Assembly: GCA_000165345.1 (NCBI GenBank)
Contig: CM000436.1
Span: 384,001 to 448,000, forward strand
DNA: 64,000 bases
Direction of reading: 5' to 3'
The position numbers and the translations under genes were made by a program. Shown one piece after another: positions 1-64,000 of this stretch; the first letter of the stretch is position 1; each line of letters begins with the position of its first letter. Below the pieces are notes generated by a model that was not told the DNA's origin, did not search any database, and saw nothing but the letters and a program-made list of their open reading frames with translations.

Positions 1-527
1 TGACTAGAATCTTGATGAAATGGATGTTCAAGCATTTTTGCTGTTATTTTATAATAAGTTGGACATTTTTCCAATCCAAGACCAAGTATGGAAATCTCAT
101 TACTAATAGTCTCAAAGTATTGTCTAGGTTCAATTAATGAAGAATCATCTGGATCCACTGAATATATATGAATAGAAGCTTTATTTTTTGCATCTTCAAT
201 TTCATTCTTTTCATTGAATATTCTATAGTTAACATAAATAACATCAGAGAAACCATATGGTCTACTAGACTTTGGATAATTTAAAATAATTCTTTGCTCT
301 TTAGTTGGTCGTTGATTTATTATGATTGGCTTTGAAACTAATCCATTTTCCACTAAGTTATTAATATTCACAAAATTTTTAGTTCCATTGAGTATTAATA
401 TTAAATAATGACCAGGAACTACGTCATCAGTAATAGTAATTGAATATGATCCGGTATTTGGCATATTCCATCTTTTTAAAGAGATTTCTTTAAGTTTTTC
501 ATAAATATTGTTATCATTAGAATTCAT
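1..527 (-). CDS. Hypothetical protein, partial (runs off the window at coordinate 1; C-terminus not in window)
   Basis: The reverse-strand frame is open from an ATG (plus-strand 'cat' at about 525-527) to coordinate 1, at least 175 codons, reading MNSNDNNIYEKLKEISLKRWNMPNTGSY.... The ORF track omitted it because it is edge-truncated. I recognise no motif. Confidence 0.45.
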   Translation of the reverse strand, partial: MNSNDNNIYEKLKEISLKRWNMPNTGSYSITITDDVVPGHYLILILNGTKNFVNINNLVENGLVSKPIIINQRPTKEQRIILNYPKSSRPYGFSDVIYVNYRIFNEKNEIEDAKNKASIHIYSVDPDDSSLIEPRQYFETISNEISILGLGLEKCPTYYKITAKMLEHPFHQDSS

Positions 528-1189
528 CAGATTTTTATCTAAAATCAGGAAATCTTGAATTTTTACCAAAGATAAATCAATTATTTGCTCTGGGAAAAAG
601 TACCAGCTATTCCAATTTAATGCAATACTTTCCTTTTTTGACACTTGGTCATTGCTATTTTCGTATCTTAATTGAGCTGTGTTTATCATTACTTCTTATT
701 ATAAAGAAAACTTGTAATATTATTATTTTTATTGTTTAGCCTGATTAACTTTTGAACAGTAACATTCGAAGCAAAATAAGAGAAAAGAAAAGCGAAAAAA
801 ATATTGGGATTCTCCTATAGCAAAATGAGTTCATTATTTTGCTTATTCTATTATATTTATTATTTAATAGGAGAAAAATATAAAAATAATCCAATAAAAA
901 AGATAATTATAATTAATAAAAAAGTAAAAATAAATCCCTTCACAAATATTTCTGAACAAACGAGAATACGTTCATTATCCATTTAAATATTCAAAAATTA
1001 TATTCCTCAGGAATAAAATATATACTTAAAAAATAATAATTAAAGCGAAGACAAGTCATTCTTTTTTTTTTCCTCCTTAAAACATTCTTATACATGTGAG
1101 GAACTCTTACATGCAAATTATTATGACCTTTATTTAATAATTATTTAATACAAATTTCCAAATATAACTTTTTCCAAAATACTAAATTT

Positions 1190-1290
1190 TTCTTCTATCC
1201 ACATGCAATTGCGTGTTTGCATTTGCATGCATAAAATATGTAATTGCACAAATACCGGTATGTAAGAAAAATCTTATGTGGACAAAAAAA
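1190..1290. promoter_or_regulatory. Composite intergenic motif cluster (TCCACATGCAATTGCG ... GCATTTGCATGCAT ... ATACCGGTATG ... ATGTGGACA)
   Basis: Read directly in the sequence. The same module of GCATGC + ACCGGTA + TGTGGACA recurs in at least 8 other intergenic regions of this window. Confidence 0.5.
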
Positions 1291-1403
1291 TGATATTAAC
1301 GGGTTCATTGAGATAATTTTTTTTTCTTTAAAAAAAAATTAGTTAATAATTGATATAGTAATGAACATATGAAAAATATGAGTTGATAAAGAAAAACGAA
1401 CGA

Positions 1404-2303
1404 TTAGTTGGTGCCAGTAATTCCGTGGCCACGAGTGGAAGAAGCTGTAGATAACGGCTGCTCAAGTTCTGGATTGTGTGTAGGACAGCACTTAAAGAGC
1501 TCCATCATTGCTGATTGGACCTTAAGCTTAAGTTCTTCAATATCCATGTCTTTAGTAACTTGAATTGGATCACCATAAGCAACGTAAGCAGTTCCCAAAT
1601 CAAGAAGAGGTTCTCCTAAGGGCCAGAGAGACCAATTATTATGGGAAACAACTGGAAGAATTTCAGACTCATGCTCAATTGCAAATTTAAAGAAGCCATT
1701 TTTGAATGGCTGTAATCTTCTAAGTTTAGACCTAGTTCCTTCTGGATAAATTACTTGACCAATACCCAACTTTTGAAGTTCTGCGCATCTATTAAACATG
1801 GGTTCAATTGTACCACTCTTGATTCCCCATCCGCCTTTCTCCTTTGTGAAGTAAATTGGAAGATCATAAGTTAATGATATAGCACAATTTACAATGGGTA
1901 CTTTAAGTAAGTCAGCTTTGTATACATATTTAAATTCCCAAGGAAAATGAGTTGAAGAAATTATCCAAGGATCAGCTGTTGATAAATGGTTAGTCATTAT
2001 AAGAGTGTTACTCGGCTTATAGTTTCTTTTCGGCTCCCTAGTTATTTTAACTGTCCAAAAAGGATTTGTCCAAATTACTAGAAGAGCATTCCAGAATCTA
2101 AAAGCTTGTCCCATAATTATTATCTTGAATTTTTCATTATAAAGAAGGTAAGGGAACAGAAATATCCAAAGTAAAATTTGAGTAATTAATCCCAAAATAA
2201 TTGAAATACAAATCATTGAATAAGTGTAAACTGTTACAATAAATCTTAACCATTTTGGGTTTGAAGACTTTCTAATCGAAGTCATTGTTTGCTCCTCTGC
2301 CAT
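1404..2303 (-). CDS. Lysophospholipid / 1-acyl-sn-glycerol-3-phosphate acyltransferase (PlsC/AGPAT family)
   Basis: Acyltransferase motif I NHLSTAD (NHx4D) and motif III YPEGTRS, then FKNGFF, with N-terminal transmembrane helices. The track start at 2321 is TTG; the first in-frame ATG gives MAEEQTMTS... at about 2303. Confidence 0.75.
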   Translation of the reverse strand: MAEEQTMTSIRKSSNPKWLRFIVTVYTYSMICISIILGLITQILLWIFLFPYLLYNEKFKIIIMGQAFRFWNALLVIWTNPFWTVKITREPKRNYKPSNTLIMTNHLSTADPWIISSTHFPWEFKYVYKADLLKVPIVNCAISLTYDLPIYFTKEKGGWGIKSGTIEPMFNRCAELQKLGIGQVIYPEGTRSKLRRLQPFKNGFFKFAIEHESEILPVVSHNNWSLWPLGEPLLDLGTAYVAYGDPIQVTKDMDIEELKLKVQSAMMELFKCCPTHNPELEQPLSTASSTRGHGITGTN

Positions 2304-2905
2304 TCTTTTAAAATTTCTCAAGTAATATCAGCAAGCTCCTGTTAGAATCAATGATTTTCTTCAAATAATTTCCACTGATGAATTAAAAAGAAAAAAGGTT
2401 AATTCCAAATATTCTTTTAAACAACTACAGCTTTATTATTGTTATTATTGCTACTATTATTTTCCCTCTTTTAAGGTTGTAAATTCTTAATGGAAAAATA
2501 GTACCTATTTGGAGACTTGCCCGCCAATTACGTGGGGTATAAATGTAAATATAAATTTTACATGATAATTGAAAGAAAAAAAAATTGAAAAAAAAAATAT
2601 ATATAATAATATATTGAGATACAAAATTTTATCAACCAAGTTTTGATTATTATTTTAAGCTGGAGATCTCATTTTATTCTTGACTTTTTACAACAAATTA
2701 TCATTTAATGTAATCAAGAAAAAGATATTAAGTTCAAGTAACGTTAAGGGAACACATTAATACAATAATTAAAAGTCAATTATTGTTTTTTCTTTCTTAA
2801 TCTAAAAAAAATACTTATATTAATAATATATATATGTATATTACAGTCCTATATTCAGTAATTCAAGAGAAATAAAGTTTTTCTTCAATTTATTATAAAA
2901 CAATT

Positions 2906-4613
2906 ATGTTATTGGGATCGCATTTAAGAAAAAATCCTATAGAAATCCGAGATTTACAAAAACCATTTAAAAATAGAAATAATATTGGTAAGTTAATCCA
3001 TCAAATTTTTTTTTTTATTATTTAATAATAACATAATTTCAGAATACGATCAAAATCCATACAATGAAAATGTTTTTCAAGAATGCTCTTATGTATTATC
3101 AACTTATGACGATAGTTCTCTCTTTTCATTAAATTTGAACTCATTAAGCATCAATTTATTTAGAGAATATGTTACGGATAGATTGGCAATTCTTCATTTT
3201 ATTGACTCTAAATCGAAGCTCGAAGATAATAATACAAGAACTTTAACAGATTCAACAAATAGATCGTTATTAGAAAAACTTCTTTCTGAAAAAGGATTTA
3301 AATTATTTGATTCTTTAACTCCAATTAATAAAACAAGTCCATCGCATTTAGAAAATTGTTGGAGAAAAGATCTTTTAAGTCATTTCTTACTTAAGCTATG
3401 CTTTATGAACAATAAAGAAAAACAAGAATGGTTTATTGAACAAGAAATTAAATTACTTTTATTTAAATTATCCACAATAATTAATAGTAATTTATTCAAT
3501 CAAAAAAGAGATAATATTAAAAGCAGTAAATCATTTATTATTGAAAAATTACTCAAAATGTATGGCGTCAATTATCCTATTTGGAATTTAGACCAAATTA
3601 AAAATCAAAATAACATTAATGATTCTGAAACTCATCAAGCAAAAAAACTTTGGGAAGATGCTGTTTCTGTTATAACAAATGGACATCTTATTAAAAGATT
3701 ATTTAAAATACCTTTTTGGCCAGATGGATTTAGATTTATTAAAAATAGAAAATACTTCATTAAAGATGGAATATGTTTTATTCCTGACACTGAAATTGAA
3801 TCATTATTTATATATAAATATAAAAAAGAACTAATTAACTCATTTATTAATTTAAAAGAAAATGAAATAATATTAGAAAAAACTATCCTTTCAGATCAAA
3901 GAGTTTCATCATTAATTCGAGAAATTTCAGAATTTTATTTCACAAGTAATGATTTTAGAGGTGGAGGATCATTATTATCATCACCATTTAATTCTTTATC
4001 AGAAAATCAAGCTATTGAAAACTTTAAATTAGATACTTCAAATATATATCAAGTTTATCTTTCTTCATTTCCATTGTGTATGCGTCATCTATTTGAAAGT
4101 TTAAAAAAAGATCATCATTTAAAACATTGGAGTCGTCTTCAACTTTGGTTATTCCTTAAAGGATGTGGAATGAAACTTGAAGAACAACTTTCTTTATGGA
4201 AGTCACTTTGGACTGATGCTAATTCTTTTGATAAAGAAATTAAATATAATATTCGTCATGCTTATGGGCAAGAAGGAAAAAGAAGTAATTATTCACCTTA
4301 TCCTTGCAATAAAATTATTAATGGATTACCTCTTCCTGGAAATGGACAAAATCATGGATGCCCTTTTAAAACTTTCGATAATTATCCATTACAAAAATTA
4401 TTACAAACTTATTATGGTCATATTATACCCAATGAAGATATTAAAAATATTACACAACTTTCTAAATCTGGTCATTATCAATTATCTTGTATACAATTAT
4501 TTAAATCATTGCATTTAAAATCTGACTCTGATGGTATTGGTAATCATCCAAATTCATATTTTAAAAAATCTATTCAAAATCATATTAATATTGAAAATAA
4601 TAAAAATAATTAA
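2906..4613 (+). CDS. DNA primase large subunit (PriL/PRIM2); probable two exons: 2906..2987 and 3043..4613
   Basis: Strong similarity to eukaryotic PriL: FLLKLCFMNNKEKQEWFIEQEIKLLLFKL resembles human [29 protein letters not shown]. The conserved FPLCMRHLFESLKKDHHLKHWSRLQLWLFLKGCGM, IRHAYGQEGKRSNYSPYPCNKII and the Fe-S cluster HGCPF are present. The track ORF begins with TTG at 3135. There is an upstream ATG at 2906, a canonical donor GGTAAGT at 2988, and an acceptor TTTCAG ending at 3042 (55-nt intron). Joining them keeps the frame (phase 1) and gives MLLGSHLRKNPIEIRDLQKPFKNRNNIG|EYDQNPYNEN.... Confidence 0.8.
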
Positions 4614-4624
4614 TTAGTATTAAT

Positions 4625-7600
4625 TTATAATAATATTTTTATTTTCCAATTATAGTCACCAAAATTTATTTGATTATCATTTTCTTCAAGATTTATTTCT
4701 ATTGAATATAAACTTCCTCTTATTAAATTATTATCTCCAAAATATTTACTTTTAATTAATTTATATTTTAATTTTTGAAAAATTAATGAATTATTATTAA
4801 TAGTATTTTTTTCCAATATTATTTCTTTTGGTTTTATCATTATACCTTTAATTTCTATTTTATTAATTTTTTTATTATATTTATGATTAATATTATTAAT
4901 TTGCTTAAATTTGAATATATCACTTAAATCTTCATCTAATAATGATAATATATGATGATTATCATTATTATAACTCATTATATTATTTTTTAATTTATAT
5001 TCTTTTTCTTTAATATAAATTTCAAATCCAAAATTTTCTTTAAATAATCTTAATTTATCTTTTTGGTAATTTTCATCAAATGTTGATAATAATATATTTT
5101 TCTCCATAATATTATCAATAATATTTAAACAATAATTATCAATATTTTTCTTAAAATTATTATGATATAAAGTAAATATTATATCATCAAAAATATATTC
5201 ATTTCTTAAATATGAATATGTTTCACCATCATCTAAATAAATACTTCCTTCTGAATGTAATGTTAATATATCAATCATATAATTATTATAAACAAATTCT
5301 TCATTTATATAATCATAAGATGTTATTTTTGGAAATAAAATCTTATTTTTAAATTTATTACTATCCAATAATTTACCAGTTAAATATATTATTAATTTTA
5401 TTGGATTTTTTAATTGTTCTTTGCTTGATAATATATTAGATTTTGAAGAATATGGTATAATACTTCCTCCTTTAACAAAATCTGGAGTACTATTCATATA
5501 TTTATTATCAAAATATTGTTTTTTTGAATCAATATACATTTCTTCAGTATATAAATTATACCATATTTTATATAAATAATCTTTATTATTATTATTATAA
5601 TTAAAATTACATATATAATAATGTAATTGTATAATTGTAAATAAATTAAATCCAATCGAATTTATCATAAATGAATCTCCAACCAAAAAACTATTATTAA
5701 TTGATCTTAAATTAAAATCTTTTTGATTTAACCAAAAAAGTGGTTTAATTATTGGAATACCATAAAATGAATATTTAGCTAATAATGTATACCAATATGG
5801 AATTAATGAATATCTTAATTCAATGTACTTTTTTACAATTTTTGATGAAAAAATAAAATCCCTGCTTATTGAATTCATTGAATTATGAATTCTGTAAAAT
5901 GGAAACCATATTCCTAATTGAAACCATCTTATTAATAAATCATGATTAACAATCCCATCAAATCCACCAATATCTGATCCTGTTAGTGAAAAGCCACAAA
6001 TTGCATTTCTAACATTTGTAATAGTTGTATAATAATAATAATTCCGACTAGATTCTGTATCTCCTGTCCAAATATTTGAATATCTATGTGATCCAAACCA
6101 AAATGATCTTGTTAATATAAAAGGACGTCTTTCTCCTTGAAATTTTCTGATTAATCCATTAAAAGCATATTTAACATGATAAAATGAATATAATGAATGC
6201 ACTTGTCTATCATCTAAACCATTATTTCCAAATTCAACTTGTTTAGGTAATGATAATTCTGGTAATTTAAATACTGATGGCTCATTCATATCTAACCAAT
6301 ATCCTATGTTTTCATGTACTTTATACATTTCTTGAAAATATTTGGAATAGTAATTTCCAACATTTTTTGAAAATAAATTCAAATATTTGGATGGTCCTGG
6401 CCAACATTCACCAATAAAATCATAAATTTGATTATTTTTAGGATAAGAAAGATTTGGTATTTTAATCCATGGTGAGTCAAAAGGTCTAGAAATAAATCTT
6501 GAATTACTTATATTATCTTGCTTTATGATTAATTGAATCTGACAATTAACTTTTAAAATTAAAATGGGAAATATTTTAATGATAAATAGAAATCTAAACA
6601 TTCTTTTATAACTTAATGTTATTCTTGAGAAATTTTTATTGCAATACTTTAATTTTTCAAAAAATGAGTATACAAAATAACCTTTATTAATATTAATATG
6701 TGGATCTGAAATAATTATTAAATGTTTATTTTCATCTTTTAATTTCTGGATCATTTTATTCATATTTGGAAAAGCTGTTTTATTCCATGTAAAATATTGT
6801 TTATCAAAAGTATGTTCAATATCCAACCAAATACTATCATATGGTATATTATTTTTCTCTAATAAATTTTGAATAGTATATACTCTATTTTCACTTGTAT
6901 ATTCCCATTTACTGTAATGAAATCCTAAAGAAAATCTTGGAGCAAAATATGGAAATCCCATAATAATTCCTAAATTATAATATAATTCTTCTAATTGTGT
7001 TGAAGTTAAAATCACCAAATCAAGAATTCCAGTTTCAGAAACCCACCATGTATCCAAATATTTTTCTGAATTAAAATTATTCATTTTATTAATTTTTACA
7101 TATGTATCGGAAGGATTAATCCATAATATACTAGAAAATAAAACTTGATTTTTTTGTTCATGATCAAAATCACTGATAGAAATTAACATAGGAGAAGAAC
7201 CATATATTGGATCAGTTGAATTGAGTTTGTATTTATAATTGTCAACATTATAAAATCTATAAGGTTCATCAAAATCTTGCAAATTTAATGAAGTTGTTTT
7301 TTCTGCTAATCCATATGTATCATTACATGAATGTATTTGAATGTCAGTTCCTACAGCAGTTGGCCCATAGTATTTATAATCAACAAAATTTTCAAATACT
7401 TCTTGCCAAATACCCCTTGAATATATATCAACAGAATCTATAATATCAATAATATCTTCTCCAAAATAAAGAATATTTTTAATGCTTTGCTTTAAACGTT
7501 TATAAAAATTGAACCATTTGAAATTTTTAAAATTATATATTGTTTCTTGTAATACATCTTTATAGCTATTTATATTGATTTTACGATTAAAATGAGTGTT

Positions 7601-8332
7601 TATTGTATTAGTTTGGGAATGAATTCTTCCACTCCTGTCAAAATTAAAGAATTGATTACCATTAATAGTAGCAATTTTCTTATTACAAAGAAAAGATTCT
7701 ATTTTGAAAGGATTTAACTGTATCTCAAGAATATATTTACAATTATCAGTTTCCTTGGATTTTTTGTAAACAATTTCTCTAATAATAGTCATTTTTATTA
7801 GGTTTTTACTCATCTTGATATGAATATCAGAATCTTCTTCATTGATTAAATACCCCCCTACCAAGTTATCTTTAAACATTACTTCTTTTCCAACTTTAAA
7901 TCTTTTATAATCTGATAGTCCTGTACCAGTATCATCAATTTGAAGTCTGAAAAACCCTAATTTGAATATAAATAAATTACATTTTAAAAATGGAATTTTG
8001 GGATAATTTGTATTCTTCAATTCAAAATATAAAGTACTACACTCTTCTGAATTTCTTAAATCCAAGTTAGAATTTTTTTTACTTAATTTACAATTTTTGA
8101 AAAATTCCAATTTTTCTGGATTTACCGACCATATTGAATTAATTGCATCTTTTTTCTTATTATCTCCATTACTATTAGATTTTTTCCTAATATATTCCAC
8201 AAACTTTCTATATCTAAGACAAAATGCGTTTTCTTTACATTTTTTAAATTTCGTCTCATTCGAATTGTCAAAGTTGATTATAAATAAGAATAAAGCCCAC
8301 AAAAAGAATGAAACAGAACCAAACTTCATCAT
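4625..8332 (-). CDS. Glycoside hydrolase family 31 alpha-glucosidase (ER glucosidase II alpha subunit-like) with signal peptide and C-terminal low-complexity extension
   Basis: N-terminal signal peptide, then the glucosidase II-type FKKCKENAFCLRYRK. GH31 signatures include WLDIEHTFDKQYFTW and the catalytic-nucleophile motif GYWLDMNEPSVF, plus SRSFWFGSHRYSNIWTGD, GSDIGGF and the terminal YLDDGETYSY. The ATG at 8330-8332 reads MMKFGS. Confidence 0.85.
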   Translation of the reverse strand: MMKFGSVSFFLWALFLFIINFDNSNETKFKKCKENAFCLRYRKFVEYIRKKSNSNGDNKKKDAINSIWSVNPEKLEFFKNCKLSKKNSNLDLRNSEECSTLYFELKNTNYPKIPFLKCNLFIFKLGFFRLQIDDTGTGLSDYKRFKVGKEVMFKDNLVGGYLINEEDSDIHIKMSKNLIKMTIIREIVYKKSKETDNCKYILEIQLNPFKIESFLCNKKIATINGNQFFNFDRSGRIHSQTNTINTHFNRKININSYKDVLQETIYNFKNFKWFNFYKRLKQSIKNILYFGEDIIDIIDSVDIYSRGIWQEVFENFVDYKYYGPTAVGTDIQIHSCNDTYGLAEKTTSLNLQDFDEPYRFYNVDNYKYKLNSTDPIYGSSPMLISISDFDHEQKNQVLFSSILWINPSDTYVKINKMNNFNSEKYLDTWWVSETGILDLVILTSTQLEELYYNLGIIMGFPYFAPRFSLGFHYSKWEYTSENRVYTIQNLLEKNNIPYDSIWLDIEHTFDKQYFTWNKTAFPNMNKMIQKLKDENKHLIIISDPHININKGYFVYSFFEKLKYCNKNFSRITLSYKRMFRFLFIIKIFPILILKVNCQIQLIIKQDNISNSRFISRPFDSPWIKIPNLSYPKNNQIYDFIGECWPGPSKYLNLFSKNVGNYYSKYFQEMYKVHENIGYWLDMNEPSVFKLPELSLPKQVEFGNNGLDDRQVHSLYSFYHVKYAFNGLIRKFQGERRPFILTRSFWFGSHRYSNIWTGDTESSRNYYYYTTITNVRNAICGFSLTGSDIGGFDGIVNHDLLIRWFQLGIWFPFYRIHNSMNSISRDFIFSSKIVKKYIELRYSLIPYWYTLLAKYSFYGIPIIKPLFWLNQKDFNLRSINNSFLVGDSFMINSIGFNLFTIIQLHYYICNFNYNNNNKDYLYKIWYNLYTEEMYIDSKKQYFDNKYMNSTPDFVKGGSIIPYSSKSNILSSKEQLKNPIKLIIYLTGKLLDSNKFKNKILFPKITSYDYINEEFVYNNYMIDILTLHSEGSIYLDDGETYSYLRNEYIFDDIIFTLYHNNFKKNIDNYCLNIIDNIMEKNILLSTFDENYQKDKLRLFKENFGFEIYIKEKEYKLKNNIMSYNNDNHHILSLLDEDLSDIFKFKQINNINHKYNKKINKIEIKGIMIKPKEIILEKNTINNNSLIFQKLKYKLIKSKYFGDNNLIRGSLYSIEINLEENDNQINFGDYNWKIKILL
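6486..6647 (-). other. In-frame 162-nt AT-rich segment inside the GH31 gene. It could be an unspliced intron (GTATTG...TTTCTAG) or a lineage-specific insertion
   Basis: Translated, it is hydrophobic, low-complexity text (KYCNKNFSRITLSYKRMFRFLFIIKIFPILILKVNCQIQLII...) sitting between the conserved HININKGY... and ...YDFIGECWPGPS blocks. Homologues have only a short linker there. It is flanked by a GT donor and a pyrimidine-rich AG acceptor on the coding strand, and its length is a multiple of 3. Confidence 0.35.
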
Positions 8333-8739
8333 CCAAAACTTGTCTTTAAATTTAATAACTTTGTTTTTTGCATTGAAACTGCTTGTTTGTTATTGTCTTT
8401 TATTCATGTGAGAATACTAATTTCAATATAATGGAGTGAAATTTTAAAAATATTTTTTTTTAAATTTAATTATTCTCATAATTTGTAGCGCTCTAATAAT
8501 TTTTTAAATTTTTTTCGATTATAATAAATCTTTCTATAATTCAATCAAAATGCTCCATTTTTATACAAAAGAACTTTATATGATTTCTAATTCTTTAACC
8601 TTTATCCTCATCTTCTTCCTTTCTCATTCTTCTAGTATCACTATAATTTGTACTTTAAATTTAATAATTCATACAATTATTTTTTAACAATATTCTTCAC
8701 GAACTCTTTATTAGATTATTTAGATTTTTTTTTCTTTCA

Positions 8740-8830
8740 AATCATTGTCCACATGCAATTTTCAAACTATTGCAATTCGTAATAATGACGTCATTTAATT
8801 TTTTACTTGCATGCATTGCATGCAGAAATG
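8740..8830. promoter_or_regulatory. Divergent-promoter motif cluster: TGTCCACATGCAATT, CRE-like palindrome TGACGTCA (about 8786-8793), TGCATGCATTGCATGCA
   Basis: Lies in the 1.1-kb intergenic region between the GH31 gene (minus strand, ATG 8332) and the PP2C gene (plus strand, ATG 9469). The motifs were read directly. Confidence 0.5.
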
Positions 8831-9468
8831 CAAGCAGTAGGTAGAAGGTGGGATTAGAATTGAATTAATTTTTTGAAAAATTGGAGAATTAGATTATAAT
8901 TAAAGATTTATGAATGAATAAATTTTTATTTTAATATATATATAAGTGTTCAAGAAGAATATGAAAATGACTAATTTGATAAGTTTATATGAGCTAAATT
9001 AAATTGGAATGAAATTTCTCAAAGATTTGGTTATTAATCAATATTTTTCAAAACTTTGGTAAATGGTTTAATGTGTTAATTTTAAATTTTTAAAATTTAT
9101 ATATAAATATTATGGTTTAAAATGAAGAAAGAATACCTAAACGCCTTTTTTTTTTCTTTGTATAATTTGGAGTCTTTATCTATTATATTCCAATTTAAAA
9201 TGAGGTAAAGTAAACGAATAAATGGAATTTCAACATTGTTAATTTGATTATTTAATCTATAAATATTCGCATTCTTTTTTATATATTAAAAAAAAATGCA
9301 TGTATTACTGACTAGTTAAATACAGCTATGCATGTCTTGTCTGCAGCTAAAATATAAAAAAGAATAAAAATAGAAAAAAATTGATTATCAGGACTGGACC
9401 ATAATTTAAATACAAATTTCAAAGATATAATAAATTTTTGTAAGTTATTATGTGAGTATTTTAGTAAA

Positions 9469-11727
9469 ATGTTAATGAATGGATATGAAAGAAGAGTATT
9501 TGTGGAGTCTAAAGAGTGTGAGGCTGGTATAAGGTTTCTTAAAAGATTATCAAAAGAGTTAGAAAGGCAAAATGGAAACAATAAGAATAATAAAGAAGGG
9601 ATAATCTTAGCAATGGCTGGAATTTTGGAAAGAAATAGACAAAGATTAATAAGAGAAACTAGAGATCAATTGTTAAATTTAAAAACAAGAATAATATGCG
9701 AAGATGAAATAGAAGAAATTCAAAGAAAAGATATAGAAAAAAGTAGAAAGAAAATGAATGTAGAAGAGGGAAATAGAAAAATTAAGAAAAGTATTCTTAA
9801 AGAAGAAAAAAAAAAGGAAATAAAAGAGGGAATAAATAAATCAAAATTAGTATTTGGGGAATTAGATGAAGAAAAAAACCGTGAAGATAGATTTATAATT
9901 AAGATAGAAAATGGGAGGAATGAAACAGGATCTTGGGAAGATCCTATTCCTAGTAATAATGGCGTTCCATATGATCATTTTGAAAGAAGGATATATGATA
10001 AATATGTTGACTATTGGAGGAATTCCAAGCTATCAGTACCGTTTTCAACATGGATTAGCGGAGAAAAAATGGATAGAAAAAGATCATCATCAATCATGTC
10101 CTTTGAGTTGATTGAAGAGAATAGCAGCATAAGTTGTAAAAGTATTCAAGAAGCAATATATAGAATAAGAAGATTTGAACAAGATTTTCAGGCAATTCCA
10201 AAAGAGATAATTTTTCCACTCATAGAAAAAGGAATATTAATAAATAATTCCAAAAATACATTGGATAATTTCTCTGGAAATACTTGGAAAGATAATAATT
10301 ATAATCATTTAGAATTTAATAGAGCAAAAATAAAAAATCAAGATATCATTGAAAAGAATCAACTAAATTTACAATCTTCATTTAAAGTACCTCAAAGTTT
10401 GTTTTTTTCAATGGTAATAAGTGATCATGAGAATATGATTCATAGTAAATTAAGTAAAACTGGAATAATAACTAATGAACAAATTAAAGGAAATGATAAA
10501 AAGATGACTAATTTAGTTATTAACAATAATGATTCTTTATTAGAAAAAGATAATATTAATAAAAAACAATGTAATTGTGACTTTTATAAATTAAGACAAA
10601 AGTTTATTGAAGAATATAATTTATATGAACTTATTGGGTCAAATTCAAATCTTGAAAAATTAGATCAATCAATGGAAAGTAATTTGAGATTATGGATGGG
10701 TGCTTATTATTTACCACGTAATGATAAAAGGGCTCGAGGTGGAGAAGATGGATGGTTTTTATCTGAAGATTTACAAAGTATGGGAGTAGCTGATGGAGTT
10801 GGAGAATGGGAAGATTTATCAGGAAAAAGTGCCCGTGTATTTTCAAATTCTATAATGAAAAATTCACTTCAATATATCAAAAGTAATAGAGATCGAAGTT
10901 TAGAGAAGCCTTCTATATTAGCAAAAGATTCATTAAAAGTAGGTCTTGATCATTGTGAAAAAAGTGGTGTACATGGCGCAAGTACTGCACTTGTAGCTTG
11001 TTTTGATCATTATTCTGGAAATATTGGATTTGCTAATATGGGAGATAGTGGAGCACTTGTTCTAAGAAGATTACAATTTGATACTGGTAAGTTGGAGATT
11101 GTTAGAAGGGTTAAAGAAATGCAACATGAATTTAACTGTCCATATCAATTTGCAAATCTACCTCCTGAACATGAATGGGATGAATTAATTGAAAAAGGTT
11201 TTCATGATATTGTAAGACTTGCAAAGATTGAAAAAAAAAACAAAGAAGATTCAAATATTATGGATGATAAATATTCAATGCAGTTAGCTTGTGATGATCC
11301 TGAGTTATCTCAATTATTAGAAGTTCCATTAAAAGAAGGTGATATGGTTATTCTTGGCACTGATGGTCTTTTTGATAATTTATTTGATTTTGAAATTACC
11401 AGCATTTCTGGTTTATCATTTTCTCCTATTGAATCAAAACTTTTTTATAACTGTCTAGATTATACTACTACTCCAATGGTAATAGCAAAATCAATTGCTT
11501 TATCAGCATATTACAAATCACTTGATCCATTTTCCAAAACTCCTTTTGCAAATCAGGCGAAAAGATTTTATAGTGGTGGTAAAAACTCTCTTTTTGAAAG
11601 CCAATCTTTTTCTGGGGGTAAAGAAGATGATATTTCTGTTCTGGTTGCTTGGGTTGTACATAAAGATGATTTTGAAACTTTAACTAAAAATTCACCTCAT
11701 TATTGCGATATTTCAAAAAAGTTATAA
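9469..11727 (+). CDS. PP2C-family protein phosphatase, PTC7/PPTC7-like, with a roughly 440-aa K/E-rich N-terminal extension
   Basis: The C-terminal domain carries the PPTC7 signatures GVADGVGEW (canonical GVADGVGGW), GASTALVA, MGDSGALVLRR, NCPYQF, GTDGLFDN and GKEDDISVLVAWV. The ATG at 9469 reads MLMNGYE. Confidence 0.8.
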   Translation: MLMNGYERRVFVESKECEAGIRFLKRLSKELERQNGNNKNNKEGIILAMAGILERNRQRLIRETRDQLLNLKTRIICEDEIEEIQRKDIEKSRKKMNVEEGNRKIKKSILKEEKKKEIKEGINKSKLVFGELDEEKNREDRFIIKIENGRNETGSWEDPIPSNNGVPYDHFERRIYDKYVDYWRNSKLSVPFSTWISGEKMDRKRSSSIMSFELIEENSSISCKSIQEAIYRIRRFEQDFQAIPKEIIFPLIEKGILINNSKNTLDNFSGNTWKDNNYNHLEFNRAKIKNQDIIEKNQLNLQSSFKVPQSLFFSMVISDHENMIHSKLSKTGIITNEQIKGNDKKMTNLVINNNDSLLEKDNINKKQCNCDFYKLRQKFIEEYNLYELIGSNSNLEKLDQSMESNLRLWMGAYYLPRNDKRARGGEDGWFLSEDLQSMGVADGVGEWEDLSGKSARVFSNSIMKNSLQYIKSNRDRSLEKPSILAKDSLKVGLDHCEKSGVHGASTALVACFDHYSGNIGFANMGDSGALVLRRLQFDTGKLEIVRRVKEMQHEFNCPYQFANLPPEHEWDELIEKGFHDIVRLAKIEKKNKEDSNIMDDKYSMQLACDDPELSQLLEVPLKEGDMVILGTDGLFDNLFDFEITSISGLSFSPIESKLFYNCLDYTTTPMVIAKSIALSAYYKSLDPFSKTPFANQAKRFYSGGKNSLFESQSFSGGKEDDISVLVAWVVHKDDFETLTKNSPHYCDISKKL

Positions 11728-12051
11728 AGTAATATAATATAATGCTCCGATATTTTACACAAAATTATATTGAATATATAATTATTAAAGAATAGAATAG
11801 TTAGTGTTAGTAAATAGTGATAAATAATAGTTTTATATTATGTAAATAAAAAACTAATAATGCAACAGTTTTTTTTTAACTATTAATTGATAATAAACAA
11901 GAGATGAAAAAAAGAAAGACTTTAATGATAAGCTTAAATTAAAACTATTACAGCTGAATATTCATGTTATTTGCTAAAATTATGATCTCATTAATTATAG
12001 CTCTAACAAATTCTGTAATTTAAATATTTACAAAACAAATTAAAATTTCAA

Positions 12052-12062
12052 TTTTGGCGCCA
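12052..12062. promoter_or_regulatory. E2F-like box TTTTGGCGCCA
   Basis: A GC-rich 11-mer in 70%-AT DNA, about 95 bp upstream of the ATG at 12156. Confidence 0.5.
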
Positions 12063-12155
12063 TTTCAGGTCATGATCTTTTGACTATAATTTATTAAAGA
12101 AAAAATTAAAAAAAAAAAGGTAATAGTAATAATAAAATAGCAATACATGTGATTC

Positions 12156-12801
12156 ATGAATTTTATTAGGAATTTTATTAAAGGAAGAAGAGGTATATCG
12201 CAAATTCGATGGAGGAAAGAAACCTCTTTAGAATCAGAAATTGAAGATAAAGATAATGATTCCAATGAAAATGAGATAGAATTTTGCAGAAAATCAAATT
12301 ATCCAAAAAATTCATGTGAAGCACAGTGGATGTTGGTAAGTTCTGAGAAATATTATTAAAAAAAATTGGTGAGACAATTTGAATAATTAAAGAGATAATT
12401 TTTAGAAAAATATAAATTATCTTTTTTTTTTTTGTTGTTAATTTTTAATAATATTTACACAAAAATATAAATAAATATATAAATACTTGAAAACTTTTTT
12501 TTTATTATTCTAGTTGTATTCCTGTATAACTTCAATGGAAGATCATCCAAGCGAGGCTAGTCTTAAATCTGCAAAAGATTTTATTAGAAATATTCCAGAT
12601 CAATGTAAATTTACTCAAATAGAAGATACATTTTCAGAAGGAATAAAAGATTTTGATAACGCTATTTCCACTGCAAACTCAAAGAGAGAACTTCTTCTTT
12701 TGTTATGTACAATTGAAAACAAATGTAGGCATAAGTTAGGAAAGCCATTAGTCTCTTGTAATTATTCTGAGATAATGAAAAGATGGTATAAAAAGGATTA
12801 A
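12156..12801 (+). CDS. Small Cys-containing hypothetical protein of about 155 aa; two exons, 12156..12335 and 12514..12801
   Basis: Two track ORFs (67 aa and 95 aa) join exactly in frame. Exon 1 ends ...CAG TGG ATG TTG, immediately followed by the canonical donor GTAAGT (12336-12341). A pyrimidine-rich acceptor ...TTATTATTCTAG ends at 12513, and exon 2 starts at 12514, which is the first base of the second track ORF (phase 0). The intron is 178 nt and AT-rich. Confidence 0.6.
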
Positions 12802-12922
12802 TGAAATAAAATTCTTTGAATTTAGATTTACGATATGATAAGAATTTAAAAAAAGAAGACGATTAATATATTGTTGATAATACTGAAAATATATTAATAA
12901 TATAAATGGTAATTTAATAGCT

Positions 12923-14176
12923 TTACTGAATTTCTCCATTAGATTTAGAATAATTTATTAGATTTTCATCCAATGATCCGATTTGAGATACCTTTCTGTA
13001 TTTGCTATTCTTAATTAATTGATCATAATTGTTTGAAGAGTTGAAATGCTCATTATCATAGAAATTATCATTAATTTCAGGTTTTTTACCACTATCATAC
13101 TCTAAAGAAGATGAGCCTGATATTGTAGAATCATGATCATAATAGTTTTCTTGTTGAATAGGTTCTTGTTGTTGTAGCTGGTGTCCAAAGGTTATATTAA
13201 AGCTTTCATTCAAATCAATATTTTTATTTGGAATAAATTTAAAAAGATTTGAAAAAGAATAAATAGCAGATCCTCCAATTGTCATAACCAATCCCAAAAT
13301 AGTTGAAAATTTAAGCTCTTCGTTATTTAATAAAACTCCAATTAAAGTTTGAGCTCCAGATTTAACATAGCCTGTTAGATTATAAGCTATAGGAGATGTA
13401 GTATGAATACACCATATTATAATTATCCCAAGGAAGAAATTCAATATACCACTAATTAAAATAGGGCCAAATTTAATTATAAATTCTCCAAAATCTAAAG
13501 TATATAACTCAATGAATGCATTGTGTTCACCAAATATAAAGATTGGAATAGCTGCTAAAAATGAAGTAGTAAGAGCATTATACCAGTAAACTTGGGATTC
13601 ATCATTTATTTTCTTTGAAACACTCTTTATTTGAACAGTATATATTGATTGAAATAAAGAAGAAGTAGTTCCTGATAATATTCCATAGAATCCTAAAGTA
13701 GATGAATCAAGAGAACCAATAATAAATCCCAATATAACAATTCCACATCCAAAAATACATATAGTTGAAATTTGCTGCTTTAATATAAAAATTGAAAAGA
13801 TTATATTAAAGAATAGTGTCAAAGACCTTGTAATTGCATATGATGACATTGGTACATATTTCAAGCAAAGATTGGATAATAATATAAATATTGTGCAAGA
13901 TAAAGACATAGGAAAACAGTCTTTAGCTTTTTCATATTCAATTGATGGTTTTGAAACCAAATTATCAATCCCAAATAAACTCAAGGTTGCATATGCTATT
14001 AAATAGAATATCATTCCACATACTTGTTGTATCCATGTTGTAAATAGTGGATAACTAAAACTCCCAATAAATATTCTTTTATTCAAAAAAACCAAAGCTA
14101 CTGATACAAGGCCATAAAGTATCAATGATAATGCTTTTTTGAATTGAAATGTTTCATTCTCTTTACCCTTTTCCAT
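12923..14176 (-). CDS. Nucleotide-sugar / triose-phosphate transporter family (SLC35/TPT) multi-pass membrane protein
   Basis: About 10 predicted transmembrane helices. It has the TPT/NST hallmark ...LVFLNKRIF... (FLNK motif) and a hydrophilic C-terminal tail. The track start at 14257 is GTG; the first in-frame ATG is at about 14176 (MEKGKENETFQF...). Confidence 0.6.
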   Translation of the reverse strand: MEKGKENETFQFKKALSLILYGLVSVALVFLNKRIFIGSFSYPLFTTWIQQVCGMIFYLIAYATLSLFGIDNLVSKPSIEYEKAKDCFPMSLSCTIFILLSNLCLKYVPMSSYAITRSLTLFFNIIFSIFILKQQISTICIFGCGIVILGFIIGSLDSSTLGFYGILSGTTSSLFQSIYTVQIKSVSKKINDESQVYWYNALTTSFLAAIPIFIFGEHNAFIELYTLDFGEFIIKFGPILISGILNFFLGIIIIWCIHTTSPIAYNLTGYVKSGAQTLIGVLLNNEELKFSTILGLVMTIGGSAIYSFSNLFKFIPNKNIDLNESFNITFGHQLQQQEPIQQENYYDHDSTISGSSSLEYDSGKKPEINDNFYDNEHFNSSNNYDQLIKNSKYRKVSQIGSLDENLINYSKSNGEIQ

Positions 14177-14639
14177 TTTTAACTTCACAACTGTGCTTTT
14201 ATCCAGCACAGAGTGATTCTTTGCAGATCTTCTTAATCTAATTTTTTCAATATTCACAATTAGTGGTTTAGGAGTACTTAAGCCAATTAATTTTTACTCT
14301 AAATACTTATCTAATTAAAAAAGAAGGAAAAATGACCTTTGGCGCTTCTCACATTAAAATTTTATTATCAAATAATAATTGATAAATATATATATAAATA
14401 TATATATATTTTTTTGTATGCAACTATTAACTCTCTTAATCTCACTTTGCTCCAAGTTCACTTTTTTTATCCTTTCCTCTTTACACCTAAGCTAAGAATT
14501 CAATATTCTTTTCATTAACTGTTATATTATTTGCCATACATATTTTTCTTTTTACCAAAATAAAAATAATAATTATAATAATATTTAAATTTATTGATTT
14601 ACGTGTAATTAAAATTATTAATTTTTTTGTTTAATATTC

Positions 14640-14760
14640 AATTACGTGTATAATGAATTTCATGTGGACAAATTGTTATTGATAATTTAATGCAAACACC
14701 GGTATTGAAATAAAAATGGCAATACCAAAAGCAATGCATGTATATGCGCATGCATGCATT
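14640..14760. promoter_or_regulatory. Composite motif cluster CATGTGGACA ... ACACCGGTATTG ... GCGCATGCATGCATTGC
   Basis: Same module as at 1190-1290, located 380-500 bp upstream of the SLC35-like gene (minus strand). Confidence 0.5.
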
Positions 14761-15098
14761 GCTAAAAAAATAGAAAAAATAGTTGAATATATTATTGAAA
14801 TTTAATTTAATATTAGCTTTTTAAAAAAAACTAATACCAATTTTGCTAGTACAAGTTTGTGAATAGAAAGTTACCAACATGAAAACTGATGAATAGGATA
14901 ATTCACTAGTGATCACTTAAGGGATAAATAACAGAAGTAATATTAAGTAAAGAAATGGAATTTAAATTCTGTGAATACTTGTTAAACTAATATATTTAAA
15001 CTAAATATATATTTATTTGTATACAATATGTAGAAATAATTTAAAAGTATAGGCTAGAATACATTAGAAAAGAAGTAAATGACTCGAATCAAAATCGT

Positions 15099-18000
15099 TT
15101 AATTACTTGTACGTCTCTTTTTACTTTGCTTGTTTTTTCTTTGTTCAGTAATTTCATCAAAAGTAATTGGCTTAACTGAGGAGTTACTAGCAGCATCTTG
15201 TTCAAGAATCTTTAATATGCCATTGTTTAAAGATACAATTTCCATTTGATTCTTAAGTAAATGATGAATATATATCTTCAGGTTAGAAAGAACAGAACGA
15301 ATGTTATATTGAGGAATTCTATCATTTCTAGGATCAGATGACTTTGTCCAAACATTAAGATAACCACCTGCGGAATTATTTTGGCCAATAATAGGAGAAA
15401 TAGTGTTAATAGAAGAAATCCAGTGTATGAAATGAGTTTGTACTAGACATAAAACTGTTCTAGTTAATGGCTCCAGTCCATAAAATGACAAATTCTTATT
15501 ATTAATAGGGTTTTCTGTTAATTGTTTTGAATTTAATATTGAATGATCATACATTAACTTGAGCACAGATTCTACCAAAATTAACAGTTTTTCAGCATAA
15601 AGTAAAGGAAGAGACCAAACAACTTCTGCAAGTAAATTAGATGATATCTTCTGAATTGATAATAGAACGTACTCCTGAACTGAATATTCACCAATTTCTA
15701 AAGGAGAAGGAGGAGGAGGGATATTGTTAGAACCTTGTGACTTGTCCTCTTTCTTAATTTCATTTATAGCAAGGTTATATTTTAATAAGTCAATATAATA
15801 ATTATAAGCAATGTCGATAACTTCCATGAGCTTTTCTGTTGATTTCAAAGATTCAAATGTTTTACGTGTTGGACGAGACATAACTGAAACTGAGGAAAAA
15901 TTTTCTGCATAATCATTTGTATTCCCCTGAAGGATTTCTCTCTCAAGCTGTTCTTCCTGTTCTTTTTCTCTTTCTTCTTCAAGAAATAGCTGCTGGTCAG
16001 TTCTAAACCAAACTCTAATAGTTCTATCCAAGAACCCACAAATAATACGATCACCATCAAAAGTTAAACCCAAGCAAAGTATTGGAACTTGACCATAAGT
16101 AGATTTTTGGTGTAAAATCGTAATCAGTTCCCCCTTATCCGTATCCCATAGCTTCAATGATCCATCTCTTGCAGTACTTACAAGGTAATGAGTATCTCTA
16201 ATGAAACAAACTTGAGTTACACATTCATTGTGAGCATGAAATGATCTCTGAATATTACCAAAATCCAAACCCCAAATTTTGATCGTTTTGTCAGCACTAC
16301 CAGTTGCTACAATCGTATTATCATGAGAAACATCCAGACATGCAACTGGTAATGAATGACCATATAAGACCAAAAACTGCTTTAAAGTATCTGCATATAA
16401 TACTAAAACAGTATTGTCTAATAAAGATACAACAAGATATTTACCATTTGGAGTAAATTTGATTGCTAGACCTTCTTCTAAAAGTGGTAAAGTCTTGCTT
16501 AACTTAATGGTTACCTGCCCCTCATCACCATTAGAGTCTTCCTCAAGGCCAAAGTTATATAGATTCAAAGATTTGTCTTGTGCAACTGATACAAAACTTG
16601 TATTATCGGGGCATAATGCTAAAGATTGGATTGCATTTTCGTGTGAATTATCCAAAGATTGTATTAACTTACAATTAGAAATATCATGTAACTGTATACT
16701 CCCTTGTTTTGTTCCTGATATTGTATAATCACCTCCAGGAACAATAAATCCACAAACAGGATTCTCAGCAATCATCGTTCTTACACATCCAAAGCCTTTC
16801 ATATTCCAAATTTTAATTGTATCATCACCAAAAGTTGCAATAAACTTATCATCTTGAGAAATATCGATAGCCCTAGGTATTCCTCTATGTCCCTCATTTT
16901 CAATCCTCCTAAGTACATTACAAGCACTTGCTTGAGCAGAAGAACCTGATTCATCATTTTGAGAGCTTGAATCATTATCTTTAGACTTTTCTTTGGATCC
17001 AATTTCATTAATAAAGCTTTCACTCAGAGAAATGTATCTTAGTGAATTGTTCCCCAATCCAGCAATAAATGTATTACTAGTGGGATCAAAATCAATACCC
17101 AAAAGACGAGTTCCAATCATTTCTTCTTCTGGAATCAATAGTCTCTTACCAAGTGAAAGAGTTTCGTAGCTTCCAGCAAAGATATTAGACTCATTAGATT
17201 CAACATTGGAGTCTCTATTTAGCTTCTTATTAAGTTTTTTAATTCTTTGACTGATTTTATCTGAATCAAAGTATGAAAAAGATTCAATTGAATTTGAATT
17301 TGTAAAGGCAAAAATAGTTCCATAAAAGTCATCCACTAGTTCGATTTGATTACTATCATAATAATCTGACCATTTTGAAAGTAACTTGATAACTTTTGAA
17401 GATTTTCCACCTTGAAATCTTGGTATTCCACCATAGTAAACTGCCAATTTAGATTCTTTTTCAGTATTTTCTTTAAAAAGTGGACAATTTTCCACAGCTT
17501 GATCATTTGGTAATAATAAATCTTTTCCAAGACCAGTTACATGATGGGTAAGTCTATATATTGATATCTCTCCACTTGATCCTGCTGTGAATAATCGATT
17601 ACATAAAGGATTCAATAATATACTATAAATTTCTCCTTTATGCTTTGTTAGGGTCTGAAGACAAATTTGATTTTGAATACTCCAAATCTTAATTGTACAA
17701 TCTTTACTTGATGTAATCAAGATGTGTGGAGTATCTTCCAAAATAATTTTAAACCTTGAATCAGAGTTTGCATTCCCTTTATTGTTATTACCTATTTTGT
17801 TTTGATTTAATTCGCTATCTTCTTTTGTCCAAAGCTTAGTTTTGTGAACAAACTCAATATCAGTAATTTCATTTAGATGGCCAGAATACCTAAAAAGTCC
17901 CTTTCCAGAAAATGTATCCCATAATGTAACTTCAGTGTCAAAACTACCACATGATAAATAATTTCCACTTCTACAAAATTTCAATGCTGTAATATTCTTT

Positions 18001-18383
18001 CCATGACCATGAAAAGTATGAATAACAGATTTTAAAGAAATATTCCATACCCTCACACTACCATCTGAGTATCCTACCGCTATAATCTCTGGTTTTTTTG
18101 GATGTCCACATATCGCTGTTACGTAATGAACTATTGAAGGAATACCTTCGCCTGAATAAACTCTTCCTACAGTTTCAACAGAAAGTGTTCTAGCAATAGT
18201 TCCAGTCTTCATATCTAAGATTAATACTTTTTCTCCTGAAATACTTGCTCCATACCTTGTTAAATCTTGTTCATTTTCTAGTTTCAAACCTTTTTTGAGT
18301 AACTTTACTCCATTTTGAAATGCTGATGTCAGCAAGACCCCATAGGATGACTCAGGGACATACCTCAAGTATGACTTAACCAT
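15099..18383 (-). CDS. UTP12: WD40-repeat U3 snoRNP protein WDR3 / Utp12 (DIP2)
   Basis: The N-terminus MVKSYLRYVPESSYGVL matches WDR3 MGLTKQYLRYVASAVFGVI. AVGYSDGSVRVW resembles AVGYEDGSIRIF, and GHGKNITALKF..GSFDTEVTLWD resembles GHKAAITTLKY..GSKDTDIIVWD. There are many WD repeats and a C-terminal Utp12-type region. Confidence 0.8.
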   Translation of the reverse strand: MVKSYLRYVPESSYGVLLTSAFQNGVKLLKKGLKLENEQDLTRYGASISGEKVLILDMKTGTIARTLSVETVGRVYSGEGIPSIVHYVTAICGHPKKPEIIAVGYSDGSVRVWNISLKSVIHTFHGHGKNITALKFCRSGNYLSCGSFDTEVTLWDTFSGKGLFRYSGHLNEITDIEFVHKTKLWTKEDSELNQNKIGNNNKGNANSDSRFKIILEDTPHILITSSKDCTIKIWSIQNQICLQTLTKHKGEIYSILLNPLCNRLFTAGSSGEISIYRLTHHVTGLGKDLLLPNDQAVENCPLFKENTEKESKLAVYYGGIPRFQGGKSSKVIKLLSKWSDYYDSNQIELVDDFYGTIFAFTNSNSIESFSYFDSDKISQRIKKLNKKLNRDSNVESNESNIFAGSYETLSLGKRLLIPEEEMIGTRLLGIDFDPTSNTFIAGLGNNSLRYISLSESFINEIGSKEKSKDNDSSSQNDESGSSAQASACNVLRRIENEGHRGIPRAIDISQDDKFIATFGDDTIKIWNMKGFGCVRTMIAENPVCGFIVPGGDYTISGTKQGSIQLHDISNCKLIQSLDNSHENAIQSLALCPDNTSFVSVAQDKSLNLYNFGLEEDSNGDEGQVTIKLSKTLPLLEEGLAIKFTPNGKYLVVSLLDNTVLVLYADTLKQFLVLYGHSLPVACLDVSHDNTIVATGSADKTIKIWGLDFGNIQRSFHAHNECVTQVCFIRDTHYLVSTARDGSLKLWDTDKGELITILHQKSTYGQVPILCLGLTFDGDRIICGFLDRTIRVWFRTDQQLFLEEEREKEQEEQLEREILQGNTNDYAENFSSVSVMSRPTRKTFESLKSTEKLMEVIDIAYNYYIDLLKYNLAINEIKKEDKSQGSNNIPPPPSPLEIGEYSVQEYVLLSIQKISSNLLAEVVWSLPLLYAEKLLILVESVLKLMYDHSILNSKQLTENPINNKNLSFYGLEPLTRTVLCLVQTHFIHWISSINTISPIIGQNNSAGGYLNVWTKSSDPRNDRIPQYNIRSVLSNLKIYIHHLLKNQMEIVSLNNGILKILEQDAASNSSVKPITFDEITEQRKNKQSKKRRTSN

Positions 18384-18484
18384 TTTAATACACTAATCAA
18401 CATGTACTCCTAACTTTATTCCTACCCAACAACTTCCAATCAAAAAATCAATTTTGACGTTAAATGTTTTTTTTAATTATTTTT

Positions 18485-18620
18485 TTGGCGGAACTTTACC
18501 GCCTAAATGACTTTTTTTTTTTGCTAACGATAAATACCGGTACATGATAGTAATTTTTAAATGAGCATGCGCCACGTAATATATCAAAATATAAATAAAA
18601 TAAATTTGTCCACATGACAT
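18485..18620. promoter_or_regulatory. E2F-like inverted repeat TTGGCGGAACTTTACCGCC plus AATACCGGTACATG, GAGCATGCGCCACGTAAT and TGTCCACATG
   Basis: Lies 100-240 bp upstream of the WDR3 ATG (minus strand). Read directly. Confidence 0.5.
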
Positions 18621-18867
18621 TTTGATGATTTTATTAAATAAATAAATACATAGTCTCAAGAAATGGAGGTTTTTACATTAAATTTCTAAGTAATTCGTGA
18701 ATTTAATGTGGGATTATTGACATATAATATAGAGTTTGGAAACAAATATAACTAATTAAAGAAAAATGGGTTTATATAAATTTATATAGGAGGGGGGCCT
18801 AAAATATTTCTAAATATAAAGAGATTTGCAGAAGAAGTTGCATGCAATAATCCAACACATTAATGAA

Positions 18868-29322: not shown

Positions 29323-32300
29323 ATGACGTATGATGAGCATCTAGAACTGCGAAACGATCTTTATCAGACATCGCTTAGACTTTTTCGCAGTGATATAAAA
29401 TGGCTATCCGAATATATTCCCTCAGTATCAAAATGGCGAGTAAAAGTAATGCTGAAGGAGGAATTGGGGAGTTTTACAGGTGACAACTGTCCAAATAATC
29501 AATCCTCAACATATGGAAAAAGAATTTTTGGAAAAAATAATTTAACAAGTTCACCTCAACCTGAGGAAAACTTGGTAAGTATTAGCAATTCTGAAGGTTC
29601 ACCTAATTCTAATTTAAAACATAATTTATGTGATATCAACGATGCTATTATTAATAAAGAAGAGATTTCAATAAAAATTCCTTCTATACCTTCAAATTCT
29701 GAATCTCCCAATAATTCATTTTATTCGAACGGTGTATTTGCTACAGATAGTGAGAAAACAAACTCCGGTATTAATCATTTTGATAATGCATGTAAAATTA
29801 ATGTGGATAAAAATGACGAATTGCCGGTATATGACAAATTACATGTGGATAATAATAAAAATAATGAAATAAAAATTGAGCAAAAAGAATCTGTGTGTGC
29901 AAATGAAGAACAAAATGAAAAAAATGGATTAATTTTGAGTATTAATTTTGAAGATAATGAGAAGAGTGAGGTTAATGAATTTAATCAAGGTGAAGCTATA
30001 AATAGAGATCAAAGTGAGAGAGATGAGTTTAGAACTTACAATATTTTGACAGGTAAAGATGGTAAGTATTCCAAGGAAAAAGTTACCAATATTTCTTCAT
30101 TTGGCCTAACTTTATGGGAATATTTACCTTTGGTAGCAATATTGAGTGGCTGTACTGGAATATTTATTATTTTTAGACTATCTTCAGCAATGTATAGATA
30201 TTCTGTTCTATCTTGTATAATTTCTCATTTGATAACTTTTCTCTTAATTGGAATTCCCTTATCACAACTTGAGTTTTCTATGAGGAAAAAAGGTCAAAGA
30301 TATGGATTTTTGGAAGCAATGCAATATTTTAATCCTAAATATGTTGGAATAACCATTTTAAGTTTGGTTACAGTTATGATAATTTTTCTATATTCTGTTC
30401 AGATTATTAGTTCTTTGAGCGTTATATTGCATAATATCTCAAAGAAAGCATGGAGAATAACTTTTGATGATACATTAGTTTGCAGTCAAATAAATAATTC
30501 AATATTCCCAACAAATGGTGAACTAATTGATACTATAAAATCTGGAAAATTAACTTCAGAAAGACTCAACAATGCATACTCACTCTGTTCTCTTTCTTCT
30601 ATCTGTAATATGATTATTCCTTTCTTCCAGGATACAAATGGCATGATGAATGCTATCAAATCTTATATTACAACCTCTGAAACAGGAAATACCACAACAA
30701 ATTCCAGAGTTTTGGATAATTCAAACATTGAATTTTTTGAGAAAATCGATAAAGCTACAAATAATACTATTGATTCTCCATACTCTCCCAATTTTCCAAC
30801 ATGGTGTTTGCCTTCACCATCGAAAAAATTACGTAATTTGATGGTTTTGCAACAAAGTGGTTACCAGGAAACAATTTACTTCTCTTTAAAAAATGCTATA
30901 ATTAATACTGAAAACTTGTTTGAAACTCAGATCTTTCCTATGAAGAAGCCTTTGAAATGGTTTAATTCCAATTTATTAGCAAGAATTGTTGGAATTTCAT
31001 TTGCATTTATATTTATAATATTATCAATAAATGGAGGAGGAAAGCTTTATAGAGTTGCATCATTCTTATCATTTCTCTCTCTTATGACGCTATTTCTTAC
31101 TGCTTCAATTCAGATTGTTGCTAATGATATTCAACTTAATATATTCATTTCAATTCTAGTCACTCAGGAAGGAATTGAAAATCTATTTTCTCCAGCAATA
31201 TGGTACTGCTCAATAAACAATACTCTACTCTTCTTTGGAATTTCATTCTTAATTACAATGTTCCCTTTGAAGGAATTAATCAGAGAAGATTACAATACTA
31301 ATACTTCGAATTCTTTAGGTTATGAGAAAGATCATTTTTATGATAAATTTACGTATGATCACGTTAGTTCCAGACCAGAAGTTACTAAGAATTCGATTTC
31401 TTCTATTTTTGAGACTGAAAATCAAAAATCTGATAAAGTCCCAATTGGCTTCAAAAAACCAAGAATTGGTGAAATCACTCTTAGAAAGCATGTTTCCAGG
31501 ATATATAAATCAGTTTATAACCAAGAAATTGAAAAAAGTGATTTAAAACACAGAAATATTGAAGATTTTTCTATTGAAAATGTATCTAAAGTCCCAATCA
31601 ATTATAATAATGAGGAGAATACTATCAGTCAAAATCAAAATGTTAAAAATATGGCTTTAGAGTCCTGTCCAAATGGTCATGATGAACATAAACATTTCCC
31701 TTCTTTAATGAGCGCAGCTAATTCTGCTGTGTTCTTTCTTGCATGCGTAATGATATCGTCAATGGTTGTTTTAATATCTAACGCAGCTCTAATTTCCCTC
31801 TCTGAATCTCCATATACTCCTTTACTTCTTCCTTTCAATGAAAAGTATAGTAATGTATTTAGTAATGGCTCAATTAAAGGAAGTATCAATTATCAAGGAG
31901 TTTATAGACCAATTACAGAATCAGATCCCTATGCAAATAACAGAGCTTATTATTATTTTGATGGTTCAATGTACAAAGGATTTGAATATTTTAATACTTC
32001 TAAATTATTTCATGAAAATAATTGGCTAATGCATAATGTACTTGATAAAGACTCTGGTAATTTTCAAGAGACATTTCAAATCTTTAATGGAGAATCAGGT
32101 TCAATGGAAGAAATTAGCTTCTTGAAAAACCATATGGTTAGCTGGTTTAAATGGAATTTCCTCCAGGTAAAGTCTCAATCTCTTATACTTGGTGAGTTTA
32201 TGATTATTTATTTGATAATAATTGCTATCGAAGTTTCAAAAAGAATTCCTAGTGGAGTTACAATATTCTTTATATTTGTTGTATTTTCATTTGCAATATC

Positions 32301-34137
32301 TAGTGCATGTTTATGTACTAGTATTATTTCAAAGCATATTTTTGTGATATTCAATTATTGGATCCTTCCAATTATGGCACCAAAATTTGGAATTTCAGGC
32401 AAAGATTCAGAGTTAAATAATCTAAAGAATAAAGAAAAAAAGAATATTAGAAGATTAAGAAAGCATAATCAAAACACAAATTTAGTTAAGGATTCGAATT
32501 ATTGTGATAAATATAAAAAGATTGACAAGAATGAAAAAGAAAGAAAATTAAACAGAAGAAAAAGGGAGGAAAGATTAGTAAATATAAAGAAGAGGAAGAT
32601 TCCAGTGATTTACAAGATAAAAAGCTTCTTTAAGCTAATATTTTGTATTTTATCATCATTTCTCTTACTAATAAAGTTGCAGATTTTCAAGTTTATTGGA
32701 ATTTCTTATAGGAATAAACAAAATAGAAAAATTGAAAAAATGACATTTTTTGTTCAATTTTCATTTATTACACTTTTGATTATAATGGGATTATTAATCA
32801 ATATAGTTTCTTCATTCATTCCAAGATTTCCAATAGATTATATAGATGAAAACAATAAAATTCTTCAAGAGCAATTGGAATTAAGTAAAACAGCTTTTTT
32901 AAACTTTTCTGAGAAAAATGAATTGCTAAAACATTATAACAATGATATTTATATTGCTAAAACATTTAATATTGTTTTTGGATCTTTATTTGATATCAGA
33001 ATAATAAGCAGTTCAGTCAATTTTATGTTAGCTTTAACAGCAGGTATCGAAGTAATTATACTTACTTGGTATATGTATAGAGATATCCAGGAGGAGATAA
33101 TTGGAAAGAATGCTTTAAAATTCCAAACAATTGGGTTTGTGATTTCAACTGTTTTACTTTCTATTGGATTTTTACTTGGAATAAAATTGATTTTTATAAT
33201 ATTTATATTACTATCATTTTCAAACTATTTAATTTTTTTTATAATTTCTAGATATTTTGCAAAGAAGAATTTTATAATAAATCATGAACAAGTAATAAAA
33301 AGACAGAAATACAGTCCAATTTGGTGGTTATATGTTTCTAATATTGATATTTTAAGAAGAAAATTTAATTCACAAGAATTGGAAGATGCTGGATCATTAA
33401 CATATTATTCAGAGAAATCAATTATACAAGTAGGTAGTACGAATAGTGATAATTATGACTATTGTTTCAGTGATTTGAATAATAAGAAGATTATTCAACA
33501 TGGATATTCTTCAAAGAATGAAGAACTGATTGAAAATATTTCCAACTTTAACCTATACTGTAATGTTAGATCTCGACAACCATTATTTATCAGTTTCTGG
33601 TTTATTATGGCAAAATATTTTTCTTCTATACTTATTTTCAGTACCATACCTTTGAGTATAGCAAATACTTTAAGTTTACTCTTCTTTAGATTAGATTGTT
33701 TGGATGGTATAGTTTCTGAGATTTTATTACTGAATTACATTTCTAAAATGAAGATAAACATGATAAATATTACAAATCGTGTATCAATCTTTCAACCAAT
33801 TCAAGTTATTGTAATCAGTATGTTAATTGTATTTGGAATTAGTACAGCATTAATTATTACATTATATATAAAATTCAAGCAAAATAAGTTAAGAAAAATT
33901 TCGAATAATGGTAATAATCCTAATTGCTTAATTACTAATAATCAAAACTATTCAAGAGAAGATCAAGAAATTAACTTGAATAATATATTAGATGACGTTT
34001 ATGAGTCTTTAAAAGTTCCAGAATGTATTGAATTATATTCAAACAATAAGATTGAGAATTTGGGGAAAATGCCCCAAAAGCTTATAATTTCCTTTGCAAT
34101 GCTTGAAAATCATAAATTATTAAACAAATATAAATAG
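29323..34137 (+). CDS. Very large polytopic membrane protein (more than 20 predicted TM helices, long hydrophilic N-terminus, internal K/R-rich loop); possible divergent transporter
   Basis: Many hydrophobic helices. The first TM pair, ...FLLIGIPLSQLEFSMRKKGQRYGF, weakly resembles SLC6 TM1-TM2 (...GGIPLF.MELALGQ...), but no firm family assignment is possible. Confidence 0.55.
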   Translation: MTYDEHLELRNDLYQTSLRLFRSDIKWLSEYIPSVSKWRVKVMLKEELGSFTGDNCPNNQSSTYGKRIFGKNNLTSSPQPEENLVSISNSEGSPNSNLKHNLCDINDAIINKEEISIKIPSIPSNSESPNNSFYSNGVFATDSEKTNSGINHFDNACKINVDKNDELPVYDKLHVDNNKNNEIKIEQKESVCANEEQNEKNGLILSINFEDNEKSEVNEFNQGEAINRDQSERDEFRTYNILTGKDGKYSKEKVTNISSFGLTLWEYLPLVAILSGCTGIFIIFRLSSAMYRYSVLSCIISHLITFLLIGIPLSQLEFSMRKKGQRYGFLEAMQYFNPKYVGITILSLVTVMIIFLYSVQIISSLSVILHNISKKAWRITFDDTLVCSQINNSIFPTNGELIDTIKSGKLTSERLNNAYSLCSLSSICNMIIPFFQDTNGMMNAIKSYITTSETGNTTTNSRVLDNSNIEFFEKIDKATNNTIDSPYSPNFPTWCLPSPSKKLRNLMVLQQSGYQETIYFSLKNAIINTENLFETQIFPMKKPLKWFNSNLLARIVGISFAFIFIILSINGGGKLYRVASFLSFLSLMTLFLTASIQIVANDIQLNIFISILVTQEGIENLFSPAIWYCSINNTLLFFGISFLITMFPLKELIREDYNTNTSNSLGYEKDHFYDKFTYDHVSSRPEVTKNSISSIFETENQKSDKVPIGFKKPRIGEITLRKHVSRIYKSVYNQEIEKSDLKHRNIEDFSIENVSKVPINYNNEENTISQNQNVKNMALESCPNGHDEHKHFPSLMSAANSAVFFLACVMISSMVVLISNAALISLSESPYTPLLLPFNEKYSNVFSNGSIKGSINYQGVYRPITESDPYANNRAYYYFDGSMYKGFEYFNTSKLFHENNWLMHNVLDKDSGNFQETFQIFNGESGSMEEISFLKNHMVSWFKWNFLQVKSQSLILGEFMIIYLIIIAIEVSKRIPSGVTIFFIFVVFSFAISSACLCTSIISKHIFVIFNYWILPIMAPKFGISGKDSELNNLKNKEKKNIRRLRKHNQNTNLVKDSNYCDKYKKIDKNEKERKLNRRKREERLVNIKKRKIPVIYKIKSFFKLIFCILSSFLLLIKLQIFKFIGISYRNKQNRKIEKMTFFVQFSFITLLIIMGLLINIVSSFIPRFPIDYIDENNKILQEQLELSKTAFLNFSEKNELLKHYNNDIYIAKTFNIVFGSLFDIRIISSSVNFMLALTAGIEVIILTWYMYRDIQEEIIGKNALKFQTIGFVISTVLLSIGFLLGIKLIFIIFILLSFSNYLIFFIISRYFAKKNFIINHEQVIKRQKYSPIWWLYVSNIDILRRKFNSQELEDAGSLTYYSEKSIIQVGSTNSDNYDYCFSDLNNKKIIQHGYSSKNEELIENISNFNLYCNVRSRQPLFISFWFIMAKYFSSILIFSTIPLSIANTLSLLFFRLDCLDGIVSEILLLNYISKMKINMINITNRVSIFQPIQVIVISMLIVFGISTALIITLYIKFKQNKLRKISNNGNNPNCLITNNQNYSREDQEINLNNILDDVYESLKVPECIELYSNNKIENLGKMPQKLIISFAMLENHKLLNKYK

Positions 34138-34379
34138 ATATCTCCATTTAACCTCATTGTTATAGAATAGCTATATTTTGATAAAATATAATAAAGCTTA
34201 TTAGAGATAGAGAATCAAGTAATAATCATCTTAATAAAGATACTGTTATTTCTCAGGATTAGTATTTTTCAGACTTTAAATTTTAACTTTGACATTTTTT
34301 CTTCTTATAATCTTATTAATTAATAGTGCGTGTACATAAGTGCATGTATATTACTTTTTATTTTGTATTATCCACTTAA

Positions 34380-34470
34380 ACTATTTCATATACCGGTATT
34401 ACATGCAGATACACGTGTTTATAAAGAAAAGCCGCCCCACAGCACATGCAATAATTCATGAGAGTTCCCG
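34380..34470. promoter_or_regulatory. Motif cluster TATACCGGTATTACATGCAG, G-box ACACGTGTT, CACATGCAAT, TTCCCGCC
   Basis: Lies 200-300 bp upstream of the ATG at 34677. Confidence 0.5.
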
Positions 34471-34676
34471 CCTTCTAGGAAAGCACCACAAAATAAATTT
34501 AAAGTCAAAATATTAGGCGGATAAAGATAAAAAGGATAAGTTAAATAAGAAATTAAGGGCGTTAATTTCCGAGGTAGTGATAAACATTATTAGCGGAGAA
34601 TTAGGGGTAAGAGAAGGAATCTTGAAAAATCTTATTTGGAGCAAATGTATGAGTGTAACTGAAAGTAAGCTTATCA

Positions 34677-37600
34677 ATGTTAAAGAAGATTTTTGGTAAA
34701 AAGAATGAGGAGGGAGAAGATGGTGTAAAACCAGTAAAAGCTAATTTAGGAGAGGAAAATAAATTCTATTATAATAAGGAGTTAAAAAGTTGGGTTGTTC
34801 GTGGGGAAGAACACTTAGTCGAGCAGAAGCAAAACCTTCCACCTCCACCTCCAAAGAGGCCAACAACAACGGATTCTGGTACTAGGACAGAAAGTATGGC
34901 ATCTTTTTCCTCAGGTTCTCAGAGTACAGGAATAAGAAAGAATTTATATACTTCTACACCTGGATTGAATATTATGAAAAATTCCAAGGAGCAAATAGGA
35001 GGAATAATACCTGCTATAGGCTTTAACTCCTCCAATGCAAATGCAACTTTATTTGGTCCAGTTGGTGCGCCTAATAACAATAATGCTATAGATAACTTGG
35101 ACAATCAAAGTGGAAATTTAGAACCTGGTAAATACGATCCAAAGGATTTAAATGAAAAGCAAGGTATTCAAGAGCAAATCCAGGTTAGAAGTGATTCTAA
35201 AGAAGCAAGAAGAACATCTATTCAAGGAAAGGAACTAGAGGGCGAACATTTAGAGCTGAGTCCAAGCAACTTTGAAGGTTATTCTGCTGAAATTTCCGGG
35301 CTTGGTCGCCATTTACGAGAAGATCAGAACATATCAGTCCCGTCTTCGTCTTATACAAATTTCACTAATCAAAGCAGTGCTAATACAATATCAATAACTA
35401 ATAAAGTACTCCCTCCTATACCATCTTTACCAAATGCAGCTATTTCAAATCGTGATTTAACATATGGAGTATCTCAAAGAAGAGCATCTCTCCAGGATTC
35501 TCCTTTATCGTTTATTTCAACTCCAAATGTAATTCAGAATCCAAAGGATACTTTGGGAGAAAAAATGGAGGAGGCTTCAACATCCCAGAATCAGTACATT
35601 CACCAAGAGATTTCTGGAAAGCAAGTTTGTCAAGAATTTGATTATAATAATATTGGAATTTCAATCCAAGGTTTGAATGAACAGCAAGAAAATATGATGG
35701 AAAGTATGAGAAACCAAGTAGAGGAAAGCAAGATGAACTCAACTATTTCAAATTCAGAGAGTGACCAGACTGAAATCCTATATACTCAGAATGATATGAG
35801 ACAAAGACAAAGAATAAGACCACTGTCTCAGAGAAGTGCTGCTTCAAACGGTATTTCTGGATTAACTGAGAAAAATGAACAAATAGATGTAATTAAAGAA
35901 AAAATGGATATAAATTGGAATAAAGCCTCCTCTGGAGGTGAAGTTGTAAATCATAGAGTGAGCAATACACCAAAAATGGAGTCATCCATTCTTGAGTTGA
36001 TTTCATTTTTTGGATTCAAATATGACGAGAAATCCCAAAAGTTATTGGATAATTTGGAGTATAATGAGAATATGAATATTAGCGAACAACATTATTCTGC
36101 TCAGAAAGAAGAAAAGAGGAGTTTAACACAAGTTTGTATAGATATTAAGGAAAATAAGTTAAAACAAATGAACTTTTTGGTTGGAAAAATTTTCAAAAGT
36201 TTACAAGACTCTAGTAGTGAGTATGATAGTTTATTGGAGATGATTTTGAATATTGGTAACATTACAAATAAGACATTTCAAGAAATTTCAGGGACTATTA
36301 ACATAGTAATGTCCAATAGTGATGAGATTGAAAAGGAGCTTATTAAAACTAGGGGGTTGTATCTAGACTTAGTTAAAAAGTACAAGGCAATATATAAGCA
36401 GTACGAGACAGATATGATAACTTTGAGAAGTGAATTAGAAAATGAGAAGAATATGAACATTACAAATTCTAAAGAGTTTGAGGAGAAGTTAAAGAGGGTT
36501 CAGGATGAGTTTTCATCAAATGAAGCTTCAAATAACGAATTACTGCACCAATATTATTCATATATTCAAGATCTACAACATAGATTTGAAGAAATGCAAG
36601 AGAATATGCAAGGAAAGGATCTTGAGATTAAGATGTCAGAGGAAGAGATTCAGAAGTTAAAATCTGAAATTGAAGAATTAAGAATAAAGTTAGAAGAGAA
36701 AAAAAGAGAGTTTATGCTAGCTTCAGAAAAGTTTGAAGAGTATGAGAGAGAAAATCAGAGATTAAGAGAAAGTAATGAAGAATTGATTTCGCTTTCAAAA
36801 TTGAATGAAGAGAATAGCAAACAAGAAAGAATAGTATTAATTGAGGAGCATAAACAGGAGCTAGAGTTAATGGAGAAGTTCAGTCGCGAGCAAGATGAAC
36901 ATATTAATCAACTTCAAAAGAGTATAGGTGACTTAAGTGAGGAAAGATCTGAGCTACTGAATCAAAGTGAACAGCTAAGGAATGAGATTATGATAATTAA
37001 AGCACAAGTTGAGAACTTAGTAGAAGAGAAGTCTAAGATAGAGGAAGAAGTCTTGACCTTAAGTTCACAAAACCAAGACAAGTCCTCAAGAATTATTGAA
37101 CTAGAAAGTATGATTGGAACTGAGTCACAGAGAATGGAAACAGTTTCTAGAGAAATGGAAGAATTAAAAGGCTTGAATAGTCAGATGGAACAAAAAATAG
37201 AGGAAATTGAAAAGGAAAAGATTCAAATAGAGTCAGAATTAAGACTAGAAAAGGAAAGCTCAGTTGAAAATTTCGAGAAATTGTCAAAAGAATTAGAGGA
37301 AATGACACTAAAGAGCCAGAGTTTAATGGAAGCTTCTAAGGATGAAATGGAGTCTGAGAGAAGAAAGTTGAAGGAAGAGCTGGAATCTAAGACTGAGGAG
37401 TATAATAAGCATATTAATTGGTTAGAAAGTGAAATTTCAAGAGTTGATGAGGAGTGGAGGACAAGACAAACACATATTGAGGCAAACTATGAACAGCTTT
37501 ATGCACAGTATATGGATTTGAGCTCAAGAGAAGGCGAACTTGGAGTTTTACAGGAAAGGGTTAACGAACTTGAATCTGAAAAGGTTAATAGAAATGAGTA

Positions 37601-38294
37601 CATTTCAGAATTAGAAACGAAATTGAATGAAAGTCAAAATGACAACAGGGTTTCAGAGCTAGAAGAGAGACTGAAAGAAATTGAGATCCAGAATCAAGAC
37701 AATTCAAACAAACTCAAAGAATCTGAGGAAGAGATTCTGAGAGGCAAAATGTCCATTAGTGAGCTTGAGGCTCGTCTTGAATCTGAAACAGGTAGAAACA
37801 AGTCTCTAAATGATGAAGTTGAAAGCTTACAGACTTCAAATGGAACTTATTTGGCTAGAATCGAGGAACTGGAGAGAAGGCTTGAAAGCTCTGAGCAATA
37901 CAAAGACTACATGTGTAAACTTGAACAGAGAACATTAGAACTCGAAAGCTCCTTAGAAGTAAAGTGTAAGGAATATGACTCATTAGAAGAGCAACATAAC
38001 AAGTTGATAAATGAAAACAAAGAACTCGAAAGATTAAATAGTCATGAAAATAATCATCAAATGAAACTTGAGAACGAAAAACTTAAAGAAACTAATGAAG
38101 CAGTCTATATCAAACTGGAAGCTTTCTCCAGAGATATTGACATGCTTAATAATCAACTTGAGTGGGTCAGAAGATATTCCCCACAAGTATATGAAGCAAT
38201 GCTCGAAAATACCTATCAATATTCTGGCCCATCCTTTGATAGTAATCCCAACAACCCCGGTGCTGAACACGAAATTTCCGATATTGCTCTGTAG
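34677..38294 (+). CDS. Large coiled-coil protein: S/T/N-rich N-terminal half, then about 700 aa of E/K/L-rich heptad coiled coil; golgin/tether-like, otherwise hypothetical
   Basis: Sequence composition only (long ELE..KLE..IE..L runs). ATG at 34677 (MLKKIFGKK). Confidence 0.55.
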   Translation: MLKKIFGKKNEEGEDGVKPVKANLGEENKFYYNKELKSWVVRGEEHLVEQKQNLPPPPPKRPTTTDSGTRTESMASFSSGSQSTGIRKNLYTSTPGLNIMKNSKEQIGGIIPAIGFNSSNANATLFGPVGAPNNNNAIDNLDNQSGNLEPGKYDPKDLNEKQGIQEQIQVRSDSKEARRTSIQGKELEGEHLELSPSNFEGYSAEISGLGRHLREDQNISVPSSSYTNFTNQSSANTISITNKVLPPIPSLPNAAISNRDLTYGVSQRRASLQDSPLSFISTPNVIQNPKDTLGEKMEEASTSQNQYIHQEISGKQVCQEFDYNNIGISIQGLNEQQENMMESMRNQVEESKMNSTISNSESDQTEILYTQNDMRQRQRIRPLSQRSAASNGISGLTEKNEQIDVIKEKMDINWNKASSGGEVVNHRVSNTPKMESSILELISFFGFKYDEKSQKLLDNLEYNENMNISEQHYSAQKEEKRSLTQVCIDIKENKLKQMNFLVGKIFKSLQDSSSEYDSLLEMILNIGNITNKTFQEISGTINIVMSNSDEIEKELIKTRGLYLDLVKKYKAIYKQYETDMITLRSELENEKNMNITNSKEFEEKLKRVQDEFSSNEASNNELLHQYYSYIQDLQHRFEEMQENMQGKDLEIKMSEEEIQKLKSEIEELRIKLEEKKREFMLASEKFEEYERENQRLRESNEELISLSKLNEENSKQERIVLIEEHKQELELMEKFSREQDEHINQLQKSIGDLSEERSELLNQSEQLRNEIMIIKAQVENLVEEKSKIEEEVLTLSSQNQDKSSRIIELESMIGTESQRMETVSREMEELKGLNSQMEQKIEEIEKEKIQIESELRLEKESSVENFEKLSKELEEMTLKSQSLMEASKDEMESERRKLKEELESKTEEYNKHINWLESEISRVDEEWRTRQTHIEANYEQLYAQYMDLSSREGELGVLQERVNELESEKVNRNEYISELETKLNESQNDNRVSELEERLKEIEIQNQDNSNKLKESEEEILRGKMSISELEARLESETGRNKSLNDEVESLQTSNGTYLARIEELERRLESSEQYKDYMCKLEQRTLELESSLEVKCKEYDSLEEQHNKLINENKELERLNSHENNHQMKLENEKLKETNEAVYIKLEAFSRDIDMLNNQLEWVRRYSPQVYEAMLENTYQYSGPSFDSNPNNPGAEHEISDIAL

Positions 38295-38580
38295 CTCCGC
38301 GGGGCAACCCCACAATGCCCGCCATCGACTGCATGGATTTCCCGCCATGAAGCGGGTATTGATTTTAGGTTTTTTCTTTGGAGAGGGTTCCGAGCCTTAA
38401 GTACTGTCTAAAGTAATGGCCCCTCTTGGGCTAGAGGGGGGGAGCAGGAGGGAAAAGCTGTGAGAAAAAGGAAAGAGGAGGAGAGGATAAGAAAGAACTA
38501 AAAACGGCTAGTAAAAAGAGTAACAAGACTGTGTGAAAGAAGCCTCAAGTGTGAGGAAGAGGTAAGACTTTTGGAATTGG
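38290..38580 (+). other. GC-rich / polypurine island with E2F-like boxes (ATGCCCGCCATC, ATTTCCCGCCATGAAGCGGG) and a 130-nt purine-rich tract; putative USP gene leader, possibly containing a small intron (GTAAGA...CAATAG)
   Basis: Base composition departs sharply from the 70%-AT background. The purine-rich strand is the sense strand of the downstream gene. The intron call is speculative. Confidence 0.35.
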
Positions 38581-38619
38581 AAGAGACTAGAAGAGTCTAA
38601 CTTCAATAGAAAGACAGTT

Positions 38620-38690
38620 ATATTTCTATATATGTATATGTATATATACATATATAGAAATATATATATATTTACATGCAATATATATAA
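38620..38690. repeat. Imperfect (TA)/(TATG) microsatellite
   Basis: tatatgtatatgtatatatacatatatagaaatatatatatatttacatgcaatatatata, read directly. Confidence 0.7.
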
Positions 38691-38805
38691 TAGCGAGTAA
38701 ATAAATCGTCAATAGAAGGATAATCTTCAAGCCTCTAATTTTAGGAGGGATTGAAAGATTGAATGAGCCAAGCAAGGATTTTTAATTTCTAGCAAGACTG
38801 AGTAA

Positions 38806-41800
38806 ATGCATACTGGGCGTAATATAGAGAGGCCGTCCATGGAAGGCTTCTCGAGTAGAGAAAAACAGTATGACTACTCGAATATACCAGGACGGCTTCA
38901 AAATGAATTGGAGTTTAAGGTTGAGGGTTTTAGAAGAAGGATTATGGAGATGATGAACAGTACCGAGGGGGGTACGAAGAACCGACTATATTCAAATATT
39001 CACAGTTATAAAAACTTTAATTTTCGAATAATGATTCTTCCAAAGGTTAAATTGACTAGTGGAGGTTCGTTAGAAGGTCATATTTCTGCTTATTTGGAGG
39101 CAATCCCATCGCAAAATTGGCCTTCAAACTGGGTATGGTTGAATACAAGATATTCTGTGACCTTAATTAACCAAAAAGATTACAGAAAATCTCACTTTAT
39201 GAGTGATATATTCAGCTTTAAAGGAGAAAATGACCCAAAGAAGAAACTTACATTGGAGGAGAGAAATTATGACTATAGCTCTGCAGGCCCAGAAGCCGAT
39301 CGTGGTTGGAGTGATTTTTTTAGCTTAAAGACTCTCTTGGATCCAAAAACTGGTTTTATTGATTCTGAGACAGAAACAGTAATTTTCAGAGCTGGTGTAT
39401 TTCCGGTTTTATGTGATCCAGTTTCGTGTGGAAAGTCAAATTTTGACCATTTGGGAACTGATCGATCACTAACTGGATATGTTGGAATTCGAAACCTTGG
39501 AGCTACATGTTATATGAACTCCCTACTACAATCTCTATATCATATTGGAAGATTCAGAAAAGCTGTCTATACTATTCCCCTGAACCCAAATAGAGTCACA
39601 TCAGGCTCATCATGTTCTAATACTCCGATAAGTAGAGAAACAAGACCTGAATTAACTCCTTTGAGTGCTTGTATTCCTAAGATAGATGATTTCGGAGAGG
39701 TCACTCCTCAAAGTATTAGTTCTGAATCTAATAGCCTTGCCATTTCTTTATTGGGAGAAGCCTCAGAGGATGCTGTAGAATGGACCAGTAATGTTGCAAA
39801 AAGTCTTTTTGAGTATGAAAGTGATGGTATTGCTAGTCTTGAAAGTATTATGTCTTCAAATGCATGCCAAGATTATGGACAGAATACCGGTGTAGTAAGC
39901 GGTAATGTATCTGGTCCGGGATCTACAATAGGAGGAAACTGCTCAGCTTCGGATGCTGGAAATGATCAAACGAAGATTAGTTCTGCTCTCCAAACCTTAT
40001 TTTACGAGCTTCAAACCTGTTCAGAACCTGTGAATTGTCGTGAACTGATGAGATCTTTTGGCTGGGATGCTTCAGATGCATTCACCCAACATGATGCACA
40101 AGAGTTAAATAGACTACTTTGTGACCGTCTTGAGGAGGAAATGAAGAATACTGCTGTTGATGGGAGCATTAAAGCTCTTTTTGAAGGAGAGTATGAAAAT
40201 TATATCGAGTGCTTGGATGTTGATTGTACTTCTAGAAGGAGAGAAAACTTTTACGACATTCAAGTTGATGTTGAAGGAGTAAAGTCATTAGAGGAAAGTC
40301 TCCAGCGTTTTGTAGAGGAAGAAATTTTGGATGGTGAAAACCTCTATGAGGCTGAGGGCTTTGGAAAACAGAGAGCAAAGAAGGGAGTTAGATTCCAAAG
40401 ATTCCCACCTGTTGTTCAGTTCCATTTGAAGAGATTCCAATTCAATATTCAAAGTATGGATATGGTCAAGTTGAATGATTACTTTACTTTTCCAGAAAAA
40501 TTGGATCTATCTAGCTTTGTGAATCATAATAATAAAGGAGAAACAGATACTGGTAATATTGTAGAAGGTACCGAAAAGTATATATTACATACTGTTGTCA
40601 TTCATCAGGGGGATGTTCATAGTGGACATTATTATGCCTATATACGTCCAAAACCTGATTCAGACTGGTTTAGATTTGACGATGAAAAGGTTACTCTAGT
40701 TTCATCTTCTACAGCTATTGAAGATAATTTTGGAGGCCATGAGTATGAAGTTTGGGATTATTTGGGAAACCCAGAAAGTGATATTCCAAAAAGATCCAAA
40801 ACCCACTCAGCTTACATCTTGGTATATGTTAGGGAGGACCAAGCTCAAGATTTGCTTTCGGAGCCAATTCCTCAGGAGGTCAATCCTGATTTAGTTTCTA
40901 AATACAGAAAAGAGATTGAGATGATGAATCTTCGAAAGAGACTTAGACAAGATCTGAATGAGCATGTTCGAATTCAATTATTGTTATCAACAAGTTATAA
41001 TATCTCATCCTCTTGTCGTCCAAAATCCCAAGGTCTTCATCAAAGTATTTCATCCTTCCCATGGAATTACATATTCAAATGTTCAAGGGACTTTTCTTTG
41101 TCTCAGTTCCATTCTGAGCTTGAAAAAAGATTCTTGAACAAAAGGATGCTTCATAATGATGTTCCTAGTAGTAGTATTAGTTGTAATAAAGCTTTTGGAT
41201 CTCATTTATTCCTTCTGGAAACCAACCCGGAGGGAAACCACACTGCTTCAGGAGGAGCAAGAGGAATGGGTGGATTACATCATCATATTGGATACTCAAA
41301 TGGAGGCCCTACATCCTCAACCGGTCTATCCTTTTATACATGCATTTCATCTCCCCAAGGAGAGGGAATTAGCTCTGGAAACCGGATATCAGATTCTCAA
41401 AGAGGCGGAGCTGGTGGAATGCTAGGTAGAGCTATTGGATTTGGAAGTTCAACTTCTGGTACAAGATCAGGAGATGAGATCTTAATGTCGGATCTATGTA
41501 GAAGATACCATCGTGCAGGCCTTTGGGACTCATCTTGCCCAACTTTATATATGTGTTTGTATCTTGATGATGTCTCAAGCTTATTAATGGACCGAATCCC
41601 TCCAAATCTACCAATTAATGCAGATGGTTCATATTTAGAGAAGAGACAAAGGATTGAAAATAAGCTCAGAAACTTTAATGATAATGGAGGAGGAGAAGTT
41701 TTGCTTCTCTTGAGATATTTTGATATCTCAAACCCTAGGATCAATGAATTCTCCTTAAAATACTCTAGAAATCAGGAGATTCCAAATCTTTATAATCTAG

Positions 41801-43629
41801 GACTTATCATGGTTTCTCAAAGCACCACACTTAAGGATTTAAATGAATATGTAATGATGGAGATAGAAAAAGATAAAGATAACAAGTCACCAGGTAGAGG
41901 ATTGATTAGTGGCTTTGAGTTTGGACTTAGAGTATGTCTGGAAACGGCTTCAGATAGTGATAATTTGTTCCCATTATTGGATCCTCGATGTACAATTCAA
42001 CAACTTCAGCTTATCAATGGATCCAGTTTAATCTTTTCAATAAATTTGGATGATTCAGTAATTAATAGAAAGAGAGAAGAATTAAGGAAATCTCTTGAAG
42101 AGGTTGTGATCTTCCCAAATCAAAACCTTTGGTTGCAAGAAGAGAAAACTTCTCAATATAATGGAATTGAAGATGAAGGAAAATCTTCTGAATCGGAAGA
42201 TTCTAGTTTCAGGCTTCCAGTAGAACTAGAGATGGTTAAGTGCCCAGAATTTCCAGTTTTGGACTTTCATCACTGGTATGAAAATTTCCAGAATTCTCTC
42301 CATCTTTCTCTATATCTATGGGATCCTCTAGATGGTGAATATCACCCGCCTCATTTGGGAGGAGGAGGAGGAGGAGGAGGAACGCATTTGTGCCTGCCTA
42401 ATACAAATCAATATGGAATAATGGAAGCCATGCAGGCGAGCAATAATAGTATAATACGCTCGTTTTCAAGGTATCAAATTAAAGAAGTACATCAAATTCA
42501 TGTGGATCTCCGCTGGCCAGCTATTAAGACTTGGATTTATGTTTGTAATCAAATCAAAGTAGATCCTAGAAGTATTGCTTTAGCAAGAAATGCACTGAAT
42601 CCACTAGATGCTTCTTTGCTAACTTTATTCTCTCTGATTCAAGCCCAGAGACATGATGAATCTATATCTTCAGTAATCAGAAGCTTAAGTTCAGCACATT
42701 ATTATGGAAAAATACCACGTTCTTTAGCTATCCTGGCTCTAAATCTGAAAGGTCACTCCTTTGTTAGTTTAAACAGAAAAGATAAGCATATTCTAACTGT
42801 GACCAATACTGTAAATTGTTCTGAAATACCTAAAGGAAGATACATCCTTCAGGTAGAATCCTGTGATACTGTGGATTCAGTCATACGCAAGTTAATAAAG
42901 AAGGAAAATATTTTATCTCACAGGTCCTTTAATACAAATGGTAAGGATGCCATGCAAACCGGAAATGGCGCCAAAAGTCACACAGATATTTCCAAGCTTA
43001 AATTAAGATTATTCGAAGCGAGTAACCAAAATGATCATGTTGGTGTATATCGAGGAGGGGAAATGATAACAAGGATTTTAAACACAGATGGAATGCAAAA
43101 TACTTCTACTTTTGGAGGATTATCTATTGGCTCTTTTGTGGATTGCTTTAGGATTGAACAAGATTATTCACAAGAAGAGTTGGATTTACTTAAAAAAGGA
43201 GAGTTAGTAAATATTTTGGTTATTCAGGATTCAAGGAGTGGTTTTGGCGGGAACTATGGAGATCATTACCATAATGATGATCATAATTCATTGGCTGGAG
43301 GTACAAGCTATTTAGTAACAATACCAGTAAGTTCAAGATTGGTAGATTTAAAGAATAAACTACAAGAAAGGTTTGATTTGGACGAGAAGATAATATCCAA
43401 ATGGAGATTTTACCGTCTTGAGTCAAAGAGTCTTCAAGGAATTAAGGATAATGATTTAATTATGAATAGTTTTGGAAATAATGGTGTTGGTATTAATAAT
43501 CACTATAGCACAAATGCAAAGAATAACGTGGACATTAATATATATGGTTTTGAGCCTCATACAATTTTATTGGCTCAACAAGTTTTTCCAATTCTACAAA
43601 AGAGTGGCTCTAGACCTCTGAAAATTTAA
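38806..43629 (+). CDS. Ubiquitin carboxyl-terminal hydrolase, USP7/HAUSP-like (N-terminal MATH/TRAF domain, USP catalytic core, UBL-rich C-terminus)
   Basis: MATH-like region ...RGWSDFFSLKTLLDPKTGFIDSETETVIF. Cys box GIRNLGATCYMNSLLQSLYHIGRFRKAVY. QHDAQELNRLLCDRLEEEMK. PPVVQFHLKRFQFN. His box YILHTVVIHQGDVHSGHYYAYIRP..WFRFDDEKVT. SAYILVYVRE. There is a roughly 150-aa S/T-rich insertion between the Cys box and the QQD box. ATG at 38806. Confidence 0.85.
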   Translation: MHTGRNIERPSMEGFSSREKQYDYSNIPGRLQNELEFKVEGFRRRIMEMMNSTEGGTKNRLYSNIHSYKNFNFRIMILPKVKLTSGGSLEGHISAYLEAIPSQNWPSNWVWLNTRYSVTLINQKDYRKSHFMSDIFSFKGENDPKKKLTLEERNYDYSSAGPEADRGWSDFFSLKTLLDPKTGFIDSETETVIFRAGVFPVLCDPVSCGKSNFDHLGTDRSLTGYVGIRNLGATCYMNSLLQSLYHIGRFRKAVYTIPLNPNRVTSGSSCSNTPISRETRPELTPLSACIPKIDDFGEVTPQSISSESNSLAISLLGEASEDAVEWTSNVAKSLFEYESDGIASLESIMSSNACQDYGQNTGVVSGNVSGPGSTIGGNCSASDAGNDQTKISSALQTLFYELQTCSEPVNCRELMRSFGWDASDAFTQHDAQELNRLLCDRLEEEMKNTAVDGSIKALFEGEYENYIECLDVDCTSRRRENFYDIQVDVEGVKSLEESLQRFVEEEILDGENLYEAEGFGKQRAKKGVRFQRFPPVVQFHLKRFQFNIQSMDMVKLNDYFTFPEKLDLSSFVNHNNKGETDTGNIVEGTEKYILHTVVIHQGDVHSGHYYAYIRPKPDSDWFRFDDEKVTLVSSSTAIEDNFGGHEYEVWDYLGNPESDIPKRSKTHSAYILVYVREDQAQDLLSEPIPQEVNPDLVSKYRKEIEMMNLRKRLRQDLNEHVRIQLLLSTSYNISSSCRPKSQGLHQSISSFPWNYIFKCSRDFSLSQFHSELEKRFLNKRMLHNDVPSSSISCNKAFGSHLFLLETNPEGNHTASGGARGMGGLHHHIGYSNGGPTSSTGLSFYTCISSPQGEGISSGNRISDSQRGGAGGMLGRAIGFGSSTSGTRSGDEILMSDLCRRYHRAGLWDSSCPTLYMCLYLDDVSSLLMDRIPPNLPINADGSYLEKRQRIENKLRNFNDNGGGEVLLLLRYFDISNPRINEFSLKYSRNQEIPNLYNLGLIMVSQSTTLKDLNEYVMMEIEKDKDNKSPGRGLISGFEFGLRVCLETASDSDNLFPLLDPRCTIQQLQLINGSSLIFSINLDDSVINRKREELRKSLEEVVIFPNQNLWLQEEKTSQYNGIEDEGKSSESEDSSFRLPVELEMVKCPEFPVLDFHHWYENFQNSLHLSLYLWDPLDGEYHPPHLGGGGGGGGTHLCLPNTNQYGIMEAMQASNNSIIRSFSRYQIKEVHQIHVDLRWPAIKTWIYVCNQIKVDPRSIALARNALNPLDASLLTLFSLIQAQRHDESISSVIRSLSSAHYYGKIPRSLAILALNLKGHSFVSLNRKDKHILTVTNTVNCSEIPKGRYILQVESCDTVDSVIRKLIKKENILSHRSFNTNGKDAMQTGNGAKSHTDISKLKLRLFEASNQNDHVGVYRGGEMITRILNTDGMQNTSTFGGLSIGSFVDCFRIEQDYSQEELDLLKKGELVNILVIQDSRSGFGGNYGDHYHNDDHNSLAGGTSYLVTIPVSSRLVDLKNKLQERFDLDEKIISKWRFYRLESKSLQGIKDNDLIMNSFGNNGVGINNHYSTNAKNNVDINIYGFEPHTILLAQQVFPILQKSGSRPLKI

Positions 43630-43801
43630 AGATAGATACTCTGAGAAAGAAATAAAGGAAAAAAGAGAAGCATTTCATGTTACACCTTAAAGAATAAAGA
43701 TAGAGCAAAAGATTGAGGGTTGGGGGATGAAATGTAAAGGGATGAAAAAGGCGAGATATATATTTAATAAATAATAATGATGAATATTATAGATGGAAGA
43801 G

Positions 43802-44596
43802 TTATGTGGAGTTTAACTTTTGATTTGAGTATATATCTTCAAGTTGTTTGATTTTATTCTTGATTGACTTATACTCAAGATATTCTTTTTCTATAGGTAG
43901 TAAATCTTTGTGATATAGAACTTTTCTGTGGTTTTTTTTGAGAAATTGATCTTGAAATGTTTCCAGCAATCCTCTTAGTTGAGTTTTCTTTTTTTTCAGA
44001 GACTCTATTTCTGATATTAGATCTTGTGTGGGATGATTTTTGGTCCGATAAGTTGAATCCTTGAGATGCCTGTACAGTAAATACAAGGGTTTAAGTGGTT
44101 CTTTGTCGGATTTTGACGGTAGTTTTCCATATAACATTTGAAAGTCTGAATCGAACTTCTTTAACTCACTTTTTATGTTACTTTTAAGAGTATTCAAGAA
44201 ATTGTTATTATTGGTGGTGGTAATAAATGTTAGGGAATTAACATTATCAGAATTATTTCCTGTCTCTGTATTAACAAGTGGATTATTAGGAATATTAATG
44301 ATACCATTTTCTGTTAATTCTAGACCCAAAGTTTCTAAGATAGATAATAATCTTTCTTCTCCAGAAATATCGGAATCGTTAGTAAATTGATTAATTTGGC
44401 TATTATTTAATAGTAATTGATACCTTTCATTAACTTTTTTTTGAGTTTCAATCAACTTGTAGTTGATACTTTCTAAGCTAGAAAGATTATTATTAATATT
44501 ATTTTCTTCATATTGAGCTTTAACAACTTGAAATTGGTAGAAACTAGGGATATTTTTAATATATAAATTCACCAACCTAGATGCTTCATTGTTCAT
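43802..44596 (-). CDS. Hypothetical protein (N/S-rich, C-terminal predicted coiled coil)
   Basis: The track start at 44659 is TTG, and a TGA lies just upstream in frame. The first ATG, at about 44596, gives MNNEASRLV.... I recognise no family. Confidence 0.45.
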   Translation of the reverse strand: MNNEASRLVNLYIKNIPSFYQFQVVKAQYEENNINNNLSSLESINYKLIETQKKVNERYQLLLNNSQINQFTNDSDISGEERLLSILETLGLELTENGIINIPNNPLVNTETGNNSDNVNSLTFITTTNNNNFLNTLKSNIKSELKKFDSDFQMLYGKLPSKSDKEPLKPLYLLYRHLKDSTYRTKNHPTQDLISEIESLKKKKTQLRGLLETFQDQFLKKNHRKVLYHKDLLPIEKEYLEYKSIKNKIKQLEDIYSNQKLNST

Positions 44597-44853
44597 AATG
44601 TATAACTTTTGATCTATGTTTGATTTACCATCCAACTCTTCTTTTTGATATTGGAACAAATTTCAATTCATTAAAATACTTTGAGCATAACAAAGTTTTA
44701 CTTGATGGCCTTGCATGAGAGAATTAGAGAAAGAAAAAGGGATAAAAATAGTCAAACCTATTTTTGTCTTTAATTTTCAACTCAATTCAAATTCACTTTT
44801 TGTGGGGAAAAAATAAATAAAAAGCACCTTTTATTTATTATAAATAAAAATAG

Positions 44854-45290
44854 TTTGGCGCCATATGTAATTTAATGATTACAAAAAATTTACATTCATA
44901 AGTAAAATTATCAAAGAACTAATTCGAAGAAGGTAAATAAAGAATAAAAAAATTATTAATTCTAAAATTTGTTTAAGATAATCAAGAAGAAGAAAGAAAG
45001 AAAAAAGAAAGATCAAGTGCTTTTTTAAAAAAAGAATAATAATCAATTCATTAATTAAAGATATAGGTAATATAGTTATAAATAAAGATGTTTAAACTTT
45101 GCTAAATAACCCATTATTTAAAATACTTCTTTATTAACTCAAATAACGAAATAAAAATGTTTTATTTGAAATAAATTCGTAAAATTATAAATTGCATGTT
45201 TTTGGCGCCTTTCCACATTTGCAAATTTGCTTTTGTGCATGACGCAGTAGTTATATACCGGTAATGTCATAAATGCAAATGGCGGGTGAG
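44854..45290. promoter_or_regulatory. E2F-like boxes TTTGGCGCCA (44854-44863), TTTTGGCGCC (about 45200), AAATGGCGGGTGA (about 45278) plus CATGACGCAG and TATACCGGTAATG
   Basis: Divergent intergenic region between the hypothetical gene (minus) and the Rei1-like gene (plus, ATG 45563). Confidence 0.5.
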
Positions 45291-45562
45291 AAGAAATTAT
45301 TAAAAAAATTAGTTGAAATTATTTTATGACAAAAAAAAAGGAAAAATAAAATAAAATAAAATAATACAAAGTTTTTCCTTTAATTTTTTTGAGATTAGAA
45401 GGGAAAAAAGGAAGGGAAATAGAAGATTTGAGTATAGAAAAATTGCAGATAGTTTTATCTGAAATTAATATTAACAATAGGGGAGTGGTTTTGGTTTATG
45501 AAGTAAATATATTTATATTAATATTTTTTTTTCTAGAGAAATAATCTAAAAGTTTAGAAGAG

Positions 45563-46723
45563 ATGCAGAATGTTTCAGCATTATGTACGGTATGTGATTA
45601 CAAGTTGGATAGTACAAGTTTATTGAGAGAGCACTATAAGACAGAATGGCATAATTACAATCAAAAGAGAAAGTTAGCAAATAAAGACCCAGTGTCAGAG
45701 ATAGCATTTAAGAGAAAACTAGAACTATTAGAGTGTACAAAGGTGGTAGTGAACAAAGGTAGTTCACACATTAAGAATAAACAAAAGATAGATGGACAAG
45801 AAAATTATAAAATGAATGAAAGTGTATCGGTAGATATGAATCAAGATAAACCAAGACAATCTGATACTTATGAATTAACATATTGTTATTTTGATAATAC
45901 AATACACTCAAGTATGGAAGAATGTTTTGAGTATATGAGAATAAAGTATTCATTTGTAATACCAGATAAAGAGTATTTGGTTGACTATAAAGGTTTAGCT
46001 CAATATTTGGGTGAAAAATTGTTTGAAGGTCATATTTGTTTATATTGTGATAAAATATTTTCAAGTTTAAGAGCAGTTAGAGATCATATGATAAGTTTGG
46101 GTCATACAATGTTAGGAACTCATTTAGATATTCAAAAAGAAGAGTTGGAAAGTTTTTATAACTATTCTTTATCATACAAGGAACTAATTCCAAATTTTAA
46201 TAAATTATCAATTACTGATGATGTTCTTAAAGAGGAGAATAATGATGACTGGGAATACATTGATGAAGAAGAAGAAGAAGATGATGATGATGATGATTTT
46301 AGTGGCAATACAAATGAAATTAGGAAGTTAAATAAAAAAGAAATGACATTGGATGAAATTTTAAGTATGTATAATTTAAGTAAGCCAGAAATTACTGAAT
46401 TTGGTGATTTAAGACTTCCAAATGGAAAAGAAGTTGTACATAGAAATTTGGCATATATATATAAACAGAGAATACCAAGAAAACATCAATTTGAAATGGA
46501 GGATGGAAATAATTCAACTCTTGTTTTAAAAAATAGACATCACAATAAAAAAATTAATATTTATGGAAATAATCAATTTGGCTTAAATTTGAAATTTAAA
46601 GATAAGTCACATTTGAAGCAAAATCTACTTTTAAGTAAGAGAATTAAGAATGTTAATTTGAAGGTTGGGGTTAATAATAATAAATTACAGAAATATTTTG
46701 TAAGAAGAGATGTTGTTTGGTAA
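45563..46723 (+). CDS. REI1: Cytoplasmic 60S-subunit biogenesis factor Rei1 / zinc finger protein 622 homologue (C2H2)
   Basis: N-terminus ALCTVCDYKLDSTSLLREHYKTEWHNYNQKRKLANKDPVSE resembles ZNF622 CITCRVAFRDADMQRAHYKTDWHRYNLRRKVASMAPVT. A second C2H2 finger is HICLYCDKIFSSLRAVRDHMISLGH. It also has an acidic D/E run. Confidence 0.8.
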   Translation: MQNVSALCTVCDYKLDSTSLLREHYKTEWHNYNQKRKLANKDPVSEIAFKRKLELLECTKVVVNKGSSHIKNKQKIDGQENYKMNESVSVDMNQDKPRQSDTYELTYCYFDNTIHSSMEECFEYMRIKYSFVIPDKEYLVDYKGLAQYLGEKLFEGHICLYCDKIFSSLRAVRDHMISLGHTMLGTHLDIQKEELESFYNYSLSYKELIPNFNKLSITDDVLKEENNDDWEYIDEEEEEDDDDDDFSGNTNEIRKLNKKEMTLDEILSMYNLSKPEITEFGDLRLPNGKEVVHRNLAYIYKQRIPRKHQFEMEDGNNSTLVLKNRHHNKKINIYGNNQFGLNLKFKDKSHLKQNLLLSKRIKNVNLKVGVNNNKLQKYFVRRDVVW

Positions 46724-46737
46724 TTAAATAATATAAA

Positions 46738-47307
46738 TTATAATTGTCCACATTCATATATAATTATAGGTATCTTAGGTTTACTATTTGGAGGTAGAAC
46801 TGTGGCATTTTCAATCTTTTTCAAAGTTGCAAAAGAATCATGTCCTAATAATTGTCCAAAAACTACGTGTTTATTATCTAACCAAGAACATGTATTACAA
46901 GTAATAAAGAATTGGCATCCATTTGTATTTGGGCTACCATTATTTGCCATAGAAAGAAGTCCAGGTTTTGTATGCTTGATTTCAAAATTTTCATCATTAA
47001 AATAGCTTGTATTATATATAGATGTACTACCAGTACCATCTCCATTTACGAAATCACCACCTTGTATTACAAAGTCTTTGATTACTCTATGTATTGTAGA
47101 TCCTTTATATCCCACACTTTTTAAGTTTTTTTTATATTCTCCAGTACAAAATTGTCTAAAGTTTTCACTTGTTTTGGGCACAATATCTTGAAATAATTCT
47201 ATTACTAGTCTTCCAATTTTATTGTTTTCATCTAGTAAACAAATATCTAAAAAGACTACAGGATTATCTTTATGCCTTTGTGGTCTTAATTCTGGGTCTT
47301 TAATCAT
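46738..47307 (-). CDS. Cyclophilin-type peptidyl-prolyl cis-trans isomerase
   Basis: Full cyclophilin domain: VFLDI...[26 protein letters not shown]...[31 protein letters not shown]...[43 protein letters not shown] at 47305-47307. Confidence 0.95.
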
Positions 47308-47392
47308 TTTGAATTTGAGTATAACTTTTCATTTATTTGTTTGATTTTATATTTAGTTTTTTTCTACTTTTTTGACTTAATTCATATTTATT

Positions 47393-47430
47393 CAAACTTT
47401 GGCGGGCCACAATTCCCGCCAAAGTTTGAA
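47393..47430. promoter_or_regulatory. Perfect 14-bp inverted repeat carrying E2F half-sites: CAAACTTTGGCGGG-CCACAATT-CCCGCCAAAGTTTG
   Basis: Read directly. It sits in the centre of a 170-bp divergent promoter between cyclophilin (minus, ATG 47307) and the Nup42-like gene (plus, ATG 47478). Confidence 0.6.
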
Positions 47431-47477
47431 ATAAATTTTTGAGTAAAAAGTAGATTATATTGTATTATATAATATAG

Positions 47478-49190
47478 ATGAGTAATAGGAGACCATGTCA
47501 ATTCTATTTGAGAGGATCATGTAGATTTGGTGATAATTGTAGAGACTACCATCCAAATGGATCTATGTTTGATCAGGGTATCAATAGTAGAGGTGGTAAT
47601 GTATTGAGTGGTACTAATACAAGTGGGTTTGGAGTGGGAGGAGGTCAGTTTAATCCATTTTCTGGCTCTATTGGTAAGCCTTTAGGTGATATGAATAGTT
47701 CATTTACTTCAGGAGGAGGAACAGGTATGGGTCCATTTGGGAATTTTGGAGGTCCATTTGGAGGTGGTAGTTCAGGAGCAATAGGAGTAGGTAATGGTTC
47801 TTTTGGTGGTGGGATAACATCAAATCCATTTGGAGGTGGGAATACATCAACTACAGGATCCATTTTTGGATCAAGTCCATTTGGAAGTTCAGTTAGTGGA
47901 TCTGGTTCTTCAACAATATCTACTACAGGGCCTACAACAGGGTCTATTTTTGGGTCAAGTCCATTTGGAGGTTCAATTAGTGGGTCTGGCTCTACATCTG
48001 CAATTGGATCCAGTCCATTTGGATCTGCAGTTGGTGGATCAGGGTCAATATCTTCTTCTTCTTCTTCTTCTTCTTCTTCTTCTTCTTCTTCTTCTTCTAC
48101 AGGAAATGTTAAGCCATCAAAATCTGATAACCCAACATTACAGATTTTGGAACTCATTGGAGTAGTTGTTAATAGTGGAGTATGGCCATTTGGAAGGATA
48201 GGATTATTAAATCAGTCTCAAGATTCATCTAATTCTCAAGTATTTCCAAGTTTGGATTTAAGTATTGAAGAATATAGATGGAAGTTTTATCAGAGTGATC
48301 CAGGTAATTGGAATAATTTACATTTGGAAACTTTAAGATTACTAACACAACAATATAATTCGTTTATTGAGCAGGGAAAAATTCAATCAAAGCTTCCAGC
48401 TACACATCAACTATATAATTTAGACTTTAGTTTATATTCTAAGATTGGAAACTGGTATTTACCTAATTTAGGTAAAGACTATGTAAATAAGCCTAATAAT
48501 ACAAATACTGGTGTTACTACTACTACTATTAATACTAATACTAATACTAATAATACTACTAATACTATTGGATCTATAGCAAATCCTTTTGGAGGTACAA
48601 CATTAGGATTTGGCCAAGGAACAGTATTACAAAGTAATAATTCTAATACAAGTCCATTTGGAGTCTTTGGATCTTCTTCTGCTTCATCTTCTTCCATTAT
48701 GTCTAATAATGCTTTGAGTCCTTTTGGAGGAACAGGAGGTGGTAATGGTATTGGAAGTGGTATAGTTAACAATTCAGTATTTGGTATTACAAACCAATCA
48801 CAAACACAGTCACAACAACAACAACAACAAACATCACCTTTTTCTGGTGGTAATATTCAAACAAATATAAATCAACCACTTTCTGTTGAAAGTAGTAATA
48901 ATAACAATAATAACTTTGGTATTTTTGGATCACAAGGTACCGGTTCAAATATATCCAACAATTTTAATAATATTTTTGGAAATATAACAAATCAACAAAA
49001 TCAAACTTCAAAGTCTGCTGGAACTAATATAAAGTATTCCTATAATAACCCAGATGTGAATGATGATAATCATTCATTTAATTCTCAAAATTTACAAGAA
49101 TGGGAATTGAATGCATTTAAAAGTTCAACTTTTGAAGAAAACAAGATTCCTGAAAAGATACCTCCAAGATACCTTAGAATGTATAGTTGA
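47478..49190 (+). CDS. FG-repeat nucleoporin with N-terminal CCCH zinc finger (Nup42 / NUPL2 / hCG1-like)
   Basis: N-terminal C-x7-C-x5-C-x3-H finger CQFYLRGSCRFGDNCRDYH resembles NUPL2 CQFFLQGRCRFGDRCWNEH. Then about 450 aa of FG/PFG/GGFG repeats (NPFSGS, GPFGNFGGPFGG, SSPFGSSVSG...), a poly-Ser run, a Q6 run, and N/T-rich spacers. Confidence 0.65.
   Translation: MSNRRPCQFYLRGSCRFGDNCRDYHPNGSMFDQGINSRGGNVLSGTNTSGFGVGGGQFNPFSGSIGKPLGDMNSSFTSGGGTGMGPFGNFGGPFGGGSSGAIGVGNGSFGGGITSNPFGGGNTSTTGSIFGSSPFGSSVSGSGSSTISTTGPTTGSIFGSSPFGGSISGSGSTSAIGSSPFGSAVGGSGSISSSSSSSSSSSSSSSSTGNVKPSKSDNPTLQILELIGVVVNSGVWPFGRIGLLNQSQDSSNSQVFPSLDLSIEEYRWKFYQSDPGNWNNLHLETLRLLTQQYNSFIEQGKIQSKLPATHQLYNLDFSLYSKIGNWYLPNLGKDYVNKPNNTNTGVTTTTINTNTNTNNTTNTIGSIANPFGGTTLGFGQGTVLQSNNSNTSPFGVFGSSSASSSSIMSNNALSPFGGTGGGNGIGSGIVNNSVFGITNQSQTQSQQQQQQTSPFSGGNIQTNINQPLSVESSNNNNNNFGIFGSQGTGSNISNNFNNIFGNITNQQNQTSKSAGTNIKYSYNNPDVNDDNHSFNSQNLQEWELNAFKSSTFEENKIPEKIPPRYLRMYS
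48051..48098 (+). repeat. (TCT)16 trinucleotide microsatellite encoding poly-Ser inside the nucleoporin gene
   Basis: Perfect TCT repeat read directly. Confidence 0.9.
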
Positions 49191-49424
49191 ATGGAATACC
49201 AAATATAAACTAGCCATTATATATTTAAGTAACTTTATATTAGAAATATAATACTTATAATACAATTCTAAAAATAATAATTATAATAATAAGACTATTT
49301 ACTTGTATTTATCATAATCTTTAATCTCCAATGTCTAAATTTTTAAATGTTATATAAAACTAATATTATTCTATAACAATAATGTATAAAATTTCGAGTG
49401 AATTTATTTATATATAAAAAAAAG

Positions 49425-49498
49425 CGCCGCCACTGGGGATCGAACCCAGGACCACATGGTTAAGAGCCATGCGCTCTACCTAGCTGAGCTATAGCGGC
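49425..49498 (-). tRNA. tRNA-Lys (anticodon CUU)
   Basis: Reverse complement: GCCGCTA TA GCTC AGCTAGGTA GAGC G CATGG CTCTTAA CCATG TGGTC CTGGG TTCGATC CCCAG TGGCGGC G. It folds as a 7-bp acceptor stem (one G-U pair), D arm with A box TAGCTCAGCTAGG, anticodon loop CU-CUU-AA, and T arm with B box GGTTCGATCC. An oligo-T run (plus-strand aaaaaaaa at 49416-49423) follows the 3' end as a Pol III terminator. Confidence 0.9.
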
Positions 49499-49846
49499 TT
49501 ACGATGTACAGTACTGAGTAGAGAATAATAATAAAATAATTTTCAATAGAAATTTATAATCAATTTGACATTTTGCAGTTGGCATTTTTTTTCAGCTTGA
49601 AAAAAAAAATGTTAAAGCGGTCAAAGTTTGAAATATTTAATTAAAGTTTTTAATTTTTCTTGATCAATATTTTGAACTAATAATGCATTCAAGGAAAAGA
49701 AATTAGAAAGAAAAGAAAAGTGAGAGAAGAAGAGAGAGAATAGAAAGAAAAAAAGAATTGATGTAAATATCTTTTTTTTTAATATAACAATAGTAGCATT
49801 CAAATACAAATATAGCTATAAATTTAATTGAATAAAATAATAAAGC

Positions 49847-50835
<989 letters not shown>

Positions 50836-50839
<4 letters not shown>

Positions 50840-53800
50840 ACGTTACTCAACTGAGTATCAACATAACTCATTAACGATAGCCTGAGCTGCTCTTTTTCTT
50901 CAATATTAGCATCCACGCTCTCAAAAGATATATATGGATAATTGTGCCACTGAGACAAATCGTCATTAAGTAAATCTATTGTAGCTTTTTTTTCTCCTTG
51001 TTCATGTCCAATTCTATTCAGTCCATAGAAATCGCAGGATTCATCCCAAAATACCTTTAGTGTATCTATTAATTTCTCATTAATATATATTCCTCTATTA
51101 GGTAGAATATTCTTTTTTAAATTTGGCATGCCTTCATACTCACTCTCATCAATAAAGTCTTCAAAATTCTCTTTTTCTCCTACTCCTCCTTTTGTTCCTT
51201 CCTTTGTTCCTTCTCCTTCTATTCTTTCTCCCTCTATTTCCTCCCCTTCTTCTACTCCTACTTCTATTCCTTCTCCCCATTCTCCTACTGTTTCTAAATC
51301 CTCCTCCAAGTCTTCCATCTCAACCTCCAGCCTCTTCTCTAATTCATTTTCGTCCAAATTAGTTATATTATCGCCTCTATCATCCTCTAAATCCTCCTCC
51401 CCTTTTTTCTCCTTATCTTTCTCTTTTTCTCTTTCCCTCAAAATTTCTTCCTCACGAAATGCCTTCTTAACCTCCAATTCATTAATTATTAAATATTTCA
51501 ACAAACAACCTGGTTGCCTCATTCTAGAGCATGATTGAGAAATCTTCCATTTCTTCTTTAATATTTTCTTATCATTAAATTTACCTCCCAAATACTTATT
51601 ATACTTTAAATAATTCTCAGCCATCTTTTCAGAAACTGGAGTTAAAGGCAATTCAATTATACTATCTGATAATAACTTTAATGTATCATTCAATATATAA
51701 ACCCCGTTCCCTTTTTCTTTATCTTTCTCTCCCGTAAATTCTCTCCTTTCCTCCTTGTCTCTCTCCTCCTTTTCCTCCTCACTATCTTCTTTCACAAAAG
51801 ATAAATACTCTTCTAATGTAATATTATACTCGTAATCCTTCGCCCCTATTATATCAAAAACTGGCCTACTTTTATTTATGATTCCTTCTATACTTTCTTC
51901 TTCCAAATGTAAATGATTATAATCATTCATCATATTCTTATCCACACTATCATTTTCTTCAAAATACCTACAAGAACATAATGGGAATGGCTGAGTCTCT
52001 AAAGATGGGATATGAACACATTCATCATTAAAAATCTTAAATAACATAGATTCTTGTACCCACAATGCTCCCGGTACCTTTTTAAATTCTTTTTGATAAT
52101 CAAATCCATTTGTTATTGCTAATGGTAGTTCAACCTTTGCTGAATTCATTATCTCATTCATACTCCAATTGCTATCATCTGAATATATACCCAATTTTCT
52201 TTTATAATTATTTCTATTCCTCCTATTCTTGAAATCTTCCAAACTTTTCTTCCCCCTAACTATATAATCCTCTTCAATTACATCCAAATCTGGAGTATCT
52301 GTAAGCTGTGATGAATCCATAACAATATCTGGAGTTATATCCATTTCACTTAATATTGGAGTATTAATATCATCATTTCTTAACTCGATATTTTCATTAT
52401 CTCTTAAACCCAACTCTTCAACATTCCTTTCTTGTTCCAAATCTTTGCATTCATCCTTTTCCCAATCATCTTCACACTCCAACAACCAATCTATTAATTC
52501 CTGTCCGTTATATACTCTAGTATTATAGTATTGTCTCTTTGTTAATTGTTCATTAACCACCTCCAACTCACTATTTTTACCATCTTCTTCATCCATACCC
52601 TTATTCTCCGTTCTATTATTTTCTTTTCTTCCTCCTTTTCCTCTTATTCCTCCTCTTTTCTTTTCATGAATACAATTCCCTTCCACCATATCCTCTTGAA
52701 AATTTTGTAAGTTATCTGAACCAATAAATTTTACTCGACTTTCAATTCTTCCCATCCTATCCTCAACTTTTGGTTCCATAATCTGTGGAAACCTAACTAT
52801 TTTATTTAATTCAGACCCCAAACCATTTTCTTTCCTTAAAATGAACTGATAAAACTCTCCCAAAGATTCTTTCATTCGTTTTGTCAAATAAACTCCATTC
52901 AATTCATTCATAAATACCTGATCATACAATAACCTTCTGATCTTATCTAGCCTTTCGCTTCCTTCCATTATTTCTCCTGATACTCCTTCTCCTCTAAAGT
53001 CTATACATTCCTCTTTAACCAAATATATGTTTGTACATGATAATCTTCCACATGTACTTAAAGATAAAAATATCAAACCTTGATTTATTTTATCATCCTC
53101 ATTCTCTTCAAATCTCTCTTTATTATTTTCTGAATTATTTAATAATATATTATGACGAGAAGTACTAGGTGGAATTACCAAGTATCCTCCCATATATTCC
53201 TTCTTCAATGAAAATACTGTCAAACCTGATAATCCATGAAATATTTGAGATAAAATATTATCATCTATTGAATAACTTTCCAAAATCATATCCAATAAAT
53301 CAACATTTGATTCCAATAACTGTGTTATTTTTGGAATATAGTAATTTCTATCCTGGTTAAGATCCCATGTACCCATAGATAACTCTTTAACTCCTTTTAA
53401 ACTCATCTTATAATATTGATTTGAATTCATTTCATCATACTCTAATTCTATTAAAGAATATATTACTCTGGAATAACTTGAACAATACAGCATTAAGCCA
53501 CATTTACATATATTTATTCCTTGTTCAATCTTTACCATCTCTGGATTTACCCATTCTATATACCTAAATCTACTTGTATGATTACCTAAACTCTCTGTAA
53601 ATGGTATAGAAAACTCTCCCAACGGTATTCTTGAATTCTGATATAAATCTATTACAACAACTTTACTTGATCTTGAATCTATAAGTGCTACCAAATTTGA
53701 ATAAATCGGATGTACCGATATCCCAGTAATATTAGAATAAGAAATATTCTTTTTTCTTAATATTTGTAATTTCATTAATCTGTCTTTATATGAAACCAAG

Positions 53801-54723
53801 TTCCTCAATGTATTCTCCTCCAACTCATCTTCTTCCAAATCTATTACATTACTATCCTTACATGGAAATAACATTCTTACTTGATAATTATTTTGACTAT
53901 CCTTTTTTAATATATATAATCCTTTCCCACCCAACAAATAAGAATTTGGGTTACTTCCATATGTTATACATTGTATTACTTCATTTCCAAATTCATAAAT
54001 TGTATTCAAATTTAATTCCATCTTTTTCTCTATTATACCATACCTTAAAGATATTCTTAATATTATTCGATTTGATAATAATAATGTAAATTCTAAAAAA
54101 TCATATAAACTTGAAATTATTGAATATATGGTCACTCCAGAATTACCATTATTATTTAATAAGCCTTCAATACCTTCCATTTCTCTAAATCTATCAATTA
54201 AATCACTTATCTTACTTTTTAATAAAATTCTATACTCTAATCCCTCTTCTTGTTCACTATTTCTCAAATTCACTACAACCAATTCATCTGAAGATCTTGC
54301 AAATATGTTAATACCATTTGATTTGTCATAAAAGAAATCGCTACTTGCTTGCAACTTAATATCCATTATTGATTTCTTCATTATATTTGGTATTAACATT
54401 AATCTTTTAAAGTAAAAGTCATCCGAATCTTTAAATTTATCCAAAATGAGTACTTCTAGTCCATTATCTTCTGTACCATATCTTTGAACCAAAATAGGAC
54501 CAGATTCTATTCCTATATCCACTCCTGTACAACTCTTGACACATGATTCAATTTCATTATCTATAATCCTTGTTGAATAGACATTATAACATAAATGAGA
54601 TGGTGAATAACTGTTTTCTTTTGGTAATATTGTATTGGTTAATAAAGTTGTTATATTTGGTGCTTTATGACGCCAAACAACTCTGGAATGCCTAAGTGGA
54701 TATTGAAATATATTTTCCTTCAT
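50836..54723 (-). CDS. Large hypothetical protein (1295 aa) with a possible DEP-like segment and an E/K/G-rich C-terminus
   Basis: The long ORF has a clean ATG at 54721-54723 (MKENIFQYPL). The segment ...RVYNGQELIDWLLECEDDWEK... resembles the DEP-domain core (F.G.ELVDWL), but I cannot assign a family. Confidence 0.55.
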
Positions 54724-54897
54724 TCTTAATAATTATTAAATAACTTTTCTTAAAACTTCACATAATAAGCTTAATTCCCTCGCATTAAATACATATAAAT
54801 CAAAGAATCTTTTACTATTATTGATAACGATATTGATGATAAATTTATTACCATTCTTCTTAATGACTCATCCTGTTCCATTTTTTCCTTTGTTTGC

Positions 54898-54920
54898 TTC
54901 ATGGCGCCCAAAATTCCCAT
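54898..54920 (-). promoter_or_regulatory. E2F-like box (minus-strand TTTTGGGCGCCATGAA) about 180 bp upstream of the ATG at 54723, inside a purine-rich (sense-strand) leader
   Basis: Read directly. The surrounding region 55080-55480 is C-rich on the plus strand, so purine-rich on the gene's sense strand. Confidence 0.4.
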
Positions 54921-55494
54921 TGTTAAACTTGGAATATCAGGGCAATATAACTTCTAAAAACAATATTAAATTTAAATTAAATCATTTCATTTTCTTAGAT
55001 AAGATTATGGGGACAAATTTTGGAGTACTTAAAGGAAATTCTTGCTTAGAATTTGTTCTGTAGTAATCATTCATTATATATACTTTTTCTTATTACAACC
55101 AGCCACCCCTCATTGTGTTTTTCCCGAACACATTTTCCTGGTCAGAAATAGATGGGAGAAAAAAAAATTTGTAATTGTGAAAATACTCACAAACTTTTCC
55201 AAACACTTAAATAGTTTGAAATAATAAAAGTAAATCCACACATCTTTTTCTCGACCTCCCATCTAGACGCTTCCAATTGTTACCTTATCCACTTTATCTC
55301 CCTCGAAAAGCATAATTCATAAGCTTTATTTCTCCACAATTCCCCAAAAAATAACTTACCAACTTTGTGTATAAACCTTCATCTATAACTTTCATCTCCC
55401 CGTCACAATTAATACTGCAAATTAAATTGCTCTCCATTCTTTATAACTTTTTATTTGTTACTAAATTATAGTTCACACCTTAATTCTCCAGAAA

Positions 55495-55580
55495 AAGGCG
55501 CCAGCTCCCCCTATACCGGCAAACACTTGCAAAGAATTGGTAATACATGCATGTATGCATGTGGACAATAAATTATTAAA
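55495..55580. promoter_or_regulatory. Motif cluster AGGCGCCAG ... TATACCGGCAAAC ... ACATGCATGTATGCATGTGGACA ... G-box ACACGTGTT
   Basis: Same composite module as elsewhere, in the 1-kb intergenic region upstream of the 50836..54723 gene. Confidence 0.5.
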
Positions 55581-55745
55581 TTATACACGTGTTAAAAAAT
55601 AATAATGTGTGCAAATAGCAGAGAAGGGGGAGAGGAAGAAAAAAGAAAGTATAAAGAAAGTAAACTCTAAAAAGAAAAAGGAAATAACCAGAGAAGGAGT
55701 AGAAACAAAATAGTAATTAAGCTAGGGAAATAATATATAATCTAG

Positions 55746-58115
55746 TTATACTAATGACTTTTGTTCTTTAGTATAAGATGCAGGAATCAAAATTAGAAAT
55801 GAAAAAGTGGAAAAAAGTAATAAACAAAGGAAAAGAGCACTCCATCCATAATATTCGCTAATATAGGCAGTAAGAGTGCCTTGAGTGACAGCACCAAATG
55901 CTCCCAACCCATTAACAATACCTGTTGCCATAGAATCAATAGATTTAGTTGTAATATTAGATTTATCAAAAACATCCTGAGCTGCAGTTGAACCCAAAAT
56001 ACTATCAGGGCCCGAAACGCAGAATCCCATAAAAGCAATACCAAATAAAATAAGTAAATTTAATCCTGTTTTTGTGATTATCATGAAATATGATATACTC
56101 AAGGAAACAAATATCGACATATAACATGCAACCAAAATTCTTTTTCCTCCAAAATATGTATCAGCTATTGCACCTGCAGAAATTGCACCTGCAATACCGC
56201 CAATATCAAATAGCATTGATGAGTATCCTGCAACTGAAGGACCATAATTTAATTCACGTATTAAATAATAAGGTAACCAAAATAGCATTGAATATCTAAT
56301 CAATTTTATGAAATAGTAACTTATTGCTATGTTTAATATATTTGGTATCTTTAATAATATTATTAATTTCTCTACAAAGCCTACATCGTCCATATTTTGA
56401 ATATCAAATGAAGAGTAGATATTATTTTCCACATTATTTTCTTTTAAATTTGGATTCTGTGTAAAATCTCCATTACTACCATTTGTTGTATCCTTATTGT
56501 TTAACTGCTTTCTATTCTTTTTTGTTGGAGAGAGCTCTGAAATATAACTTAAATGATCACTAAATTCTGATTTTTCTATGCTTAATGATGTACCAAAGCC
56601 ATCATTTATGAATTTATCTCCATCTTCCATATGTAAATCAGTCATAGAGTCGTTTTCCTTCTCTGAAAGACTTTTTTGCATTAATAATTGACTGCTACTA
56701 CCACTATTTGAACTTGAATTTGCAGACATATCTTGAATTTGATGGTTCTCAAATCCCAAATTGTCTGGTTCATTCAAATAAGCCTCTCCTTCTTCTTCTT
56801 CTTCTTCTCCATTTATCAAATGAGATGAAGAAGCCAGCAAAGGATTGCTCCTTGAATCTAATAAGTTGCTACTGTACTTGGTCATCCCATTTTCTATCTC
56901 TTCTTGATGCGTCCCTTCCGCAATACTTCCCAACTCCTCATAATCTTCTTCTTTTTCAACCCTATCTATTCTGGCAGGCTTTACTATACCAATAGCTTCT
57001 AGCTCCTCTTCTCTATTGAACTTTATCTCATTATTAACTTCTTTGTTGTTATTGGAGTCTTCCATCATTACTAAAACCATATTATTTTCGTTTAATTCCT
57101 TATTTCCTACATTATCGTAAATATATAAATTCTTTGGTTTCTTTAAATACTTTAATACTATGATTCCAAAAAGAAAAACAAAAATTGATGGAATATAAAA
57201 TACAGACCTCCATCCTAACTTTAAACAAATTGAAGCTGAAAATGCTGTGGAAGCCATTGCTCCAACTTGTTGGCTTGTTGTCCAAACACCTAAAATCCTT
57301 CCTCTTTCACTCACTCCAAAACAAGTTATTAAATATTTAACTAGCATTGGATATACGCCTGCATGGAATAAACCATTGAAAAACCAAGATAACAAAAGAG
57401 AAGTTGAGCTATAAGAAATCCCAAATATTAATGATGTAATAGCTGAACAAATAAATGATATGCATATGTACTCATTCACTTTAAAGTTTTCAAACATCGT
57501 CGGAATTATTAATTGGCCAAATGCGTAAGAACCCAAAAAAGTTGTATCTATCCATCCCAAAACAGATGTAGAAAGTGATAAATCTTCTTGTATTTGTAAC
57601 TTAACAACTGAAAATGGCTTTCTCGTTGAATACAAAACTAAATATGATAAATAAGCCAAAAAGAATTTGTTATACTCGTCTTTTGACATACTAGGGAGTA
57701 ACTTTTTCATCATTGTTAAATCCATTAACTTGCTAATGAACCATTCATACCTCAAATTTATCATTCTCTTTTTTGAACTTAAAATATTTTCGATATTAAC
57801 ATTTTCCAAATTAGACATTTTCTGGCACTCATCTCCTTGTCTTACTACTATTCCTGGCTTAATCACACCATTACTTCCATTTCCCATTAACATACATAAA
57901 TTATCTATACTATTGTAATTTCTACTTGACTTTGAGCTTCCATCACAAGAAGGAAACCCTGTCGAAGTTGAATACATTGAATCATCACAACTCTCATACT
58001 TTTCCAAATAGTTAGATCTGTCAAATAATCTCAGTTCATCATTAGCGCATAAATCGATCTCCTCCTCTTCGCAATAATTACTATTGATTGCATTATTTAG
58101 CTTTAGTTCCTCCAT
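55746..58115 (-). CDS. Major facilitator superfamily transporter, organophosphate:Pi antiporter type (SLC37 / GlpT / UhpC-like), with a roughly 240-aa hydrophilic central loop
   Basis: 12 TM helices in two halves. N-half: GVSERGRILGVWTTSQQVGAM...LGWRSVFYIPS. C-half: WLPYYLIRELNYGPSVAGYSSMLFDIGGIAGAISAGAIADTYFGGKRILVA. ATG at 58113-58115. Confidence 0.65.
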   Translation of the reverse strand: MEELKLNNAINSNYCEEEEIDLCANDELRLFDRSNYLEKYESCDDSMYSTSTGFPSCDGSSKSSRNYNSIDNLCMLMGNGSNGVIKPGIVVRQGDECQKMSNLENVNIENILSSKKRMINLRYEWFISKLMDLTMMKKLLPSMSKDEYNKFFLAYLSYLVLYSTRKPFSVVKLQIQEDLSLSTSVLGWIDTTFLGSYAFGQLIIPTMFENFKVNEYICISFICSAITSLIFGISYSSTSLLLSWFFNGLFHAGVYPMLVKYLITCFGVSERGRILGVWTTSQQVGAMASTAFSASICLKLGWRSVFYIPSIFVFLFGIIVLKYLKKPKNLYIYDNVGNKELNENNMVLVMMEDSNNNKEVNNEIKFNREEELEAIGIVKPARIDRVEKEEDYEELGSIAEGTHQEEIENGMTKYSSNLLDSRSNPLLASSSHLINGEEEEEEGEAYLNEPDNLGFENHQIQDMSANSSSNSGSSSQLLMQKSLSEKENDSMTDLHMEDGDKFINDGFGTSLSIEKSEFSDHLSYISELSPTKKNRKQLNNKDTTNGSNGDFTQNPNLKENNVENNIYSSFDIQNMDDVGFVEKLIILLKIPNILNIAISYYFIKLIRYSMLFWLPYYLIRELNYGPSVAGYSSMLFDIGGIAGAISAGAIADTYFGGKRILVACYMSIFVSLSISYFMIITKTGLNLLILFGIAFMGFCVSGPDSILGSTAAQDVFDKSNITTKSIDSMATGIVNGLGAFGAVTQGTLTAYISEYYGWSALFLCLLLFSTFSFLILIPASYTKEQKSLV

Positions 58116-58631
58116 AAATTGATAAGGTATTAAACTTGGAAAATTATCAACACCTTAAAGATTAACTTTGACTTAATAATATTAACAAGAATTTTTTTCA
58201 TAGGCCAGTCCTAATTCGCCAATTTACATACTCTTTCTCGTTGCTTTATATTCAGAATGTATTATTCACAAAAATTCTGTGGTGCTTTCTTTTGCTTTTT
58301 AATCTTTCTTAATTTCCCCCCAATATCTATTTAGTAAAAAAAAAATTGAATTCCAAAAACTTACAAAATTTCAATCCCTTCAATTTCTCTTGATAATTAT
58401 TTGTAGCAAAATTATCTCAAATCAACCAATAACCAAGTCAAATAATGCTTAGCTTTATTCTCCTCCCTCCTTACACCTCAGTATTTGATATTTTATTCAA
58501 ATTATTTAAAAAAACTATATATAGGATTTTTAGTCTCCAAATCTCAATTCCATCAAAATTTATTGATTTATACTTTTTTTTATTACCTCTACTTTTTTAT
58601 ATTATTTTAATATGCTCACTCTGTGTGGAAC

Positions 58632-58651
58632 TTTCCCGCCTAGGCGGGAAA
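58632..58651. promoter_or_regulatory. Perfect 20-bp palindrome of two E2F half-sites, TTTCCCGCCTAGGCGGGAAA, followed by ACCGGGTA
   Basis: Read directly. It lies about 520 bp upstream of the MFS transporter ATG (minus strand) and 12 bp beyond the stop of the 58664.. gene. Confidence 0.6.
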
Positions 58652-58663
58652 CCGGGTATCAAT

Positions 58664-64000: not shown

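Follow-up and report, generated by a model that had tools for sequence, protein, structure and literature searches.

The window, by which we mean the whole stretch of 64,000 nucleotides analysed here, is AT-rich (19–38% G+C per 2-kb window) and carries eukaryotic housekeeping genes. On its plus strand two short adjacent open reading frames are found between a gene for a PP2C-like phosphatase of 752 amino acids (9469..11727, +) and a convergent gene for a TPT-family sugar-phosphate or nucleotide-sugar transporter (12923..14257, −), and these 5′ and 3′ neighbours were used as synteny anchors. The first frame corresponds to exon 1 at 12156..12335 (+; 180 nt, 60 codons) and the second to exon 2 at 12514..12801 (+; 95 codons plus the TAA stop at 12799–12801), with a spliceosomal intron of 178 nt and phase 0 between them (12336..12513, +). 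The ATG at 12156 is preceded by an in-frame stop two codons further 5′, and the MNFIRN start is kept in the orthologues. The 5′ donor GTAAGT lies at 12336..12341 (+), and the polypyrimidine tract with the 3′ acceptor, CTTTTTTTTTATTATTCTAG, at 12494..12513 (+), the AG itself being at 12512–12513. The G+C content of the intron is 13%, compared with 29% and 30% in the exons, and stops occur in all three of its frames; unspliced, the frame running past 12335/12336 ends at a TAA at 12357–12359 and gives an ORF of 67 aa. The joined product has 155 aa with seven Cys (positions 44, 54, 64, 91, 125, 131, and 142). The sequence-only reading had placed the donor at 12336 and the acceptor at 12513/12514 with the phase conserved, had described an AT-rich intron of 178 nt running from GTAAGT to TTCTAG, and had expected a product of about 155 aa with several Cys; its coordinates are correct to the base, and the intron and the product are as it described them.

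The stop codons of this gene and of the transporter gene are 121 nt apart, and the convergent 3′ UTRs are therefore very short or overlapping. The transporter ORF has 444 aa when read from a GTG, compared with 417 aa in the public C. parvum model, and its start is probably Met28 at 14176. Elsewhere in the window, the ORF of the DNA primase large subunit (PF04104; 2906–4613, +), for which the list gives a start at 3135, opens with 90 residues that look coding and precede the first Met. A candidate 5′ mini-exon of 82 nt with an ATG (2906–2987), followed by a 55-nt intron at 2988–3042 (GTAAGTTA...TTTCAG, 15% G+C), joins it in frame to give 550 aa. The ORF at 58664–63901 (−; 1745 aa) has 69 residues before its first Met and, lying close to the edge of the window, may likewise belong to a gene that has a short 5′ exon. 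A tRNA scan found a single tRNA in the window, tRNA-Lys (CTT) at 49424–49498 (−), and nothing relevant to the two-exon gene.

It should be noted that the splice motifs taken by themselves are no better than chance, and that homology and comparative evidence carry the intron call. The hexamer GTAAGT is not enriched in the window, with 15 occurrences on the plus strand compared with about 22 expected from base composition, and an AG directly 5′ of an ORF is automatic whenever the preceding closing stop is TAG.

Over 100% of its length, the 155-aa protein from the joined exons shows 100% identity to the annotated C. parvum proteins KAL5366874.1 (CPHLJ_8g1435), QOY39895.1, WKS79393.1, and WRK33892.1, for which the databases give the names “ERV/ALR sulfhydryl oxidase domain containing protein” and “Sulfhydryl oxidase.” The gene in the window is the same gene as CPHLJ_8g1435, with the same exons, intron, and neighbours; its orthologues include C. 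hominis CHM_8g1435, C. ubiquitum cubi_03370, and C. muris CMU_025360. It is located on C. parvum chromosome 8, under locus tags ending in _8g1435, between the PP2C-like and the TPT transporter genes. Another C. parvum assembly (1.34-Mb chromosome) has the same two-exon gene with the same neighbours and identical exons, and differs within the gene by two single-base homopolymer indels, both of them intronic. The database cluster to which the protein belongs also holds near-identical proteins of 155–156 aa from C. hominis, C. meleagridis, and C. tyzzeri, together with two pieces from C. hominis TU502, XP_665774.1 (67 aa) and XP_665775.1 (88 aa); such a two-piece annotation was seen only in this 2004-era C. 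hominis TU502 set. The two-exon model is present in GenBank for C. parvum, C. hominis, C. meleagridis, C. tyzzeri, C. ubiquitum, C. canis, C. xiaoi, C. ryanae, C. muris, C. andersoni, and C. serpentis. The intron had been taken to be newly recognised, which these 11 species contradict: the gene model and the Erv/ALR label are already known, and GenBank and UniProt carry them for at least ten Cryptosporidium species besides C. parvum itself. From its accession series, QOY39895.1 appears to stem from the IOWA-ATCC annotation, and in the IOWA-ATCC re-annotation 100% of the annotated introns had RNA-seq support (Baptista et al. 2022; PMC8744675). An earlier revision of the C. parvum annotation, made by means of cDNA and RNA-seq, brought in 451 further introns and 74 further genes (Isaza et al. 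2015; PMC4637869), and its supplement file contains cgd8_1430 and cgd8_1440 and no entry for this gene.

The protein had also been described as having no homology to a known family, and this does not hold. It matches the Pfam family PF04777 (Erv1/ALR) with 38 bits compared with a threshold of 27.6 (E = 2e-9), and the match extends over residues 56–151, corresponding to profile positions 2–92 of 93, and crosses the splice junction at residue 60/61. The coding span of this Erv/ALR domain is 12321..12786 (+), split by the intron after residue 60; the junction is spanned by the peptide AQWML/LYSC, within a tryptic peptide around NSCEAQWMLLYSCITSMEDHPSEASLK. Exon 1 codes for a basic N-terminus, an acidic linker, an F-C-x9-C motif, and the first part of Erv helix 1 (C-E-A-Q-W-M-L), whereas the remaining part of the Erv/ALR four-helix core and helix 5 are encoded by exon 2, with the motifs NIPDQC, SKRELL, and C-x2-E-N-x-C-R and the Cx16C pair C125/C142. 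A phmmer search against PDB sequences returned yeast Erv1 (4e0h, E = 8e-4), followed by ALR and Arabidopsis Erv1. In an AlphaFold2 (AF2) model built on eight Cryptosporidium sequences, residues 53–152 have a pLDDT of 85–94, and residues 1–52 are of low confidence and disordered. When this model was compared with the PDB using Foldseek, all 24 of the 24 best matches were Erv-family oxidases, in the order yeast Erv1, Arabidopsis Erv1, ALR, and Erv2, followed by the enzymes of mimivirus and ASFV, and the best had a probability of 1.0, a target-normalised TM score of 0.70–0.81, and an rmsd of 2.3–2.5 Å over about 100 residues. The protein is thus predicted to have the Erv/ALR fold, a four-helix bundle with a fifth helix.

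Yeast Erv1 (3w4y, 4e0h), rat ALR (GFER; 1oqc), and Arabidopsis Erv1 (2hj3) have this helical-bundle fold and PF04777 in common with the C. parvum protein, at an identity of only 16–26% to the solved Erv structures. Erv1/ALR and the C. parvum protein share the Trp of helix 1, the Asn of the HN motif, L-G-K-P, the Cx16C pair, and the C-terminal R-W, and both have a flexible Cys-bearing arm outside the core, although the arm carries a Cx9C in the C. parvum protein (C44-x9-C54) and a CxxC in Erv1/ALR. In contrast to Erv1/ALR, the C. parvum protein lacks the flavin-side redox CxxC, has WxxLY in place of WxxLH, and has ENxxR in place of HNxxN.

To compare the intron between species, we used the orthologous loci of C. 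ubiquitum, C. canis, C. xiaoi, C. ryanae, C. serpentis, T. gondii, and E. tenella, in which the exons were solved against the annotated proteins; in the numbering of the locus sequences the coccidian orthologues span 1001–2730 (T. gondii) and 1001–2365 (E. tenella). Both neighbouring genes are conserved in the five Cryptosporidium species added here. In six Cryptosporidium species, as well as in T. gondii and E. tenella, the intron occupies the same codon boundary (AQW[ML]L/L[YW], phase 0). It measures 178 nt in C. parvum, 160 nt in C. ubiquitum, 138 nt in C. canis, 136 nt in C. xiaoi, and 140 nt in C. ryanae, and the donor is GTAAGTT in each of these five intestinal species (5/5). The gastric C. 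serpentis has an intron of 69 nt with the donor GTGAGTA, and the corresponding introns, the first of three in either coccidian gene, are of 208 nt in T. gondii (donor GTAAGTTG) and 201 nt in E. tenella (donor GTGAGTAG). A YAG acceptor is present in the orthologues of all eight species. The lengths differ between species by non-multiples of three, and reading through the junction leads to a stop after 2–11 codons in all five species that were checked. Nucleotide identity to C. parvum is 65–92% for the exons and 50–62% for the introns, and since shuffled introns reach 46–55%, the similarity of the introns between species does not exceed what chance would give. GT and AG borders with a pyrimidine-rich 3′ end, a restored reading frame, and a conserved position at which both the sequence and the length (69–208 nt) drift are the features of a U2-type GT–AG intron. 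Because its position and phase are common to Cryptosporidium and the coccidia, the intron is ancient and was kept by Cryptosporidium. The second and third coccidian introns are both of phase 2 and follow ...FPP/RVESRR and ...PC/RYSEL; they are absent from every Cryptosporidium species examined, which indicates that these two downstream introns were lost in Cryptosporidium.

These comparisons also bear on the notion that the locus holds two independent small genes, one of 67 aa ending at the TAA at 12357–12359 and one of 88 aa starting from Met68 (ATG at 12535). The separate GenBank proteins from TU502 are in keeping with it, as is the match to PF04777 that the 88-aa piece retains on its own. 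However, the 88-aa product would be without helix 1 and without W58, a residue of exon 1 that is present in every Erv sequence of the alignment, canonical or divergent, the rest of helix 1 being encoded in exon 2. The motif F-C-x9-C-x-A-Q-W is contiguous with the core in the coccidia and Perkinsus, the read-through tail is unconserved with a stop site that varies by species, the GT...AG is found at one codon boundary in eight species, and later annotations of the same species adopt the spliced model. We consider two genes very improbable, and rejected them on the conserved intron position, the conserved exon-1 motif, and the loss of helix 1 that they would entail. The view of the sequence-only reading that the two ORFs are exons of one spliced gene is borne out by the identical annotated proteins, by the intron position in eight species, and by selection on both exons, as described below. 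The splicing call is thus supported, with high confidence, by the comparative evidence and by the annotation of other groups.

To explore the wider distribution of the protein, a profile of the Cryptosporidium proteins was searched against 1.84 billion representatives. Only 28 proteins were found at E ≤ 0.001, canonical Erv proteins appearing only at E of about 1e-4, and a word-indexed profile search added little over the exhaustive one. The matches include the gastric C. muris, C. andersoni, and C. serpentis, the coccidia Toxoplasma, Neospora, Hammondia, Cyclospora, Cystoisospora, Besnoitia, and Eimeria, as well as Babesia bovis, Hepatocystis, Perkinsus olseni, Amoebophrya, and one sequence from a marine transcriptome (MMETSP). 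Judged by these sequences, the clade spans the Myzozoa, with Cryptosporidium, coccidia, piroplasms, haemosporidia, Perkinsus, and the dinoflagellate relatives Amoebophrya. A CxxC is absent from the Erv core of all 32 clade members, and the C. parvum protein has none at any position, whereas the list of matches ends with two canonical Erv sequences that carry CEIC and CKDC. In an alignment with yeast Erv1 and rat ALR, the clade counterpart of the YPCxxC of Erv1/ALR is [FI]PDQC followed by non-Cys residues; in C. parvum it aligns to DQCKFTQ, in a register that is uncertain by one residue around the lost CxxC. Throughout the clade WxxLH is replaced by WxxL[YW] and HNxxN by [EQ]NxxR, the C. parvum substitutions being H to Y62, H to E128, and N to R132.

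Other positions are strongly conserved. The clade has kept W58, N129, the LGKP region, R150-W151, and usually the Cx16C pair, and C54, Q57, W58, D89, C91, N129, R132, R150, and W151 are near-invariant. Of the positions that usually contact FAD, C. parvum has retained half (W58, N129, K134, R150, and W151). An F-C-x9-C just 5′ of helix 1 is common to Cryptosporidium, the coccidia, and Perkinsus. The Cx16C of the C. parvum protein is formed by C125 and C142, and since these two positions are lost jointly in five clade members, they behave as expected of a disulfide pair. The annotated C. ryanae protein has an Arg in place of C142 and retains C125, which could be either a real loss or an error of sequence or annotation. 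The evidence for a pairing of C54 with C91 is weak, because one clade member lost both and another only C54. The N-termini also vary between lineages: those of Cryptosporidium form a basic, amphipathic stretch in which acidic residues are few or lacking over the first 14–21 positions, and five sarcocystid orthologues start with MGN[ST/A][AL]GA, plausibly an N-myristoylation signal. These N-termini suggest that targeting differs between the sarcocystids and Cryptosporidium.

The absence of the catalytic CxxC could suggest decay, in which case the interruption at 12336..12513 would be a decayed insertion and the locus a pseudogene, or a non-productive locus with a retained intron. Selection argues against this. 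In comparison with C. ubiquitum and C. canis, exon 2 has a dN/dS of 0.08–0.09 and exon 1 one of 0.10–0.43, and from these values both exons are coding and under strong purifying selection; moreover, 35 alignment columns are invariant across the Cryptosporidium species, and the splice signals are intact in all species. The CxxC-less state is itself clade-wide and accompanied by conserved motifs of its own, and as it is common to the whole Myzozoa clade, the loss of the CxxC is old and maintained and not a recent decay. We therefore rejected a pseudogene, which is extremely improbable given the purifying selection, the intact splice signals, and the clade-wide lack of the CxxC.

The best explanation, to which we assign a probability of roughly 0.93, is a single two-exon gene with a 178-nt phase-0 GT–AG intron and an Erv-fold product of 155 aa; this product probably lacks canonical catalysis. 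The spliceosome would remove the intron and so join ...C-E-A-Q-W-M-L to L-Y-S-C..., rebuilding helix 1 of an Erv/ALR-type bundle. The resulting protein would consist of a disordered arm of about 52 residues, first basic and then acidic, a Cx9C just before the core, and an Erv/ALR core of about 100 residues. The clade has kept the Erv fold and has lost the redox-active CxxC, with the two FAD-contact His replaced. The location of the CxxC and of the two His in Erv, ALR, and Erv2 structures is at the flavin, which is the basis on which the FAD-contact residues were assigned. For this reason we infer that the clade does without the standard FAD/CxxC oxidase reaction, and that the C. parvum protein would not act as a sulfhydryl oxidase of the canonical FAD/CxxC type. 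In the databases, “sulfhydryl oxidase” is thus probably too strong a name, an over-annotation, since the catalytic CxxC is absent throughout the clade. Flavin binding may still occur, half of the usual contact positions being kept.

The same gene model could also encode a working FAD-dependent sulfhydryl oxidase, which would then be the functional Erv1 of the Cryptosporidium mitosome. A PF04777 score above the gathering threshold, a confidently predicted Erv fold, and the retention of W58, N129, K134, R150, W151, and the Cx16C pair are in line with such an enzyme, and the conserved C54, C91, and C131 could supply the redox chemistry. It is nevertheless unlikely, if worth keeping in mind, given that the CxxC is missing both from the C. 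parvum protein and from the core of 32 of 32 clade members, that both FAD-contact His are substituted clade-wide, and that the clade stands sharply apart from canonical Erv proteins (the 28 matches at E ≤ 0.001 in 1.84 billion representatives). Of the features that mark mitochondrial Erv1 in the Mia40/Erv1 relay, the protein has a Cys-bearing arm (C44-x9-C54) and lacks the active-site CxxC. Furthermore, a 2011 comparison of Fe-S machineries gives no Erv1 symbol for C. parvum in its Table 8 as rendered (PMC3044749); this gap also fits a gene that the original annotation missed owing to its intron.

Under the two-exon model with a product devoid of canonical catalysis, the role of the protein would be either that of a non-catalytic Erv-fold scaffold or partner protein, or one that depends on a re-wired Cys pair. 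The near-invariant C54 and C91 would be the best candidates for such a pair, because both are predicted to lie at that end of the bundle which normally holds the CxxC: C54 at the start of helix 1 and C91 at the end of helix 2 should share that end with the lost motif. The basic N-terminus of the Cryptosporidium proteins would be compatible with mitosome targeting, which is our guess. A precedent for a non-catalytic Erv fold is the degenerate psi-Erv (pseudo-Erv) domain of QSOX, in which the fold serves a structural role and both the CxxC and flavin binding are gone. Psi-Erv is, however, a domain of a multidomain secreted enzyme, in which it is paired with an active Erv, whereas the C. parvum protein is free-standing and has its own motifs.

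In the literature, reviews describe the apicomplexans as having no Mia40 and Toxoplasma as having three putative Erv1 homologues, and note that the oxidoreductase for the CHCH-domain (twin-Cx9C) proteins is unknown (PMC9490983, PMC10653836, PMC6115763). Our search, which covered the literature in part, returned no mention of cgd8_1435 and no publication on this gene or on the CxxC-less Erv clade; for Cryptosporidium in combination with Erv1, sulfhydryl oxidase, or mitosome it returned general surveys only, and Erv goes unmentioned in a Toxoplasma mitochondrial proteome paper and in a 2025 mitosome paper.

For genome annotation, the locus is a clean example of how one intron can hide a gene, which the TU502 annotation turned into two hypothetical proteins. 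For the biology of these parasites, the sequences raise the possibility, which we hold tentatively and as somewhat short of even odds, of an apparently undiscussed Myzozoa-wide Erv-fold clade whose role is independent of the classical disulfide relay, as a scaffold or with a C54/C91 redox centre. If this is true, the C54/C91 centre could act in mitosome or intermembrane-space biogenesis in lineages that have a substitute for Mia40. Cryptosporidium keeps the protein although early surveys scored both Erv1 and Mia40 as absent, and a CxxC-less Erv-like protein retained in a mitosome-bearing parasite would, as a modest lead, be a reasonable candidate for follow-up.
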